Source: Candidatus Saccharimonadota bacterium
GTDB taxonomy: Bacteria > Patescibacteriota > Saccharimonadia > Saccharimonadales > JAQGHD01
Assembly: GCA_028288965.1 (NCBI GenBank)
Contig: JAQGHD010000023.1
Span: forward strand, 7,249 to 71,248
Reading direction: 5' to 3'
Length of the DNA stretch: 64,000 nt
Positions 1-64,000 of the stretch are shown piece after piece. The position numbers and the translations under genes are program-made. Positions within the stretch are counted from its first letter, which is position 1, and each line of letters starts with the position of its first letter. The notes under the pieces were generated by a model, which worked only from the letters and a program-made list of their open reading frames with translations, ran no database searches and was not told the origin of the DNA.

Positions 1-3000
1 TCTAGGGTAACCTTTTCTTTATCGTTGGCGGTTACTTGGACGACATAGTGATCGCCTTCCTCACCAGCCGTGATGGTACCGGTAATATCAGCCAAAAAGG
101 CTTGACCCTTAGGGGCACGGACTTCAAAGAGCTCTTCTACACGCGGCAGACCAGTGGTAATGTCTTCACCGGCTACACCACCGGAGTGGAAGGTCTTAAG
201 TGTCAGCTGCGTACCTGGCTCACCAATACTCTGAGCGGCAATTACCCCAACTGGGTAGCGCTCAGCAACGAGTTTGCCGGTAGCCGGATCAATACCGTAA
301 GACTTTCGGCCGACGCCGCGAGTGCTGGTGCAACTCAGGGCGCTCATGATCTTTACGCCGTCGAGTTGGCTGTCGGCATCAATCGCCTTAGAAATTTCAC
401 CAGTAATGAGGTGGCCTTTCTTAACGTGAGTGCCGATGCTTTCTGCAGCAAAGCGACCTTCTAGGCGTGAGGCGTAGTTGACGCCAATTTCTTCTGAATC
501 ACGGCGATAAATAGAGAAGCCGGGATCCACCATGTCTTCATCAATCGTGAAGACGTCTTGGCTCACGTCAACCAACCTTCGAGTGAGGTACCCAGAGTCA
601 GCTGTCTTAAGAGCGGTGTCGATCATACCCTTACGCGCTCCACGGGTCGCGGTAAAGTATTCAAGCGGATTCAATCCTTTCTTATAGTTGGAACGAATTG
701 GCAGCTCGATGGCTCGTCCAGTGGCATCGGTAGTAATACCGAACATACCCACAGCCGTCTTGACCTGGCCAATGTTTCCACGAGCACCAGATACTACGGC
801 AATAGACATAGAGCTATCTTCTTTTTCGAACTGTTCAGCGAGAGTGGTTTGCACAGTTGTGTCCACTTGCTGCCAGTTCTCAACCGTTAAACGGTAGCGC
901 TCTTCTTCGGTAATGAAACCTTGATCAAATTGTTCACTAATATCTGTAGCGCGTTTTTCACCCTTCTCTATGATGGCGTCGAGGCCCTTAACGTCGCTAA
1001 AGTCGCCCATACCCATGGATAGGCCTGACTTGGTGGCATACTCAAAGCCAATGTCTTTTAGGTCATCAGCAATTTCGGCGGTTCGTTCCTGGCCGTACTG
1101 TTGATAGACGTCAGCCATTACTTGCTGTAAGCGCTTCTTGGTCATGGCTTCGTTCTGGAATTCAAAATCTTCTGGGAAGATTTCATTAAAGAGTACCCGA
1201 CCTAAGGTAGTTTCGCGTACCTGTCCACGGAATGGCAAACGAACGCGGCTTTGAAGATCGATGACGCCATTTTCGTAGGCCATCAAGGCTTCGCTTATAG
1301 CGGTAAAGTTAGTGGTTGGCTTTTCTGTCAGCCCCGGGCGTTCGTACGTTAAGTAGTAGCTACCCAGCACAATATCTTGTTCAATGTGCAAAATAGGCGA
1401 ACCATCAGCTGGTTTCAGCAAGTTCTTGTTACTAGCCATGATGTCACGAGCCTCATCTTGAGCTTTGTCGGATAGCGGCAAGTGCACGGCCATTTGGTCA
1501 CCGTCAAAGTCGGCATTAAAGCCCTTACAGACCAAGGGGTGCAGCTGGATAGCCTTACCTTCAATCAGTACCGGCTGGAAAGCTTGAATACTGAGTCGGT
1601 GCAGCGAAGGGGCGCGGTTAAGCAGCACGTATTTGCCCTTAATGACTTCATCCAGGGCATCCCAGACAGCAATCTCACTCATTTCGATCATACGCGTCGC
1701 ACTGCGGATGTTGTGGGCTTGTTCGCGTTCAATGAGTTCGCCAATAACGAATGGCTTAAACAGTTCCAGGGCCATCATCTTAGGCAGACCACACTGGAAA
1801 ATCTTGAGTTCTGGTCCGGCTACAATGACCGAACGGCCAGAGTAATCTACGCGCTTACCCAGCAGGTTCTGGCGGAAACGTCCCTGTTTGCCCTTGAGCA
1901 TATCACTTAAACTCTTAAGACGGCGGCGTTGACCGGTAGCGGCTACGGCGCGGCCAGAACGAGCGTTGTTGTTGTCTATTAAAGCATCCACGGCTTCTTG
2001 CAGCATGCGCTGCTCGTTACGGCGAATGACCTCAGGGGCGTTGAGCTCCATGAGTTTTTTAAGGCGATTGTTGCGGTTAATGACGCGGCGGTATAAATCA
2101 TTCAAGTCACTGGTGGCAAATCGGCCACCTGTTAACTGAACCATGGGGCGAAGATCTGGAGGAATCACCGGCAAAACGGTGACACACATACTGCTTGGCT
2201 TGATTTCGGCTCGGTGCATGCTTTCTAGCAGACGCAGGCGCTTCATGATCTTCTTTTTGCGCTGTCCTTTGCTCTCCTCGGCCTCGTGGGTCAGGGTATC
2301 GATCAATTTCTGCAGATCAATTTCGTCGAGCATGTCCTTTAGGGCCGCACCACCCATACCAACGGTAACAAGGTCGCTGACGTCATCGGGCAAAGACCGG
2401 TATTCAGACTCACTAATGAGGTGAAGTTTTTCAAGTCCTTCGAGCTGGTTTTTAAGCAGTTCGTAGTCGCGGGTGAGTTCTTCTAGCTCTTTGGTTTGCT
2501 GTTCGGCCAGGGCGCGAACATCGGCCTTTTCATCATCCTTAGCCTGCTTTTCGTAGCGCAATTTTATGGCTTCTTTGCCGGCATTGAACTCGGCTTCTTT
2601 ATCGGCCAGCATCTTATCACGCTTGTCAGCGTCAACTGACTTTATGATGTAGCTGGCAAAGTAGGCAACTCGCTCCAAGTTCTTGACGGTCATGCCCAAA
2701 ACTAAGCCAATGGCACTTGGTGTGCCGCGCAAAAACCAGATGTGAGCAACTGGTACGGCCAGGTTAATGTGGGCCATGCGTTCACGACGAACAATGCTCC
2801 GTGTCACAATCTCACCGTTCTTATCAACGGCAGCTTCGCGCGAGCGGACACCTTTATATTTGGCGTCATGCGGGTTGATGTCCTTAACTGGTCCAAAGAT
2901 TCGTTCGCAGAACAAACCGTCACGCTCGGGTTTTTGGGTTCGGTAGTTAATTGTCTCGGGTTTGGTGACTTCGCCATAAGACCAGTCCAGAATATCTTCT

Positions 3001-3068
3001 GGGCTGGCAATAGCTAGACGCACAGCGTCAAAGTCGGCAATATCAGTTCCGTAAGCGTAGCGTCTCAT
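1..3068 (-). CDS. rpoC: DNA-directed RNA polymerase subunit beta-prime (partial; 3' end lies beyond window start)
   Basis: Missing from the ORF track because it runs off the window edge. My reverse-complement translation from ATG 3068-3066 reads MRRYAYGTDIADFDAVRLAIASPEDILDWSYGEVTKPETINYRT. The same frame encodes GKRVDYSGRSVIV, the catalytic NADFDGDQM (nt 1491-1517) and AAQSIGEPGTQLT. It is still open at nt 3 (..DHYVVQVTANDKEKVTL). The ATG overlaps the rpoB TAA by 1 nt (TAATG). Confidence 0.95.
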   Translation of the reverse strand, partial: MRRYAYGTDIADFDAVRLAIASPEDILDWSYGEVTKPETINYRTQKPERDGLFCERIFGPVKDINPHDAKYKGVRSREAAVDKNGEIVTRSIVRRERMAHINLAVPVAHIWFLRGTPSAIGLVLGMTVKNLERVAYFASYIIKSVDADKRDKMLADKEAEFNAGKEAIKLRYEKQAKDDEKADVRALAEQQTKELEELTRDYELLKNQLEGLEKLHLISESEYRSLPDDVSDLVTVGMGGAALKDMLDEIDLQKLIDTLTHEAEESKGQRKKKIMKRLRLLESMHRAEIKPSSMCVTVLPVIPPDLRPMVQLTGGRFATSDLNDLYRRVINRNNRLKKLMELNAPEVIRRNEQRMLQEAVDALIDNNNARSGRAVAATGQRRRLKSLSDMLKGKQGRFRQNLLGKRVDYSGRSVIVAGPELKIFQCGLPKMMALELFKPFVIGELIEREQAHNIRSATRMIEMSEIAVWDALDEVIKGKYVLLNRAPSLHRLSIQAFQPVLIEGKAIQLHPLVCKGFNADFDGDQMAVHLPLSDKAQDEARDIMASNKNLLKPADGSPILHIEQDIVLGSYYLTYERPGLTEKPTTNFTAISEALMAYENGVIDLQSRVRLPFRGQVRETTLGRVLFNEIFPEDFEFQNEAMTKKRLQQVMADVYQQYGQERTAEIADDLKDIGFEYATKSGLSMGMGDFSDVKGLDAIIEKGEKRATDISEQFDQGFITEEERYRLTVENWQQVDTTVQTTLAEQFEKEDSSMSIAVVSGARGNIGQVKTAVGMFGITTDATGRAIELPIRSNYKKGLNPLEYFTATRGARKGMIDTALKTADSGYLTRRLVDVSQDVFTIDEDMVDPGFSIYRRDSEEIGVNYASRLEGRFAAESIGTHVKKGHLITGEISKAIDADSQLDGVKIMSALSCTSTRGVGRKSYGIDPATGKLVAERYPVGVIAAQSIGEPGTQLTLKTFHSGGVAGEDITTGLPRVEELFEVRAPKGQAFLADITGTITAGEEGDHYVVQVTANDKEKVTL

Positions 3069-6000
3069 TATTTAGTCTCCTGTTCTACTTGTTTGGTCTC
3101 GTCATCATCTGAAGCAACTGGGGCTCCAGTTGGTAATTGATCGTCAATTTCCATAATCTTAAATTCATCAACGATAGCATCCTCGCTGACGTCTACATCA
3201 GATGCTTGCGGAGCTGGCACTTCAACTTCGGCCTGGTGACTGGCTTCGTCCTTAATGTTTTCGGCCAGTACGGCTTCGGCATCAACAGCTATATGTTCGG
3301 TAATCAAGTCAACCTTAAGACCCAAGCCTTGCAGCTCTTTAACAAGTACGTTAAAGCTTTCTGGTACTTTTGGCCCAACAATTTCAGTCTTCTTAATGAT
3401 TGACTCGTAGGCTTTTGAACGGCCGTAAACGTCATCGGACTTAATGGTCAGCATTTCTTGCAAAGTATGGGCGGCGCCGTAAGCTTCCAGAGCCCAGACT
3501 TCCATTTCGCCAAAGCGCTGGCCACCGTTTTGAGCTTTTCCACCCAACGGTTGCTGGGTGACCATGGTGTATGGCCCAGTAGAACGAGCGTGAATTTTGT
3601 CGGCAATCATGTGATTGAGCTTAATCATGTACATGGAGCCAACGGTGGTTCGCTCCTTAAAGGCTTCGCCTGTGCGGCCATCAAATAACTGCTGTTTGCC
3701 GTCTTCTGGCAGACCAGCCTCTTTGAGCAACTCGGAAATTTTATCAATGCTGACGCCATCAAATGATGGTGAAGCAACTTTAATACCAAGTGTTTTAGCG
3801 GCCATACCAAGGTGTGTTTCAAATAACTGTCCAACGTTCATACGGCTGGGTACTCCGAGCGGGTTGAGAATAATATCAACTGGCTCTCCATCCGTCATGA
3901 AGGGCATGTCCTCTACCGGCAAGATTCGGGCAATAACACCCTTGTTTCCGTGACGTCCACCAAGCTTGTCACCAACGGCGATTTTACGCATTTGAGCCAC
4001 AAAAACTTGGATTTGCATGAGTACTCCAGCTTTGAGCTCGTGGCCGTTGGCGCGAGAAAAGACCTTTACGCCCACAACCTTACCATGCTTACCGTTACTC
4101 ATGCGCTGAGAGGTATCGCGGACTTCCTTGGCCTTCTCACCAAAGATAGCCCGAAGCAAACGTTCTTCGCTGGATAGTTCTTGCTCACCCTTGGGCGTAA
4201 TTTTACCTACTAGAATGTCACCAGGGTGTACTTCGGCGCCGATACGGACAATACCGTCATCATCAAGGTGGCGCAAAGCTTCTTCGGAAACATTAGGGAT
4301 ATCACGGGTAACGATTTCTGGGCCAAGTTTGGTTTCACGAACCTCCGTCATGTAATCAACAATGTGAATAGACGTTAAAGTGTCATCCTCTACTAGTCGG
4401 CGCGAAATAATGATGGCATCCTCAAAGTTGTAACCAGACCATGGCATAAAGGCCACGACCAAGTCACGTCCCAGGGCCAACTCACCACCTTCTATAGACA
4501 TGCCTTCGATAAGCGCGTCACCAGCTTTAACTTTGTCGCCAGTACTGACCACAACCTTTTGGTTGATACAGGTACCTTCGTTGCTCCGCATGAAGTGCTG
4601 GGGGTGATAGGTCTTAGTGACGCCCTTGTACTTGACAACAACTTCGTCCGCGGTGGACTTAGTGATCTCGCCGGCGTCTTCGGCAACCACAATCTGACCA
4701 GTGTTAATGGCGGCCGAGGCTTCTAGTCCGGTGCCAACAAGTGGCGCAGCTGGGCGAATGAGCGGCACAGCTTGCCGCTGTTGGTTACTACCCATGAGGC
4801 TTCGGTACACGTAGTTTTTCTCAATAAATGGAATCAAGCCGGCACTACTACCAATAATTTGCTTTCGACTGGCATCCATATGGGTCACGTCATTGGCATC
4901 AACTTCACCTGATTTTAGGTGACTGCGAGCTGAAACACGCTCGCTTACAAAGAAACCACTAGCATCAACTGCTTCACCGGCACTGGCGATGACAGCTGAT
5001 TCTTCTTCAGCCGCATCCAGGTATTCAACTTGACGAGTCACCACAGCTTTAATCGGCCAGGTAACTTGATTTTTGACGGTAGCTAGTTTTTTAGCTTCGG
5101 CTTCTGAAATTTTCTTGCCGGCTTTGACGATGACTTTACCTTTTTCGTCTTCTAAGTCAACGGCGGCGATGTAGCCGGCTGCATCTTTGGCGGTAACGGC
5201 GTTTTTGATCTTTATATAAGGAGTCTCTATAAAACCGTACTCATTAATACGGGCAAAGTTGGCGAGGTTAAGCACTAAACCAATGTTGGCACCTTCTGGT
5301 GTCTCCACAGCACAGATACGGCCATAGTGGGTAGCGTGCGCGTCACGTACTTCAAAGCCGGCACGTTCACGGCTTAGGCCACCGGGACCCATAGAACTCA
5401 AACGTCGCTTGTGAGCCAGTTCGCTCAAAGGGTTAATTTGATCCATAAATTGGCTAAGCTGGCTGCTGGCAAAGAATTCACGGACGGCAGCGACGACTGG
5501 ACGGGCGTTAATGAGCTGTCCAGGGGTAACGGTCTCGATCTCGCACATGCTCATGCGGTCCTTGGTATTACGTTCCATACGCAGCAGACCAATCCGGAAC
5601 TGACGCTGGACCAGCTCGCCAACGAGTTTGACGCGTCGGTTGGCCAAACTGTCGATATCGTCAGCTGGCTCTTGGCTGTTATTCATACGAATAATCTCGG
5701 CAATGATAGCCGTCAGATCCTCAAGTCGCATAACACGATTCTCGGCCGTGTTTGGCACATCAAGGTTTAGGCGTTTGTTGATCTTGTAACGACCAACGCG
5801 GCTAAAATCAAAACGCTTGAAGTTATAAAACATGTTTTCTAGCAAACTACGGGCGTTGTCGACGGTAGCTAGGTCACCGGGACGTAGCCGCCGGTAGACT
5901 TCGATTAAGGCGTCGTTTGTTCCCTTGGTAGGGTCTTTTTCGAGTGTAGCTTTCACGTAGTTGATCTCACCTTGATCAACGTGCTTAAAGGTCTCGTTCA

Positions 6001-6610
6001 TACTGGCCTCATTCATGCCTAGGGCTTTAAGCAAGGTGGTGATAGCAATTTTTCGCTTGCGGTCGATCTTTACGTAGATGGCGCCGTTACTAGCTGTCTC
6101 GAACTCCAACCAAGCGCCACGGCCAGGAATGACCTTGGCACCGTACAAATTGCGTGTGCTATGGGTATCGGCAGTAAAGAATACACCGGCTGAACGAATC
6201 AGTTGCGAAACAACCACGCGCTCAGCGCCATTAATAACAAACGTACCACGAGTAGTCATCCAAGGATAATCACCCAGGTATATTTCTTGCTCTTTAACTT
6301 CGCCAGTGACCTTATTGGTCAGCTCCACCGTAGCTTTTAGTGGTGCTTCAAAGCTGACATTGTTTTCCCGAGCCTCGGCTTCAGGCATTTTTGGGGCGTC
6401 AAAATGATAATCCTTGAACCGCAAGGACAGTTTAGTGCCGGTATAATCGTCTATCGGACTTAATTCAGCCAATAATTCACCCAAACCTTCATTAACAAAC
6501 CATTGAAATGATTTGTTTTGGTGATCGACAAGGTTTGGAAGATCAACGATGTCGGTATTCTTAGTGAAAAAAATTCGTTCTTTGGCCTTAACAGTAGTGC
6601 TTTTTGCCAT
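3068..6610 (-). CDS. rpoB: DNA-directed RNA polymerase subunit beta
   Basis: The 1184-aa ORF carries beta-subunit hallmarks: GPGGLSRERAGFEVRDAHATHYGRICAVETPEGANIGL, GRHGNKGVIARILP and QRFGEMEVWALEAYGAA. I set the start at ATG 6610 (MAKSTTVKAK). The GGGAGG at 6623-6628 directly abuts the upstream ATG at 6622, so it can only serve the downstream ATG. The ORF-track start 6622 remains possible. Confidence 0.95.
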   Translation of the reverse strand: MAKSTTVKAKERIFFTKNTDIVDLPNLVDHQNKSFQWFVNEGLGELLAELSPIDDYTGTKLSLRFKDYHFDAPKMPEAEARENNVSFEAPLKATVELTNKVTGEVKEQEIYLGDYPWMTTRGTFVINGAERVVVSQLIRSAGVFFTADTHSTRNLYGAKVIPGRGAWLEFETASNGAIYVKIDRKRKIAITTLLKALGMNEASMNETFKHVDQGEINYVKATLEKDPTKGTNDALIEVYRRLRPGDLATVDNARSLLENMFYNFKRFDFSRVGRYKINKRLNLDVPNTAENRVMRLEDLTAIIAEIIRMNNSQEPADDIDSLANRRVKLVGELVQRQFRIGLLRMERNTKDRMSMCEIETVTPGQLINARPVVAAVREFFASSQLSQFMDQINPLSELAHKRRLSSMGPGGLSRERAGFEVRDAHATHYGRICAVETPEGANIGLVLNLANFARINEYGFIETPYIKIKNAVTAKDAAGYIAAVDLEDEKGKVIVKAGKKISEAEAKKLATVKNQVTWPIKAVVTRQVEYLDAAEEESAVIASAGEAVDASGFFVSERVSARSHLKSGEVDANDVTHMDASRKQIIGSSAGLIPFIEKNYVYRSLMGSNQQRQAVPLIRPAAPLVGTGLEASAAINTGQIVVAEDAGEITKSTADEVVVKYKGVTKTYHPQHFMRSNEGTCINQKVVVSTGDKVKAGDALIEGMSIEGGELALGRDLVVAFMPWSGYNFEDAIIISRRLVEDDTLTSIHIVDYMTEVRETKLGPEIVTRDIPNVSEEALRHLDDDGIVRIGAEVHPGDILVGKITPKGEQELSSEERLLRAIFGEKAKEVRDTSQRMSNGKHGKVVGVKVFSRANGHELKAGVLMQIQVFVAQMRKIAVGDKLGGRHGNKGVIARILPVEDMPFMTDGEPVDIILNPLGVPSRMNVGQLFETHLGMAAKTLGIKVASPSFDGVSIDKISELLKEAGLPEDGKQQLFDGRTGEAFKERTTVGSMYMIKLNHMIADKIHARSTGPYTMVTQQPLGGKAQNGGQRFGEMEVWALEAYGAAHTLQEMLTIKSDDVYGRSKAYESIIKKTEIVGPKVPESFNVLVKELQGLGLKVDLITEHIAVDAEAVLAENIKDEASHQAEVEVPAPQASDVDVSEDAIVDEFKIMEIDDQLPTGAPVASDDDETKQVEQETK

Positions 6611-6769
6611 ACGCGTGCGCATCCTCCCAAATTAAAAAATAGCTAGTAATACTTTTACTGGTTTTATGTTTGTTAGGGTGTTGCCGGCGAAGAAAACTAA
6701 GAGGGAGGTTTTTGCCTGCAGATGTTTTAAGCCACAGTAATACCCAACTTACACTACTTCTTACTTACT

Positions 6770-6798
6770 ATTCTACAGATTAGTAGGAATTGAGTCAA
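6770..6798 (-). promoter_or_regulatory. Candidate sigma70-type promoter for rpoBC (TTGACT-N17-TAGAAT)
   Basis: On the minus strand, TTGACT lies at 6798-6793 and TAGAAT at 6775-6770, separated by an exact 17-nt spacer. The site is in the 240-nt clpP-rpoB gap and implies a leader of roughly 150 nt. Confidence 0.5.
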
Positions 6799-6864
6799 GT
6801 CTTCTACCCGGCAGCCATAACACGATGTTACCAGCCCATGTATTTTTAACCATGAGAAGCTTAA

Positions 6865-7497
6865 CTATTTGATTTTGGGTGGGGTGGTGATGATTTTGTC
6901 TACCAAGCCGTACTTTTTGGCTTCGTCGGCGGTCATCCAGAAGTCACGCTCCATGTCGGTGTGAATCTTGCCAGGCGTTTGACCAGTGTTATGAGTCATA
7001 ATCTCTTCCATGAGTCGCTTAATTCGAAGCGCTTCTTTGAGGTCAATTTCCTGATCAGTTACTTTACCGCGAGTACCGCTGGAGGGTTGGTGGATCATAA
7101 CCGTGGCGTGCGGCAGTATAAAGCGCTTGCCCTTGGTGCCACTGCTGAGCAAGAAAGCGGCGGCGCTGGCCTGCATACCAATGCCAACAGTCTGGACATC
7201 ACTTTTTACGAACTCCATGGTGTCGTAGATTGCTAGAGCGTCGTAGACGTTGCCGCCCGGACTATTGATATATAGGAATATGTCTTTGTTGGAGTTCTCA
7301 TTGTCTAGGAATAATAGCTGGGCCACAATTACGTTGGCACTATGCGGATTAATTTCATCACCGACAAAAATAATACGGTCCCGCAAAAGCCGTGAGTAAA
7401 TATCATAAGCGCGTTCCATCCGGCCTTCTTGTTCGATAACCGTTGGAATCAAAATTTGGCTTTTGGGTTTCTGATCATCATCTTGTGTAAACATCAT
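6865..7497 (-). CDS. clpP: ATP-dependent Clp protease proteolytic subunit
   Basis: The 210-aa ORF matches the ClpP family throughout: [42 protein letters not shown], the [11 protein letters not shown] serine region and IMIHQPS. An AAGAGGT Shine-Dalgarno sits 6 nt upstream of ATGATG. Confidence 0.93.
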
Positions 7498-7523
7498 ATT
7501 TATACCTCTTTTGTAGTACTTCT

Positions 7524-7552
7524 ATGATATAAAATTAGCACTCAACAGTCAA
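7524..7552 (-). promoter_or_regulatory. Candidate clpP promoter (TTGACT-N17-TATCAT) overlapping CIRCE
   Basis: The minus strand reads TTGACT (7552-7547), a 17-nt spacer, then TATCAT (7529-7524). This lies 27 nt upstream of the clpP ATG. The -35 hexamer sits inside the CIRCE spacer. Confidence 0.55.
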
Positions 7553-7561
7553 GAGTGCTAA
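7535..7561 (-). promoter_or_regulatory. CIRCE element (HrcA operator-type inverted repeat) upstream of clpP
   Basis: The sequence TTAGCACTC-aacagtcaa-GAGTGCTAA is an exact match to the CIRCE consensus TTAGCACTC-N9-GAGTGCTAA. It lies 1 nt after the tig stop codon and 38 nt before the clpP ATG. Confidence 0.85.
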
Positions 7562-7562
7562 T

Positions 7563-8843
7563 TTACTTGGTGCTGAGCTCTGTCAGCCGGGCTAAAGTTT
7601 TTTGAGTAAGAATTCTGGAAGCAATGTCGCGGCCAGCTTCTGGCTTACTCAGCTCAGCTTGCATGCCCGGGTCTTGATACTGACCTTTGAGTAGTTGGAG
7701 TTGGATTTCCAGCTCCTCGGGGGTAACGACTAGTCCTTCTTTTTCGGCAACTTCAGATAGAAGTATGCCGGCTTTGACACGTTCCTCAGCTTGAGGTCGC
7801 AAACTTGCTCGAAATTCATCTTCGGTTTTGCCTTCTTGGGCTAAAAATTCAGGAAACGTCTGCCCGCGGTAAACGAGATTTTGTTGCTGATCGCGAATAA
7901 TAAGTTCGATTTGCTCATCGACTAGCAGCTTCGGGACGCTGGCTTTGCTTTTAGCCACCAGTTCGCTGACAATCTCGTTTTCCAGCAGGCGCGTGGCCTC
8001 CTGCTCATGGTCGGCGGTTATTTGCTTTTTAATATCTATCTTTAATTCTTCTATGGTCTTGAAGGGTCCGACGGTGGCCGCAAAAGCATCGTCAAGTTTG
8101 GCTTCGGATAGTTCTTGCACGGTTTTAACGGTGACAGTGAAAGTTACTTTCTTGTTACGCATGGCGGAGGCGCCGTAGTCTTTTGGAAAAGTGAGCGTGA
8201 AGCTTTTTTTTTGTCCGGGCTTGGTGCCGATAAGATTTACTTCAAATCCAGGTATGAAACTATCGCTGCCCAGCAGCAGCGGATAATCCTGGCCATCGGT
8301 GCCTGGTATGGCCTGGCCTTTTTGGTCTTGTCCTGAAAAATCGATAATTATTTCATCACCCTTTTTGGCAGCTCGCTCGACGGCTTTTCGAGTCGCGGCA
8401 CGTTGCTGCAAACGCTCTAAAACTTCGTTAACGTTTTTGGCAGTGACGCTGACCTTGGTTTTGGTCTTTTTGATCTTTTTGTAATCGCCTAGGACAACAT
8501 CACCGATAATAGACACGGTGGCGGTGAACTCAAGTTCACTAAATGGCACAAACTTGGTTATTTGAACTTCGGGGCGGTCTACAGCCCGTATGTTTTGTTT
8601 TTGCAAAACATTGGCGTACAGATGATTGACGGCCTCTTCTAAAAACTCGGTTTGTAAAACGCTGGGGTCGGTGTTTTTCTCTACGAGTGGCAGCGGCGCT
8701 TTGCCCTCGCGAAAGCCAGCAACTTTTACTTTAGCTTGGAGGTGGCGCAGAACATGCTCTTTGAGCGGGGTTAAGTCAGTGGTGTCGGCCGAGACGGTTA
8801 AGATGAGCTCGGTATCGCTGGGTAACTCACGTTTTACTTGCAT
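7563..8843 (-). CDS. tig: Trigger factor
   Basis: The 426-aa ORF has the N-terminal ribosome-binding signature AGFREGKAPLPLV (GFRxGxxP), a central FKBP-like segment (GSDSFIPGFEVNLIG) and the classic tig-clpP gene order. Confidence 0.9.
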   Translation of the reverse strand: MQVKRELPSDTELILTVSADTTDLTPLKEHVLRHLQAKVKVAGFREGKAPLPLVEKNTDPSVLQTEFLEEAVNHLYANVLQKQNIRAVDRPEVQITKFVPFSELEFTATVSIIGDVVLGDYKKIKKTKTKVSVTAKNVNEVLERLQQRAATRKAVERAAKKGDEIIIDFSGQDQKGQAIPGTDGQDYPLLLGSDSFIPGFEVNLIGTKPGQKKSFTLTFPKDYGASAMRNKKVTFTVTVKTVQELSEAKLDDAFAATVGPFKTIEELKIDIKKQITADHEQEATRLLENEIVSELVAKSKASVPKLLVDEQIELIIRDQQQNLVYRGQTFPEFLAQEGKTEDEFRASLRPQAEERVKAGILLSEVAEKEGLVVTPEELEIQLQLLKGQYQDPGMQAELSKPEAGRDIASRILTQKTLARLTELSTK

Positions 8844-8893
8844 AGATATCCAACTCTAACAGATTTGAGCCGGTTTTTCTAGCCTGACTGCTC

Positions 8894-10204
8894 CTACCTA
8901 TTTTTGCGATGATCTTTAATGATACTGACAATTCGTTCTAAGCTGTGTTTTTCTTCGGTCTGACCCTCTAGATTTTTGAGGACAAAACTTTCATTATTGA
9001 GCTCATTCTCGCCAATAAATATAGCGTAGTGCAGCCCTTTTTTGACCGCTGTTTTAATCTGCTTATCGATTTTGCTGTCGCCGATACCTACAGCCACCTT
9101 TAACCCCATTTCGCGAAGCTTTTTAATAGCCGGTTGAGCCTGGGCGTATATTTCTCCGATTATGACCACATAGACGTCAGTTTCGGAATACAGCTGGGGC
9201 ATTAGGTTGTGGGATTCTAGAAAGTTTTGCAGCGTGACATCACCCATGCCAAAGCCCACTGTCGGCACCGGCTCAACACCAAACAAGCTCACCAGACCGT
9301 CATAGCGGCCGCCACCAAACAGCGATCGATTATTTTCGGGGTGATTATCAAAGACTTCAAAAACGATGTCGGTGTAGTAATCAAAACCGCGCATGAGCGT
9401 AATATCAAACTCAACGTTGGTGATCCCACTATTAGTCAGCGCCGTAATCAACTTCCTCAACTCCTCAACTGAGGCATGCTGTTGAAGCTCGGCGGGGAGA
9501 TCTTCCAGTGTTTTAGACTGCAGCAACGCCTGAAACTTATCGCTCAGCCCACTTTCACGTTCTGATGGACTTAAAATCGCTTCGGCCTGGGCAATAAACT
9601 CGCCGGGTTCCATTTTGTGCATGCGATCAATCAGCTTACTTAACGTAAAGGCTTCTACCTCTGAGAGTTTGAGATAATCTTGCGTCATAGCGTCAACCAG
9701 CTGGCGACTATTCAGCTTGATAGTGTACATGTCACGCTTGGCCTTAAAGGTTTGCAATATATAATCTGCTACTTCAATAATTTCTTGCTCGGCGCCAAGG
9801 TCAGCCACGCCAAAAATATCCACGTTTAATTGCCAGTGCTCGCGCAAGCGTCCGCGCTGCGGCCGTTCATAACGCCATAAATTAGGGATACTGTACCACC
9901 GGAGTGGATAGGCTAAGTCTTGGCGTCGGGCAGCCACCATCCGCGAGACAGTTGGTGTCATTTCTGGACGAATGGCCACCTGGCGCTGACCACGATCGGT
10001 AAAAGTATAGGTCTGTTCATTAACAATCTCCTCACCAGTTTTGGCCTGATATAACTCCAGCGGTTCTAAAATGGGAGCGTCGTATTCTTCGTATCCATAT
10101 TTTTCGACAGCCTTACGCATAACGCCAAACAGATATTTCTGGAGTCGTTTATCTTCGGGGTAAAAATCGCGAGCACCTTTGTAGGGCTGAGTCGATAAAG
10201 CCAT
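8894..10204 (-). CDS. hisS: Histidine--tRNA ligase
   Basis: The 436-aa class II aaRS has typical HisRS motifs (YERPQRGRLREHWQLNVDIFG and FGGGRYDGL) and a C-terminal anticodon-binding domain. Confidence 0.92.
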   Translation of the reverse strand: MALSTQPYKGARDFYPEDKRLQKYLFGVMRKAVEKYGYEEYDAPILEPLELYQAKTGEEIVNEQTYTFTDRGQRQVAIRPEMTPTVSRMVAARRQDLAYPLRWYSIPNLWRYERPQRGRLREHWQLNVDIFGVADLGAEQEIIEVADYILQTFKAKRDMYTIKLNSRQLVDAMTQDYLKLSEVEAFTLSKLIDRMHKMEPGEFIAQAEAILSPSERESGLSDKFQALLQSKTLEDLPAELQQHASVEELRKLITALTNSGITNVEFDITLMRGFDYYTDIVFEVFDNHPENNRSLFGGGRYDGLVSLFGVEPVPTVGFGMGDVTLQNFLESHNLMPQLYSETDVYVVIIGEIYAQAQPAIKKLREMGLKVAVGIGDSKIDKQIKTAVKKGLHYAIFIGENELNNESFVLKNLEGQTEEKHSLERIVSIIKDHRKNR

Positions 10205-10254
10205 AATTACTGCTTATTGTACATGAAAACAGCAGCTATTTAATAGAAGTACGG

Positions 10255-10282
10255 TTGCAGTTACGGTTGGCGCGACTATAAT
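10255..10282 (+). promoter_or_regulatory. Candidate promoter (TTGCAG-N16-TATAAT) for the 10314 membrane-protein gene
   Basis: TTGCAG is at 10255-10260 and TATAAT at 10277-10282. The -10 overlaps the ORF-track ATG at 10281, which argues for the downstream start. Confidence 0.4.
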
Positions 10283-10313
10283 GAAAATTAACATAGCTAA
10301 GGAGCCCGTACGT

Positions 10314-11039
10314 ATGACTAAGACCAAAAACCCGCACCTAACCGGTGCCTTTGATTTATTTAGTAAAAGCACAGAGGTAGTAAAACGAAATCTTACTTTG
10401 TTTGCGATTTTGTACGCCATTCCGTTTTTGACGCTTATAGGTCGATTTGGCCTACACCCGAGTAGCCGTCGGACGTCAGATAGGTTCTCGGCCAGTGGTG
10501 GTATTGCCGGACTGCCAACTTCGGCGATAGTTGGTCTGGTGAGCTTTGGCTTTTTGATCTCGGTAGCCTTAATTGTGCTGTCATTTTTTATTCGAGCCAT
10601 GACCTATAGCTTAGAGCTCGAAGGCGCTCAAAATAAGACGCCATCATTCAAATATGTATTTGATAAGGCAAGTCGCTACTGGGTTCGGTTGATTGGATTG
10701 ATGATCATTGTGGGCGTAATGGCCTTGGTTGGCTTTATTTTGCTGATTGTCCCCGGGCTAATCGTGATTCGTCGCTATTTCTTAGCTCCATACTTATTGA
10801 TCGACAAGGATTTAACTATTACCGAAGCTATGCAACAAAGTGCCGAGCTAACCAAGCCATACGCCAGCACAATTTGGACAATTATTGGTGTCTCTATCCT
10901 CATCAGCCTGACCAATGTGATTCCGTTTATAGGTGTCTTTATAGCTTTTGTGCTGGGGATTCTGTACTCAGTGGCTCCAGCTCTTAGATACGAGGAGTTA
11001 AAAAAACTCCATCACCAAGCCAAAGAAAAGACAGCTTAA
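10314..11039 (+). CDS. Polytopic membrane protein of unknown function
   Basis: The ORF track gives 10281-11039. I prefer ATG 10314 (MTKTKNPHLTGAFDLF) because AAGGAG at 10299-10304 lies 9 nt upstream. The protein has several long hydrophobic segments (for example LIGLMIIVGVMALVGFILLIVPGLIVI and IWTIIGVSILISLTNVIPFIGVFIAFVLGILY). I did not recognise a catalytic motif. Confidence 0.75.
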   Translation: MTKTKNPHLTGAFDLFSKSTEVVKRNLTLFAILYAIPFLTLIGRFGLHPSSRRTSDRFSASGGIAGLPTSAIVGLVSFGFLISVALIVLSFFIRAMTYSLELEGAQNKTPSFKYVFDKASRYWVRLIGLMIIVGVMALVGFILLIVPGLIVIRRYFLAPYLLIDKDLTITEAMQQSAELTKPYASTIWTIIGVSILISLTNVIPFIGVFIAFVLGILYSVAPALRYEELKKLHHQAKEKTA

Positions 11040-11093
11040 ATAGTTAGAGCAAATAATTGTGGAGATGGCTAGTAAATTGTAAACTAATATATT

Positions 11094-11564
11094 ATGTCGC
11101 TACCTGAATTTGAAAACTTATTTGGTGATACACCTCGGCTCGATGTTATAGATGAAAAGTTAGGCGAGAGACGCCTCCTGGCCAGCGAGTTAGCTATTTC
11201 TCACCAGTGGGCAGTAGAGCAAGCGAGTGGCCTTTGCACCGAAGTTATTGAGCCTGTCTATAGTGGTGGCCTGGTATATAACACCGCTTTTTCGCCCAGC
11301 ATAGAGTATGTAACAGGAGGTGGAAAAATTTGTCGTTTGCGATTAGCTTTAGGCAGCGGCCCAAAAGGCTTGTTTGATGATAAACCCACTGAAAGAGTTC
11401 AGTTAGGCATTGTAGATAAGGAAGATACGTTTATGCCAGCAATTACGCTAGGCTCCGATACGATTAAGGATGGAGAACTCCTTTTCACGCGCGTTAATGA
11501 TCCAGCTGATTTGCATTGTTTAGTACGAGCTATCAAATTCTTTTCCGATAAGCTAACAGACTAA
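11094..11564 (+). CDS. Hypothetical protein (156 aa)
   Basis: This is a clean ORF filling an otherwise empty interval, with no competing frame and no motif I recognise. Confidence 0.55.
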   Translation: MSLPEFENLFGDTPRLDVIDEKLGERRLLASELAISHQWAVEQASGLCTEVIEPVYSGGLVYNTAFSPSIEYVTGGGKICRLRLALGSGPKGLFDDKPTERVQLGIVDKEDTFMPAITLGSDTIKDGELLFTRVNDPADLHCLVRAIKFFSDKLTD

Positions 11565-11576
11565 ACTGTTCTTGTT

Positions 11577-11661
11577 TGGTGGGGATGAAAGGACTTGAAC
11601 CTTCACGCCTTGCGGCACTAGCTCCTAAGGCTAGCGTGTCTACCAATTCCACCACATCCCC
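11577..11661 (-). tRNA. tRNA-Leu (anticodon UAG), genomically encoded CCA
   Basis: The reverse complement is GGGGATGTGGTGGAATTGGTAGACACGCTAGCCTTAGGAGCTAGTGCCGCAAGGCGTGAAGGTTCAAGTCCTTTCATCCCCACCA. It has a 7-bp acceptor stem and a 5-bp anticodon stem CTAGC/GCTAG with loop CTTAGGA (anticodon at 11625-11627). It also has a long variable arm (GCC-GCAA-GGC), a GGTTCAAGTCC T-arm, discriminator A and CCA. Confidence 0.92.
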
Positions 11662-11674
11662 GTGGTTATCAGGG

Positions 11675-12211
11675 CTATTTTACCTTAATTGCTTGGTAAA
11701 AGGCTAGTTCGGCGTCGCCGTAGTTACTCTGCTTGACCAAGCGTAGATCCGGCAGGGCTGGCAGTGGGGTTTGCGCTGGCCACGATAGCACCAATGTCCC
11801 AGCAGGACTAAGATGACGGGCAAGCTTGGCAAGTAAAGCTGTTTGGGTATGATCATACGGCGGATCAAGAAAAATAAGATCAAACAGAGCCTCTGGGTTA
11901 TTATCGGACCAGCCTGACACATTAGCCCGAACAAGTCGGGCATTTTTTAGCTTGAGATTGGCAATATTGTGCTCGATGGTGGTTTGGGCGTTGCGGTCAG
12001 AGTCTATGATCAGGGCGCTCGTGGCGCCGCGACTAAGGGCTTCAAAACCAAGGGCGCCGCTGCCACCAAAGGCGTCTAGGACGCTCAAGCCTTCGATATC
12101 GCCAAGTACATTAAACAGGCCGCCGCGAGCTTTGTCGCTCATCGGATGTGTTCTATGACCCTTTGGGGCCTCAAATTGCTGGCCGCCTAGACCCCCGCCG
12201 ATAATTCTCAT
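11675..12211 (-). CDS. rsmD: 16S rRNA (guanine966-N2)-methyltransferase
   Basis: The 178-aa ORF has RIIGGGLGGQQFEAPKGHRTHPMSDKARGGLFNVL, the SAM motif LDAFGGSGALGFEALSRGA and the catalytic LDPPY. Confidence 0.88.
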   Translation of the reverse strand: MRIIGGGLGGQQFEAPKGHRTHPMSDKARGGLFNVLGDIEGLSVLDAFGGSGALGFEALSRGATSALIIDSDRNAQTTIEHNIANLKLKNARLVRANVSGWSDNNPEALFDLIFLDPPYDHTQTALLAKLARHLSPAGTLVLSWPAQTPLPALPDLRLVKQSNYGDAELAFYQAIKVK

Positions 12212-13032
12212 ACTTTTTTTTCAATGATGTTGGCGTCGAGTAGGGCGCTATACCAAGCCAAGGTTACGGTTTTAATGATCGTTGGCCCTAATCGATACTT
12301 AACTTGCCAAGCCAACTTTGGTGTCCAGCCAGTTTTATAGTAGTGCCCATACATATCCAACACAGCAATTTCCTTAGCGCTTTGGCGGAACCATTCCAGC
12401 AGGCCAATGTCTTCCAGCCGAGTGATATCGTCTTTGGTGGGAACAGCGTGCTGAAAACCTAGTGGCGCCATAGCGGTAGCCACTCCCATTTCAAACAAGC
12501 CGTGGGTGGTAAACAAACCTTTTGGACCCCACATCTTCCAGTTATTACGAACGACCTCACGCCGGTTACTACCGTGCATGACTAGTTTTTCTTTGATCGT
12601 CGTTCGGGTTTCTATACTTTGACCACCGCGTAGTTCAACTAATTTTTCTTCATATGGATAGTGATGGGCTGGCGTTAGGCCATCTACCAGGGCGTGTGAC
12701 AACCAGGCAGCTTCAAATGCCGCTCGCTCACGGTTGTTAGCCTTAAGGTGCTTTACTAATTGATCGTAGTGATCTTTTATTAGCTCCAGTAACTTAGAAT
12801 CATCCTCATTAAACGGACTGTAATAATGCCAAGGCTCATCCCGAGCTGGGCTTTTGCGTTTAAGCGCATCGGGGCCATTTTTGCCTTCGAACTGCAGAAT
12901 GCTACGGGCGGCTGGAAAGAGTTGGTTGTTTGGCAAAATTTCTCGCAAATGGTGCCGTGCTACTCGATCAATCTTTTGATGAGCACCTAAAAGGCGGCCG
13001 GAGAATCGCGTAAATGTTGTCCCAGAATACAT
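12208..13032 (-). CDS. Putative zinc-dependent phospholipase C / S1-P1 nuclease superfamily protein
   Basis: The 274-aa ORF contains HALVDGLTPAH, which has the spacing H-x3-D-x3-P-x-H of the metal-binding helix in Zn-PLC and P1 nuclease. It also has an N-terminal GAHQKIDRVA (GHxx..A-like) motif. No signal peptide or TM segment is evident. Its 4-nt overlap with rsmD indicates an operon with recG and rsmD. Confidence 0.4.
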   Translation of the reverse strand: MYSGTTFTRFSGRLLGAHQKIDRVARHHLREILPNNQLFPAARSILQFEGKNGPDALKRKSPARDEPWHYYSPFNEDDSKLLELIKDHYDQLVKHLKANNRERAAFEAAWLSHALVDGLTPAHHYPYEEKLVELRGGQSIETRTTIKEKLVMHGSNRREVVRNNWKMWGPKGLFTTHGLFEMGVATAMAPLGFQHAVPTKDDITRLEDIGLLEWFRQSAKEIAVLDMYGHYYKTGWTPKLAWQVKYRLGPTIIKTVTLAWYSALLDANIIEKKV

Positions 13033-13036
13033 ATAT

Positions 13037-15073
13037 TTAGTTTAAATTTGTCACCGTTCGTAACTGTTGCACACGGTTGTTTAACTGTTTATAGTGTAGC
13101 AAATTTTCGCCCTTATCGATAAATTCCTGGGCAGCCGTGCGCGCCCGGGCGATTAGTTTAGTATCAGTGAGCGTTGCCACGCGCAAATCCAATTGCCCAT
13201 GTTGTAAGGTGCCATAAATAGCGCCAGGGCCGCGGATCTCTAGATCCAGATCGGCCAAGGCAAATCCATCTTGTGAGCTTTCTACGGCTCGTAAGCGTCT
13301 AGTCGGGGCTTTTGAGTCACTCATAACTAAGTAGCAGTAACCCTGGTAATTACTCCGGCCAACCCGGCCACGCAGCTGATGAATTTGGGCCAAACCAAAG
13401 CGCTCCGCGCCCTCTATCACCATAACTGTGGCATTGGGCACATCGACGCCGACTTCTACCACCGTGGTTGAGACAATCATATCGAGCTTATGGGCCGCAA
13501 AAGCTTCCATGACTTCATTTTTAGGGCCAGATTTGAGCTTGCCATGCAGAAGGCCTATGCGCCGGTGCTTAAACGGACCTTTACGCAAAGTATCGTAGAC
13601 ACTCTCTACTGACAGTAGCTGCTCGTTGACGGCCGAGTCGGTTATCAGTGGGCAAACAATAAATACCTGTCGGCCCTGCTCAATTTGCTCATCTAGCTTA
13701 GCGTACAGTTGGGCGCGTGAATTAGGTGAAATAACTTTGGTGACAATTGGCTTCCGGTTGGCTGGTTTGGAATCCATGATAGAGATGTCAAGTTCACCGT
13801 AAAGTGTCAGTGCTAGGCTACGTGGAATCGGTGTGGCCGTCATGCTGAGAACGTGCGGCATATGGCCGGCCTTGATCTGTAGTTTTTTGCGTTGAGCAAC
13901 CCCAAAACGATGTTGCTCATCAATAACTACCAGGCCGAGGTTGTGCATATCGACTTTTTCTTGGATGAGGGCGTGCGTACCCACTATAAACTGTGCCTGG
14001 CCAGAGGTTATAAGGTGGTGCGTGTCGTGCTTGTCCTGTGCTTTGAGGCCACCAACCAACAAGGCTAGCCTGTCGGCAAAACCAAGCGGTTTCAATAGGC
14101 CAGCAATGGTTTCAGCGTGTTGACGAGCCAATAGTTCGGTGGGCGCCATAAAAGCCACCTGAAAACCTTGCTTTAGGGCCATTAAGGCGGCCATGGTAGC
14201 CACAACTGTTTTGCCGGAACCAACATCGCCCTCGACTAAACGGTTCATGGGCGTGGTCTTTTGCATATCTAAATAAATGCGCCAAACCACTTTCTTTTGG
14301 GCATCGGTAAGTGTAAATGGCAAATGGCTAACAAATTGCTTGGCTAAGTGCTCGTCAAACGGAATACTCAGTGCTTTTTCACGCAGCAACTCATCCTTAT
14401 TGAGTAAGCTAGCTAGGCTTAGCTCAAAAACCTCTTCGTAGCCTAACCGTTCCTTGGCTTGGGCCAATTGCTTCATGGACTCAGGAAAATGTATGGCTTC
14501 GTAGGCCGGACGTTGATCAATAAGTTTGGCTTCTTTGGCCACCCAGGCCGGCAGTGTTTCGGGCAGCACTGGCTCACTATCTAGCAACGCCCGGACGCTT
14601 TTTCGTATTTGAGCAGAGCTGAGTCCCTTAGTTTCGCGGTAAATTGGAATTATACGGGCGGTATTCATTGGAAAGTCGCTGACCAACTCTATAGATGGAC
14701 TAGCAATTGAAAAACGCTGCCGACGCAGTTCAAACAATCCAGAAATATAGTACTCGGCGCCGGCTTTTATGCTGCCGGCGCGGTAGGCTTGATTGAACCA
14801 CACCAGCCGCACGCTCCCTGTCTTGTCGCTGGCGATTGCCTCTGTAATATGCATGCCCCGACGCACATAGCGGCCGGTTACTTGCTTAATTTGGGCTTTT
14901 AAACTCACTTGGCCTGGTTTTAGGGAGCCTAACGGCGTAATAACTGAATAATCTTCATATCGCCTCGGATAATACGTCAGTAAATCCTCCAAAGAGTGGA
15001 TGCCCACTGTGGCGTACTTTTTGGCGAGTTCAGGCCCCACACCCCTAAGCTCGGTAATAGATGTCTCGTTCAC
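13037..15073 (-). CDS. recG: ATP-dependent DNA helicase RecG
   Basis: The 678-aa ORF has an N-terminal wedge/OB region, Walker A GDVGSGKT, the DEQH box (VIDEQHRFG) and helicase C motifs (QLRGRVGR). Confidence 0.93.
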   Translation of the reverse strand: MNETSITELRGVGPELAKKYATVGIHSLEDLLTYYPRRYEDYSVITPLGSLKPGQVSLKAQIKQVTGRYVRRGMHITEAIASDKTGSVRLVWFNQAYRAGSIKAGAEYYISGLFELRRQRFSIASPSIELVSDFPMNTARIIPIYRETKGLSSAQIRKSVRALLDSEPVLPETLPAWVAKEAKLIDQRPAYEAIHFPESMKQLAQAKERLGYEEVFELSLASLLNKDELLREKALSIPFDEHLAKQFVSHLPFTLTDAQKKVVWRIYLDMQKTTPMNRLVEGDVGSGKTVVATMAALMALKQGFQVAFMAPTELLARQHAETIAGLLKPLGFADRLALLVGGLKAQDKHDTHHLITSGQAQFIVGTHALIQEKVDMHNLGLVVIDEQHRFGVAQRKKLQIKAGHMPHVLSMTATPIPRSLALTLYGELDISIMDSKPANRKPIVTKVISPNSRAQLYAKLDEQIEQGRQVFIVCPLITDSAVNEQLLSVESVYDTLRKGPFKHRRIGLLHGKLKSGPKNEVMEAFAAHKLDMIVSTTVVEVGVDVPNATVMVIEGAERFGLAQIHQLRGRVGRSNYQGYCYLVMSDSKAPTRRLRAVESSQDGFALADLDLEIRGPGAIYGTLQHGQLDLRVATLTDTKLIARARTAAQEFIDKGENLLHYKQLNNRVQQLRTVTNLN

Positions 15074-15109
15074 ATACTTAAGTATAGTTGATTCTTAAGT
15101 GAAGAGGAG

Positions 15110-15886
15110 TTAGGAGACCTTTTTAACCAGCAAAAAGACACTTGGCCCAAAGTAGGTTTTGGCCAGTGGTTCTTGCATCATTTTTTCCAGCGCCAGTAAT
15201 GTTCCTTGGGAAAAGGCCTTTTTAAGCAGCGTGGAGCGTAAGTTTGAGACAGATAGCACGTGCTCTACCGTGAGTCCGGCGTGGGCTAGCTGCTTGATAA
15301 CCGTTTTGGGATTGTGATTGACGAAGGCAATCTCATCTTCTTGGCGATTTTGGGCGGAACGAATGTCAACTGGCTGTGTTGGCAGACGTTTGCCGCGCAC
15401 TATGTGTTTCAGTCGATTTCTAAAGTGGCTGTAGTTGGCAATCTCTAAAATAAAAACGCCATTGGCGCTGAGCACGCGAGCAATTTCGGCAAATTCTGCT
15501 GACGGATCTGGCAAGTGGTGCATGACCCGGATCATGGTTAGCAGATCAACAGTTCCGTCCTTAAAGGCCAGATTGTCGGCTTGCATCAGCTGGCGCTCAA
15601 TTCCCGGGTGATTCTCAAGAAAGTCTTTAGCAATATCCAGTTGTTGTTGGGACGGTTCGGCTAAGGTTACTTTATTGGCGTAATGTTCCAGCAGTAAGCA
15701 CAACCGGCCGTAACCACCACCAACATCTACGGCGTGCTGAAAATGCTGGCCTTTTAAAAGACGCTCAATGGCTATTTGCTCGGCGGCGTTTTCATAATCT
15801 CGTCCGTCCCAATAGTGCAAATAATTATGCTTGGGGTCGTTATATTGGTCAGCTTTTTTGTGAGTTGGGCTTGGTGTTTTTGCCAT
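15110..15886 (-). CDS. Class I SAM-dependent methyltransferase
   Basis: The 258-aa ORF has motif I VDVGGGYGRL and post-I and motif II/III spacing typical of Methyltransf_11/25-type enzymes. The substrate is unknown. Confidence 0.75.
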   Translation of the reverse strand: MAKTPSPTHKKADQYNDPKHNYLHYWDGRDYENAAEQIAIERLLKGQHFQHAVDVGGGYGRLCLLLEHYANKVTLAEPSQQQLDIAKDFLENHPGIERQLMQADNLAFKDGTVDLLTMIRVMHHLPDPSAEFAEIARVLSANGVFILEIANYSHFRNRLKHIVRGKRLPTQPVDIRSAQNRQEDEIAFVNHNPKTVIKQLAHAGLTVEHVLSVSNLRSTLLKKAFSQGTLLALEKMMQEPLAKTYFGPSVFLLVKKVS

Positions 15887-15923
15887 ATCGCGCTTCAGTA
15901 TAGCATGACCTCTAGGGGTTCGC

Positions 15924-17180
15924 TTAGCTTAACTCCACAACGGCGTTTTGATTTTTGCCTCGCCGAATGATGGCGTGCCCGTAGATGACATCTTGGCTAT
16001 CAAAAACGGATTTAGTGCTGGAGAACTGCTGTCCATTTATATAAATAGCATTGTCGTTTAAAAAGCGCCGAGCCTCGCCATTAGAACTGGCTAGTCCGGC
16101 TTCAACTAATACATCAACTAGCGGACTGTGATTTAGCTTGGCAGTCACTTTGGGCAGCTCGCTGCTCAGCAGCTGAAAATCTTTGGCTGTCAGCTGAGTG
16201 TAATCATCGTTGCCAAAGAGCGTTTCGGTCACTTTTTTAATGATTTGGGCATTCTCTGGTCCGTGTACCAGCTTGGTTACTTCATGAGCCAGGGTTTTTT
16301 GAGCTAAGCGATCAGATTTGTCCTCTTCAAAGCGCGTCATTATATGAGCAATCTGCGGCTTATCCAGCTGGGTAAAGATCTTTAAGTAGTCGGCTACACT
16401 TTCGTCGTCAGTGTTTAGCCAAAATTGATAAAACTGATAGACACTAGTCTTGGCCGGATCGAGCCAGATAGCACCATCCTCGCTTTTGCCGAATTTTTTG
16501 CCGGTAGCTTTATTAATCACTAGCGGCATTGTTAATACATGAGCTTCAGCGCCGGTAACTTTCCTGATGAGTTCGACGCCTGATAAGCTGTTGCCCCACT
16601 GGTCGGCACCCGACACCTGCAAATTAACACCGTGTTTCTGGTGGAGGTATAAAAAGTCGTAGCCCTGGAGCAGCGTATAGCTAAATTCTGTAAAGCTTAT
16701 GCCGGCGCCACCTTCACCCATACGCTTGGCGATGTAATCACGTTGGACTAGTGGCGTCATACTAAAGTGTTTGCCCACATCACGCAAAAAGTGCAGTACC
16801 GACATTTTGCCGAGCCAGTCGGCGTTATTAACAACCGAAACAGAGCTGCCGACTAATTTTTCCAACTGATGGGCCACCTGCTTAATATTATGGGCCACGG
16901 TGGCTTCTGACTGCAGTTGACGCTCGGCATCTTTACCTCCGGGGTCGCCGATCACACTGGTTGCACCGCCCAGCAGTACAATCCCTGTGTGTCCATGCTT
17001 CATAAGCAGTTTGTCGAGCATGACAGCCGCTAAATTCCCCACTGTTAAAGAGTCCGAAGAAGCGTCGTAACCATGATAAAACTTCAGCTTGTTCTCATCT
17101 ATAGCTGATAGTTTGGGCAGCGTGGTTTGGTTTAAGAATCCGCGCCAAGCGAGCTCTTCAGAAAGCGTCATTGAGTCCAT
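15924..17180 (-). CDS. tyrS: Tyrosine--tRNA ligase (HIGH motif replaced by TVGN)
   Basis: The 418-aa ORF is colinear with bacterial TyrRS: GGATSVIGDPGGK, FTEFSYTLLQGYDF, GADQWGN, a KFGKSE (KMSKS-type) motif and a C-terminal S4-like domain. The signature position reads DSLTVGNL rather than DSLHLGHL. Confidence 0.9.
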   Translation of the reverse strand: MDSMTLSEELAWRGFLNQTTLPKLSAIDENKLKFYHGYDASSDSLTVGNLAAVMLDKLLMKHGHTGIVLLGGATSVIGDPGGKDAERQLQSEATVAHNIKQVAHQLEKLVGSSVSVVNNADWLGKMSVLHFLRDVGKHFSMTPLVQRDYIAKRMGEGGAGISFTEFSYTLLQGYDFLYLHQKHGVNLQVSGADQWGNSLSGVELIRKVTGAEAHVLTMPLVINKATGKKFGKSEDGAIWLDPAKTSVYQFYQFWLNTDDESVADYLKIFTQLDKPQIAHIMTRFEEDKSDRLAQKTLAHEVTKLVHGPENAQIIKKVTETLFGNDDYTQLTAKDFQLLSSELPKVTAKLNHSPLVDVLVEAGLASSNGEARRFLNDNAIYINGQQFSSTKSVFDSQDVIYGHAIIRRGKNQNAVVELS

Positions 17181-17255
17181 TCATGTCTATCCTTGTTTGC
17201 TTGGTAGGTAGTATAGCTAAGAGACAGCGATTTTGGTATTGCCGCAAGGAAATTT

Positions 17256-17264
17256 TGCTATAAT
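17256..17264 (+). promoter_or_regulatory. Candidate extended -10 promoter (TGcTATAAT) for the PBP gene
   Basis: TGCTATAAT lies at 17256-17264, 34 nt upstream of ATG 17298. No good -35 is present, which is consistent with an extended -10 promoter. Confidence 0.4.
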
Positions 17265-17297
17265 AAAGCTATTGTCTATGGAGCAGGTTAAACACAC

Positions 17298-20200
17298 ATG
17301 AGTAACCCTAAAGGTTCGAAAAAGAGTGGACGCTCGAGGGTGTCTCGCACGAGTTTTACGACTCGAAGTGGGAATAACATCAAAATTAACCGCGGTCTGA
17401 GTCAGCGCTTGCGCTCTAGTCGCGAAGCCAAGGCCCAGCGCAAGGCTGAGCGGATGATCGGCATGCCAAAATCTCGGCTCAAACGACTGCTTTACAGATT
17501 GCAGCCAAGACGTTTAGCCAACTACTGGTTTAGTCGCGAAGGGGGCATCATGGCCCTTAAGATTATTGGTATAGGTATTGCCGCTGGATTCCTGATACTG
17601 GTTGGCTTATTTGCTTACTTTCGAAAAGATTTGCCAAAACTTAACGATGTTTCTGGGGGGAATATTGGTGGCAGCATTAGTTATTATGATCGTACCGGTA
17701 AAGTGTTGCTCTGGCAAGATTACGATGCCGTAAAACGTATTCCCGTCCAAGGCGGCGATATTTCTCAATCCCTAAAAGACGCTACCGTAGCCGTAGAAGA
17801 CAAAGACTTCTTTAAACACGGAGGGTTTGACGTGCGTGGTATTGCCAGAGCCGGTGTCCATAACGTCGTGGGTCACGGCGGCACCCAAGGTGGCTCGACA
17901 ATCACCCAACAGCTGGTCAAGTTAACCCAGAACTGGACCCAGCAACGCTCCGTGAGCCGAAAGGTTAAAGAGTTAATTATTGCTATTGAATTGGAACGCG
18001 AATACTCCAAGCAGCAAATCTTGGCCGGCTATCTCAATGTGGCGCCGTATGGAAATATTGAGTACGGAGCCCAAGCCGCAGCGAACGATTACTTTCATAA
18101 ATCTGCTAAAGATCTGTCACTGGATGAAGCGGCATTCTTGGCAGCTATTCCTAAATCGCCTTCTTACTACTCACCGTACGGCGCGGTCTACAAACAAGAT
18201 CCAGCCAGCGCCAACAAAGACCTTGTGGACCGGCAGCACTATATCTTGGACCTTATGGTGCAGCAGCACATGATCAACAAGCAACAGGCTGATGACGCTA
18301 AAAAGGTGGACATTGTGGCCAAGATTCAGCCGCAGTCGGCTAAATACGCTAACATTCAATACCCTTACTTTGTTCTGACAGCTAAAAAAGAGCTCGAAAA
18401 CAAGTACGGTACGCAAACGGTAAATCGCGGCGGCTGGAAAGTTATTACTACCCTTGATAAAAATCTCCAGGACAAATCAGAGAAGCTGGTGGCCGATAAC
18501 CTAAGTTATGTCCAACGATACCATGCCGATGAAGAAGCCATGGTTGGCGAGGATGTCCAAACCGGTCAGATCGTGGCCTTGGTTGGCGGCACTAACTTTA
18601 GTGATCCGGATCACGGACAAAACAATTTTGCCAGCGGCATTTTGTTGCCACCAGGCTCGAGTTTTAAGCCCTATGACTACACTACTCTGATAGAAAACAA
18701 TAATAATGTAGGGGCCGGTTCGGTACTCTTTGACAGCGAGGGAGTCTTACCAGGCTACCCATGTAGCAACAAGGCGTTACCGAAAAATGGTGGTAACTGT
18801 CTGAAAGATTACGACTTTTTGCAACCGGGACCGCTATCGCTTCGATACGCGCTGGGTGGTTCACGTAACATTCCAGCCGTGAAAGCCATGCTGTCATCTG
18901 TGCCAAACGATAAATCTGATAGTCGAACAGCCTCCGTAAACAAGGTCATAAGTACCGCTTCAGCCATGATGGCAAACCCATACGTGAGCGGCAACACCTA
19001 TAATTGTTACGCGGATGAAGCTCTCACCAAAACTACGCAATGTTATGGTGCCTCGGCCATTGGCGATGGTGCTTTCTTGCACCTTGACGATCACGTCAAC
19101 GGATTAAGTACCCTTGGCCGATTGGGGAATGCCATACCTAAAACCTACATACTGAAGATAACTGATGCTGCCAACAAGGTAGTTAACCAGTGGGCACAAC
19201 CAAAAGGTAAGCAAGTTATTCGTCCGGACACGGCTTACATCATTGATGATATGGCCTCTGATCCCAGAGCCAGCTATTTGCCGGGAAACTGTAGCGATAC
19301 CAGCTGTCCAGCGACGACTCGTGGCTATAAGTTCCATCGTTTTAACGGCTGGAAATTTGCTATAAAAACCGGTACGACTAACGACGGCTACGATGGGCTT
19401 ATGACAAGTTGGTCCTCAAAATATGCAGTCGTTACTTGGGTGGGCAATCACACCAGGCACGTTTCGCTTACGACTTCCATGGAAAATATGACAGGACCGC
19501 TCACGAGAGGCTTCATGGAGGCTGCCCACACCAACTTAAAGCCGCAAAACTGGGTACAGCCAACCAGTATAAAAAGTCTGCCAGCCTTTATCGTGCGTAA
19601 TCATATTCATTATGGCGATCAAGAGCCAAGCCCGACCAACGATCTCTTCCCTTCTTGGTACCAGCCAAAGAGCACCAGCAATAGCACCCAAACACTTGAT
19701 AAGATCTCTAATAAGGTTGCCACCAATTGTACGCCTAGCTTAGCTAAGGATAATGCAGCCAATAGCAATGCTAATACTTGGAATGTTGATATCTTCCATG
19801 GTGGCACGACCTCAGCCGGTACCACGGCCACTACTTCAACAAATGATACGGACGATGTGCATAATTGTGGTGATCTAAAACCGGGTATTTCCTTGAGTGC
19901 GTCTGGTAATACCATGGTAGCCAGCATTATTCAAGGAACACATCCGCTCGCCGGCAATACCGACAAAGGTGCTGGAAAAGTTAATTTCATAGCCAACGGC
20001 CAGGTTATTCAATCTATTAACATAGTCGACGGCCAATCAAGCTACACCCTAACTAGTACCAGTGGCCTGAGCGGCGACGTGCCCATAACTGCTCAAGTAA
20101 TTGATAGCGTCTTGTATGACGCAACCTCAGATAGTGTAACCGCAAATTTTTCTCCCAGTCCAGTCGCAACAGGCCCAACGATAACCGGCATCAGCGGCGG

Positions 20201-20396
20201 GGGCAGTAGCTGGACATTTAATTGGTCGGGTGGTATTAGCCCAGTAACCATTTATAGGCAGGATACCAATGTAGTGCTGTGTTCGAGCCCAGGCACGAGT
20301 TGTACATATACCCACACGGTACCAGGTGGCACAAAAGCCTATGCTCAAGACAATAATGGAACTAAGTCACCAGCAGTGACCATTGCACCCTTCTAG
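17298..20396 (+). CDS. Class A penicillin-binding protein (glycosyltransferase GT51 + transpeptidase) with long terminal extensions
   Basis: The 1032-aa ORF begins with a basic cytoplasmic tail and one TM (IIGIGIAAGFLILVGLFAYF). GT51 motifs EDKDFFKHGGFD and GGSTITQQLVK are present, as are transpeptidase motifs SSFKP (SxxK), SRN and KTGTT. A Ser/Thr/Gly-rich C-terminal region of about 270 aa follows. Confidence 0.9.
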   Translation: MSNPKGSKKSGRSRVSRTSFTTRSGNNIKINRGLSQRLRSSREAKAQRKAERMIGMPKSRLKRLLYRLQPRRLANYWFSREGGIMALKIIGIGIAAGFLILVGLFAYFRKDLPKLNDVSGGNIGGSISYYDRTGKVLLWQDYDAVKRIPVQGGDISQSLKDATVAVEDKDFFKHGGFDVRGIARAGVHNVVGHGGTQGGSTITQQLVKLTQNWTQQRSVSRKVKELIIAIELEREYSKQQILAGYLNVAPYGNIEYGAQAAANDYFHKSAKDLSLDEAAFLAAIPKSPSYYSPYGAVYKQDPASANKDLVDRQHYILDLMVQQHMINKQQADDAKKVDIVAKIQPQSAKYANIQYPYFVLTAKKELENKYGTQTVNRGGWKVITTLDKNLQDKSEKLVADNLSYVQRYHADEEAMVGEDVQTGQIVALVGGTNFSDPDHGQNNFASGILLPPGSSFKPYDYTTLIENNNNVGAGSVLFDSEGVLPGYPCSNKALPKNGGNCLKDYDFLQPGPLSLRYALGGSRNIPAVKAMLSSVPNDKSDSRTASVNKVISTASAMMANPYVSGNTYNCYADEALTKTTQCYGASAIGDGAFLHLDDHVNGLSTLGRLGNAIPKTYILKITDAANKVVNQWAQPKGKQVIRPDTAYIIDDMASDPRASYLPGNCSDTSCPATTRGYKFHRFNGWKFAIKTGTTNDGYDGLMTSWSSKYAVVTWVGNHTRHVSLTTSMENMTGPLTRGFMEAAHTNLKPQNWVQPTSIKSLPAFIVRNHIHYGDQEPSPTNDLFPSWYQPKSTSNSTQTLDKISNKVATNCTPSLAKDNAANSNANTWNVDIFHGGTTSAGTTATTSTNDTDDVHNCGDLKPGISLSASGNTMVASIIQGTHPLAGNTDKGAGKVNFIANGQVIQSINIVDGQSSYTLTSTSGLSGDVPITAQVIDSVLYDATSDSVTANFSPSPVATGPTITGISGGGSSWTFNWSGGISPVTIYRQDTNVVLCSSPGTSCTYTHTVPGGTKAYAQDNNGTKSPAVTIAPF

Positions 20397-20399
20397 CCT

Positions 20400-21374
20400 T
20401 TAACGGGTAGTTTGGGAGCTCACGTGACTGTCAATGGCCTTCACAAGTTCTTGCTCTTCTAATGCGATAGCGTTGCGGGCCGAAACTACTGAATTATATT
20501 GGGCGACCAATTGTTTATCTCGGGCAACACCTGAATTATATTGTTTAACCTTGTCATTAAAGCTGGCTACGCCGGAGTTATAACTATCGTACTGTCCAGA
20601 AGCCAACAAGCTATCAAGTCGCTTTCGGTCAGCGCTCAAAGATTGTTCAGTACTGGTGAGTTGGCTTTCTAGGCCGTCGATTTGATTTTTTAAGGCAGTG
20701 AGTTGCTGGTCGTACTTTAAGATTTGGTTTTTACGTTCGGTAAAGACTGCCTGGTACTGCTCAGCATAGCCCACGATTTTGGCGCGGTCGGAAAAGAATT
20801 GCTTATAGTGCGTCTCAAGCTCAGGCGTGAGCGTTCGTACCTCAGTGCCTAAAATAGAATGAAGCTCATTGGGTACAACTGATGAATCCCGTTTGCGGTA
20901 CTGTTCAATAACTGACTTTAATCGTTCGTCGGTTGAGCTATTATAAACGGCTAGGAGCTCGGCATTGAGCTTGTCTTTATCGGAACGGCTAAAACGATCA
21001 TAGGCAGCGTGGAGCATCTCGTGAGCCGCGGTGACCTGTTCCACGCCACTCAGCCGGCTATCGGTCACGTCATACAAGTAAATGCCCTGGCCGCTGACAA
21101 AACAGCCCAGTACGATGGTTTGCTCGCTGACCGAACAATGTTGATTGAAGATGGTTTTATTAGACTCTATATCCGGATGGTTTACGTAAAATAGCTTCTG
21201 GCCATAGCCACTCATGGTGGTGTCGGCAGCCAAGCTGGCTACTCTGGCCGGCGCCTGGTAGTTGCGCAGTCGCCACCAGTCAAAGATGTTTTGACGCTGC
21301 CATAAAAAACCTGCCAACACCGCCAAAAATAGCATAGTCGAAGTGAGGGATCCGGTTCTTTTTGGTTGAGCCAT
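20400..21374 (-). CDS. Membrane-anchored HExxH protein with C-terminal coiled coil (function unknown)
   Basis: The 324-aa ORF has an N-terminal TM (MLFLAVLAGFLW) and an HEMLH motif (AAHEMLHAAYD). Its C-terminal third has heptad-like sequence and three copies of a QYNSGVA-like repeat. Confidence 0.6.
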   Translation of the reverse strand: MAQPKRTGSLTSTMLFLAVLAGFLWQRQNIFDWWRLRNYQAPARVASLAADTTMSGYGQKLFYVNHPDIESNKTIFNQHCSVSEQTIVLGCFVSGQGIYLYDVTDSRLSGVEQVTAAHEMLHAAYDRFSRSDKDKLNAELLAVYNSSTDERLKSVIEQYRKRDSSVVPNELHSILGTEVRTLTPELETHYKQFFSDRAKIVGYAEQYQAVFTERKNQILKYDQQLTALKNQIDGLESQLTSTEQSLSADRKRLDSLLASGQYDSYNSGVASFNDKVKQYNSGVARDKQLVAQYNSVVSARNAIALEEQELVKAIDSHVSSQTTR

Positions 21375-21403
21375 AGCAGAATTATAAGCTATTTTGGCAA
21401 AAT

Positions 21404-23893
21404 TTAGCTGACAGGTGTCTCTTCTTGAACATTCTGGTAGATTAGTTCATCTTCCCTGGCACTTACTTTCACCACATCACCCCGCTCGTAACCGTTTTCC
21501 AGTAGACCCAAGGCAATATGATCCTCTAGTGTGTCTTGAATCAGGCGACGCATGGGCCGTACCCCGTTATGTGAGTCATAGCCCTTGTCTAGTAAGTAAT
21601 GCTTAGCAGCTGGCGTGGCTTGCAAGCCCAAGCCCTTTTTTAGAAGTCGCTGACGCAGTTCATCCAGTTGCAGGTCCAAGATCCTTAGCACATCTTTTTG
21701 CGTCAAGGCACGGAAGACCACTACCTTATCTATACGGTTCAGCAGCTCCGGGCGCATCATTTTCTTAAGTTCATCCTGGACTTTGTCTCGGTTAATAGCG
21801 TGTAAGCTGTCCAGGTCTTTCAAATCCTTGGCGTCGGTGGCATGGAAGCCTAAGGACGCTTCTTTTTGGAGCTTTTCTGCTCCAATGTTGCTAGTCATGA
21901 TCACAATAGTGTTAGTGAAATCGATCTTACGGCCCTTAGCGTCGGTGAGCACGCCGTCTTCTAGGATCTGCAGGAGCATGTTAAAGACTTCTGGGTGTGC
22001 TTTCTCGATCTCATCAAATAGCACCAGGCTGTAGGGTTGCCGGCGGATTTTATCGGTCAGCTGCCCGCCGTCATCGTAACCGACATAGCCGGCTGGCGCA
22101 CCAACCAAGCGGGCCACAGTGTGACGCTCAGACAATTCACTCATATCAATCTTGACCAGTGCTTCATCGGAGCCAAAGAATTCACGGGCTAGAACCCGGG
22201 CCAGTTCAGTCTTGCCGACACCGGTCGGGCCAAGGAATATTAACGAACCGATTGGTCGTTTTTCACTACCAATTCCGGAGCGGTTACGGCGGATGGCCTT
22301 AGATACGGCACTGACTGCCTCGCTTTGGCCAATAACGTAACGGCCGAGGTTCTTTTCTAAGTTTACTAAGTACTTAGCCTCAGAACGGATAACTTTAGTG
22401 ACCGGCACACCGGTCATACGGGCCACAACTTCGGCAACGTGTTCGCTGGTTAGCACCAGACGCTTAGCACCCTTGCCGGCAGCCTGAAGGTCCTTGAGCT
22501 TGTCACTAATTTGACTAGCCCGAGTTTTGTAATGGGCGGCCCGCTCGTAATCCTCAGCCTCCGCAGCCTCTTCGCGGCGGGTATTAGCCAAGGCCAGTTC
22601 CTTCTGCAACTTACGCACGTCTGGCGAAGTTTTGCCTTTATCAACACGCAAGTAAGCAGCAGTTTCATCGAGTAAATCGATGGCTTTATCAGGCATGAAT
22701 CGGTCGTTGACGTAGCGCTTGGCTAGATCAACCGTGTCTTTTAGGACTTCGTCATTGACGCTGACGTTATGAAAATCTTCGTAGTGCTTACGTAAGCCTT
22801 TTAGAATGGCAAGGGTCTCTGGCACAGTAGTTTCGGGGACTTGAATAGGCTGGAAACGACGTTCTAGAGCAGCATCTTTCTCTATATGTTTAGTGTACTC
22901 AGCCGTTGTAGTGGCGCCAATGACTTGGATTTTGCCGCGTGCTAAAGCAGGCTTAAGAATATTACCAGCATCCATAGCACCTTCGGCAGCCCCGGCACCA
23001 ACAATCAGATGGAGCTCATCTATAAAGATAATAGTTTTATCATCATCTTCTAGCTCGGCCATGACTTTTTTAAGGCGCTCTTCGAACTCGCCTCGGTATT
23101 TTGTGCCAGCGATCATGCCAGCCAGGTCAAGCATGACAATACGCTTGTCTAATAAGCTATCAGGCACGTCTTCTGTGATGATGCGTTGAGCCAGTCCCTC
23201 TACGATGGCAGTCTTACCGACGCCCGGCTCACCAATAAGGACCGGATTGTTTTTGGTACGGCGGTTTAGGATGGTGATGACTCGCTTGATTTGCGCTTCT
23301 CGCCCCACCACTGGGTCTAGTTTATTCTCGCGAGCTTGGGCGGTTAGATCGGTACCAAAGAAATCAAGCGCTGTTTTGCGCTTCTTTTTGCTAGCACTAC
23401 GCTTAGTGGCGGTGTCGTTGTCGTCGTATTGTTGACGATTCAGGAACTGCTCCAGCTCAGTAGTCAGGTGATCGACGTCGACATTCATGTCACGCAGTAG
23501 CGTGGTGGCTCGGGCATTCTTCTGGTTCAAAATGCTATATAAGATGTGCTCGGTGCCACAGTAATCGTGACCAAAGTCTTGGGCAGTCTCATAGGCCATT
23601 CTAAGCGTTAGTTTGGCGGTTTCACTGAGGCCCTTAGCCCCTAGGTTTATGACCAACGTTTTAGGCGTTAGATTAAGCGCTAAACGCGCCCGATCAAGGG
23701 TCACCCCAATGCCTTCGAGCATTTTAGCGCCAATGCTACTGTCTTGAGCTAGCACCCCAAGCAGTAAATGTTCGGTGCCGACGTACGCACTGCCAAAGCT
23801 ACGAGCAATGGCATCAGCATGCTTCAGGCTTTGCAGAGCATTATCTGTTAAATGATTCAAAAATTCTTGGAATTCTGCTGAGTTAGGCATCAT
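21404..23893 (-). CDS. clpC: ATP-dependent Clp protease ATP-binding subunit ClpC-type (class I AAA+)
   Basis: The ORF has two Clp_N repeats ([10 protein letters not shown] and [10 protein letters not shown]) and two Walker A sites (GEPGVGKT and GPTGVGKT). Its short middle domain has a UVR-like segment ([18 protein letters not shown]), which marks it as ClpC-like rather than ClpB-like. The ORF track starts at TTG 23932. I prefer ATG 23893 or 23890 ([11 protein letters not shown]) on the basis of N-domain length and an upstream AAGGAAGGTGG. Confidence 0.9.
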
Positions 23894-23997
23894 AATTTTC
23901 TTATACCCACCTTCCTTAGGGAAGACAGACAAACGTTATGTTTTCTGTACCCTTATTAAGTATAGCAAGCGCTCAAATGAAATATCTTGCTCTCTCC

Positions 23998-24026
23998 ATA
24001 ATAAAAAATTAGCACTCACTAGTCAA
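23998..24026 (-). promoter_or_regulatory. Candidate clpC promoter (TTGACT-N17-TATTAT) overlapping CIRCE
   Basis: The minus strand reads TTGACT (24026-24021), a 17-nt spacer, then TATTAT (24003-23998). The architecture is the same as at clpP. Confidence 0.55.
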
Positions 24027-24035
24027 GAGTGCTAA
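24009..24035 (-). promoter_or_regulatory. CIRCE element (HrcA operator-type inverted repeat) upstream of clpC
   Basis: The sequence TTAGCACTC-actagtcaa-GAGTGCTAA is an exact CIRCE consensus. It lies in the 136-nt nusA-clpC gap. Confidence 0.85.
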
Positions 24036-24068
24036 TTTAATGTCTGTCACGAACCCTTTAACGGCCCG

Positions 24069-25265
24069 TTACTCTGCAGGTTTGTCGTCGGTACCGTGCT
24101 CTTCAATGGCCTCAAGCAGGCTGTTTTCTAGTTCAGTCTTTTTCTTGAGCTTTTGGACCACTGGTTTGGCTTCGGCCTCAGGTTGTGACTGTTCTGGTTC
24201 AACGGCAGCTGGCACGGGAGCCTTTTCTGTCTCTGGCTTAATGTCAATGTCATAGCCTGTTAGCTTGCTAGCCAGACGGACATTCTGGCCGCTTTTGCCA
24301 ATAGCAATACTTAACTGATCTTCAGGCACAGTAACAATCGCCTTTTTGTTGGCTTGGTCTAAGGTTACCTGGCTGACTTTTGTGGGGCTTAAAGCATTAG
24401 TAATGAAGGGCTCTGAATTTTCGTCCCACACAATAATGTCAATTTTTTCTTGCTCGCCAATCTCGCTCATGACGGCGTTTACACGAGTTCCGTGACCACC
24501 AACAAAGGTACCAACCGGGTCAACACCCTGTACGGTACTGCTAACGGCAATTTTACTGCGTACGCCAGCTTCTCGGGCAATTTCTTTAATCTCCACAGCG
24601 CCGTTTTCCATTTCTGGCACCTCGGCCCTAAACAGCCACTCAATAAATTCAGTATTTCCGCGCGATACCACTAATTGTGGTCCACGAAAACCACGCTCTA
24701 CGTCCTTGAGAAAGACCTTGAGCCGTTGGCCTGGGTAGTAGCGCTCACCCTGAATTTGCTCGCTGGCTGGCATAATGCCCTGGGCTTTGCCAAGGTCAAT
24801 GCGCACAATCCGGCCCTCTACGCGAGCCACAATACCGTTAATGACAGTACCGATTTTATCCTCGTACTCCGCCATAACAATTTCTCGTTCGGCTTCGCGC
24901 AGCCGCTGCAAGATCACTTGTTTAGCGGTTTGTGCGGCTACTCGTCCAAATTTTTCTACTTTTTGCTCGATCTCCACCATGTCACCAACTTTGGCGTCGC
25001 TTTTGATCTTTTTAGCATCAGCCACGTTAATTTCAAAGTTTTCATCGCCAACTTCTTCTACCACTTCTTTTTCAATAAAGGCCGTAATGTCGCCAGTGTT
25101 GATATTCATAGTAATGCGTACTTCTTGCTCTCGATCGCCGTAATCACGGCGGTAGGCGGCCGCTAAGGCCTGTTCTACCACTTCTTGCACGGTATCTTCT
25201 GGGAGATTCTTTTCCTCGGCAATGGCTTTAAGCGCCAAGGCCAACTGTTTTACATCTAAGTCCAT
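24069..25265 (-). CDS. nusA: Transcription termination/antitermination factor NusA
   Basis: The 398-aa ORF has the NusA N-terminal domain, an S1 domain (GIVARVEGRIVRIDLGKAQGIMP) and two KH domains (IGKSGQNVRLASKLTG). The C-terminal tail is acidic and Pro-rich. Confidence 0.92.
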   Translation of the reverse strand: MDLDVKQLALALKAIAEEKNLPEDTVQEVVEQALAAAYRRDYGDREQEVRITMNINTGDITAFIEKEVVEEVGDENFEINVADAKKIKSDAKVGDMVEIEQKVEKFGRVAAQTAKQVILQRLREAEREIVMAEYEDKIGTVINGIVARVEGRIVRIDLGKAQGIMPASEQIQGERYYPGQRLKVFLKDVERGFRGPQLVVSRGNTEFIEWLFRAEVPEMENGAVEIKEIAREAGVRSKIAVSSTVQGVDPVGTFVGGHGTRVNAVMSEIGEQEKIDIIVWDENSEPFITNALSPTKVSQVTLDQANKKAIVTVPEDQLSIAIGKSGQNVRLASKLTGYDIDIKPETEKAPVPAAVEPEQSQPEAEAKPVVQKLKKKTELENSLLEAIEEHGTDDKPAE

Positions 25266-25346
25266 AATTATTTCCTTTCTATTTACGAGTTATTACAAGC
25301 CAAAGGCATGAAAAAAGTCGACCTGCTGGCCGACCGTATCAATCAA

Positions 25347-25375
25347 AGAATACTCTAGTACGGATTTGGTGTCAA
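25347..25375 (-). promoter_or_regulatory. Candidate nusA promoter (TTGACA-N17-TATTCT)
   Basis: On the minus strand, TTGACA lies at 25375-25370 and TATTCT at 25352-25347, with a 17-nt spacer. An AAAGGAAA Shine-Dalgarno precedes ATG 25265. Confidence 0.4.
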
Positions 25376-25549
25376 ACCCACCCGCATCCAGTAAATCTTG
25401 CAATATTTTGCAATCGAGTAGATAAAATTTACATACAGTCTATTTTATGCTGATGTAATTTGCTACAATGCATATGTTTTTGGCGCTCTTAATAAAGGTT
25501 TTGAACAGAACACCGTCAATACGTATACGCAAATTAATTTGTCATTCAT

Positions 25550-27250
25550 ATGAGTACAGCAAAAAATAAATTTTTATTCACAGCCTGGTGGATCAAGCAA
25601 ATTATTGTTTCGAGTATTATCGTAGCAATCTTGGGCTTTATTGTTTTTAACTTTTACATTCTGTCTTCGGTGATCAGTTTTGAAAAGTTTTTCTTTGTGT
25701 TTTTAATCATTTCTGGACTAACAGATGGTTTGTTTGTCCTTATTCATTTGCCACGTAGGTCCTTAAAACATAGCGGTTTTCAGTTTGATCCATCTAAGCT
25801 CACTATCGTCATTGCCTGCTACAACGGTGAGGATGTCATTCAAAAAACAATCGATCAAGCTATGCAACATGTGCCAGCAAAGCAAATCATAGTTGTCTCA
25901 GACGCCTCTACTGACAAAACAAGTGAGATTGCCAAGCAGGCTGGCGTGCGCGTGTTGGTTAACCAGCGAAATGTAAATAAGGCATTTAGCATTACCAGAG
26001 CCGTGCAGCACGTAATGACTCCGTATACCCTTATTCTTGATGACGATACTCTAATTGGCGATACCTTCATCCCGACCAGCTTGCTAGATGAAGGGTACAC
26101 CGCAGTAGCTTTCGACGTTATGCCTACATCTGAAAGCAGTATTATTAACCGTTTGCAGAGATATGAGTATAGAAAAAGTATGCAGCTGGGCAAAAACTTA
26201 CGAGCTAAAGTGGGGGCAATAGGCAACGTATCAGGTGCTATAGGCCTCTTCCATACCGAGGATCTAAAACGACAAACCAGATTGCATTCAGGTCAGTTTG
26301 GAGGTGAAGACGAACAGCGTACTATTTTGACCCATCTTTACAGTGACGGCAAAGGCATTGTGTTTAGTAACTCATTAGTTCTCACTAAAGCCCCCGATAC
26401 CTGGGCAAAGCTATTAAAACAAAGAGCTTTTAGCTGGAGCCTCTCACTGCCTGAGTTGCTATTTTTATACACGCGAATACTGTTCAGCCCCAATTACCAC
26501 TATCTACTCAAATCCGAAAAAGCTTACCAGCTTTATATCTTCTTAACTGATCCTCTACGCATTCTGCTTATTTGGGTCTTGTTGACCAGGCCTTCCAATA
26601 TCCTGGCAGCATACCTGTTCTATGTGGCTCTGTCTGCGATAGTTTGGGTTCGAACCAAATGTAAAGATCCGTGGTGGGTTGTGCTACTCTATCCTTTCTA
26701 TAGTCTCATCATCAGCCTCTGCAGATTTGCGGGCAATTTTTACTGGCTGAAACTTAAGGCTCGGGATATTTTCAAGGATAAGTTTTATCGGGTGGCTAAT
26801 CAGCGTAAGCTGCTGTTAGAATATGCCTTAGCATTGGTGGTGATTGGCTTTTTTTGGTTTAAAGCCATTACCCACTTTAATTCTGATATGTCTATTTTGA
26901 GTAAGATTCGATCAAGCCGACTTGAAGATAACAGCCAACAGTTTAATTATGAAAATGTTTCGCCGACCATCGTTCCTGGCGACAACAATGGCGACAACAT
27001 AATTCTACTCATTAACTCAAATGACAGTCTTAATACTATTGCTCATCGAGCCATAGACATTGTTTTAGCTCAGGATAGCAACCTGTCTGCTGCCGCTAGT
27101 AGTCGCCAACAAATTGATAGCCAGTTAGCTAGTACATTAAAGACCAGTGGCTTCTCGGTTTCTAATTCGTATATTAGTATTCCCAGGCAGTTAGTTCGAT
27201 CAGCTCTGGTTATACCAACTACGCCTGTTCAGGAAAATAAACTGCCATGA
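25550..27250 (+). CDS. Family 2 glycosyltransferase, processive membrane-embedded polysaccharide synthase type
   Basis: The 566-aa ORF begins with N-terminal TMs followed by a GT-A core (VIACYNGEDVI, VVSDASTDKT, ILDDDT). It has a GEDEQRT (ED) motif, a Q-R-A-F-S-W variant of the Q(Q/R)xRW motif, and then at least 4 more TM helices. The last ~130 aa form a soluble tail. Confidence 0.82.
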   Translation: MSTAKNKFLFTAWWIKQIIVSSIIVAILGFIVFNFYILSSVISFEKFFFVFLIISGLTDGLFVLIHLPRRSLKHSGFQFDPSKLTIVIACYNGEDVIQKTIDQAMQHVPAKQIIVVSDASTDKTSEIAKQAGVRVLVNQRNVNKAFSITRAVQHVMTPYTLILDDDTLIGDTFIPTSLLDEGYTAVAFDVMPTSESSIINRLQRYEYRKSMQLGKNLRAKVGAIGNVSGAIGLFHTEDLKRQTRLHSGQFGGEDEQRTILTHLYSDGKGIVFSNSLVLTKAPDTWAKLLKQRAFSWSLSLPELLFLYTRILFSPNYHYLLKSEKAYQLYIFLTDPLRILLIWVLLTRPSNILAAYLFYVALSAIVWVRTKCKDPWWVVLLYPFYSLIISLCRFAGNFYWLKLKARDIFKDKFYRVANQRKLLLEYALALVVIGFFWFKAITHFNSDMSILSKIRSSRLEDNSQQFNYENVSPTIVPGDNNGDNIILLINSNDSLNTIAHRAIDIVLAQDSNLSAAASSRQQIDSQLASTLKTSGFSVSNSYISIPRQLVRSALVIPTTPVQENKLP

Positions 27251-28293
27251 AGCGCCGAATAAAGAATCGACTTGTGATTTATTGTAGTTGTCTGATTATT
27301 ATTGCTGGCGGTCTGGGGCTGGGTATCTTGGGAGACAAGGCCGTTAACGATACTCCCCTCAAACAGTATTTTCAGCCTTCTGTAAACCTTCGCGCTGTGT
27401 GGGATTGGACCGATTTGTCCAAAAAAGATCCTAGCACCTGGCAGGCTACGGCCAGGAGCCTTCAAAAGAGACAAATTAATAGTGTATTTATTGACATATC
27501 GAGTTTGGCCCACACCACAGATAAGGCAGCCATTAGTCGTTTTTCCGATAGGCTTACAGGCTACATAGCCAGCATGCAGCGACAAAACATTAGTGTGTAT
27601 GCTGCAGCCGGTAATACTGATTGGAGCAAGCCAGATATGCAGCAGTATCCTTTGCGGGTAGCTAATTATGTTTTTTCGTATAATCATAATAACTCTAAGA
27701 CACCCCTCCAAGGCCTGGAGTTTGATATTGAGTCATATAATCAAACCGATTTTGCCTCATCGCCGTTTTTCCTTAAGGATCAAGCGCTCACACAATATCT
27801 TGACCTGGTAAGCAAACTTGTCACAAATCAACAACGATTGATCAAAGAAGACCCAAATTATTCCCGCATAAATCTGGGCTTTACCATTCCGTATTGGTAT
27901 GACAACGAAAACGGTAACATTGAATCCATCACCTGGCATGATAAAACCGGTCCGACACTATACCACCTCATGGATACTCTTAATCAGTTACCGGCCACAA
28001 ATGTAGTCGTAATGGCTTACCGCAATGCTGCCAACGGTAATGACGGAGCTGTGGCTCACTCTCGTACCGAATTAGCTTATGCTCAAGCTAAAGCTCCTCA
28101 TGTCAAAGTGGTGATCGGACAAGAGACTACTGATGTGCAGCCTTCTAAAATAACGTTCTACGGTCATTCGTTAGCTGACTTTTCGCAACAAATTAACGCC
28201 ATTAGTGATCAAGCTAATACATACGGCGTGTTCGGTGGTATTGCTATTAATGATGTTGACGGCTATTTGCAGATCCAAAACAAAGGCTATTAG
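27247..28293 (+). CDS. Membrane-anchored extracytoplasmic protein, possible glycoside-hydrolase-like TIM barrel
   Basis: The 348-aa ORF is translationally coupled to the synthase through an ATGA overlap. It has an N-terminal signal anchor (LVIYCSCLIIIAGGLGLGIL). The LQGLEFDIES motif resembles the D-x-E acid motif of GH18-like barrels. The family assignment is tentative. Confidence 0.4.
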   Translation: MKRRIKNRLVIYCSCLIIIAGGLGLGILGDKAVNDTPLKQYFQPSVNLRAVWDWTDLSKKDPSTWQATARSLQKRQINSVFIDISSLAHTTDKAAISRFSDRLTGYIASMQRQNISVYAAAGNTDWSKPDMQQYPLRVANYVFSYNHNNSKTPLQGLEFDIESYNQTDFASSPFFLKDQALTQYLDLVSKLVTNQQRLIKEDPNYSRINLGFTIPYWYDNENGNIESITWHDKTGPTLYHLMDTLNQLPATNVVVMAYRNAANGNDGAVAHSRTELAYAQAKAPHVKVVIGQETTDVQPSKITFYGHSLADFSQQINAISDQANTYGVFGGIAINDVDGYLQIQNKGY

Positions 28294-28317
28294 CATACCC
28301 TACCGTCTCAATGGTCT

Positions 28318-30897
28318 ATGCTAGAATGGAAATTAATGAGTAAAAAGGTGAAGCGACTCTTTGAATCTTTTGAGCCAGCCCATTATGTGCTGGATTTGGT
28401 GCCTGATAAAGAGGTCCTGACATTTACTGGCAAAGTTACTATTACTGGCCGGAAAAAAGGTCGTCCCAGTCGCCGACTGACCTTCCACCAGAAAGGCTTA
28501 AAGATAACTCGCGCTGGGGCAACGTTTAAGGACAAAAAAACCGAGAAGCCAATTAGTTTTGACCGTATTAACACACATGACTCCTTTGATGAGCTGCGTT
28601 TACATAGTAAAGAATTACTTTATCCTGGCCAGTACACCGTCGAGCTGGAGTTTAGCGGCAAAATCACTCGCAGCATGGATGGGATTTATCCTTGCTTTTT
28701 TACACTCAATGGCCAAGAAGAGAAGCTTATCGCGACCCAGTTTGAAAGCCATTTTGCACGACAGGTTTTTCCTTGTATTGATGAGCCGGAGGCCAAAGCC
28801 ATCTTTGACCTAACACTTACAGTTCCAAAAAGTGAGGTAGTCGTGGCCAATACGCCTATTGCTTCAACAAAAATAGTTGGCACTATGCAACAGACCACCT
28901 TTGAAACCACTCCTAAAATGTCCTCGTACTTATTGGCCTTTGTGTATGGAAAGTTGGAGTACAAAGAAACCAAAACCAAGGACGGCGTGGTGATACGAGC
29001 TTATGCCACCCCAGAGAATGTAGGGTACACGCAGTATGCCCTGGATTGTGCCGTAAAGTGCCTGGAGTTTTATAACGAATACTTTGATATTCCCTATCCT
29101 CTGCCAAAATACGACATGGTTGCCCTGCCCGATTTTGCAGCTGGAGCCATGGAAAACTGGGGTCTGATAACTTACCGCGAACAAGCTATGCTAGTTGACG
29201 AAGCAAATACCAGCCTGCCCACCAAACAACATGTGGCCGTGGTAGTAGCCCACGAACTGGCACATCAATGGTTTGGCAACTTAGTAACCATGCGCTGGTG
29301 GACCGATTTATGGCTAAACGAGGGCTTTGCCAGCTGGATTGAATACCTGGCGGTCGATCATATGTACCCCCAGTGGGATATGTGGACACAATTTGTGGTG
29401 GATGAGCTGCAACCGGCCTTTAAGCTCGATGCGCTGGAAAACACCCACCCCATTGAGGTACCCATCAATCATCCAGATGAAATTCGGACCATTTTTGACA
29501 CCATCAGCTATAACAAGGGTAGTAGCGCTATACGCATGCTACATGACTTTCTTGGTCCCACGGCTTTTCGAGACGGTTTGCGGCATTATCTTAAGCAACA
29601 CAAGTACGGCAATACTGATACGGTCGATTTATGGGCAGCCCTGGAAGAAGTTTCTAAAAAGCCGGTTAAGCAGTTTATGCACGCCTGGACGAGCTTGCCT
29701 GGCCACCCGATAGTACTGGCTAATGTTGCTAAAAATAACGTATCGCTCAAGCAAGAACGGTTTTATTTTAATCAAAAAAGCCGGGAGGCCAGTAAACCAA
29801 CTATCTGGCCCATCCCACTCTTAAGCGAGGACAATAAGGCGCCGGACAGTGTTTCACAAGCGGCGGAAAGCTTTAGCGTGAGCCAAGGCGACACCTTTAG
29901 GCTTAATCACGGCCAAAGTGCCTTTTATAGAAGCATGTACAACTCAGAGCATCTAGCCAAACTAGGCGAGCAAGTAAGACAAGGTGCACTACCTCCAGTT
30001 GATAGGCTTGGACTACTAAGTGACGCCTTTGACGCTGCTCGAGCTGGCTACAGCAATACGGTAGATGCGCTCCGGTTGCTTACCTATTATGAAAACGAAG
30101 ATAACGCTGCCGTGTGGGACATTATTGCCGGTGGAGTTCTTGGTGTGCGAGCGGTTCTGGCTGACGAAAAACTGCGTGAGGACATGAAGCCATTTATTCG
30201 GCAATTAATTGCTACGCAGCTGAAAAGATTGGGCTGGGAGGCTGGCTCAAGCGAATCACACTTTGATAAATTGCTGCGTCTGACCATTTTGGGTATGGCT
30301 TCTGTGGCAGACGAGCCAAGTGTGGTGGACAAAGCACTGGGCATGTTTAGCAAAATGAAAAAGTCCGAGGACGTGACGCCAGATTTTCGGGCCCTTATTT
30401 ATAACACGGCTGCCCGCAATGGCGCCGAGCCAGAGTATCAAAAACTGCTGAAATTGTACGGCGAGACAAACTCTAGTGAAGAAAAGGTTAACCTAGCTTC
30501 GGCACTCACCGGCTTTAAGCAGCCAGCGCTCATTAAACAAAGCTTAAACTTAATAAAAACTGACGCGGTGCGGCTTCAGGACGTGGCTTACTGGGTGGTT
30601 TATAGCTTTATGAATCGTTACGCCAAGGACATGACCTGGGAATGGTTTAAGGAACATTGGGAGTGGATGGCTAAGGATTTAGCCGGTGATCCAGGTTTTC
30701 CTCGATTACCCGTGTATGCCGCCAGAGCTTTTACCGATAAGTCATTCCTAAAAGATTATGATGCGTTCTTTGCACCCAATCTTACTCCTTTAATTGACCG
30801 CGCAGTGAAGCAAGGTGCCGAAATAGTGGAGTGGCAAGCCGATTGGAAGCAGCGCGAAGCCAAAGCCGTCAAACAATTTTTTAAGGACATGGGTTAA
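28318..30897 (+). CDS. pepN: Aminopeptidase N (M1 family)
   Basis: The 859-aa ORF has the GAMENWG exopeptidase motif, the zinc site HELAHQWFGNLVTMRWWTDLWLNEGFA and a C-terminal ERAP1-like helical domain. ATG 28336 (MSKKVKRLF) is an alternative start. Confidence 0.92.
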   Translation: MLEWKLMSKKVKRLFESFEPAHYVLDLVPDKEVLTFTGKVTITGRKKGRPSRRLTFHQKGLKITRAGATFKDKKTEKPISFDRINTHDSFDELRLHSKELLYPGQYTVELEFSGKITRSMDGIYPCFFTLNGQEEKLIATQFESHFARQVFPCIDEPEAKAIFDLTLTVPKSEVVVANTPIASTKIVGTMQQTTFETTPKMSSYLLAFVYGKLEYKETKTKDGVVIRAYATPENVGYTQYALDCAVKCLEFYNEYFDIPYPLPKYDMVALPDFAAGAMENWGLITYREQAMLVDEANTSLPTKQHVAVVVAHELAHQWFGNLVTMRWWTDLWLNEGFASWIEYLAVDHMYPQWDMWTQFVVDELQPAFKLDALENTHPIEVPINHPDEIRTIFDTISYNKGSSAIRMLHDFLGPTAFRDGLRHYLKQHKYGNTDTVDLWAALEEVSKKPVKQFMHAWTSLPGHPIVLANVAKNNVSLKQERFYFNQKSREASKPTIWPIPLLSEDNKAPDSVSQAAESFSVSQGDTFRLNHGQSAFYRSMYNSEHLAKLGEQVRQGALPPVDRLGLLSDAFDAARAGYSNTVDALRLLTYYENEDNAAVWDIIAGGVLGVRAVLADEKLREDMKPFIRQLIATQLKRLGWEAGSSESHFDKLLRLTILGMASVADEPSVVDKALGMFSKMKKSEDVTPDFRALIYNTAARNGAEPEYQKLLKLYGETNSSEEKVNLASALTGFKQPALIKQSLNLIKTDAVRLQDVAYWVVYSFMNRYAKDMTWEWFKEHWEWMAKDLAGDPGFPRLPVYAARAFTDKSFLKDYDAFFAPNLTPLIDRAVKQGAEIVEWQADWKQREAKAVKQFFKDMG

Positions 30898-31398
30898 ATG
30901 GTACCGTCAGAGTATCAATACGGTAACGGCTACATAGTTCTTAAGGATTTAGTGCTGGCTGGTCTGCCTCAAAAAATTGCCTTGCTTGGGCATGAGTTTT
31001 TTCCTAAATCTGAGTTTCATATTTCTTTGGTCTGCGTTTATAAGTTAGCGGCTCTCATCGATCCAAATAACAAGCCTCTCATCGAAAACCAGATAGTTGC
31101 GGAATTTACCCAGTTTGTACAGCAGCACCCGCTCAGTACCTACACGTTAACACCCAACTTTAGACATGTTCAGAGAGGTGAAAAGCAGACGCTAATTGTT
31201 ATGGCGACGGTGGCCGGGCTTGAGGATTTCTTTAAAACATTAAGCCAAAAATATGGTGTTGAATTGCCGCTGCAACCTGCCCATATAACGCTGTATAGCA
31301 TTAAGCCGGTAACGGGTATTGGCATTTTGTCGCCAGAAGAACTGGCACGTGATTCGCACCAGGTAAAAATAGCCGAGCTTGCAGCTTACTTTAGCTAA
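30898..31398 (+). CDS. 2H phosphoesterase superfamily protein (LigT / cyclic phosphodiesterase-like)
   Basis: The 166-aa ORF has two H-h-(S/T)-h motifs, FHISL and AHITLY, about 87 residues apart. That spacing is the hallmark of the 2H fold. Its start abuts the pepN stop (TAAATG). Confidence 0.6.
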   Translation: MVPSEYQYGNGYIVLKDLVLAGLPQKIALLGHEFFPKSEFHISLVCVYKLAALIDPNNKPLIENQIVAEFTQFVQQHPLSTYTLTPNFRHVQRGEKQTLIVMATVAGLEDFFKTLSQKYGVELPLQPAHITLYSIKPVTGIGILSPEELARDSHQVKIAELAAYFS

Positions 31399-31735
31399 GA
31401 TCATCTAAGAAGTCGGTCACTATAAACTCGGGGCCGCTGACCTCTACGGCGGCCAGTTGATAGTTGCCACTCCAGCGCGTCTTAGCTACCCATAGCTCGG
31501 CAGCAAAGGTCATTTGCTGAAGCTTTTTGGCAGTAATGTAATCTACTCCTGTGCCTTGTGTGTCTTTAGAACGATATTTTACTTCTATAAAATAAATAGT
31601 TTGATTTTGGCGGCCGACAATATCAATCTCGCAGTATCGAGTACGCCAATTTTGTTCCAATAGTTCTAGACCCTTTTGTTTGAGGTATTCCGCTGCTTTA
31701 GCCTCAGCCCGACGGCCAATTTGAAAGGTGGTCAT
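31391..31735 (-). CDS. yraN: YraN family (UPF0102) endonuclease-like protein
   Basis: The 114-aa ORF contains GRRAEAKAAEYLKQKGLELLEQNWRTRYCEIDIVGRQNQTIYFIEVKYR, typical of YraN. It shows the conserved rnhB-yraN gene order, with a 4-nt overlap. Confidence 0.85.
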   Translation of the reverse strand: MTTFQIGRRAEAKAAEYLKQKGLELLEQNWRTRYCEIDIVGRQNQTIYFIEVKYRSKDTQGTGVDYITAKKLQQMTFAAELWVAKTRWSGNYQLAAVEVSGPEFIVTDFLDDLS

Positions 31736-32298
31736 GGTGCAGCTCCAAGCAAGGCCCGAACTGGCTTATAGCTGCGCCGGTGCAGCTGGCAAGGACCATG
31801 CTCCTGCAGTAGCGCGGCGTGCAAGCGCGTGCCGTAGCCAACGTGTTTTTCAAACTTGTAGGCTGGAAATTTACGGGCTATATCTGTCATGTAGGTATCT
31901 CTAGCTACTTTGGCAGCAATACTGGCGGCGCTGACTATAGGATAATGCTGGTCGGCCTTAACTACAGCCTGAACCAGTTTAAACTGATCTGGGCAGTAGT
32001 TGATATTGCCATCAATGATTATGTGTTCATTCACACGACAACCTAATGATTCTAGGGCCCGGCTAACTCCTAGGCGCATCGCCTGGCTTAAGCCCAATCC
32101 GTCTATTTCTATTGGCTGCACCCAGCCTTCACCAATGACACAACTTTCTTTTATAAGTAAGCAGAAAGCTTCCCGCTCGGGTCTGGTAAGTTGCTTGGAA
32201 TCTTTTAAGCCAACGGGAAGTTCCCGTATGGCGCGGGCCGCCACCACTAGCAATGGACCAGCCCAACTTCCTCGCCCTACTTCGTCTATCCCAACCAT
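31732..32298 (-). CDS. rnhB: Ribonuclease HII
   Basis: The catalytic N-terminus GIDEVGRGSWAGPL (DEXGRG) and the C-terminal DSK region are present. The ORF track extends to a GTG at 32361. I prefer ATG 32298 (MVGIDEVGRG) by comparison with the length of typical RNase HII N-termini. Neither start has a clear Shine-Dalgarno. Confidence 0.88.
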   Translation of the reverse strand: MVGIDEVGRGSWAGPLLVVAARAIRELPVGLKDSKQLTRPEREAFCLLIKESCVIGEGWVQPIEIDGLGLSQAMRLGVSRALESLGCRVNEHIIIDGNINYCPDQFKLVQAVVKADQHYPIVSAASIAAKVARDTYMTDIARKFPAYKFEKHVGYGTRLHAALLQEHGPCQLHRRSYKPVRALLGAAP

Positions 32299-32342
32299 GT
32301 TTTTATAGTAACTTACTATGTAGTCAGAGCTATAATAATCAC

Positions 32343-33002
32343 ATGCCAAACCTGGTGACACATGCCTACATAACTACAGAAGTTTTTCCAATGGCTACAC
32401 CGGATATGATAATGGGTAGCACGTTGCCAGACTTTGCGGGTATGTTCAAGGATTATAGGGCATCTACCTTCCTGCTTAGTCAATACGCCCTCACCTCAGA
32501 ATTAAAGCAAGGTATCGGTTTTCATACTGCTACCGACCAGGTTTTCGATTTATTGCCACTACGAAATCAATTACTGGCTGATTGTCGGTCAGACAGTGCC
32601 CGGCAGTTGCCCTTATTAGATAAGAAGGTTGCCGGCGTGTTAGCCAACATCGGCACCGACATACTTATGGACGTGCCTATTTTAGAAAATCAAAAAGGTC
32701 AAAATATATATGACGACCTAAAAATAGCCGTTTTATCAGGTAGAACGGCGCTTGCCGAAACATTTACCCCTAGTTTTACTGAGTTAGTGCAACGATTTTT
32801 TGCTACGGATAGGCCTTATCAGTATCGGGACACTACTTGGTTGACCGAAATGTTGCAACGGCGTTTTTACAAAAGAAATCCTAGATTATCATTTCCGGAC
32901 GAACTTTGTTCAGGTGTGGCTGATATGCTTCAGCGGCAGCTTGGTAGAATTCGCCAACATAGTCAGGTACTGCTGACTCAAACTATCGATACGCTTAAAT
33001 AA
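32343..33002 (+). CDS. Hypothetical protein, weak resemblance to acyl carrier protein phosphodiesterase (AcpH) family
   Basis: From ATG 32343 the protein reads MPNLVTHAYIT..GSTLPDFAGMF..GIGFHTATDQVFD. This parallels E. coli AcpH (MNFLAHLHLA..GNLLADF..GIHMHRRIDVLTD). The ORF-track start 32253 would overlap rnhB. Confidence 0.4.
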   Translation: MPNLVTHAYITTEVFPMATPDMIMGSTLPDFAGMFKDYRASTFLLSQYALTSELKQGIGFHTATDQVFDLLPLRNQLLADCRSDSARQLPLLDKKVAGVLANIGTDILMDVPILENQKGQNIYDDLKIAVLSGRTALAETFTPSFTELVQRFFATDRPYQYRDTTWLTEMLQRRFYKRNPRLSFPDELCSGVADMLQRQLGRIRQHSQVLLTQTIDTLK

Positions 33003-33530
33003 TTATTCTTTTTTGGCTTCGTCGTGTTTAGCTATGGCGGCTTCCGCCTTGGCTTCTTCTGCGGCTTGTTCTTTGGCCTTTGTGGCAGCTTCGATCTCAT
33101 GGTCGGCTTCGGCCTTGGCCTTTAGCTCTTCCTCGGCTTTTTCAGCATCTTCATCGCGAATAGTGTTCACGGCTTCTCGGTCAAAGTCTACGCCGCTCAG
33201 TCGAGCTGATTTGCCAGTTCGCTGGCGCATGTAGGTTAGGTAGTTACGGCGTACTTTGCTTCGCTTGGTAACTTCAACTTTTAGGACAAGCGGGGAGTGC
33301 ATGAGGTAGGTTTTCTCTACACCAATACCGCTGGCAATGCGACGAACAGTAATTGAGCTGGTGTGGCTGCCCTTGCGATCGGTGCGAATAACTAGGCCTT
33401 CAAAGATCTGGACGCGCTCTTTGCTGCCTTCACGAATCTTCTGGTGCACACGAACAGTGTCGCCCGACTTAACGTCTACGACTTGTTTCTTCTTGTACTG
33501 CTCATTAATTTTCTGAATAACAGATTGCAT
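33003..33530 (-). CDS. rplS: 50S ribosomal protein L19 with ~60-aa charged C-terminal extension
   Basis: The L19 core is clear (GDTVRVHQKIREGSKERVQIFEGLVI, ITVRRIASGIGVEKTYLMHSP, VRRNYLTYMRQRTGKSARL). It is followed by an E/A/K-rich tail. Confidence 0.92.
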   Translation of the reverse strand: MQSVIQKINEQYKKKQVVDVKSGDTVRVHQKIREGSKERVQIFEGLVIRTDRKGSHTSSITVRRIASGIGVEKTYLMHSPLVLKVEVTKRSKVRRNYLTYMRQRTGKSARLSGVDFDREAVNTIRDEDAEKAEEELKAKAEADHEIEAATKAKEQAAEEAKAEAAIAKHDEAKKE

Positions 33531-33577
33531 AAAGAGTAATTCTACCTTATTACGGCTGATTCAGCAAGAGGTATTAC

Positions 33578-35200
33578 TTAGCCCACCACGCGGTAGACTT
33601 CTTCTATGGTGGTCAGGCCTTGAATAATTTTGAGTACGCCATCCTGAAGCATGGTAGTCATGCCGCTTTTAACAGCAGCAGCTTCGATCTCCTGGGTGGA
33701 TAGGTGTTTACCACCGGTTTGCAGCAGCTTGCGTATCTCGCCAGTCATTAAAAATTGCTCGCGAATGGCTACTTGGCGCTGGTAACCATAGGGGTTGTCG
33801 GCCGAACTGCCGGGTTTATAGAGCTTTACGCCGCTGAGGTTTGGCTTTTCCAAGCCCGGTGGCAAGCTATCAATAACGGCCTGAAGTTTTTGGAGCGTGG
33901 CAGCGTCTGGTTCATAGGCCTGCCGCGTGGACTCGTCTAAGCGACGGACCAAACGCTGAGCCATCACCAATCGTATAGCGGAAACAAACAGCGGGTTCTC
34001 GCCAATCACGTCCATGAGCCTGGTCAAGGCCGCAGCTGCCGAGCCGGCATGAAAGGTAGAAAGTACCAAATGACCGGTCAAGGAGGCCTGCAGTGCCGTC
34101 TTAGCGGTATCCATGTCGCGAATCTCCCCTACCATGACCACGTCCGGGTCAAGGCGCAGCACGGCCCGAAGCTTATCGGCAAAATTCGTCTGCTGACTGT
34201 TGGCTGTGGTAACAGATATCTGGGTAATACCTTCAAACTGATACTCTACGGGATCTTCAACGGTGATGATCTTACGCTCGTCGTTATTTAGCGAGTTTAA
34301 GATAGAGTACAGTGTGGTGGTTTTACCTGAACCAGTTGGTCCAACGGCCAACACCAGGGCTGAGGGTTTCTGGATAATATTATCTATGACCCCACGCTCT
34401 TTCTCCGATAGTCCAAGCTTATCCAGCACGTACATATCCTGACGCATATTAAACAGGCGCATAACCACGTCCATGCCGTTAATAGCTGGGACGGTTTCGA
34501 CGCGCAAGTTAATGTCGACCTCTGTGCCGTCAGCCATCCGAACGTGTTGGGCAATGTGGCCCTGCTGAGCATCTTGGGCTGAGGTAGAAATATTGCCGGC
34601 ACTGGCAATAGCCGAGATAAGCATCCGACATTTTTCTGGGGTTATTCGGGCAATGGAGTGTAATACGCCATCAATTCTAAAGCGAATACGCACGTATGTT
34701 TGCTGATTTTCCACATGAATGTCACTGGCAGCCAGCTTATGGGCCTGTTGAACTAAGTAGGCCAGCATATCGTCGGCCCGAACTTGTTCTAACACGGCCG
34801 AAACCTTCTTTACAATGTCGGCCGTGCCGGCGGTGTTGAGTTCGATGTCCTGGTAGGTAACTTGTTTGGGTGGGTCATAAAGCCGCATGTAGTCGCGATA
34901 GCCAGCCTCTGATATAAGCGAGAAGGTCACTCGCTGATCCAAAAACCGTTGCCGCAAATTGGTCATTGATTGTTGCGAGGTGGTATTAGTGACGCCAAAA
35001 TGAACATTATGCCCATCAACCTGCAGTGGTATAATGCGCAGTTGATAGAGGTCAGTGGCTGGCATCAAATCCTTATAGATTGGCTTGTTTCCGGGAGTGG
35101 AGGTATCAAAATAAGGCATGCCCAGTATTCGGGCCCGCCTTAAAGTAGTTTGCTCTTCGTCACGCCGAGCGTCTTGACTCATAAGCATAAGTATAACCAA
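33578..35200 (-). CDS. pilB: Type II/IV secretion system ATPase (GspE/PilB family)
   Basis: The 540-aa ORF has an N-terminal T2SSE_N-like region, Walker A GPTGSGKTTT, Asp box ITVEDPVEY, Walker B VVMVGEIRD and His box TGHLVLSTFH. Confidence 0.88.
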   Translation of the reverse strand: MVILMLMSQDARRDEEQTTLRRARILGMPYFDTSTPGNKPIYKDLMPATDLYQLRIIPLQVDGHNVHFGVTNTTSQQSMTNLRQRFLDQRVTFSLISEAGYRDYMRLYDPPKQVTYQDIELNTAGTADIVKKVSAVLEQVRADDMLAYLVQQAHKLAASDIHVENQQTYVRIRFRIDGVLHSIARITPEKCRMLISAIASAGNISTSAQDAQQGHIAQHVRMADGTEVDINLRVETVPAINGMDVVMRLFNMRQDMYVLDKLGLSEKERGVIDNIIQKPSALVLAVGPTGSGKTTTLYSILNSLNNDERKIITVEDPVEYQFEGITQISVTTANSQQTNFADKLRAVLRLDPDVVMVGEIRDMDTAKTALQASLTGHLVLSTFHAGSAAAALTRLMDVIGENPLFVSAIRLVMAQRLVRRLDESTRQAYEPDAATLQKLQAVIDSLPPGLEKPNLSGVKLYKPGSSADNPYGYQRQVAIREQFLMTGEIRKLLQTGGKHLSTQEIEAAAVKSGMTTMLQDGVLKIIQGLTTIEEVYRVVG

Positions 35201-35250
35201 TGCTAGCTGCTTTTGTCAGCTAAACCGCCCAGTATTGTATACTTTGGTCC

Positions 35251-35754
35251 ATGATACGCGAGATAGTCCTCATTGCTCATAATTTGCGTAGTACACACAA
35301 TGTTGGCTCACTGCTACGAACGGCTGAAGGGTTGGGTATCCAGAAGGTATATTTAACTGGTTACACACCGTACCCACTTACTCAAAATGATACACGAATG
35401 CCGCACCTGGCCGCTAAACTTGCTAAGCAGATTAATAAGACTGCACTCGGCGCAGAAACCAGTTTGCAGTGGGAGCATGTCGACGATGTCATCAGTGTAG
35501 TCAGCCTACTCAAGGCCAATGGTTTTGAGATTATTGGGCTTGAGCAAGTCAACCAAGCTATATCGTTGCCAGATTATACGCCAACTGAAAAAGTCGCCGT
35601 ACTTGTTGGGCGTGAAGTAGAAGGCCTGGAACCAGAAGTTGTCGAAGCTTGTAACAAAATAGTCGAGATTCCCATGTTTGGTCAAAAAGAATCGTTCAAT
35701 GTGGTACAAGCAGCCGCCATGGCGCTGTATCATTGCCGATTTGCTGTACAATAG
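35251..35754 (+). CDS. TrmH/SpoU family RNA 2'-O-methyltransferase
   Basis: The 167-aa ORF carries the SPOUT motifs NVGSLLRTAEGLG, LVGREVEGL and IPMFGQKESFNVVQAAAMALY. Confidence 0.82.
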   Translation: MIREIVLIAHNLRSTHNVGSLLRTAEGLGIQKVYLTGYTPYPLTQNDTRMPHLAAKLAKQINKTALGAETSLQWEHVDDVISVVSLLKANGFEIIGLEQVNQAISLPDYTPTEKVAVLVGREVEGLEPEVVEACNKIVEIPMFGQKESFNVVQAAAMALYHCRFAVQ

Positions 35755-35759
35755 TCGTT

Positions 35760-36785
35760 ATGGTTGCACGGCAATCGCGTCCCCACGCCAAGCGGCAGGG
35801 GCGCCACCAAAAACACACAAAACATTTTCTCCAAGTCTACTGGCCATATATGCCGTTGATGTCTATTGTGCTGGCCGGATTATTTATTGCTACACCCTGG
35901 AAAACACCACAACAATCCGCTCAAGGTGTGCTGGCCTATGCCACTAACACCTCTGTGGACGGCTTATTGCAAGAGACAAATAATCAGCGCGCCAGCAGCG
36001 GTCAGAAGAGTCTCAGTCTAAATAGTAAATTGGTCTCCGCAGCCCAAGCTAAAGCGGCTGACATGGTAGCCAAGAATTATTGGTCACACACTACTCCGAG
36101 CGGCCAGCAACCATGGATTTTTGTTGATGCCGCAGGGTATAGGTACCAAAAAGCTGGCGAAAATTTAGCCTATGGTTTCACCACCAGCTCCTACACGGTG
36201 GCCGGATGGATGAATAGCCCGTCGCACCGCGACAATATGCTTGATAGTAACTTTAGCGAAGTTGGTTTTGGCATTGCCAACGCGGCCGATTACCAAAGTA
36301 CCGGACCAGAAACAGTCGTGGTAGCCTTTTATAGTGAACCAGCCGTCCTAGCTTCTAGCAGCGTAGCGCCCAGCTCTGGTGTGCCAACCACAAGTGCTAC
36401 CAAGCCGCTGCCCAAGAAGGCTGCGGCAGCAGCGGCTCCTACTCCAGCCAGCGCCGTACCAGTAGCCGCAGCCGAGCCTCCCAAGTCAGAACCCAAGACT
36501 GATGCTATTACGACTGAACGTAAAATTGCGGCTGAGCCCACTTCGCAGAATATCTCCCGCATTCAAGCCATAACTAATGGCCGCATGCCGTGGATCGGCT
36601 ACGCCACCGGGCTATTAACCGGTGCCGCCATTGCAGTGCTGATTTTAAAGCATGGTTTGGTACTTAAACGCATGTTGCTCAATGGCGAGCGCTTTATTTA
36701 CCATCACGCCCTGTTTGACGTCACAATTGTCTCTTTTATGGCATTGTGTATTGTCTCGGCCCACAGCGTCGGTGTTATTAGATAA
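35760..36785 (+). CDS. CAP/SCP (PR-1-like) domain protein flanked by transmembrane segments
   Basis: The CAP core contains YWSHTTPSGQQPW, GENLAYGF and WMNSPSHRDNML..VGFGI. An N-terminal TM precedes it, and an Ala/Pro-rich linker plus two C-terminal hydrophobic segments follow it. I moved the start to ATG 35760, just after the upstream TrmH-family gene's stop. Confidence 0.75.
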   Translation: MVARQSRPHAKRQGRHQKHTKHFLQVYWPYMPLMSIVLAGLFIATPWKTPQQSAQGVLAYATNTSVDGLLQETNNQRASSGQKSLSLNSKLVSAAQAKAADMVAKNYWSHTTPSGQQPWIFVDAAGYRYQKAGENLAYGFTTSSYTVAGWMNSPSHRDNMLDSNFSEVGFGIANAADYQSTGPETVVVAFYSEPAVLASSSVAPSSGVPTTSATKPLPKKAAAAAAPTPASAVPVAAAEPPKSEPKTDAITTERKIAAEPTSQNISRIQAITNGRMPWIGYATGLLTGAAIAVLILKHGLVLKRMLLNGERFIYHHALFDVTIVSFMALCIVSAHSVGVIR

Positions 36786-36787
36786 GG

Positions 36788-39700
36788 TTACTGCAACTTG
36801 ATGTTGGCTTCTCCAACCAGCGTTTGGAGGGATTGAATTGCTGCGCCATCATGATTTATGCGCATGGGTAGTTTGATGGCTTGGCGTTTGTCAGCGCCTC
36901 CCAGCACTAGTACAACTTCGGTTTCGCCACGGTAACTGTCGATGGTTTCTTTTAAAGACCGGAGTAGCGATTGATCATCGCTATTTTCCATACGGATGTA
37001 CAAACGCCTGGAACGAGACAGCGTGGCGGTTTCGGTCACTGGAGTAACGGGCACCGCTTTAATTTTCTTAGGTTTTGGCACCCTGGCCTTTTTTCCAGTG
37101 GCCTGATAAGCCATAGCTTGCTCGGGAGTAACTGAGCGTAGATCATTGACCATGACCTTCAACTCACTACTTGATTCGCCGTTGCGATCACGGGTGCTGA
37201 GCTTGCCATTTACGATCACTACGGCGTCTTTAGTCCAGTTGCCAATATTTTGCTGAAAGACACTTGGAAACAGGATGAGTTCTATCTCATTTTTCATGTC
37301 GGCCAACTTCACGAAAGCCATTTTTTGACCGTTTTTAGTAGTAATCTCCCGTTGATCAACAATTATGCCGCCGATTTTAACTGCCTTACCGTCCATATCT
37401 GGCGTCAAGGAGTCGATCGGTACCGTTTGTTCGTTTAATAGTAGCTCGAATTGATCGAGTGGATGCTGCGAAAGGTACAGTCCAAGCAGCTCACGCTCCC
37501 ACAGCAACTGTTCTTGAATGGTTACTGGCGTAGCGGATTCGTTCAGGGCTAATTTGGGTGTAGCCAGGAGTTCTGCTCCGTCACTGCCAAATAAATCGGT
37601 TTGGCCGCTACTGGCCTGTTTGTGTACCCGGGAGGCAAAGGCCCCTAAAGCGTCAAGATTGTGGAGTAACATGCCGCGCTGAAGGCCCAGTGCATCAAAG
37701 GCCCCAGATTTAATCAGGCTTTCTAACGTCTTTCGATTCACGACTCGCGGATTTATACGGGCCAAAAAGTCTTCGATGCTTACGAATTTGCCGCCCTCAG
37801 TTCTGGCCCGCAGTATTTCTTCTACGGCGCCGGTGCCAACATTCTTAATAGCTGCCATGCCAAAGCGAATTTGATTGTTTCCAGGCACAATAGCAAATTC
37901 CAAAAATGATTCATTGACGTCTGGCGCCATGACTTCCAGCCCCATGTGCCGACACGCAGAGATCTCAATACTCAATCGGTCGGTATTGTCATAATCGCTG
38001 GTCATCAGCGCTGCCATGTAAGCACTGGGATAATTTGCCTTCAGATAGGCCGTCCAGTAAGAAATCTGGGCATAGCAGGTGGCATGGGCCTTGTTAAAGG
38101 AGTAGTCCGCAAAGGGCTGAATCTGCGCCCACAACTGAGCGGCCTGCGTTTTGCCAAGTCCTTGGCGCAAACAGCCCTCAATAAACTTTGGCTCTTCGGC
38201 CTTCATGATATCGCGTTTTTTCTTACCAATGGCTTTGCGGACCAGGTCAGCTTCGCCCGGCGTGTAGCCAGCCACTAGCTGCAGCAGCTTAATAATCTGC
38301 TCCTGGTAGACCATTACCCCGTAGGTATCGTGCAAAATAGGCTCCAGAGACTGATGCAAATAGGTAATTGAGGCAGGGTTGTTTTTGCCTTCAATAAAGC
38401 GTGGAATTTCAGACATTGGCCCGGGGCGATACAGCGCCCCCATAGCAATAATATCTTCAAACATAGTAGGCTTGAGCTCTTTTAAGTAGCGCTTCATGCC
38501 CGAAGATTCTAACTGAAAAACACCGGTGGTGTCGCCAGTTTTTAGCAGTTGAAAGGTTTTAGCGTCGTCCAGTGGTATGGCGCCCAGTTCGATATCTTTT
38601 TTGTAGACCCGTTTAATGATTCTCAAAGCGTTTTTAATAATAGTGAGGTTGGACAGGCCCAGAAAGTCCATCTTAAGTAAACCAAGTTCTTCAATAGGCC
38701 CCATAGAGTACTGGGTGGCTACCACGCCTTTTTGGGCCATTTCAAGCGGCACAAACTTAACAATGTCGTCGGGCGCAATCACCACGCCAGCAGCGTGAAC
38801 ACCGTGGCTGCGAATAGTTCCTTCTAGCTGCACGGCCAGGTCAAAAACTCTTTTGGCTTGCTCGCTTGATTCATACTCTTGTTTGAGCTGAGGATCTTCC
38901 TGTAACGATTTCTCCAGGGGTATGTGGCGACCTTGGACGGGCGGCGGAATCATCTTAGCCATACGGTCTGCTTCGGCGTAGGGAACCTGTAATACACGAG
39001 CGACGTCGCGAACAGCATTACGGGCGGCCATGCGGCCAAAGGTGACTATATTGGCCACGCGATCATCACCATATTTTTCAACACAGTACTGGATAACTTC
39101 GTCACGCCGAGTGTCCTGAATATCTATATCAATATCTGGCATGCTAATACGGCCTGGGTTCAAAAAACGCTCAAACATGAGGTTGTACTTAAGCGGTTCA
39201 ATTTCGGTAATTCTAATGGCGTAAGCCACGATAGAACCAGCTGCCGAACCGCGCCCAGGTCCAAAAACAATACCCTTGTCCTTACCCCAAGTAATAAAAT
39301 CCTGCACAATCAAGAAATAGCCATTAAAGCCCATTGAATTTATAATCTCTAGCTCGTACTCAGCTCGCTCAATTATCTCTTTACTCAGTGATTTGCGGGC
39401 GGCCGCAATAGTAAGCTTTTCGCTAGCTGCGGCACTGGCATTGCCATAACGCCAGGCCAAGCCTTGCCAAACAAGCTGTTTAAGGTAACTGGTTTCATCT
39501 TCGCCTTTAGGTACCGGAAACTTAGGGATGAGGATTTTACCCAGCTCAATAGCTACGTCACATCTGTTGGCAATTTCGGAAGTGTTTTTGATAACCTCGG
39601 GGTGGTCTTGGCCCCAACGCTCAATGACCTCACCAGGATCCGTTACGTGCAACTCAAATTGCTTGAGACTCATGCGCTGCGTATCTGATAAAAATGATCC

Positions 39701-40429
39701 GGTCTGCACGCACAGTAAAATCTCGTGCGCTTCTTGATCCTCGTGTTTCAAATAGTGAGCATCGCAGGTCACGACCGCCTTAATGTCCAGCTCTTCGGCG
39801 AGTTTGAGCAGCTTTTTGTTGGCCTCTACTTGCTCATCCCATTTGCTGGGGTGCTTGGGGTGACCATGGTCTTGAATCTCAATGTAATAGCGGTCACCAA
39901 AGACTTTTTTATACCATTGGGCTACTTCCTTGGCTTGTTTGTACTGGTTTTGGCGCATTAGATCACCCACTTCACCACCGATACAGCCACTCAAGACAAT
40001 GAGTCCCTCGTTATATTTCTCCAGCAAATTATGATCTATCCGTGGTCGATAGTAAAAGCCGTCTAGATTGGCCAGCGTGCTGAGACGCATCAAGTTCTCA
40101 TAGCCAGTATTGTTCATGGCCAGCAGTATGAGGTGAAAATTGTTTTTGTCTTTACCGGGGTCTTTATCGGTATGGCCGCGGGCCGCTATATACGTTTCCA
40201 TACCTATGATCGGCTTGACGTTTCCCGCCTTAGCAGCCTTGTAAAACTCGATGGCCCCGGAGAGCGTGCCATGATCAGTTATGGCCACTGACTGCATCCC
40301 GGCTTCTTTCACGTAATCAATCAGGGCCGGGATTTTGGTGAGCCCGTCCAATAAGCTGTATTGGGTGTGATTATGGAGGTGAACATAATCACCCGCCTCC
40401 AGTTTCTGTGACGCTTTTTTCTCGGCCAT
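36788..40429 (-). CDS. dnaE: DNA polymerase III subunit alpha
   Basis: The 1213-aa ORF has an N-terminal PHP domain (HLHNHTQYSLLDG, VAITDHG), a polymerase core (GPGRGSAAGS, PDIDIDI), an HhH region and an OB fold. Confidence 0.94.
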   Translation of the reverse strand: MAEKKASQKLEAGDYVHLHNHTQYSLLDGLTKIPALIDYVKEAGMQSVAITDHGTLSGAIEFYKAAKAGNVKPIIGMETYIAARGHTDKDPGKDKNNFHLILLAMNNTGYENLMRLSTLANLDGFYYRPRIDHNLLEKYNEGLIVLSGCIGGEVGDLMRQNQYKQAKEVAQWYKKVFGDRYYIEIQDHGHPKHPSKWDEQVEANKKLLKLAEELDIKAVVTCDAHYLKHEDQEAHEILLCVQTGSFLSDTQRMSLKQFELHVTDPGEVIERWGQDHPEVIKNTSEIANRCDVAIELGKILIPKFPVPKGEDETSYLKQLVWQGLAWRYGNASAAASEKLTIAAARKSLSKEIIERAEYELEIINSMGFNGYFLIVQDFITWGKDKGIVFGPGRGSAAGSIVAYAIRITEIEPLKYNLMFERFLNPGRISMPDIDIDIQDTRRDEVIQYCVEKYGDDRVANIVTFGRMAARNAVRDVARVLQVPYAEADRMAKMIPPPVQGRHIPLEKSLQEDPQLKQEYESSEQAKRVFDLAVQLEGTIRSHGVHAAGVVIAPDDIVKFVPLEMAQKGVVATQYSMGPIEELGLLKMDFLGLSNLTIIKNALRIIKRVYKKDIELGAIPLDDAKTFQLLKTGDTTGVFQLESSGMKRYLKELKPTMFEDIIAMGALYRPGPMSEIPRFIEGKNNPASITYLHQSLEPILHDTYGVMVYQEQIIKLLQLVAGYTPGEADLVRKAIGKKKRDIMKAEEPKFIEGCLRQGLGKTQAAQLWAQIQPFADYSFNKAHATCYAQISYWTAYLKANYPSAYMAALMTSDYDNTDRLSIEISACRHMGLEVMAPDVNESFLEFAIVPGNNQIRFGMAAIKNVGTGAVEEILRARTEGGKFVSIEDFLARINPRVVNRKTLESLIKSGAFDALGLQRGMLLHNLDALGAFASRVHKQASSGQTDLFGSDGAELLATPKLALNESATPVTIQEQLLWERELLGLYLSQHPLDQFELLLNEQTVPIDSLTPDMDGKAVKIGGIIVDQREITTKNGQKMAFVKLADMKNEIELILFPSVFQQNIGNWTKDAVVIVNGKLSTRDRNGESSSELKVMVNDLRSVTPEQAMAYQATGKKARVPKPKKIKAVPVTPVTETATLSRSRRLYIRMENSDDQSLLRSLKETIDSYRGETEVVLVLGGADKRQAIKLPMRINHDGAAIQSLQTLVGEANIKLQ

Positions 40430-40494
40430 GAACCCTCTTTTCGGACCTTATTATAACTGACCGGTTTAAGCAAAAGAAGCGTATGTCTTTAAAA

Positions 40495-40761
40495 TTACGG
40501 CCGCTTTTCTTGGACGGTGTGGCGAATATTGTTCACAAACGGGCCAATGACGGGCACTTGTTTAAAAAACGATAGGACCCAAATTACCAATGCCACAATT
40601 ATAGTCGCGCCAAGTACCCCGCCCACACCGCTAACTAGGCCCTTAATAAAGCTCATTTTGTAAGTTTGGCCCTTGTCTAAGTACCCTGATTCATAAATGT
40701 TAGACACCAGGCGGCCCAACTGTTCATAGTCCTTTGGCGTTTTAGGCTTTGGCTTGGCCAT
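40495..40761 (-). CDS. Small membrane protein (DUF5665-like)
   Basis: The 88-aa ORF has one Gly-rich TM (GLVSGVGGVLGATIIVALVIWVL). It is directly adjacent to the YtxH gene, with no gap. Confidence 0.5.
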   Translation of the reverse strand: MAKPKPKTPKDYEQLGRLVSNIYESGYLDKGQTYKMSFIKGLVSGVGGVLGATIIVALVIWVLSFFKQVPVIGPFVNNIRHTVQEKRP

Positions 40762-41163
40762 TTACTTTGTAAGATATGATTTTAGGTGGTTGAGTGCCTT
40801 GGAACCTTCTTTAATGGCCTTTTGCAGATCTTTATTATCAGCGCCGCCATCGTGCAAGGCGCTTAAGAGTTCACGGGCTTTTTGCTGAGCTTCGGTGGCC
40901 GCACCCACTGCCCGGCTGTAACCGGCTTTGGCTTTACTGCTAGCTTCGTTGGCCTTGGTTTTGCTCTGGTCTATAAGATCAGTCAATTCGCTGTGCAGCT
41001 TTTTGAGTTGCTTTTCGGCCTCTGTTTTGGCTTGGGCGGCTGCTTTTTGGATGTCTTGGCGTGTTTCTTTGCCACTTTTTGGGGCTGTCAATATCCCAGC
41101 CACGTAACCGACGGCTCCCGCCACTAATGCTCCGGCGGCTAATTTCTTTCCATATTTTGCCAT
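40762..41163 (-). CDS. YtxH domain protein
   Basis: The N-terminal signature is LVAGAVGYVAGILTAPKSGKETRQDI (G-rich helix plus APKSGKETR). The remainder is a long helical A/K/E-rich region. Confidence 0.8.
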   Translation of the reverse strand: MAKYGKKLAAGALVAGAVGYVAGILTAPKSGKETRQDIQKAAAQAKTEAEKQLKKLHSELTDLIDQSKTKANEASSKAKAGYSRAVGAATEAQQKARELLSALHDGGADNKDLQKAIKEGSKALNHLKSYLTK

Positions 41164-41172
41164 CTTGCCCTC

Positions 41173-41439
41173 CTATTTTTCCTTGGATTTACGTTTGAAT
41201 ACCGTCTCGTGGATGTTAGCCAAAAGCCGGCCGATGGCGACAGGAGTAGCGCTACTGCGAAAAAAGTCCGCCACGTCTTCGGCTTTGTTAGTTAGCCGTT
41301 CGGCCTTTTCGACAATCCGCTTTAGAGCGTTCACTAATTGAATAACCCTGATGACAACCACAATACTTAAAATAAGAAACAACGCTAATACAGCCGACAA
41401 AACAATAACTAAAATCTTAAGACTGGTATTAGCATCCAT
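41173..41439 (-). CDS. Small membrane protein (DUF948-like)
   Basis: The 88-aa ORF has an N-terminal TM (ILVIVLSAVLALFLILSIVVVI) followed by a short helical region. It is paired with the YtxH gene, as in many Gram-positive bacteria. Confidence 0.5.
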   Translation of the reverse strand: MDANTSLKILVIVLSAVLALFLILSIVVVIRVIQLVNALKRIVEKAERLTNKAEDVADFFRSSATPVAIGRLLANIHETVFKRKSKEK

Positions 41440-41509
41440 ACCTTAATGTATAGCAGTTTGTCAGCACCAATACAAGTAAGCATCTTTCATTATGGCCGGA
41501 ATTATGGTC

Positions 41510-41538
41510 TTGTAATTTCTTAAGACTAGGAATACAAT
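41510..41538 (+). promoter_or_regulatory. Candidate promoter (TTGTAA-N17-TACAAT), possibly giving a near-leaderless transcript
   Basis: TTGTAA lies at 41510-41515 and TACAAT at 41533-41538. The ATG at 41548 is only 9 nt after the -10, and there is no Shine-Dalgarno. Confidence 0.35.
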
Positions 41539-42260
41539 ATTGTTCTCATGGAGTCAACTACATTACAAGAGACGAAATCAGAGCTTGAAGTATTATTCTG
41601 GCAGCTTGTACCCGTTGCCGAAACCCTCTACGGTAATTTGGAATACCACGGCTTTGCGCATCCTCTTCACGTGTTTGAAACTGCCTGGCAAATTGCCGAC
41701 GAGTGTGAAGAAAATGGCTTATCAGTAAACAGAAAGACTTTACTGGCCATGGTGTTATTTCACGACGCCGGTTTTCAGGATTGGGATGAAAGCCAGTTTA
41801 GCTCTCGTGAAGCCTACGCAGCTTTTCTGACTGGCAGCATCCTACCGGATTTTGGCTACACCGATGAAGAAATTATTGAGGTGCAGGCCGGCATCGCCGC
41901 CACGGAGTTGGGCATTAAGCCTGCCAGCCTAGAAGCCAAAATTATGCGCCGAGCCGATTTGTTTGGTATTCAAAATTATCAAACACTGCTTGAAGGAAGT
42001 TACAAACTATTACAAGAAAGTTGTAAGCTAGGCGGCGACTTCCCATCCCGTGATCAAATAGCCAAGGCCAAGGCCTTTGGAATAGACATTCTTGGGAAAT
42101 ACCTAGAAGATGATGAGCCATTGCATGCAGGTGATGTCGACCCCGTCACGGGCAAGTCTAAATACTACATGAAAGCCAAACTGGCGCTGGCTCAAATGAA
42201 ATCAGAACAAGTTACCGTACTTGAGATGCGCTATAAAGATATTGCCGCCCGTCTGGCGGC

Positions 42261-43719
<1,459 letters not shown>

Positions 43720-43748
<29 letters not shown>

Positions 43749-44142
43749 TATCTTTTAGCGCCTGACGAAAATGAATCAGGGCTTGCTTGACCTGTTTTTC
43801 GCGCAGTCGGACATTTGTGCCCTCTTTCAGTTTTTTACTCAGATTGTGGCTGGACCACACCCCATCGTTATCACTGAGGGCATGTTGAGCAGAAACTAAT
43901 CGCTCGCCCATACGCTTACCCTTAAAGCGCCGCTTTTTTAAGGCTTTATTTAAGAGTTCATCGGAGGCCATGATGGCCTTAGCCCAGGTTTCCTTATTGG
44001 AGCAATATTTTTGTAGCTGCTTCCACTGATTAACAAAGGGTGCTTGTTTGAACCTACCTGATTTGCGCCGCCGCCTGGAAATGAAAATACTCAGTAAGCC
44101 CGAGACCACGATGGCTGCGATGGCTATAAGAATTATCTTCAT
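43720..44142 (-). CDS. Single-pass membrane protein of unknown function inserted between gatA and gatB
   Basis: The 140-aa ORF has an N-terminal TM (IILIAIAAIVVSGLLSIFI) followed by RRRRKSGR, consistent with positive-inside topology, and then a basic helical domain. It is the only ORF covering 43749-44138. It overlaps the gatA stop by 4 nt and the gatB start by 14-29 nt. Confidence 0.7.
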
Positions 44143-45563
44143 ACCAACACCTCCTCGGCTGCCTTGGCAAGAGCCAATAAAGCGCGGTCTTGACGCTGTG
44201 GTGCCAGAAGCTGCAAGCCAATGGGCAGTTTATGGGCCGACCCAACAGGGATGCTTATGGCTGGCACGCCGGCTAAGTTGGCGCCCACGGTCATGATATC
44301 TGTTAGATACATTTGCAGCGGGTCGCTGACATTTTGCCCAATCTCAAAAGCCACCATTGGCGCAGTCGGTCCAAGCAAGAAATCGACCTGGCTGAAAGCC
44401 TTCTCGTATTCTTTGATAAGTTTTGTACGGATGAGCTGGGCCCGTTTGTAGTAGGCATCGTAATAGCCGCTACTCAGCACATAAGTGCCGATCATAATGC
44501 GTCTTTTAGCTTCATCACCAAAACCCTCACTTCGTGACCAATTGTAGCTTTCCTCTAGGTTTTTAGCGTTCTGGGCAAAGTAGCCATAGTGCTGGCCATC
44601 ATAACGACTTAAGTTAGAGCTTACCTCGGCAGGCATAATAATGTAGTAGCAGGCCAGCGCTAGGGTAAGCGACGGCAAACTTACCTCTGTTATTTCGGCT
44701 CCCGAAGTTTTGAGTTTGGCGATTGACGCATCAATAGAACGCTTAATTTCAGGGTCGAGGCCCTGGCCCATATATTCCTTTATAACACCGATTTTTTTAC
44801 CTTTAATATCGCTACCAAGCACGGTATAGCTAGTTTTATCGCGGTCAATAGTTGTGGAGTCCAGACGATCTTTACCAGCCATAACGTCAAGCACCAGAGC
44901 GGCGTCTTCAACAGTAGTCGTTAGCGGCCCAATAACATCGGTACTGCTGGCCATAGCAATAACGCCTGAACGCGAGACCAACCCATAGGTGGGCTTATAG
45001 CCAACAGCCCCAGTAAAAGCCGCCGGTAACCTAATAGAGCCGCCAGTGTCCGTACCCAGCGCGAAGGGGGCTAGCCCTAAAACCACTGCGGTCGCGGAGC
45101 CGCCCGATGAGCCGCCGGGCACTCGCTTAGAATCATGGGGATTTTTAGTAGTCATAAAATCACTATTTTCAGTACTGGAACCATGAGCAAAGGCATCAAG
45201 ATTGGCCTTGGCTACACAAATGGCGCCCTCGGCCTCCAGTAATTCTATAGCCGTCGCCTGATAAGGCGCTTTAAACCCTTTTAAAATATTACTAGCAGCC
45301 GTTGTTTCGCTGCCAAACGTTAAGAAATTATCCTTAGCAATAAAGGGTACACCGGCCAGCCGTCCAATTTTCTCACCCTTTGCCACCCGGGCATCAATGT
45401 CACGAGCTCGCACCACGGAACGATCAGTAATAACAGCAATGATCGCTTGATACTCTTGGGTATCTTGGATGCGCTTTAAAGATTCAGCTACCAGGTCGGT
45501 GGCCTTAGTTTTACCGGCTGATACGTCGGCGGCAATTTGAGCAATGGCAGGCCAAGTGCTCAT
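44139..45563 (-). CDS. gatA: Asp/Glu-tRNA amidotransferase subunit A
   Basis: The 474-aa ORF has the amidase signature GGSSGGSATAV, with Ser-cisSer-Lys context (GTDTGGSIRLPAA). Confidence 0.93.
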   Translation of the reverse strand: MSTWPAIAQIAADVSAGKTKATDLVAESLKRIQDTQEYQAIIAVITDRSVVRARDIDARVAKGEKIGRLAGVPFIAKDNFLTFGSETTAASNILKGFKAPYQATAIELLEAEGAICVAKANLDAFAHGSSTENSDFMTTKNPHDSKRVPGGSSGGSATAVVLGLAPFALGTDTGGSIRLPAAFTGAVGYKPTYGLVSRSGVIAMASSTDVIGPLTTTVEDAALVLDVMAGKDRLDSTTIDRDKTSYTVLGSDIKGKKIGVIKEYMGQGLDPEIKRSIDASIAKLKTSGAEITEVSLPSLTLALACYYIIMPAEVSSNLSRYDGQHYGYFAQNAKNLEESYNWSRSEGFGDEAKRRIMIGTYVLSSGYYDAYYKRAQLIRTKLIKEYEKAFSQVDFLLGPTAPMVAFEIGQNVSDPLQMYLTDIMTVGANLAGVPAISIPVGSAHKLPIGLQLLAPQRQDRALLALAKAAEEVLV

Positions 45564-45856
45564 TAATTGAGCATCCTTTTGACCTTAAAATGACCTTTTT
45601 CGGTGGCCGGCGCGTTTTTGAGCAGTTCTTCTGGCGTGGTGCCGTAGCTCACTTCCTCATCGGGACGCATAACGTTTGTCAGACCGGTAACCTGGTGCGT
45701 TGGCTCCAGTCCGCCCACATCAGCCTTCTGTAATTGCTCTACATAACCCAGGATAGCGCTAATTTCTTTTTGAAATTTATCTACTTCTTCATGGGTCAGC
45801 TGCAGGCGCGCCAGTTTTGCCAATCTTAATACATCCGCTTGTGTGAGGTCCGCCAT
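45563..45856 (-). CDS. gatC: Asp/Glu-tRNA amidotransferase subunit C
   Basis: The 97-aa ORF contains VLRLAKLARLQLTHEEVDKFQKEISAILGYVEQL, typical of GatC. It overlaps gatA by 1 nt (TAATG). Confidence 0.9.
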   Translation of the reverse strand: MADLTQADVLRLAKLARLQLTHEEVDKFQKEISAILGYVEQLQKADVGGLEPTHQVTGLTNVMRPDEEVSYGTTPEELLKNAPATEKGHFKVKRMLN

Positions 45857-45983
45857 ATGTAATTCAAGTATATCAAAAATACACTCCTGGAATGAAATAC
45901 CCCATAAAATTCCCTATTTACAAACCTAAACTCCAGGACTACGATAAAGATAAGCGAGAAATCTCTCAGACAAGAAGAAAGTA

Positions 45984-47114
45984 ATGTTATTTACCGAAAA
46001 GCTACAGATTACTCCACAGCAACCAACAATTCATGGCGAAGTTAGTGCGCCGGTAACTGATATTCAGTCTCTTTCCCCGGTTGATGAAGCTGTTTATTAT
46101 TCACCCGGCGAAACGCCTAACCCAGTCGTTAACCGAAGACTTTTAGACACTGATCGCCATGCTAGGTTTGGTGACAGTTGGACGGAAATCTTTACCATGA
46201 AGAATGGTCGACGCTATGAAGTGGTCACTAACGTACCCCGAAAGCAACGATCTGAAGTTCCCATAGTCTTTACCACTGCGCTTGGTACTAGCATTCGTGG
46301 ACACAATTGGCACACTATGCAGCAAATGATGGATACCGGTTTTTCAGTTGTTATGGTTGGACCAGAAGGTGGTCACGCTTCTTGGCCGCATAGCAAGCGA
46401 GGTTGGAAGCAGTTTATGCATAATTTGACCAATATAAGTCTTGAAGAAACAGCCGAAAACATGCATGAGATTTTAAATGTCACTGATCATCTATATCTTT
46501 ATGAACCGGGTGGCGCCATTAATATTGGTGAGTCGCGTGGTGGCGGTGCTGGCATGGGTTTCAAAGCCCGGGCTTCACGTTTTGGCCGGCAGGTTTTATA
46601 TTCCGACCTTACTGCTACGCCATTTGCAAAAAAGTTGGCTCTGTTAGAGTCACCAAAGTTGTCCAATGTTCCGGTTAAAGAATTGAAAAGTATTGGCCGA
46701 GTGTTCTTGCGTGGTAAGGTTGACTTAGTTCGGCTTACTCATTATCCAGAAACCTTAAATCTCAACCCTCACTATCTCCTGCACGTGGCGGGCAGCATTC
46801 CTACGCTGTTACGGGGACACTCCGGAAACTTAGCTGATGAAATCGGCCAAGATGCAAAAATGCACAATACGCAATTTGAAGAAGACGGTATGGGACAAGC
46901 CAGCGAGTGGGATGAGAAGTTTAAACATCATCCTTACGTCGTTAATCTACTATTGGCTGGTACACATGTTGATCTTGCCCAAGATTGGGTGCTCGATGCC
47001 CGGGTGGCCAGAATGCGCGGCTTACGTGATGAACTGGAAACAGCCAAAGGTCAGTGGGCTCGGATTGACTGGCGAAACGTTCACATGGGCGAACACATAG
47101 TCCGAGCTGCTTAA
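45984..47114 (+). CDS. Putative alpha/beta-fold hydrolase
   Basis: The 376-aa ORF has a nucleophile-elbow-like G-E-S-R-G-G ([12 protein letters not shown]) after a beta-strand. A possible catalytic His lies near the C-terminus (AGTHVDL). I could not assign a closer family. Confidence 0.45.
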
Positions 47115-49072
47115 AGCTTAGACTTGATGTCCTCAATGGTGTCACGCAGATCAGCGGCTTTTTCGAATTGTAGGTTGGCAGCGGCTAGTTCCATTTGAGA
47201 CGACAAGTCTTTTATGAGGTGGCCATACTCGTCCTTGGGAATTTTCTTCAAATTGATCTTGGGCTTTTCATCTTCGGGCAGATCAGGCCGCATGCCCTTT
47301 TCAATCGCTTTAGCAATGCCCTGCGGAGTAATACCATGCTTGGTATTGTAAGCTTCTTGAATTTTGCGGCGGCGGTTGGTTTCATCAATGGTGCGCTTCA
47401 TGCTACCGGTTACGTGATCGGCATACATAATTACGCGACCTTCAATGTGCCGAGCTGCCCGGCCAACAGTCTGGATGAGCGCCTGTTCGCTACGCAAAAA
47501 ACCTTCTTTATCGGCATCTAAAATGGTCACCAGGCTGACTTCAGGCAAATCCAGGCCTTCGCGCAGTAGATTGATACCGACCACCACGTCGTACACACCC
47601 AGACGGAGATCGCGCAGTATATCGGTTCGATCTAAAGTGTCCACATCACTGTGCAGGTAAGTTACTTTAATTTGGAGTTCGGCTAAGTATTCGGTGAGAT
47701 CCTCGGCCATACGCTTGGTTAAGGTGGTGACCAGGACGCGTTGGTGCTTGGCTACCGTATCTTTTATTTCAGCCAGCAGATCATCTACCTGGCCATCTAC
47801 CGGGCGAACCTCAATGACCGGATCAATTAAGCCGGTAGGACGAATAACCTGCTGGGCGGGCTCTGGACTACGGCTGAGCTCATATTCAGCGGGCGTGGCA
47901 CTGACGTAAACCGTTTGATTGACATGCCGTTCGAACTCCGTGAAAGTCAGTGGCCGGTTATCTAAGGCGCTCGGCAAGCGAAAACCGTGTTCCACCAACA
48001 CTTCTTTACGGGCTCGGTCACCGTTATACATGCCTCGTACCTGCGGAATGCTCATGTGACTTTCGTCTATAAACATCAGATAGTCATCCGGAAAGTAATC
48101 GAGTAAGGTGGCCGGCTGTTCACCGGGCTCACGGTTGGTTAGGTAGCGACTATAGTTCTCAATACCTTTTACAAAACCGGTTTCTTCCATCATTTCTATA
48201 TCAAAACGGGTGCGCTGCTGCAGGCGCTGAGCCTCTAGTAACAGGCCGTGTTTATTAAACCAGGCCAGGCGCTCCTCTAACTCCGCTTCTATTTTACCGA
48301 TGGCTGCTCTAAGTTTTTGTTCTGGCGTAACATAGTGACTACTGGGAAAGATTTTTAGTTGGGATAAGGTTTGGAGCACTTCGCCAGTAAGTGGGTTGAG
48401 TTTAGTAATGCGCTCTACTTCATCGCCAAACAGCTCAATTCGGTAAGCCACTTCTTCGCCGGCTGGAAAAACGTCCACCACATCCCCACGCACCCGAAAT
48501 GTACCCCGGTGAAAATCAATATCATTACGCTGATACTGGATATCGGTGAGATGTCGTAACAATTTGTCGCGGCGGCGGACTTCGCCTTGAGTAACCTTCA
48601 CAGCCATACCATCATAATCTTCTACCGAGCCAATACCGTAAATACAGCTCACACTGGCCACAATAATCACATCTCGTCGGCTTAATAAGCTGTCAGTGGC
48701 GGCGTGTCGCAGCCGATCAATTTCTTCGTTAATCTGACTGTCTTTTTCTATGTAGGTGTCAGAGCGCGGAATATAGGCTTCTGGTTGGTAGTAATCAAAA
48801 TAGCTCACAAAATAATGTACGGCGTTGTCAGGAAAAAAACTTTTGAATTCACCATACAGCTGGGCGGCCAGGGTTTTATTATGGCTGAGCACCAAGGTGG
48901 GCTTTTGGACGTTTTGAATAACGTTGGCCATGGAAAAGGTTTTGCCCGAGCCGGTAACACCCAGCAGCACCTGCTCCTTTAACCCGTCGTTAACACCTTT
49001 GGTCAACTGAGCAATGGCCTTGGGCTGATCACCTGTTGGTTTGTACTTGGCCTGTAACTTGAATGGACCCAT
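47111..49072 (-). CDS. uvrB: Excinuclease ABC subunit B
   Basis: The 653-aa ORF has Walker [10 protein letters not shown], a DESH box ([11 protein letters not shown]), helicase C motifs and a C-terminal UVR domain ([15 protein letters not shown]). Confidence 0.95.
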
Positions 49073-49098
49073 CGTTATATTGTATCAGCCGACGGACA

Positions 49099-49863
49099 CT
49101 ATGATGAGAACAGCTTAATTGACTTAAGCACCGGGGTAGCTTCTTTCACTTCTGCCGAGTCAAAAAACTTTCTCGTAACATTCTGGGTATCATCCTTACC
49201 TTCTACATACACTGTCAGATTTCCGTTCTTTTCACAATTGATTTCGTCCCATGGGTAAATAACGGCACCAATAAAGGTGCCGGTTTTTATGGCAGAACCA
49301 TCTATATTGTTACTAATATCAATAAAGTATTTAGTTGCTCCACCGTTACTCAGGGAAGCCGTAAGACTAGCAGTATAAAAATACACCGGTTTAGTGGTTG
49401 AACTATTAGGCAGCTTTTCGCTTGTCAGAGTTTGTAGGGTTGAACAAGTTTGAGTAGTGTGTGCGCCGTTTTCTCCGCTGGCACAGTCGCCACCCTTACC
49501 GCCAAAATCAGGTCCAAAATGCACTTTGGTACCGGCTGGTGATGTTACCACAACATCGCCCTCTGTGCCGCCCCTGCCTTGGTCTGATAAGTTCTCAGAT
49601 ATTGCCCAATTTGCCGGATATGAGAAGCTAAAACCATGTTCATCATTCTTATACTCTTTAAGCTCACCTGCTTTGGTAACAGTAGCCTTTTTGGCAGAAC
49701 CACCGACGGCAAGATTATTACTCGCTGCTGAGTTTAAGGACGTATTGGTACTATTGCGCGCTTGTATAACGAACCAACCAACAAAACCAATGATGGTCAT
49801 TATCACTAATACCAATATAATTTCCACCGAGCTAAAGCCAGTTTGACTTGATCGAGTCCTCAT
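49099..49863 (-). CDS. Type IV pilin-like (class III signal peptide) protein with non-pilin C-terminal domain
   Basis: The N-terminus MRTRSSQTG/FSSVEIILVLVIMTIIGFVGWFV has a prepilin peptidase site (G|F), Glu at +5 and a hydrophobic alpha1 helix. The remaining ~210 aa are Ser/Thr/Gly-rich and globular. Confidence 0.7.
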   Translation of the reverse strand: MRTRSSQTGFSSVEIILVLVIMTIIGFVGWFVIQARNSTNTSLNSAASNNLAVGGSAKKATVTKAGELKEYKNDEHGFSFSYPANWAISENLSDQGRGGTEGDVVVTSPAGTKVHFGPDFGGKGGDCASGENGAHTTQTCSTLQTLTSEKLPNSSTTKPVYFYTASLTASLSNGGATKYFIDISNNIDGSAIKTGTFIGAVIYPWDEINCEKNGNLTVYVEGKDDTQNVTRKFFDSAEVKEATPVLKSIKLFSS

Positions 49864-49876
49864 GTAAGTATCTCCA

Positions 49877-50521
49877 TCAGTGAGCTTCCTTTTTCTTGTG
49901 GTCTTCTAAGAACCAAAAACTATTACGTTTGAGCTCTTTGTTGACATCGGCAAATTCTTTGTCCAGCAGAGCTACCATACGCGCCATAAGATTCTCGGGA
50001 TTATCATCATAGATGATCAAATGATCTCTGGGTGGCTGCAGTACTTTCATGAGTGATGGAATAATATCAGCCGCTCCACCACTATTGGTAAGCACGCCAA
50101 CTGGCTTATAGGCTTCGAGAGCTGTTACAAATTCGTGCAAACTGCCAAACCCACCTCCAACAGTAATAACGGCGTCGGAGGACTGAATTAAGAAGGTATC
50201 TCGGCCAACGTAATCCAGCCCGGTGTAATTAACAAAATCAAAATATCGTCTAGGCAAGCGGTACTTGCGAATATGCTCACGAACACTGCTAGCGGGAGAG
50301 AAGCCAATGCTTGTACCACCAGCGTCTTTGGCCCCTTTTGCAGCGAAATAGGGCAGCCCTACCGTTGCACCAGTAGTCAAGATGTGTCCGTGTTTGGCGA
50401 TTGAGGCTCCAAGCCGCTCAGCTAACTGCTTATCAGCGTCCACGGTGGTCCCGTTATGGGCTCCTGATATGCAAATAGAGTATTGCAATCTTTGGCTGTT
50501 GTCTGGATCAACTAAACTCAT
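49877..50521 (-). CDS. LOG / TIGR00725-type Rossmann-fold protein (SLOG superfamily)
   Basis: The 214-aa ORF has TTGATVGLPYFAAKGAKDAGGTSIGFSP and VGGGFGSLHEF, which correspond to the two Gly-rich LOG motifs (GGGxGxM-like and PGGxGTxxE-like). Confidence 0.65.
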   Translation of the reverse strand: MSLVDPDNSQRLQYSICISGAHNGTTVDADKQLAERLGASIAKHGHILTTGATVGLPYFAAKGAKDAGGTSIGFSPASSVREHIRKYRLPRRYFDFVNYTGLDYVGRDTFLIQSSDAVITVGGGFGSLHEFVTALEAYKPVGVLTNSGGAADIIPSLMKVLQPPRDHLIIYDDNPENLMARMVALLDKEFADVNKELKRNSFWFLEDHKKKEAH

Positions 50522-51791
50522 AAGCTTCCACCATTAGTTGTTCGGTCTCGGTCATATGATTGTCAAGCTGCTCCAACACCTGTTCTTTTAGTGGCGGCTC
50601 GTCCATGTAGCGCATGAATAGCTCATCCCACAATGCTGAGCTTAAATGATAGGTGGCTTGCTTGCCGTAGGGCAAATTATTGCAGTAGCTTATGGCCAGA
50701 TCGAGTAAGTTTAGCGACAATACTTTTTTGCCGTCCATCACCCCAACGTAATCCAGCCCTTGCCAAAACTTTATGGCCGGCACTACCTTGGTCATGATTT
50801 CTTCGGCATGACGCCAGTGAAGATCTTCTGGCTGGACGTGCGGTTCAAACAACTCCGGATGCTGCTTAGGGCTCGTTTTGCCGAAGTAATGATGCACAAC
50901 GCGCCAGTGGACTTGCTGATCAGCCATGGTAATCGAGGCCGTGTGCTCGTCGGCCAATGCCCGGGCCACAATTTCTCCAAAGTTTGGCGTTACGTGCTGA
51001 AGTTTAGTAAAGGTACTATAGGTCCGAATTTCGCTGACATAGTGCAGTATTAAGGGAAAAGCAACCAGGGCCAGGCCCGGCAAATTTTTAACAGGCAGGG
51101 GCAAGATTGCCACCAGTCCGGCCTCTCGAACCAGCACCACATTATGATGTTGGCGTAGCAAATAATTTTGGGCGGCCTTGCCCCAACGCTTGGTATCCAG
51201 CACAGCAACGTGTACATCTCGTGTTTCAAAATCACTAGCCGTCAGCGACTTATAGCTAGAGGTAAAACTAGCCTGCCAACGCTTGCTTTCTAATATTTGC
51301 GCCGCTGCGCAAAGCTCGTCTATACGTTCACGCTTTAATAAAGAATCGATTGATTTGTAGCCCAGATATTTCATGACCGCTTTGGGCGGCTTGGATTTGA
51401 GCAGCTTCTTAAGTGTGCTGTGTTTGATTGCCCAGCAATTTCTCGCTAGTTTTAAACTATCTATTTCGTTCTTGATCTTTGCCAGAATCTCATCGGTGCT
51501 GGAGTTGCGCGTGCATTCTAAAGCACCAAGCAGTAGCTCGTCGTGCTGCTTAATCGTGTCTAGCAATGCGGCGTATAACTCCGGGGGCGTTGTATCGTTT
51601 GGATCAAGTCCTAAAGACGTGGTAACAGCACGCATTTTACTAATGATTTCAGCCACCAACCGCACATCGATATCGGGGTGTCCACTGGCAGTTTCAAGAT
51701 TACGCAATGAGGTCGTAAACAAAGGTTCTTTAGCACCCAACAACTGAGAGAGCATTCTCGCCATAATTAAGCTTAAGCGTAGCATAAACAA
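50508..51791 (-). CDS. Hypothetical protein (427 aa), no recognisable domain
   Basis: This long clean ORF overlaps the downstream LOG-like gene by 14 nt. The start is uncertain (TTG 51791, ATG 51785 or ATG 51764), and none has a clear Shine-Dalgarno. It has no TM segment and no motif I can name. Confidence 0.6.
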   Translation of the reverse strand: MFMLRLSLIMARMLSQLLGAKEPLFTTSLRNLETASGHPDIDVRLVAEIISKMRAVTTSLGLDPNDTTPPELYAALLDTIKQHDELLLGALECTRNSSTDEILAKIKNEIDSLKLARNCWAIKHSTLKKLLKSKPPKAVMKYLGYKSIDSLLKRERIDELCAAAQILESKRWQASFTSSYKSLTASDFETRDVHVAVLDTKRWGKAAQNYLLRQHHNVVLVREAGLVAILPLPVKNLPGLALVAFPLILHYVSEIRTYSTFTKLQHVTPNFGEIVARALADEHTASITMADQQVHWRVVHHYFGKTSPKQHPELFEPHVQPEDLHWRHAEEIMTKVVPAIKFWQGLDYVGVMDGKKVLSLNLLDLAISYCNNLPYGKQATYHLSSALWDELFMRYMDEPPLKEQVLEQLDNHMTETEQLMVEAYEFS

Positions 51792-51814
51792 TTGGAGCTG
51801 GCCAGGTACTGCCT

Positions 51815-52489
51815 ATGCTTAAATTGAATGGATGCCGTATACTGGCGAGCATGAACAATTTAACCTCCACCCAAACCATGGCACGGGTTGCAGCTAATGC
51901 GTTGCCAATCTATCGGGGGTATAGAGGCTTTGCTACAGCCGAGCGACTTAAGAGCGATATGCAAGATCCAGCTGATCGTACCTGGCAGTTTGCCAGAAGA
52001 GTCGCTTTTGATGCCTCCACAGATATGGCAGACGGTGTGTTGGCGCGCATTGCTGGTGCTACAATATTGGGTGGCTTTCTTGATCAAATGGCCGATAAGT
52101 TTTGGTATCATTTACCCGTTCGTCAACTGGTCAAAAATGGCGAACTTTCACATTATCATGAAGATCTACCGCTCAGCCGGGATATAGGCGGTACCGCCAT
52201 TCGTCTATGGAAGTTAAGCCAGGGCCGGTCTGCCGATGCTAAGCGCTCGGGTAAAGATAAGTACATTATTCAGGCAACCGCTTTGACAAGCATTTGCTCG
52301 CCGATGGCAGTCATTGCGCCCGATTTAGTTCGCTCACTGTTTGACATTTCGGTTGGACTATCCGTAGTAAGTGGTTATGAAATGCTGCGTGATGTAAACA
52401 ACATTCTAGATGAGTATTCTGCCGAAGTCCCCGTGCTGCAAACAGTTAGTCGATTACTTGACTCCCAACTAGATGCCATAGCCGCCTAA
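51815..52489 (+). CDS. CDP-alcohol phosphatidyltransferase family homologue (atypically hydrophilic)
   Basis: DGVLARIAGATILGGFLDQMADK at nt 52031-52096 fits D-G-x2-A-R-x7-G-x3-D-x3-D, which is the family signature with one residue fewer in the spacer. Downstream similarity to PgsA-type proteins is also visible (GGTAIRLWKL..GKDKYIIQATAL). The hydrophobic segments look weaker than in typical family members. ATG 51851 is an alternative start. Confidence 0.55.
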   Translation: MLKLNGCRILASMNNLTSTQTMARVAANALPIYRGYRGFATAERLKSDMQDPADRTWQFARRVAFDASTDMADGVLARIAGATILGGFLDQMADKFWYHLPVRQLVKNGELSHYHEDLPLSRDIGGTAIRLWKLSQGRSADAKRSGKDKYIIQATALTSICSPMAVIAPDLVRSLFDISVGLSVVSGYEMLRDVNNILDEYSAEVPVLQTVSRLLDSQLDAIAA

Positions 52490-53484
52490 AGGCGCTTTGG
52501 ATGATACCATTGTGGTGCCTCTTTTAAGAGGTGCGCCAACTGATGTTCGGTAAGCAGTCCGCGCTGAGCTCCCACTTGCTGGACTACGCTCATAGCGTTA
52601 ATCGGCGCCCACTGCAAGGCACCTTCTATGTTGCTGCCCTTCATGAGTGCCCCAACAAAAGTAGCCGAGAAAGCATCTCCGGCACCCGTTCGCTCAAATG
52701 GCGGCTTAGGATCAGGGTAGTTTGGCATTTGATAACGGCCCTCGGGTCCACTGGCGTAAGCTCCTCTTGGCCCATCAGTTATAACTACAATTTTTGGACC
52801 AAGTGCATGCAAATGATCAAACAAATTGTTTACATCTTCGTGCTTGCCGCCGCCAACCACGACGGCTTCTTCGCGGTTAAGTAGTAACACCTCAGTTTGT
52901 TTATAAATGCGCTCTAAGCGCTTGGCGCCAGCTTGCATCTGAAAAGTACCCGGTTGAAAGGCCAACTTTACCTCAGGATGCTTCTCCAGCCAATCGGCCA
53001 CATCATCATGAAAATCAATGGCGTTTTTGCTAATCGAACTAAAGTATAGCCACTGGGGAATCTCATTTGGTCGGAGGTGTGGCCAGTAATATTCATATTC
53101 TTCGTGCTTAATTAAAATAGTGCGCTCATCTTTGTACCACAGCACATAGTGATAATTGCTAATCTTATGTGGGTTGATTCGTACAAACCGGCTATCTACT
53201 TCATTGTCGTGCAAAGCATCGATCATGTCCCGGCCATACTTATCGCTGCCCACATTAGCTACCAAACCGCTTCCAAAACCAAGCCGAGCAAAGCATACAG
53301 CTGCATTGGCCGAGTTGCCAACGGCCTCGATCACCTCAGCATGGTCAAATGGTACCTTGGTGGCAAAAGGTAAACTCAAGCGGAGGCCTTTTTCAGTCTG
53401 GATAACCTGCCCCTCATTATCGAGCAGCTTTATAAAGGCATCGGTAACTATATCGCCCACACTTAGTACATCTAATGTCTTCAT
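52486..53484 (-). CDS. PfkB-family carbohydrate (sugar / sugar-phosphate) kinase
   Basis: The 332-aa ORF has an N-terminal VGDIVTDAF motif, a GNSANAAV region and the C-terminal catalytic signature TGAGDAFSATFVGAL. The substrate cannot be determined from sequence. Confidence 0.8.
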   Translation of the reverse strand: MKTLDVLSVGDIVTDAFIKLLDNEGQVIQTEKGLRLSLPFATKVPFDHAEVIEAVGNSANAAVCFARLGFGSGLVANVGSDKYGRDMIDALHDNEVDSRFVRINPHKISNYHYVLWYKDERTILIKHEEYEYYWPHLRPNEIPQWLYFSSISKNAIDFHDDVADWLEKHPEVKLAFQPGTFQMQAGAKRLERIYKQTEVLLLNREEAVVVGGGKHEDVNNLFDHLHALGPKIVVITDGPRGAYASGPEGRYQMPNYPDPKPPFERTGAGDAFSATFVGALMKGSNIEGALQWAPINAMSVVQQVGAQRGLLTEHQLAHLLKEAPQWYHPKRL

Positions 53485-53492
53485 TTGGCTCC

Positions 53493-54404
53493 TCAGACCT
53501 GTGCCTTATCGTGCGCATTAAACATTTTGAGTTTGCTCTCTACTACTTCTTGAACAGCATCAATGACCTGGCCCATGAGCTTTACAACTGCGTACTCGGT
53601 CTTGTTGGCTGCCAGGACGTCTTCCAGTGTTTTGCGGTAAGCCAAACGCATATCTGAATTGATATTTATCTTGCTGACACCGATTTTAACGGCCTCAACA
53701 AAATAGTGGCCTGGGGTACCGCTGCCGCCGTGCAAGGAAATGTTGCAGTCGATAGCTTGGCGAATTTGCTTAAGCAGTTCAATGTCGAGTATTTTGGGAG
53801 TTGGGTAAGCGCCGTGGAGGTTACCAATGGCAGCCGCGTAAGTATCTATGCCAGTGGCCTCTACAAAAGCTTTAGCTCCCTCTGGCGTACTAAAGGTCTT
53901 TTTAACTTCGGCATAGTCAAATTTCTCGGTGTGCACATTACTACTACCCTGGAAATAGTGTGGTTCGGCCTCTACCAGAGCGCCCGTCAGTTTGGCGTAT
54001 TGGACCACTTCTTTGGTCAGCGAGATAATAGCTTCATCGCTGGCGTTATGATCGGCCTGGGACACATCTATATGAATAAATTCAAATCCCGCCTCAATAC
54101 CAGCTTTAGCGTCTTTTACAGATGGTGAGTGGTCAAGATTGATGTACATTTCAACCTGATATTTAGCCTTGTAGTTATCAACCATATCCCGGATGTTATC
54201 GAGTCCCATGGCGTCAACTTCACCTTGGCTGACTTCCACTAACACTGGAGCCTTCAATTTGGCGGCCGCACGGGCCACAGCAATCAACGTTTCTTGGTTG
54301 TCCAGGTTAAACGCCCCCAGGGCAAAATGCTCGCGACGGGCTCGGACAAACGCCCCGCGGGCCTTTTGGCAGTTTTCACGGACTTGACGTATGGTTAAAG
54401 GCAT
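53493..54404 (-). CDS. fba: Class II fructose-/tagatose-bisphosphate aldolase
   Basis: The 303-aa ORF contains ALGAFN, the LDHS zinc region, IHIDVS and LHGGSGTP, which are class II FBA family signatures. Confidence 0.88.
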   Translation of the reverse strand: MPLTIRQVRENCQKARGAFVRARREHFALGAFNLDNQETLIAVARAAAKLKAPVLVEVSQGEVDAMGLDNIRDMVDNYKAKYQVEMYINLDHSPSVKDAKAGIEAGFEFIHIDVSQADHNASDEAIISLTKEVVQYAKLTGALVEAEPHYFQGSSNVHTEKFDYAEVKKTFSTPEGAKAFVEATGIDTYAAAIGNLHGAYPTPKILDIELLKQIRQAIDCNISLHGGSGTPGHYFVEAVKIGVSKININSDMRLAYRKTLEDVLAANKTEYAVVKLMGQVIDAVQEVVESKLKMFNAHDKAQV

Positions 54405-54471
54405 TTCCCACCCTTTATGTTTGCTAAAACTTGCTTATGGTTTCAAGCATACCATATAATGCTAGCCAAAG

Positions 54472-55113
54472 ATGCTATCAAAACTAAAAAAAATTCACTT
54501 TGAGCGTCAGCAAATCAAGCTGGCGTTACTTTGGGCGGTACCAACGGGCCTGGAAGTCTTTGTTTACATTTTTGTTGCCATTGTAACAGTTACCGTCTGT
54601 AACCTCAGCTTCTTTAAACAGAGCCTGTTTATCCCAAATAACCTCAACCCTTATAACTCTACACTTGATTCCATTAACCAGCTTGTCCAAAAAATCTTTG
54701 GCGAGCGTATTGCCGGTTCCTTGAGCCTGGGTATTTTCTGGGGACTGGTCGGTATGATTGTTTACGTCATTATTTGGCTGCTGCAAAACTTTTCTACCGA
54801 ACTTAATAACGATTTAGCCATGACCAAGTATATTGTGCCGCGCGGCGGTGATCCGGAATCGCCAATTAGAAGTTTTTTGTCACTGAGTTTGTTCCGTTTC
54901 ATGATACTGCTCTTGTTTATTTTTTACGTAAACCTTGTTTTTAGGGCGCTGCTACCCCGTTGGTTACAGCACTACCAAGGTCTGACGCACAATTGGCCAC
55001 ATAGCCGATATATGTGGGGCGCAGTATTTAGCATGATAGGGCAAATCATTACCCTGCATGGCTTTGTGGTCTTTACGCGACTCTTATTCCTACGAAAACG
55101 AATCTTTGGCTAG
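54472..55113 (+). CDS. Polytopic membrane protein of unknown function
   Basis: The 213-aa ORF has four or more hydrophobic helices (for example LALLWAVPTGLEVFVYIFVAIVTV, GIFWGLVGMIVYVIIWLL and FMILLLFIFYVNLVF). Confidence 0.6.
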   Translation: MLSKLKKIHFERQQIKLALLWAVPTGLEVFVYIFVAIVTVTVCNLSFFKQSLFIPNNLNPYNSTLDSINQLVQKIFGERIAGSLSLGIFWGLVGMIVYVIIWLLQNFSTELNNDLAMTKYIVPRGGDPESPIRSFLSLSLFRFMILLLFIFYVNLVFRALLPRWLQHYQGLTHNWPHSRYMWGAVFSMIGQIITLHGFVVFTRLLFLRKRIFG

Positions 55114-56084
55114 GCTTTTTTTACGAGATCGTGGGCGGCAATCATAATGTGCTTGGCAGTCAGGCCAAAGTGCTCGAGTAACTCAGCTGGTTCACCAGAT
55201 TCCCCAAACCTGTCTCGCATGCCCAAACGCTTAATTGGCACCGGAAATTCTTCGCCTAAAAGTTCCGCGACTGCTCCTCCAAGCCCACCGTTAATCTGGG
55301 CCTCTTCTATTGTCAAAACGTGTTTGGTCTTGTGAACGCTTTTTAAAATAGTTACGCCGTCTAGCGGCTTAATTGTTGGGACATGGACCACCTCAGCATC
55401 AATACCGGTGCTAAATAGGCGCTCGGCAGCAATCAAGGCGTGATAGGTCATAGTCCCGGTGCTAATAATGGTGAGGTCCGTGCCTTCGGCATAGACATAG
55501 GCCTTACCGATTTCAAACGGCGTGTCTTTAGTGGTTAGAATAGGCGTGGCTTCGCGGGCTACCCGTAAATAGTTTGGCCGCTTGTCTATGGCCATAGCCA
55601 GCGTGGCTTTCTCGGACTCTAGACTATCTCCCGGCACAATCACCACCATATTTGGCAGCACCCGCATCAGCGCAATATCCTCGAGCATTTGGTGGGTAGC
55701 GCCATCGGCACCAGTGTATAAACCAGCGTGCGAACCAATAATCTTTACTGGCCGATCATTTAAACAAATAGTGGTCCTGATCTGCTCCCAGTTACGACCC
55801 GGACTAAAAGCTGCGTAGGACGATACAAATGGAATTTTACCTTGAGCAGCTAACCCGGAGCCAACCGTCACTAAGTTTTGCTCAGCAACGCCTACTTGCA
55901 CAAACCGCTCCGGAAAGGCATCGGCAAACATATTAATTTGGGTAGAACTAGTCAGATCGGCACAGAGCGCTACGACTCGTTCGTCTCGACGACCGGCTTC
56001 CAGTAGCCCCCGTCCAAAACCTTTTCTAATGGGGTCATAGTCGGGTTTGTGGTAAATATTGGTGGCCAGGTGTAAATCACTCAT
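55110..56084 (-). CDS. Transketolase, C-terminal (pyrimidine-binding + C-terminal domain) subunit
   Basis: From ATG 56084 the protein reads MSDLHLATNIYHKPDYDPIRKGFGRGL, followed by CADLTSST, FVQVGVAEQNLV and GADGATHQMLEDIA. The ORF-track extension to 56252 lies inside the upstream subunit gene and is rejected. Confidence 0.9.
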   Translation of the reverse strand: MSDLHLATNIYHKPDYDPIRKGFGRGLLEAGRRDERVVALCADLTSSTQINMFADAFPERFVQVGVAEQNLVTVGSGLAAQGKIPFVSSYAAFSPGRNWEQIRTTICLNDRPVKIIGSHAGLYTGADGATHQMLEDIALMRVLPNMVVIVPGDSLESEKATLAMAIDKRPNYLRVAREATPILTTKDTPFEIGKAYVYAEGTDLTIISTGTMTYHALIAAERLFSTGIDAEVVHVPTIKPLDGVTILKSVHKTKHVLTIEEAQINGGLGGAVAELLGEEFPVPIKRLGMRDRFGESGEPAELLEHFGLTAKHIMIAAHDLVKKA

Positions 56085-56973
56085 GCTCGCTCCTAATTTT
56101 GCCGCGCAAAGTGCGAAGTTCGTGCAAAGCAACCTTGGCTTGCTCGTTTTTAGGTGGTGCACCGCCAACGTCTTGGGCACCCACAGGAATGCCGTGCCAA
56201 TGATAGTCATACTCCATAAAATCCACACCCTTACCCGGCACGGTATGGGCAATAATAGCTACTGGTTTTTCAACAATGGCCCGAGCCATGGCACAGGCGT
56301 CTATGACGGCCTCCATGTCATTCCCGTCAATCTCTATAACGTGCCAGCCAAAGGCTTCCCACTTGGCTGTTAGGTCTTCTAGCGGCATAACGTGCTCGGT
56401 AGTACCATCTATTTGAATGTTATTACGGTCAATGATAGCTATCAGGTTATTGAGCTTATACTTAGCGATCAGCATAGCTGCTTCCCAGATATTACCTTCA
56501 TCTAATTCCCCATCACCGGTGGTTACGTACACCCAGCGATGGTTGTCATGATTCATTTTCATCGACAGTGCCATACCAGCCGCTTGGCTGAGTCCACTGC
56601 CTAAGGGCCCGCTCGTTGTTTCTAGCCCCGGCAAAAGTTTACGCTCGGGGTGTCCTTGCAGCCGCGAGCCAAATTTCCGCAAGGTTTTGAGCTCTTTTTT
56701 ATCGAAATAGCCGGCATTAGCCAAGGTAGCGTAGACCACCGGAGCAACGTGCCCGTTACTAACCACCAAAATATCGCGCTGATCCCAATTGGGCTTTAAT
56801 GGATCGTGTTTTAATACATCAAAATAGAGTGCCGTGAAAATATCTGCTAGATCGAGCGGGCCAGCACTATGGCCGCTGCCGGCTTCGAGCAACATTTTAA
56901 TAATGTCTTGCCGAATAGTGTTGGCAATTAACTCAAGCTCCGCCGTTGTATATGACTTTTTGTTGTTTGTCAT
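56077..56973 (-). CDS. Transketolase, N-terminal (thiamine-diphosphate-binding) subunit
   Basis: The 298-aa ORF contains GSGHSAGPLDLADIF, SNGHVAPVVYA and the TPP motif GDGELDEGNIWEA. Its TGA stop at 56077-56079 overlaps the next subunit's ATG by 8 nt. Confidence 0.9.
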   Translation of the reverse strand: MTNNKKSYTTAELELIANTIRQDIIKMLLEAGSGHSAGPLDLADIFTALYFDVLKHDPLKPNWDQRDILVVSNGHVAPVVYATLANAGYFDKKELKTLRKFGSRLQGHPERKLLPGLETTSGPLGSGLSQAAGMALSMKMNHDNHRWVYVTTGDGELDEGNIWEAAMLIAKYKLNNLIAIIDRNNIQIDGTTEHVMPLEDLTAKWEAFGWHVIEIDGNDMEAVIDACAMARAIVEKPVAIIAHTVPGKGVDFMEYDYHWHGIPVGAQDVGGAPPKNEQAKVALHELRTLRGKIRSEHE

Positions 56974-57030
56974 CCTGCTTATGGATTATAACATCGATGG
57001 CTGTTATCTTAAACCAAGCTGGTCGAGGGG

Positions 57031-57666
57031 CTAGTGAGACACCAAAGAGTACAGGGTGTGATATGCCTCACGGGGATTGCGTGACTTATGGATGTAGCCG
57101 CCAACGTTTAAAACCTGGACACCGCCGAGTGCCAGGCGACGAGCATTTTGGGCATTGATACCACCATCCCAGGCAATTTCTATATGGGGTTTGAGTTTGC
57201 GGAGTTGCTCGACTTTATTTAAGAGATGGAAATCAACATGTCCGCCAAAGTGACCCAGCTCACCGCTAAATACCAGCACGTGATCGATGTAATCTAGGGC
57301 GCCGACAATGTTTTCGACTGGCGTGTCCTGCAAAAGTGCCACACCTACTCGCACATCGGCTTGGTGAATATGAGCAGCCAAATCAAAAAAGTTTCCCTGG
57401 GACTCGGCGTGAATAATAATCAGATCGGGATGTAGTGGTAAAACGGCTTCAATGGCGGGCGCTGGATCCTGATACATGATGTGGACATCCACATCTATGC
57501 CAGCTGGCCACCAGATGCGCATTGGATCGAGCAAGGTGATCGGAGCTAGCTGCCCGTCAGCCAAATCAATATGCAGCCGCCGCGCAAAAGAAGCGACATC
57601 GTGCATTTGTTGACGGTAGACCGCTGGAGTTTCAGCAGTAATCGTAGGGCAAACTACCGCGCTCAT
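57031..57666 (-). CDS. Ribulose-phosphate 3-epimerase family protein (divergent)
   Basis: The 211-aa ORF is colinear with Rpe (PTI.., HIDLADGQ, DVHIM, IIHAE, VGVAL, VLVFSGELGHFGG, IAWDGGI, LNVGGYI). Several normally invariant positions differ, for example HIDLADGQLAP in place of HxDVMDGHFVP. Confidence 0.65.
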   Translation of the reverse strand: MSAVVCPTITAETPAVYRQQMHDVASFARRLHIDLADGQLAPITLLDPMRIWWPAGIDVDVHIMYQDPAPAIEAVLPLHPDLIIIHAESQGNFFDLAAHIHQADVRVGVALLQDTPVENIVGALDYIDHVLVFSGELGHFGGHVDFHLLNKVEQLRKLKPHIEIAWDGGINAQNARRLALGGVQVLNVGGYIHKSRNPREAYHTLYSLVSH

Positions 57667-57884
57667 TTCATAAGGAAGTACAGGGCAACAGCCAGAATAA
57701 CGACAACCACTACCACGCCGACAATTAAGCCTGTCTTTGAACTTTTTGGACTGACTGTTGGTTGGGCTGAAGGCGTAACTGGTGGTGTATCATCTGGAGC
57801 GATATCCGGTGATGGGGTTGGTGAGGCCGGTGGAGCAGCTGGCTGATCCCCGGTTGGTGGCACTGGTGTTTGATTTGGATCCAT
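57663..57884 (-). CDS. Small Pro-rich tail-anchored membrane protein
   Basis: The 73-aa ORF has a Pro/Thr/Ala-rich N-terminal 50 aa followed by a single TM (GLIVGVVVVVVILAVALYFL). It overlaps the Rpe-like gene's start by 4 nt. This is the only ORF covering the interval. Confidence 0.5.
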   Translation of the reverse strand: MDPNQTPVPPTGDQPAAPPASPTPSPDIAPDDTPPVTPSAQPTVSPKSSKTGLIVGVVVVVVILAVALYFLMK

Positions 57885-57947
57885 AAAGAGTTCCTTTCGC
57901 TACGTTTTTCTAGCTTTAGTAAAGCATAAACGCTGTCAATGGTCGAG

Positions 57948-58394
57948 TTAGTTCAATTCATCCATCTGTTTTATGCGACGCACAAACCGAGCACTAGCCG
58001 CAAACGGTGTGTTCAGCCAGGTTTCGACGATTAACGGCGCATCTTCTTTTTTAAGCTGGTTGCTGGGCAGACAGAGGACATTGCTGTCATCGTCATTACG
58101 GGCCGCACGCGCCTCGGCTTGATTCCACACCAAACTGGCGCGAATACCCTTAAAGCGATTAGCCGCCATGCACATCCCCTGGCCGCTACCGCAAATTAAA
58201 ATACCTTTTGCCTCGTTGTCGTCACTAGCCAGCAAGCCTGAGATAACCTTTCCAGCAAATACCGGGAAATCATCATCTGGGTCTAGTTTGGTATCACCCT
58301 GGTCGACTACTTCATAACCAGCTCGTTTAAGATACTCAATTAGAAAATTATGTAGCTGGAATCCATTGTGGTCGGTGCCGATAAATAGCTTCAC
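57948..58394 (-). CDS. rpiB: Ribose-5-phosphate isomerase B
   Basis: From GTG 58394 the protein reads VKLFIGTDHNGFQLHNFLIEYLKRAGYEVVDQG, followed by ILICGSGQGMCMAANR. AAGGA lies 8 nt upstream of the GTG. The ORF-track extension to 58475 overlaps gap and is rejected. Confidence 0.88.
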   Translation of the reverse strand: MKLFIGTDHNGFQLHNFLIEYLKRAGYEVVDQGDTKLDPDDDFPVFAGKVISGLLASDDNEAKGILICGSGQGMCMAANRFKGIRASLVWNQAEARAARNDDDSNVLCLPSNQLKKEDAPLIVETWLNTPFAASARFVRRIKQMDELN

Positions 58395-58399
58395 GCGAG

Positions 58400-59425
58400 T
58401 TATCCTTTGTGACCATGATGCAAAAATCGGCCAATATCGGCCACAACTTCCACCAGCCGATTGCTGTAGCCCCACTCGTTGTCATACCAAGCCACAACCT
58501 TCAGCATATTGTCACCAATCACGGCTGTTAGTTTAAGGTCAACAATCGCCGAGTGGCTGTTGCCAATAAAGTCGCTGCTGACCAATTCTTCTTCGGTTAC
58601 CGCTAAAATGCCTTGATAGTAGGGCTCTTTGGCAGCTTTTTTGAAGGTTTCGTTGACCATTTCTACCGTTACTGGGTTTTTGGTGATAATCACAAAGTCG
58701 CTGAGCGAGACCACCGGTGTTGGCACCCGCACACTCATGCCGCCAAAGATGCCTTCCAGGGCCGGCAAGGCCTTAGCCGCGGCAATTGAAGCGCCAGTGG
58801 TGGTCGGAACGATATTTTCGGCCGCATTGCGGGCCTCACGCAAGTCTTTGGCCGGGGCATCCTGCAATTTTTGACTGGCCGTGTAGCTGTGGACGGTGGT
58901 CATCATGGCTTTATCTATGCCAAAAGCATTCTCTATCACCGCCGCCACTGGCGTAATACAGTTGGTAGTACACGAGGCGTTGCTAATGATATCTTCCGCT
59001 GTTTCGAGTTTGTCCTCATTGACACCTAGTACCACCGTGGTAGCTCCTTCACCCTTAGCAGGTGCAGAGATAACTACCTTTTTGGCACCGGCTGTAACAT
59101 GTGCCTTGGCTTTGGCTGGGTCGACAAAGAAACCAGTTGATTCAATCACTACATCAATGCCCAATTCCTTCCAAGGGAGTTTAGCCGGATCCATTTCGGC
59201 CAGCACCTTTACGTGATGATCTTTAACCGTGATACCTTTATCATCATGGCCAACTTGGTGCTCGTAGGTCCCATAGTTACTGTCGTGCTTGAGTAAGTGA
59301 GCCAGTGTTTTGGTGTCAGTTAGGTCGTTAATGGCTACTATTTCTAAGTCAGTTCGTTCAAATGCAACTTTGAATGCATTCCGGCCAATTCTGCCAAAAC
59401 CGTTAATTGCCACTTTGGTTTTCAT
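58400..59425 (-). CDS. gap: Glyceraldehyde-3-phosphate dehydrogenase (type I)
   Basis: The 341-aa ORF has the NAD-binding motif INGFGRIGR, the active site SNASCTTNC and the C-terminal WYDNEWGYS. Confidence 0.95.
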   Translation of the reverse strand: MKTKVAINGFGRIGRNAFKVAFERTDLEIVAINDLTDTKTLAHLLKHDSNYGTYEHQVGHDDKGITVKDHHVKVLAEMDPAKLPWKELGIDVVIESTGFFVDPAKAKAHVTAGAKKVVISAPAKGEGATTVVLGVNEDKLETAEDIISNASCTTNCITPVAAVIENAFGIDKAMMTTVHSYTASQKLQDAPAKDLREARNAAENIVPTTTGASIAAAKALPALEGIFGGMSVRVPTPVVSLSDFVIITKNPVTVEMVNETFKKAAKEPYYQGILAVTEEELVSSDFIGNSHSAIVDLKLTAVIGDNMLKVVAWYDNEWGYSNRLVEVVADIGRFLHHGHKG

Positions 59426-59499
59426 GTATCACCCCCGTCGTTTAGCTTTTTTCGCGTTGTACTCATTAAAGCATAAGAAATTTAAGGCAATTTGTCACC

Positions 59500-60267
59500 T
59501 TAGCTATTCATTATTTCAGTAACTGCCTCAAAAATGACCGGGTTGGTGGCGATTAAACTCATCTCTCGAATGTTATAGCCAGAAGAGCCCACATTGCTAA
59601 TACGTCCACCAGCTTCTTTAATAAGTAGCGCTCTTGGCACAATGTCCCAAATACCGCCGTGTGAGTGAAAAATAATTAACCCGTCGACCGCACCCTTAGC
59701 CACAGCTGGGAAATCACGGAGCTGTGCAAATCCTTGGACGCGTAGATTTAGCTCCATAAACTTCTTGATTACCTCTGGGTTTTTAAAGTCACCACCAAGC
59801 TCTGGCCAAACGCGATCGAGTGGGCGCTGGCTGACATGCACCGCTTGGCCGTTACGCGTCGTACCCTGATCTTTTATGGCGATATACAACTCGTCTGTTA
59901 CAAATTTATAGACTAGAGCAAACACCGGTTCATTATCAACCACCAAGGCCACCATATTGCGCGGCAATGGCAAGCCACGAATAAACGATTCGGTACCGTC
60001 AATTGGGTCAATCAGCCAAAACGTTTCCGCACTGATGTCCCCACCAAATTCTTCACCGACAATTGGGATAGAGTCGTCAAACTTTATCAGCGCGGCGCGC
60101 AGCTCCTGCTCCAATTTTTTGTCTAGCTCAGTAACAACTGATTTATCATCCTTGAGGGTATGCGCTACATTTCCAAAGGCCTTCAGCAAGATGGGCCGTT
60201 GTTGTTGCAAGACAGCCATAATGACTGCTTCTGCCTTGGCATACCACTCGCGAGTTTGTTTCACCAT
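59500..60267 (-). CDS. Inositol monophosphatase / fructose-1,6-bisphosphatase family protein
   Basis: The 255-aa ORF contains VGEEFGG, WLIDPIDGTESFIRG and the C-terminal GGIWDIVP, matching the metal-binding motifs of the IMPase/FBPase superfamily. Confidence 0.82.
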   Translation of the reverse strand: MVKQTREWYAKAEAVIMAVLQQQRPILLKAFGNVAHTLKDDKSVVTELDKKLEQELRAALIKFDDSIPIVGEEFGGDISAETFWLIDPIDGTESFIRGLPLPRNMVALVVDNEPVFALVYKFVTDELYIAIKDQGTTRNGQAVHVSQRPLDRVWPELGGDFKNPEVIKKFMELNLRVQGFAQLRDFPAVAKGAVDGLIIFHSHGGIWDIVPRALLIKEAGGRISNVGSSGYNIREMSLIATNPVIFEAVTEIMNS

Positions 60268-60292
60268 CTTCTAGAGCCGATCAATTTGTAAG

Positions 60293-60817
60293 TTATTTTT
60301 TAGCTAAATTAATTGAATCGGTAATGACTTTTTTGGCGTCATCTGGGCCGCCCCAACCATTGAGTTTACCGTCAACTCCTTGCCAATTCTTTTTCCAATC
60401 TTTGTAGTGCGTATAAAAATGCTCGATTTGCTTTTTAAAAGCCGGCCCCAAATCATCAACATGCTTAATATGATCTTTACTAATGTCGTCAGCGGGAACA
60501 CAAATAAGTTTCTCGTCTTTTTCGCCGTCATCTTCAAAATACAGCACACCAATTGGGCGAGCCGGAACCACCACCCCGTGCGGTAGCGATTCATCAATAA
60601 CAACCAAGGCATCCAGGGGGTCTCCATCGCCACACAACGTGTTTGGGATGTAACCGTAGTCGGTTGGGTACCCCATTAAAACGCCATTCACGCGATCTAA
60701 AAATAGGTGCCCGGTTTTTTTGTCCATCTCAATTTTGTTACGACTGCCTTGTTGAATTTCTATCACTACGTTAATAACGTTTGGGGCCTCATCGCCATAG
60801 CTTAAGTCTGTACTCAT
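60293..60817 (-). CDS. ppa: Inorganic pyrophosphatase (family I)
   Basis: The 174-aa ORF contains VIEIQQGSRNKIEMDK, YGYIPNTLCGDGDPLDALV and DEKLICV, typical of family I PPase. Confidence 0.93.
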   Translation of the reverse strand: MSTDLSYGDEAPNVINVVIEIQQGSRNKIEMDKKTGHLFLDRVNGVLMGYPTDYGYIPNTLCGDGDPLDALVVIDESLPHGVVVPARPIGVLYFEDDGEKDEKLICVPADDISKDHIKHVDDLGPAFKKQIEHFYTHYKDWKKNWQGVDGKLNGWGGPDDAKKVITDSINLAKK

Positions 60818-60863
60818 CTGTAAAAAGCTCCTTTATTTCTGCAATTATTGTACACTAAAGAGA

Positions 60864-61556
60864 ATGAAAATCATCGGGCACCGTGGTGCTGCTAGTTTAG
60901 CTTTAGAAAATACTAAAGCCAGTTTGTTAACAGCCTTAGATGCTGAACCATTTGGCATTGAGTTTGATGTTCGCCTAACTAAGGATGACCGTCTGGTGCT
61001 CAGCCACGACCCGGATATGCTGCGTGTAGCCGGTAAGGCCGTTCGCATACGTGATCTCACCTGTGAGGAGCTTAAGAAAATTCCTTTAATAAATGACGAT
61101 GTCTTATTGGCCCTGGAGGAAGCGCTGGATATAATCGGCAGCAAGACGCAAATTGTGCTGGAATTTAAGGACGATGATAGTGCCGGCCCCCTGCTTAAAG
61201 TCTTAGAAAAATATACTGGAGCTAAGATCTGGGTGGCCTCATTTAAACTGCAAGAACTGGCGCTGCTGCGTGAAGCCAATCCAAACCTGGTTCTGTACGG
61301 ATTGGAGCGCACCAGGCCGTTTGACATTATTCATTTTGCTCGTCAGCTGAAGCTTAATGGCATTGGCCTAAATTACTGGATCCTTAATCCCTTGACTTAT
61401 TGGTTAGCGCGCCACGACAATCTAGACATTTACGTGTATACGGTCAATAATCGGCTCCTTATTTGGTTTATTCATTTGCTGTATCCGCAGGTGGCCATTT
61501 GCACCAACTTTCCACAGTGGTATACTCCACACCGGCAGTCAGCCAAAGCTTCCTAA
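60864..61556 (+). CDS. Glycerophosphodiester phosphodiesterase family protein
   Basis: The 230-aa ORF has IIGHRGAASLALENT, EFDVRLTKDDRLVLSHD and later TIM-barrel strands of GDPD-family proteins. Confidence 0.82.
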   Translation: MKIIGHRGAASLALENTKASLLTALDAEPFGIEFDVRLTKDDRLVLSHDPDMLRVAGKAVRIRDLTCEELKKIPLINDDVLLALEEALDIIGSKTQIVLEFKDDDSAGPLLKVLEKYTGAKIWVASFKLQELALLREANPNLVLYGLERTRPFDIIHFARQLKLNGIGLNYWILNPLTYWLARHDNLDIYVYTVNNRLLIWFIHLLYPQVAICTNFPQWYTPHRQSAKAS

Positions 61557-61596
61557 AGCTGAGCTGATATACTAGCTAACACAGAGGAGGAATGCT

Positions 61597-62301
61597 ATGC
61601 AGGTTACTTATGACCACACTGATACAATTGGCAAAAATATACATCGATTTTGGTTTAGGCCGCCGCCAACAATTGACTACATCGCCGGGCAGTTTATTGA
61701 GCTGCATCTGCCGCACCCTAATCCTGATGAACGCGGCATTAAACACTGGTTTACTTTAAGCTCGTCGCCCACTGAAGAACTTTTATTTATCACTACTAAA
61801 TTTACTCCGGAAAAAAGCAGCACTTTTAAGTTAACGCTAAAGGATCTTCGCCCTGGCACCAAAGTGACCATGGTCGAGCCAGAGGGCGATTTTGTTCTGC
61901 CCAACGACGCTAACCAAGCGTTAATTTTTGTGGCTGGCGGGATTGGCATTACACCTTACCGAAGTATGATTAAGTGGCTGCAAGACACGCAGCAGAAGCG
62001 GGCCATACAATTGTTGTACGCCGTAAATGATCTGGACCAGGCAGTGTTTCTGGACCTGTTTAAAGAATATGGGGTAGACCTGACGACGATAGTTAAACAG
62101 CCGCCGGCTGACTACGTCGGAGAAACCGGTAGTCTAGACGCCAAGCGAATCTTAGGCCTGATTGGTGAGCTTAATAACAAGCTTGTGTACGTCTCTGGCC
62201 CCGAACCGATGGTCGAGCAGTTCAACGATGACCTTCAGGCCCTCGGAGTTCCGCCATCTCAACTCAAAACTGACTTTTTCCCGAATTATACGTCTATCTA
62301 A
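61597..62301 (+). CDS. FNR-like FAD/NAD(P)-binding oxidoreductase (two-domain, no Fe-S domain)
   Basis: The 234-aa ORF has an FAD-binding beta-barrel (GQFIELHL.., HWFTLSS in the RxYS position), the NAD(P) motif FVAGGIGITPY and the C-terminal VSGPEPMV. Confidence 0.75.
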   Translation: MQVTYDHTDTIGKNIHRFWFRPPPTIDYIAGQFIELHLPHPNPDERGIKHWFTLSSSPTEELLFITTKFTPEKSSTFKLTLKDLRPGTKVTMVEPEGDFVLPNDANQALIFVAGGIGITPYRSMIKWLQDTQQKRAIQLLYAVNDLDQAVFLDLFKEYGVDLTTIVKQPPADYVGETGSLDAKRILGLIGELNNKLVYVSGPEPMVEQFNDDLQALGVPPSQLKTDFFPNYTSI

Positions 62302-62327
62302 AAAGCTACCGCACTGCAGGCTAACGT

Positions 62328-62753
62328 TTACTCAGTGACCTTGACGCTGCCAGTCATATTGGAGTGGATATTGCAGTGGTAAGTAAACGTTCCGACTGTG
62401 TTGAAAGTTACACTGTAACTGTCACCATTACTAAGCGTGTCGCTACCTTTAAAATCGGCATCGGGCTTATCAGGCGTGACGGTGTGCGACGTGCTGTCTT
62501 TATTAGTCCAAGTAACTTTGGTGCCTTTTTTGACCGTAATGGAGCTTGGGCTAAAACTAAAATTGCTAATACTCACCGCATTTTGGCTGGTAGCTGGGGT
62601 ATTTGTTGAAGTGTTGCTGGTCGGTGAGCTGGTGGCGCTACTGCTAGAAGATGCTGCCTTATTATCGGACTTGTGCCTATTGGCGACAAGAATACCAATG
62701 ACCGCTCCGATCACAACTATAACGATAATTGCTATTGCTGCTGTTCGTTTCAT
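62328..62753 (-). CDS. Membrane-anchored cupredoxin (type 1 blue-copper protein, amicyanin/plastocyanin-like)
   Basis: The 141-aa ORF has an N-terminal TM, a Ser/Thr-rich linker and then a cupredoxin fold. Copper ligands are the His in DSTSHTV and C-x2-H-x2-M in YHCNIHSNM. Confidence 0.8.
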   Translation of the reverse strand: MKRTAAIAIIVIVVIGAVIGILVANRHKSDNKAASSSSSATSSPTSNTSTNTPATSQNAVSISNFSFSPSSITVKKGTKVTWTNKDSTSHTVTPDKPDADFKGSDTLSNGDSYSVTFNTVGTFTYHCNIHSNMTGSVKVTE

Positions 62754-62798
62754 AAATTGGACCCTCCTCTTACTAGCTTATTGTAGCACCGGTTGTCA

Positions 62799-63845
62799 CT
62801 AAACCTTCAAGGTTACTGGTGTGACTAACAGAGCATGGCCCTCCAAATAGTGGCGAATCATCAAGGCTGCCGTAGCTCCCTCGCCAACTGCCGTTGCAAT
62901 CTGCATGGTGGCACCACTGCGCACGTCTCCGGCCGCAAAAACGCCGGGCAAGCTCGTCTCCAAATAAGGGTTCGTTTTAATAAAGCCAATTTCGTCTAAT
63001 TCTATGGTTGTTTTCTTTAAGAACTCGGTATTAGGCAAAAGACCGACAAAGACAAAAACCCCGTCGGTGGGAAAGTCTACTTTTTTGCCAGTAGTTTTAT
63101 CGGTACCAATTACTTTTGTCACTTTTTCAAAGTTATCAACTTTGGCACCAATAATTTCATCGGTGCTGGTGTTGAAGTGCACCGTGACTTTAGCAGTGTG
63201 CTTTTGCAGCTCTTCCTGCAAAACCTCTGAGGCTCGAAAGTGATCACCGCGGACTAGTATATCTATGTGCGAAGCAAAACGTGTCAAAAATATAGCTTCT
63301 TGGACCGCTGAATTACCACCGCCCACCACCACCAGGCGTTTATCTCTGTAAAAAGCTCCGTCGCAGGTTGCACAATAATGAACGCCGCGAGCGTAATACT
63401 CTTTTTCGCCTGGCACACCTATTTTTTTATAATCTGAGCCCGTGGCTATGAGCACCGCCTTGGCATGGACTTCGCCATCGGTAGTAATAACACGTTTATG
63501 GGAGCCAGCGTCGATGATATTAGCTACCTCGCCGTATTCAAACTTAGCACCAAATCGCTGAGCCTGTTGGTGTAAATTCTCGGCCAAATCAAGTCCTGAA
63601 ATACCTTTAGCAAAGCCCGGGTAGTTATCAATCCAATCTGTTACTGCCGCCAAGCCACCAATCGGGCCCTTATCGTACAGCACGGTTTCAATATCTTCGC
63701 GGGTGGTGTAAATTGCCGCACTTAGCGCCGCAGGACCGGCTCCGATCATCACCACATCGTGAACGGGCTCTATCGCCACCGTTTTCGCGGAAGCTGTTGC
63801 CGTGACCGGGACAGCTTTAGTTTTTTCAGCAGTCTGACTCACCAT
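62799..63845 (-). CDS. trxB: Thioredoxin-disulfide reductase
   Basis: The 348-aa ORF has the FAD motif IGAGPAALSAA, the redox-active CATCDG, the NADPH motif GGGNSAVQEA and the C-terminal AAGDV. It also has an N-terminal extension of ~25 aa and a short C-terminal one. Confidence 0.92.
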   Translation of the reverse strand: MVSQTAEKTKAVPVTATASAKTVAIEPVHDVVMIGAGPAALSAAIYTTREDIETVLYDKGPIGGLAAVTDWIDNYPGFAKGISGLDLAENLHQQAQRFGAKFEYGEVANIIDAGSHKRVITTDGEVHAKAVLIATGSDYKKIGVPGEKEYYARGVHYCATCDGAFYRDKRLVVVGGGNSAVQEAIFLTRFASHIDILVRGDHFRASEVLQEELQKHTAKVTVHFNTSTDEIIGAKVDNFEKVTKVIGTDKTTGKKVDFPTDGVFVFVGLLPNTEFLKKTTIELDEIGFIKTNPYLETSLPGVFAAGDVRSGATMQIATAVGEGATAALMIRHYLEGHALLVTPVTLKV

Positions 63846-63867
63846 GAACTCCTAATTATGAATTCCT

Positions 63868-63896
63868 ATTATGACGTCTCTCTTTATTGTGTGCAA
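63868..63896 (-). promoter_or_regulatory. Candidate trxB promoter (TTGCAC-N17-CATAAT)
   Basis: On the minus strand, TTGCAC lies at 63896-63891 and CATAAT at 63873-63868. An AGGAG Shine-Dalgarno sits just before ATG 63845. Confidence 0.35.
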
Positions 63897-64000
63897 TCAT
63901 TAGGAAGAGCAACTGGCACAATCAATGTAGCCGATTATCCAGCGCGAAAGAGGTGCCTGCGACGAGAGGACTCGCCGTAGGATAGGGCAAGAAACCCATA

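Follow-up and report, generated by a model that had tools for sequence, protein, structure and literature searches.

A putative HrcA operator (CIRCE) built into the clpP promoter and conserved across the Saccharibacteria

The window analyzed here, a 64-kb stretch of DNA from a Saccharibacteria genome, encodes trigger factor (tig) and ClpP in succession on the minus strand, with hisS as the neighbor of tig and rpoB as the neighbor of clpP (Table 1). The placement of rpoB directly after clpP is an unusual gene neighborhood. The 65 nt that separate tig from clpP are taken up wholly by an operator, a promoter (also on the minus strand), and a ribosome-binding site. Read along that strand, the tig stop codon (TAA, 7565-7563) is followed by one A (7562) and then by TTAGCACTCAACAGTCAAGAGTGCTAA (7561-7535), which conforms to the CIRCE consensus, TTAGCACTC-N9-GAGTGCTAA, with 0 mismatches (18/18). 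The element reads in full TTAGCACTC-AACAGTCAA-GAGTGCTAA, its spacer being AACAGTCAA, and it begins 1 nt past the tig stop, leaving 37 nt between its end and the clpP ATG. The hexamer TTGACT (7552-7547) lies within the spacer and is followed after 17 nt by TATCAT (7529-7524), a pair that scored 10/12 in a promoter scan; downstream of TATCAT are GAGG (7508-7505) and the clpP ATG (7497). Transcription of clpP is predicted to start near 7517, which would leave a leader of ~20 nt. A preliminary description of this locus had claimed a mismatch-free CIRCE, a TTGACT in its 9-nt spacer located 17 nt from TATCAT, and a position 1 nt after the tig stop, and each of these claims holds. When up to three mismatches were allowed, two CIRCE matches were detected in the 64-kb window; both are perfect, whereas shuffled sequences gave an expectation of 0.01.

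Table 1. Genes and regulatory features of the window that bear on the clpP and clpC operators.
Feature	Position	Strand	Evidence or remarks
rpoB	3068-6622	-	neighbor of clpP
clpP, 210 aa	6865-7497	-	NF001368, 287.5 bits (cut-off 249); Pfam CLP_protease, E = 2.8e-76
Shine-Dalgarno AAAGAGG	7505-7511	-	7 nt before clpP ATG; direct sequence reading
-10 hexamer TATCAT	7524-7529	-	17 nt after -35; 10/12 promoter match
CIRCE operator 1	7535-7561	-	18/18 consensus match; upstream of clpP
-35 hexamer TTGACT	7547-7552	-	spacer positions 1-6 of CIRCE operator 1
tig (trigger factor), 426 aa	7563-8843	-	TIGR00115, 340 bits (cut-off 180), E = 2e-101
hisS	8894-10204	-	neighbor of tig
clpC, 829 aa from ATG 23893	21404-23893	-	full-length single-stretch match to S. 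aureus ClpC 6em8, E = 4.8e-231
clpC promoter	23998-24026	-	TTGACT 24026-24021, 17 nt, TATTAT 24003-23998; 10/12 promoter match
CIRCE operator 2	24009-24035	-	18/18 consensus match; 33 nt past nusA stop, upstream of clpC
nusA	24069-25265	-	TIGR01953, E = 1.2e-114; upstream neighbor of CIRCE operator 2

The second perfect CIRCE (18/18, 24009-24035) lies upstream of a gene for a ClpC-type ATPase and has the same geometry as that at clpP. The product of this gene aligns end to end with ClpC of Staphylococcus aureus, Bacillus subtilis, and Mycobacterium tuberculosis, and its LGF tripeptide, a ClpP-docking motif, aligns to the AGF of the ClpC loop. An identity as ClpB was considered and rejected, as ClpB matches this protein only in two pieces whereas ClpC matches it end to end. 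The start listed for this open reading frame (TTG, 23932) is probably not the real one; the ATG at 23893 is preferred because the N-termini of relatives match there and because it is preceded by a GGTGG Shine-Dalgarno sequence. This start would leave a leader of ~100 nt from the predicted transcription start. The order nusA-CIRCE-clpC recurs in the loci of relatives, and the ClpC and NusA proteins of the window are 79-80% identical to those of Saccharimonadales MAGs, which places the window in that order. The location of the second element before clpC means that both halves of the ClpCP protease carry a CIRCE. Strong consensus promoters were also identified before rpoB (TTGACT-17-TAGAAT, 6770-6798) and before nusA (TTGACA-17-TATTCT, 25347-25375), which indicates that this organism uses canonical -35 hexamers. 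Elsewhere in the window, transketolase is encoded by two slightly overlapping minus-strand open reading frames, one for the N-terminal half (56077-56973) and one for the C-terminal half (55110-56252).

To evaluate conservation in an unbiased sample, we compiled 80 metagenomic loci that were selected by similarity to the ClpP of the window alone (72-86% identity). A CIRCE with up to three mismatches was present directly upstream of clpP in all 78 of the loci with usable upstream DNA. In a stricter recount, which considered the fetched Patescibacteria loci and accepted a CIRCE only within 300 nt upstream of a gene, the element preceded clpP in 77/77 cases (metagenome set), clpC in 40/40, hrcA in 17/17, dnaK in 14/24, and dnaJ in 9/14, while tig, which served as the negative control, was preceded by a CIRCE in 0/62. 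The presence of the element in orthologous clpP upstream regions, on which the preliminary description had made its claim depend, is thus borne out. The companion question of whether groES and dnaK also carry sites received a divided answer: dnaK does, and neither groES nor groEL was found in any fetched Patescibacteria locus (within L001-L198), or after a CIRCE there, the genome matches being those listed by a scan for one spacer form. Matches to groES and groEL among the fetched loci were confined to Clostridia and a cyanobacterium.

A collection of genomes, with one genome per species, was then scanned for CIRCE elements with TTGACT in the spacer, and this returned at least 118 loci with 120 sites. 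Among the at least 118 matches listed, about three quarters were from Saccharibacteria/Saccharimonadales, with the remainder from other Patescibacteria, Clostridia, cyanobacteria, and others. With TTGACT taken to set the orientation, the first genes after the 120 sites listed comprised at least 41 of the ClpC family, at least 24 clpP, at least 16 of a family of ~236-aa proteins, at least nine dnaK, and at least two dnaJ; single cases of Hsp20 and of Lon were also located downstream among these sites. One further candidate element, an everted palindrome in which the right arm is joined directly to the left arm (GAGTGCTAGCACTT; L101, 4195-4208), was dropped, as it did not recur in the window or across 1.2 Mb of fetched sequence. 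In L101 it is situated 54 nt beyond the point at which the dnaK CIRCE begins, and a degenerate copy is present in L100.

The relationship between the spacer hexamer and the -10 hexamer was evaluated across these sites. Among the matches listed, a -10-like hexamer follows the spacer TTGACT at a distance of 16-20 nt in 97/97 Patescibacteria sites, and the spacing among these 97 sites is 17 nt in 49, 18 nt in 33, and 16 nt in 10. Conversely, a -10 hexamer at 16-20 nt was identified at only 5 of the 22 sites with TTGACT in the spacer that were listed from other phyla. The possibility that Clostridia, cyanobacteria, and other taxa share the same design was accordingly set aside, since a -10 at promoter distance is lacking in 17 of the 22 and the resemblance is coincidental. 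The CIRCE elements with TTGACT in the spacer outside of the Patescibacteria precede groES, groEL, htpG, clpB, and hrcA (in 11 loci and others). Seventeen further CIRCE elements in the same loci, which had not been selected by the pattern, were also inspected, and the spacer begins with TTGnnn in 16 of them.

Comparison of clpP orthologs revealed that the -35 hexamer occurs in two registers, either as TTGACnnnn (spacer positions 1-5) or as nnnnTTGAC (spacer positions 5-9); in the second register, the hexamer TTGACG is completed by the G of the right arm. For a -35 that begins at spacer position 1, the distance from the arm to the start of the -10 is 6-7 nt in 28/31 sequences, and for one that begins at spacer position 5 it is 10-11 nt in 31/36. 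The -10 thus shifts by 4 nt with the -35, and a spacing of 17-18 nt is held in 60 of 68 distinct orthologous sequences across both registers. This covariation is the strongest argument that the spacer hexamer is used by RNA polymerase, and such use would mean that a repressor bound to CIRCE must compete with it.

The repressor itself was sought in the window and among relatives. None of hrcA, dnaK, dnaJ, hsp20, lon, groES, or groEL was detected in the 64-kb window by tblastn (with 16 short HrcA proteins as the HrcA queries), and NCBIfam scans of 20 window open reading frames returned no match to HrcA. In the lineage, by contrast, hrcA is found and is itself preceded by CIRCE, such that the gene is autoregulated in relatives, and on this basis it is presumed to be present in this exact genome. 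The proteins of ~236 aa encoded after CIRCE, as the first open reading frame in 16 loci, are a shortened HrcA that retains the Pfam HrcA DNA-binding winged helix along with the distal portion of the C-terminal domain. They match TIGR00331 in two stretches (E = 1.3e-52; 179.5 bits, under the cut-off of 197.2), and their N-terminus aligns well with residues 16-95 of the Thermotoga maritima HrcA (1stz). HrcA in Saccharibacteria and other Patescibacteria is 225-267 aa long versus ~340 aa normally, and so is ~100 residues shorter; what it lacks corresponds to approximately the first 80-105 positions of Pfam PF01628. Dimerization and regulation of this short HrcA may differ from the standard. CIRCE-hrcA and CIRCE-clpC are neighbors on the same contig in two loci (L018 and L033), and in six other loci hrcA adjoins dnaK and dnaJ, which are each under separate CIRCE control.

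Collectively, these observations make it very probable that the element upstream of clpP in this Saccharibacteria genome is a functional HrcA operator fused to a sigma-70-type promoter. The preliminary description had advanced the same reading, which is supported by the 78/78 clpP loci, by the covariation of the -10 and -35 hexamers, and by the occurrence of CIRCE-preceded hrcA in the lineage. In the proposed mechanism, the two HrcA half-sites would flank a 9-nt spacer that supplies the -35, with the -10 located 17 nt on; counted from the predicted start site, the operator would thus cover about -44 to -18. In unstressed cells, a dimer of HrcA bound to CIRCE would deny sigma region 4 and RNA polymerase access to the -35. 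Heat or a load of unfolded protein would inactivate HrcA, freeing a strong promoter and inducing clpP. The same device would drive clpC in the window and, in relatives, also hrcA, dnaK, dnaJ, and in some cases hsp20. As judged from comparison of sequences, this design strongly indicates a genuine promoter, one that would be blocked by a bound repressor, and in this lineage of reduced genomes a single regulator, HrcA, appears to govern the chaperones as well as the ClpCP protease.

The preliminary description had also proposed a second function, whereby the CIRCE hairpin and the UUUUAU that follows it would serve as an intrinsic terminator of tig; by the same logic, the second site would terminate nusA. 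The RNA of both sites can indeed form a stem of 10-12 bp with a 9-nt loop (-12.9 to -15.1 kcal/mol, z = -3.2 to -4.4), the tails after the stem are UUUUAUAU at the first site and UUUUUUAU at the second, and no other terminator-like site was identified between tig and clpP. However, the terminator scan did not flag the first element, the 9-nt loop of which falls outside the limits of the scan, and the T-run is at the same time just the AT-rich spacer of the promoter. Comparison of relatives argues further against selection on a hairpin. Positions 4-9 of the arms are essentially invariant, the 68 distinct sites showing a single change there, at position 7. Other substitutions fall at positions 1 and 3, in the outer part of the arm, and mostly lack compensation: 5 preserve a Watson-Crick pair whereas 28 result in G.T pairs and 26 in mismatches (5/59 compensated). 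The rarity of compensated changes suggests that selection acts on two protein half-sites rather than on a stem. In addition, the 8 nt after the arm contain an average of only 4 T across relatives, and T content is the same whether tig abuts the element or is distant (4.0 versus 4.2, p = 0.63). Weak termination by this element is possible in this particular genome, while termination as a conserved function is not supported, and the proposed role at tig thus finds no comparative backing. Overall, we consider dual use of the element unlikely.

A further alternative is that clpP is expressed mainly by read-through from the tig promoter, with HrcA bound at CIRCE acting as a roadblock that gates transcription between the two genes rather than occluding a promoter dedicated to clpP. 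The arrangement in the window, where CIRCE starts 1 nt past the tig stop, is compatible with this scenario, as are the 15 of 65 related loci in which the element touches or overlaps the end of tig (-3 to +5 nt from the stop); moreover, lon of Mycoplasma pneumoniae is described as being under the tig promoter together with a CIRCE upstream of lon (PMC7737663). Yet the distance from the tig stop to CIRCE in relatives ranges from -3 to ~2000 nt, which indicates that CIRCE goes with clpP and not with tig, and the element stays with clpP where tig ends up to ~2 kb away. The CIRCE-promoter unit is also located before clpC, hrcA, and dnaK, behind unrelated upstream genes. Finally, a conserved -35/-10 pair at 17-18 nt, with a -10 that shifts by 4 nt with the register, is left unexplained by read-through unless the pair is a promoter. 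Roadblock and promoter occlusion are not mutually exclusive modes; as the main mode of clpP control, however, read-through with a roadblock is rather improbable.

It is also conceivable that a regulator other than HrcA binds the site, such as a CtsR-like or lineage-specific repressor that uses the CIRCE sequence, and the atypically short HrcA of the lineage and the absence of hrcA from the window could be taken to point in that direction. Against this, the arms match the HrcA consensus at 18/18 positions, and the short HrcA retains the winged helix and is encoded by genes that are preceded by CIRCE in 17/17 cases. Likewise, the CtsR tandem heptad (RGTCADN-NAN-RGTCADN) was not found near clpP or clpC in the window, the whole of which contains a single match with one mismatch, at 54219 inside a gene, as expected by chance. 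Recognition by another regulator is therefore very unlikely, and CIRCE appears, from the sequence of the region, to be the sole operator at clpP here. The remaining reading, that the element is a chance palindrome or a generic intergenic repeat without a regulatory role, is effectively refuted by two perfect sites where shuffles predict 0.01, by its confinement to positions before proteostasis genes (0/62 for tig), and by its retention in 78/78 clpP loci at 72-86% protein identity.

A functional HrcA operator at the clpP promoter can be compared with heat-shock control in better known taxa. The core targets of CIRCE in the literature are groESL and dnaK, and the usual regulators of clp genes are sigma-32 or CtsR. 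In Streptococcus salivarius, however, clpP is reportedly under dual control by CtsR and HrcA, as described by Chastanet and Msadek in 2003. That case resembles the one proposed here in that clpP is subject to HrcA, and differs from it in that HrcA there acts jointly with CtsR whereas no CtsR box is found here; the promoter-embedded geometry and its phylum-wide conservation are specific to Saccharibacteria. With respect to B. subtilis, Zuber and Schumann are said to have placed the operator between the start site and the start codon in 1994, whereas here it overlaps the -35. The class I system of that organism (the dnaK and groE operons) shares with the Saccharibacteria the inverted repeat TTAGCACTC-N9-GAGTGCTAA and a regulator of the same HrcA winged-helix family, and hrcA is autoregulated in Saccharibacteria relatives; the HrcA of the latter lineage is ~100 residues shorter. 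A further difference is that clpP and clpC are among the targets here, while in B. subtilis they belong to the separate CtsR regulon (PMC6305308).

Further close parallels are with the HrcA regulon of Mollicutes, which likewise have reduced genomes and likewise place chaperones and ATP-dependent protease genes under HrcA and CIRCE. Sigma-B and CtsR have been lost in Mollicutes, and HrcA is relied on for control of chaperones and proteases (PMC12597100). In M. pneumoniae, lon is located behind tig with CIRCE between them, the same order of tig, CIRCE, and protease gene as in the window, and HrcA control covers chaperones together with Lon, PepA, and Pip (PMC7737663). In Mycoplasma feriruminatoris, CIRCE precedes clpB and lon, and in the lon promoter, for which the start site has been mapped, it is situated upstream of the Pribnow box (PMC12597100). 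HrcA control of protease genes and a CIRCE upstream of the -10 are thus already known in Mollicutes. To describe the element at a clp gene as unexpected, as was done in the preliminary description, is accordingly an overstatement: the core targets elsewhere are indeed groESL and dnaK, yet precedents exist at lon and clpB of Mollicutes and at clpP of S. salivarius. The two systems differ in the protease, which is Lon or ClpB in Mollicutes and ClpP with ClpC here, and in the operator, in that the Mollicutes arm consensus is TTAGCACTT/AAGTGCTAA with no consensus -35 reported in the spacer whereas a TTGAC -35 is present here in two registers. Two features are peculiar to the lineage, namely the consensus -35 in the spacer with its two registers and the shortened HrcA. 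Our literature search found no paper that connects either HrcA or CIRCE with the Saccharibacteria, the Patescibacteria, or the candidate phyla radiation, and HrcA/CIRCE control of clpP is apparently undescribed for this phylum. Transcriptome papers on TM7x report only that 'clpB' and clpP rise together, which is the one hint at stress-dependent derepression.

A broader proposal is that the short HrcA is the single regulator of proteostasis, acting through a -35 placed in the spacer in two registers on a regulon centered on ClpCP and DnaK, in Saccharibacteria and perhaps in the wider Patescibacteria. We put this forward tentatively, as a possibility that is at present more doubtful than probable. 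Since groESL was not among the targets found, it is possible that the activity of the repressor is set by something other than titration of GroE, for example by ClpCP or DnaK.

Saccharibacteria are ultrasmall, largely uncultivated epibionts for which almost no gene regulation has been characterized, and the present analysis provides them with a concrete stress regulon. The proposed regulon comprises hrcA, dnaK, dnaJ, clpC, clpP, and in some genomes hsp20, together with a defined promoter-operator module. The covariation between the two registers represents a natural experiment indicating that the spacer of CIRCE is free to encode promoter information. The unit of ~50 bp may be of use as a heat-inducible switch in the emerging genetics of Saccharibacteria, as the CIRCE promoter of Mycoplasma lon has been used (PMC12597100). 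More generally, the Saccharibacteria would constitute a case, independent of and alongside the Mollicutes, in which heat-shock control converges on HrcA through genome reduction, with protease genes pulled into its regulon.

What the first reader, a model, noticed from the sequence alone, without database searches (positions are those of the whole stretch)
23995..24040. Second CIRCE with the same promoter architecture in front of clpC; 34-nt block nearly identical to the clpP copy
Positions 24009-24035 are again an exact CIRCE consensus, with TTGACT inside the spacer and TATTAT 17 nt downstream. Read on the minus strand, the clpP site is AAATTAGCACTCTTGACTgtTGAGTGCTAATTTT and the clpC site is AAATTAGCACTCTTGACTagTGAGTGCTAATTTT. 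They are identical at 32 of 34 positions, including flanks and spacer that the consensus does not constrain. Two copies 16 kb apart, in front of both halves of a ClpCP machine, suggest a dedicated HrcA-type regulon for the protease. No clpX follows clpP here. The copies are unlikely to be chance palindromes. A run of six T follows this copy, so it may also terminate nusA transcription.
Basis: partly seen in the sequence, partly recalled or inferred. Interest (0 to 1): 0.62.

Follow-up and report, generated by a model that had tools for sequence, protein, structure and literature searches.

The report
HrcA heat-shock operator on clpC promoter
A textbook heat-shock repressor binding site (CIRCE) sits on top of the promoter of the protease-unfolding gene clpC, as it does at clpP, and this wiring is shared by essentially all sampled relatives in the little-studied Saccharibacteria, so it is real and conserved but an extension of a well-known system.

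Summary
Window 24009-24035 is a perfect CIRCE (TTAGCACTC-N9-GAGTGCTAA). On the minus strand a -35 hexamer (TTGACT) lies in its 9-nt spacer and TATTAT follows 17 nt downstream. It sits 115 nt upstream of a ClpC-type AAA+ ATPase and 33 nt after nusA. The clpP copy (7535-7561) matches it at 32/34 positions.

It is neither chance (0.01 expected) nor a dispersed repeat. The window comes from a Saccharibacteria (Patescibacteria) genome. In 80 metagenomic clpC orthologue loci chosen by protein only, all 75 with enough upstream DNA carry a CIRCE (3 mismatches or fewer) with TTGAC/TTGCA in the spacer in 60 of the 63 unique sites tabulated. In those 623 kb, CIRCE occurs only upstream of clpC (72) and hrcA (4).

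In relatives the same module precedes hrcA, dnaK, dnaJ, groES, sHSP and htpG. The Clp genes therefore belong to the general HrcA regulon, not a protease-dedicated one. No CtsR boxes were found.

hrcA is not in this window, so its presence in this genome is untested. The terminator idea is not supported by conservation.

Verdict: an HrcA operator occluding the clpC promoter; a new member of a known kind.

The parts
24009..24035 (-). CIRCE operator (TTAGCACTC-N9-GAGTGCTAA), perfect match, upstream of clpC
   Evidence: 0 mismatches; 0.01 expected by chance; sequence read
24005..24038 (-). 34-nt extended block AAA-CIRCE-TTTT (12-bp extended palindrome plus one T), 32/34 identical to the clpP copy
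   Evidence: The identical 34-mer occurs at clpP and dnaK of another Saccharimonadales MAG (L010, L104).
24021..24026 (-). -35 hexamer TTGACT, inside the 9-nt CIRCE spacer
   Evidence: TTG at these spacer positions in 60 of 63 unique orthologous sites.
23998..24003 (-). -10 hexamer TATTAT, 17 nt after the -35 and 5 nt after the CIRCE right arm
   Evidence: A TAnnnT hexamer 4-7 nt after CIRCE in 61 of 63 orthologous sites.
21404..23893 (-). clpC-type AAA+ unfoldase gene (829 aa; N-domain, two AAA+ modules, shortened middle domain, LGF ClpP-docking loop), the gene controlled by the module
   Evidence: ClpB/ClpA/ClpC-family HMMs; ClpB profile positions 411-478 not matched; …[10 protein letters not shown]…
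20400..21374 (-). 324-aa ORF starting 29 nt after clpC (N-terminal hydrophobic helix, HEMLH motif, coiled-coil tail). Probably co-transcribed with clpC; function unknown.
   Evidence: homologue found in 44 of the 80 relative loci, its position relative to clpC there not checked
24069..25265 (-). nusA, ending 33 nt upstream of the CIRCE
   Evidence: TIGR01953, 382.8 bits, above cutoff; nusA found in 61 of 80 relative loci
7535..7561 (-). Sister CIRCE operator upstream of clpP, with -35 TTGACT at 7547-7552 and -10 TATCAT at 7524-7529. Its left flank abuts the tig stop codon (7563-7565).
6865..7497 (-). clpP, the proteolytic partner, controlled by the sister module
   Evidence: NF001368, 287.5 bits, above cutoff

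Best explanation
The element is the operator of the heat-shock repressor HrcA (CIRCE), built into the sigma-70-type promoter of clpC. The left arm lies just upstream of the -35 hexamer, the -35 itself is the first six bases of the 9-nt spacer, and the right arm fills most of the -35/-10 spacer. An HrcA dimer bound to the two arms would cover the -35 and spacer and keep RNA polymerase off. When HrcA is inactivated by heat or unfolded-protein stress, the near-consensus promoter fires and clpC is transcribed, probably together with the downstream 324-aa ORF. By analogy with Bacillus, that inactivation would happen when chaperonin is titrated away. clpP, 16 kb away, carries the same module, so both halves of the ClpCP protease respond together. 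They are members of the general HrcA stress regulon of Saccharibacteria, which in relatives also includes hrcA-grpE, dnaK, dnaJ, groES, a small HSP and htpG. HrcA thereby takes the role that CtsR plays at clp genes in Firmicutes.

What is shown: the sequence, the promoter geometry, conservation at orthologous sites, restriction to proteostasis genes, and the presence of HrcA in relatives. What is inferred: HrcA binding, repression by occlusion, the stress signal, and the presence of hrcA in this genome.
For: - Perfect consensus; only two copies in 64 kb, 0.01 expected.
- Promoter hexamers and 17-nt spacing at both copies.
- Unbiased test: 80 metagenomic loci were chosen only by similarity to the ClpC N-domain (75-84% identity). 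Of these, 75 have a CIRCE with 3 mismatches or fewer within 300 nt upstream. The other 5 have only 113-257 nt of upstream sequence.
- In 63 unique sites GCACTC/GAGTGC is invariant, TTG of the -35 is present in 60, and a -10 lies 4-7 nt after CIRCE in 61, with an extended TGn in 43.
- In 622,801 nt of those loci, CIRCE (2 mismatches or fewer) occurs 76 times: 72 upstream of clpC and 4 upstream of hrcA.
- A scan of species-representative genomes with CIRCE+TTGACT gave 118 sites, mostly Saccharibacteria. Downstream genes were Clp ATPase 34, DnaK 24, ClpP 15, HrcA 14, and GroES, sHSP, DnaJ and HtpG.
- All 26 hrcA genes in those loci have a CIRCE with 2 mismatches or fewer.
- The same MAG carries CIRCE-clpC and CIRCE-clpP (L035/L110). 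Another carries CIRCE-clpP plus CIRCE-dnaK and CIRCE-hrcA (L010/L104).
- Four relatives have nusA-CIRCE-hrcA-grpE-CIRCE-clpC. That HrcA passes the Pfam cutoffs for PF03444 and PF01628 and matches PDB 1STZ at E = 7e-18.
- There is no CtsR box near clpC or clpP in the window, nor in 1.495 Mb of related loci.
- ClpC carries the LGF ClpP-docking loop.
Against: - No hrcA, grpE, dnaK, groES or dnaJ is present in the 64-kb window, so the cognate repressor is unverified for this genome.
- There is no binding or expression data for any Saccharibacteria HrcA.
- Patescibacterial HrcA is about 100 aa shorter than characterised HrcA. Its DNA-binding and chaperonin dependence may therefore differ.
- One TM7x transcriptome paper reports 'clpB' and clpP rising together, while most other stress genes moved the other way. 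That is only weakly informative.
Confidence: 0.85

Rival explanations
1. Dual use: besides (or instead of) being an operator, the CIRCE palindrome plus the following T6 run acts as the intrinsic terminator of nusA transcription.
For: As RNA the block folds into a 12-bp stem with a 9-nt loop, and the 83-nt region scores z = -3.9 against shuffles. For the clpP copy, which has the same arms and differs by two loop bases, that hairpin alone accounts for the whole predicted -15.1 kcal/mol. The stem is followed by UUUAUUAU. The element lies 33 nt after the nusA stop codon.
Against: - The terminator scan does not call it, because the loop exceeds 8 nt and the stem base is A-U rich.
- Only 1 of 63 unique orthologous sites has a run of 5 or more T after CIRCE, and only 5 of 63 have 6 or more T in the next 8 nt. 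The U-tract is therefore not a conserved feature, even in loci where nusA directly precedes clpC.
- In 11 of 63 sites an A-C mismatch breaks pair 3/25 of the hairpin.
- The T run is also simply the A/T-rich stretch between CIRCE and the -10.
Confidence: 0.15
2. The two copies are members of a dispersed repeat family (REP- or MITE-like), or are chance palindromes, with no regulatory meaning.
For: Two near-identical 34-45-nt palindromic blocks lie in intergenic DNA.
Against: - 0.01 copies are expected by chance.
- There are no further copies in the window, even with 3 mismatches.
- In 623 kb of relatives every copy lies upstream of clpC or hrcA.
- In the genome scan, about 98 of the 118 sites precede chaperone or protease genes under the first-ORF rule.
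- The position relative to the -35 and -10 is fixed.
Confidence: 0.01
3. The operator is read by a regulator other than HrcA, or is a relic because hrcA was lost in this genome. In some relatives hrcA-grpE lies between nusA and clpC, but here it does not.
For: hrcA is absent from the window. The nusA-clpC gap is only 175 nt, whereas four relatives hold hrcA-grpE there.
Against: - Both CIRCE copies are perfect 18/18 matches, which is unlikely for a decaying relic.
- Most relatives (57 of 61 with nusA) also lack hrcA between nusA and clpC yet keep CIRCE.
- hrcA occurs elsewhere in Saccharibacteria genomes, always with its own CIRCE.
Confidence: 0.04
4. The 32/34 (45 nt at 89%) identity of the two modules reflects recent duplication or gene conversion of a promoter cassette, rather than independent selection on each site.
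For: Among cross-genome pairs of sites that share the 25-nt core, only 0.4% share all 7 flank bases and only 2.6% reach 32/34 or better. One other MAG has 34/34 identity between its clpP and dnaK sites.
Against: - The flanks match the lineage consensus: (T/A)AA on the left and TTT on the right, which extends the palindrome.
- The window's clpC 34-mer is identical to sites in a different genome (L010, L104). The block is therefore close to a shared optimum rather than a private duplicate.
- A second same-genome pair reaches only 31/34 (L035/L110).
Confidence: 0.15

Closest known systems
Class I heat-shock control in Bacillus subtilis and other bacteria: HrcA repressor with CIRCE at the dnaK and groESL operons
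   Same: The 9-N9-9 consensus TTAGCACTC-N9-GAGTGCTAA is identical (PMC3842655). hrcA is autoregulated and linked to grpE and dnaK in relatives.
   Different: - The target genes here are clpC and clpP, which are class III (CtsR) genes in Bacillus (PMC3472708 abstract).
- The -35 hexamer is embedded in the operator spacer. In B. subtilis, from my own knowledge, CIRCE lies downstream of the promoter near the transcription start.
- HrcA of this lineage is only about 235-250 aa.
HrcA regulon of Mollicutes (dnaK, clpB, lon under CIRCE)
   Same: In a reduced-genome lineage, HrcA is the only stress regulator and its regulon extends to AAA+ chaperone and protease genes (PMC5138195).
   Different: The Mollicutes targets are clpB and lon. 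Here they are a ClpP-coupled ClpC (LGF loop) and clpP itself. The lineage is also different (Patescibacteria).
clpP of Streptococcus salivarius, dually regulated by CtsR and HrcA (Chastanet & Msadek 2003, J Bacteriol 185:683; cited in PMC3842655; paper not held)
   Same: It is a precedent for a CIRCE at clpP.
   Different: In that case a CtsR box is also present. Here no CtsR box was found in the window or in 1.5 Mb of relatives.
CtsR regulon (ctsR-mcsA-mcsB-clpC, clpP, clpE) of Firmicutes
   Same: The physiological logic is the same: clpC and clpP are co-repressed and released under proteotoxic stress.
   Different: The operator is different (a heptad direct repeat versus the CIRCE palindrome) and so is the repressor. 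clpC here follows nusA, not ctsR.

Membership tests
HrcA-CIRCE operator | Sequence matches TTAGCACTC-N9-GAGTGCTAA | tested here: met
   0 mismatches at 24009-24035 and at 7535-7561
HrcA-CIRCE operator | Located in or overlapping the promoter of a stress or proteostasis gene, in the correct orientation | tested here: met
   It overlaps a 10/12 sigma-70-type promoter 115 nt upstream of clpC. The clpP site has the same layout.
HrcA-CIRCE operator | Conserved at the orthologous position in related genomes | tested here: met
   All 75 assessable clpC loci of the 80 sampled have it, with the core hexamers invariant
HrcA-CIRCE operator | The same element is found at the classical regulon members (hrcA, dnaK, groES) | tested here: met
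   Tested in relatives only: hrcA 26/26, dnaK 31/45 directly (the rest probably lie inside operons), groES 9/9. The same MAG carries it at clpP, dnaK and hrcA (L010/L104).
HrcA-CIRCE operator | A cognate hrcA gene in the same genome | not testable with these tools
   hrcA is not in the window and the rest of the genome was not retrievable. It is present in relatives.
HrcA-CIRCE operator | HrcA binds the site, and the gene is derepressed by heat shock or hrcA loss | not testable with these tools
   This needs experiments. No paper in the library links HrcA or CIRCE to Saccharibacteria or Patescibacteria.
CtsR (class III) operator | Tandem heptad RGTCAAA-NAN-RGTCAAA upstream of clpC or clpP | tested here: not met
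   The only hit in the window is a 2-mismatch match at 57736, which is unrelated. There are no hits with 1 mismatch or fewer in 1.495 Mb of related loci.
CtsR (class III) operator | ctsR-mcsA-mcsB genes preceding clpC | tested here: not met
   nusA precedes clpC in the window, and nusA was found in 61 of the 80 relative loci
Rho-independent terminator | Stable G+C-rich hairpin immediately followed by a U-tract, conserved at the gene's 3' end | tested here: inconclusive
   The hairpin (about -15 kcal/mol by analogy with the clpP copy) and T6 are present here. It was not called by the scan, and the U-tract is absent in 62 of 63 orthologous sites.
Dispersed intergenic repeat (REP/MITE-like) | Many copies at unrelated or intragenic positions | tested here: not met
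   There are 2 copies in 64 kb. All 76 copies in 623 kb of relatives lie upstream of clpC or hrcA.
ClpC-type (ClpP-coupled) class I AAA+ unfoldase | N-domain, two AAA+ modules, a half-length middle domain, and a ClpP-docking [ILV]GF loop | tested here: met
   The HMM matches skip ClpB profile positions 411-478. An LGF motif sits at the expected place in AAA-2. ClpP interaction itself was not tested.

The most novel reading that the evidence does not exclude
Across Saccharibacteria, and perhaps wider Patescibacteria, a minimal HrcA of about 240 aa is the single master regulator of the whole proteostasis network: ClpC, ClpP, DnaK/DnaJ/GrpE, GroES, sHSP and HtpG. This HrcA lacks roughly 100 residues found between the DNA-binding domain and the C-terminal half of characterised HrcA. 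It acts through a stereotyped cassette in which the -35 lies inside the operator, and it replaces CtsR and alternative sigma factors. The ancestral locus may have been nusA-hrcA-grpE-clpC.
Probability: 0.45. Interest if true: 0.5.

Novelty: new member of a known kind. Interest (0 to 1): 0.35.

Why it matters
Almost nothing is known about gene regulation in Saccharibacteria and other Patescibacteria, which are ultrasmall episymbionts with very few transcription factors. This result gives a concrete and testable regulon. It consists of one canonical operator with a fixed geometry relative to the promoter. That operator is conserved upstream of clpC in every assessable relative, and it ties the ClpCP protease to the chaperone genes. 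The module could serve as a stress-inducible promoter cassette for the genetic systems now emerging for Saccharibacteria. It also provides a second reduced-genome lineage, after Mollicutes, in which HrcA has absorbed AAA+ protease genes that CtsR controls in Firmicutes. It is not a new mechanism.

Tried and rejected
- An exact-protein look-up of the window's NusA found nothing on record, so the source genome could not be identified. hrcA and a genome-wide position weight matrix search in this same genome were therefore out of reach.
The best nucleotide match was 73% identity over clpP.
- tblastn of relatives' HrcA, GrpE, DnaK, DnaJ, GroES, sHSP and HtpG against the window found nothing.
- Pfam and NCBIfam scans of about 28 window ORFs found no HrcA, CtsR or ClpX.
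- Rfam found only a tRNA and no known RNA motif at the site.
- A relaxed core search (GCACTC-N9-GAGTGC, 2 mismatches) gave one extra hit at 51733. That is at chance level and was rejected.
- I looked for compensatory changes between the arms. Pair 1/27 co-varies (Fisher p = 0.0009, not corrected for phylogeny), but pair 3/25 does not, and it is often A-C. This does not discriminate protein-dimer symmetry from hairpin selection, and it argues mildly against RNA-structure selection.
- Chastanet & Msadek 2003 could not be read.

Full report
**1. What is in the sequence**

Window 24009-24035 reads TTAGCACTCACTAGTCAAGAGTGCTAA on the plus strand. This is a perfect match to the CIRCE consensus TTAGCACTC-N9-GAGTGCTAA. 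A second perfect match lies at 7535-7561. With up to three mismatches allowed these remain the only two matches in 64 kb, and dinucleotide shuffles give 0.01.

On the minus strand the two 34-nt blocks are:
- clpC copy: AAATTAGCACTCTTGACTAGTGAGTGCTAATTTT (24038->24005)
- clpP copy: AAATTAGCACTCTTGACTGTTGAGTGCTAATTTT (7564->7531)

They are identical at 32/34 positions and differ only at spacer positions 7-8. The repeat finder extends the similarity to 45 nt at 89%, through the -10 region. It is the longest two-copy direct repeat in the window.

The promoter scan reports TTGACT-17 nt-TATTAT (24026->23998) and TTGACT-17 nt-TATCAT (7552->7524), each with 10/12 matches.

**2. The genes**

All of these are on the minus strand:
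- NusA, 24069-25265 (TIGR01953, above cutoff).
- A 829-aa double-AAA+ Clp ATPase, 21404-23893.
- Trigger factor, 7563-8843.
- ClpP, 6865-7497.
- rpoB, 3068-6622.

The ATPase matches the ClpB and ClpA models over both ATPase modules but skips ClpB profile positions 411-478, so it has a half-length middle domain. It carries an LGF tripeptide (…[10 protein letters not shown]…) where ClpC, ClpA and ClpX have their ClpP-docking loop. It is a ClpC-type, ClpP-coupled unfoldase.

CIRCE begins 33 nt after the nusA stop codon and ends 115 nt before the clpC ATG. A 324-aa ORF (20400-21374) starts 29 nt after clpC. It has an N-terminal hydrophobic helix, an HEMLH motif and a coiled-coil tail, and it is probably co-transcribed with clpC.

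**3. Where the window comes from**

I scanned one genome per species (GTDB) for CIRCE with TTGACT in the spacer. The window's proteins are 70-84% identical to those of such genomes. The window is therefore a Saccharibacteria (Patescibacteria/CPR) genome. Its own genome was not among the hits.

**4. Operator or repeat family?**

I classified the first ORF downstream of each of the 118 sites:

| Downstream gene | Sites |
|---|---|
| Clp ATPase | 34 |
| DnaK | 24 |
| ClpP | 15 |
| HrcA | 14 |
| GroES | 2 |
| small HSP | 2 |
| DnaJ | 2 |
| HtpG | 1 |
| No confident assignment | about 24 |

The unassigned sites are mostly from non-Saccharibacteria or from truncated loci.

That sample is biased, because it was selected by the motif. 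I therefore drew a second sample by protein only. It comprises 80 metagenomic loci encoding a relative of the ClpC N-domain (75-84% identity).
- 75 of them have a CIRCE with three mismatches or fewer within 300 nt upstream: 40 perfect, 21 with one mismatch, 11 with two and 3 with three.
- The five without one have only 113-257 nt of upstream sequence on their contigs.
- In the 622,801 nt of these loci, CIRCE (2 mismatches or fewer) occurs 76 times: 72 upstream of clpC and 4 upstream of hrcA. It occurs nowhere else.

The block is not a dispersed repeat.

**5. The promoter-in-operator design is conserved**

In 63 unique orthologous clpC sites the consensus is AA-TTAGCACTC-TTGACntGa-GAGTGCTAA-tTGcTATaAT.
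- The inner hexamers GCACTC/GAGTGC are invariant.
- TTG of the -35 occupies spacer positions 1-3 in 60 of 63 sites.
- A TAnnnT hexamer lies 4-7 nt after the right arm in 61 of 63 sites.
- An extended -10 TGn is present in 43 of 63 sites.

The window's version has a 17-nt spacing and no TG. It is a normal member of this set.

**6. HrcA**

The window contains no hrcA, grpE, dnaK, dnaJ, groES, sHSP or htpG (tblastn with relatives' proteins; HMM scans of candidate ORFs).

In relatives HrcA is clearly present.
- The ORFs downstream of 14 motif sites are HrcA-like.
- All 26 hrcA genes found in the fetched genome loci have their own CIRCE with 2 mismatches or fewer.
- Four of the clpC loci (L154, L160, L171, L182) have hrcA with its own CIRCE between nusA and clpC. 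In L154, whose ORFs were read in full, the order is nusA-CIRCE-hrcA-grpE-CIRCE-clpC.
- The L154 and L182 proteins pass the Pfam cutoffs for the HrcA DNA-binding domain (PF03444) and the HrcA C-terminal domain (PF01628). GrpE was also confirmed in L154.
- The L154 protein matches Thermotoga maritima HrcA (PDB 1STZ) at E = 7e-18.
- One MAG (DATIJG01) carries the module at clpP (L010), and at dnaK and hrcA (L104). Another (CAZBQZ01) carries it at clpC (L035) and clpP (L110), exactly the pair seen in the window.

**7. Not a protease-dedicated regulon**

The same element precedes hrcA, dnaK, dnaJ, groES, sHSP and htpG in relatives. clpC and clpP are therefore part of the general HrcA stress regulon.

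In a host-associated Saccharibacteria clade the link is even tighter. A single CIRCE precedes clpC, and clpP follows on the same strand, either directly or after one gene.

**8. No CtsR**

The CtsR heptad repeat is absent from the clpC and clpP upstream regions. The only 2-mismatch hit in the window is at 57736, which is at chance level. It is also absent, at 1 mismatch or fewer, from 1.495 Mb of related loci holding more than 100 clpC genes and 27 clpP genes. clpC follows nusA, not ctsR-mcsA-mcsB.

**9. Mechanism**

This part is inferred. HrcA is a dimeric repressor that binds the two CIRCE arms under non-stress conditions and is released when chaperonin is titrated by unfolded protein. This is established for Bacillus and is summarised in PMC3842655.

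Here the arms bracket the -35 hexamer, and the right arm fills 9 of the 17 spacer bases. Bound HrcA should therefore exclude RNA polymerase, which is repression by occlusion.

Transcription from this promoter would start around 23990. CIRCE would then not be part of the clpC mRNA, so the mRNA-level roles proposed for transcribed CIRCE elements do not apply, except to nusA read-through transcripts.

**10. The terminator suggestion**

As RNA the block forms a 12-bp stem with a 9-nt loop, followed by UUUAUUAU. For the clpP copy, which has the same arms and differs by two loop bases, this hairpin alone accounts for the whole predicted -15.1 kcal/mol. A terminator role is thus physically plausible in this genome.

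The evidence against it is as follows.
- The scan does not call it a terminator.
- Only 1 of 63 unique orthologous sites has a run of 5 or more T after CIRCE.
- 11 of 63 sites carry an A-C mismatch at pair 3/25.

Termination is therefore not what is being conserved. I rate it a minor possibility (0.15).

**11. How remarkable is 32/34?**

Among cross-genome pairs of sites that already share the 25-base core, 2.6% reach 32/34 or better and 0.4% share all seven flank bases. The flanks correspond to the lineage consensus, (T/A)AA on the left and TTT on the right, which extends the palindrome to 12 bp. The window's clpC 34-mer is identical to the clpP and dnaK sites of a different MAG.

The similarity is thus best explained by both sites sitting near a shared operator-plus-promoter optimum. 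Within-genome homogenisation cannot be excluded.

**12. Comparison with what is known**

The element is a canonical CIRCE. What differs from the textbook is its targets. Precedents exist:
- In Mollicutes, HrcA controls clpB and lon as well as dnaK (PMC5138195).
- Streptococcus salivarius clpP is dually controlled by CtsR and HrcA (Chastanet & Msadek 2003, cited in PMC3842655; the paper itself is not held).

Full-text searches found no paper linking HrcA or CIRCE with Saccharibacteria, Patescibacteria, CPR or TM7. A TM7x transcriptome preprint notes that 'clpB' and clpP rise together, which is compatible but weak.

I classify the finding as a new member of a known kind. It is a solid, conserved and apparently undescribed extension of the HrcA regulon in an understudied phylum, not a new mechanism.

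**13. Limits**

- HrcA binding, the transcription start and stress induction are all inferred.
- hrcA in this genome is unverified.
- The clpP evidence comes from a motif-selected sample.
- E-values and Fisher tests on related sequences are not corrected for phylogeny.

Noticed in passing
L154:4653-5372, L182:4529-5260; also L003, L005, L014, L036, L039, L046, L052, L055, L065, L096, L101, L106, L107, L115: HrcA of Saccharibacteria and other Patescibacteria (Minisyncoccia, Azambacteria, Moraniibacteriota) is only 234-252 aa, against 338 aa for T. maritima HrcA (PDB 1STZ). The winged-helix domain aligns to 1STZ residues 16-91, and only the second half of the Pfam HrcA C-terminal model is matched. 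About 80-100 residues corresponding to 1STZ ~92-233 are therefore missing. From memory this is roughly the inserted dimerising domain.
   Followed up: partly
L154:3380-8484 (also L160, L171, L182): Four relatives have hrcA with its own CIRCE between nusA and clpC; in L154, read in full, the order is nusA-CIRCE-hrcA-grpE-CIRCE-clpC. In the window and most relatives nusA and clpC are adjacent or separated by other DNA, with gaps of 49-3209 nt. This suggests that hrcA-grpE has moved in or out of this position.
   Followed up: partly
L087, L093, L099, L031 (clpC-clpP about 60 nt apart); L049, L109, L017, L068, L038, L044, L053, L095 (one gene between): In a second, mostly animal-associated Saccharibacteria clade, the ClpC-type gene (N-terminus MDSEFSEMMN…) is followed on the same strand by clpP. 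A single CIRCE promoter could therefore drive both. L095 has an extra CIRCE directly before clpP.
   Followed up: partly
window 20400-21374 (-): A 324-aa ORF lies 29 nt downstream of clpC. It has an N-terminal hydrophobic helix, an HEMLH (HExxH-like) motif and a long coiled-coil tail. It has no significant Pfam or NCBIfam family, and a homologue was found in 44 of the 80 relative loci. It is probably co-transcribed with clpC and so belongs to the CIRCE-controlled unit.
   Followed up: partly
L054, L105, L063, L078, L086, L058, L059 (about 15-45 nt downstream of the seed CIRCE): At several of these Saccharibacteria promoters, most of them dnaK promoters (L078's downstream gene is unassigned), a second, degenerate CIRCE-like palindrome follows the -10 (for example ttagcacagtcgtaactggactgctaa, ttagcactcagtgcgagtatctgctaa). 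This gives tandem operators, as reported for some Mollicutes and Lactobacillus promoters (compare).
   Followed up: no
window 7562-7565: The extended left flank (AAA) of the clpP CIRCE block overlaps the TAA stop codon of tig. The operator starts one base after the trigger-factor coding sequence, leaving no separate terminator between tig and the clpP promoter.
   Followed up: no
window 11580-11661 (-): This is the only Rfam hit in the window, a tRNA (60.8 bits). The stretch is 89% identical to a region of the Saccharimonadales MAG contig L010.
   Followed up: no
L012, L029, L040 (cyanobacteria); L034, L074 (Dehalococcoidia-like); L041 (Lactiplantibacillus); several Clostridia loci: The arrangement with TTGACT inside the CIRCE spacer is not confined to Patescibacteria. 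It also appears at groES, sHSP and other promoters in Firmicutes, cyanobacteria and Chloroflexota, sometimes in the opposite orientation relative to the gene.
   Followed up: no
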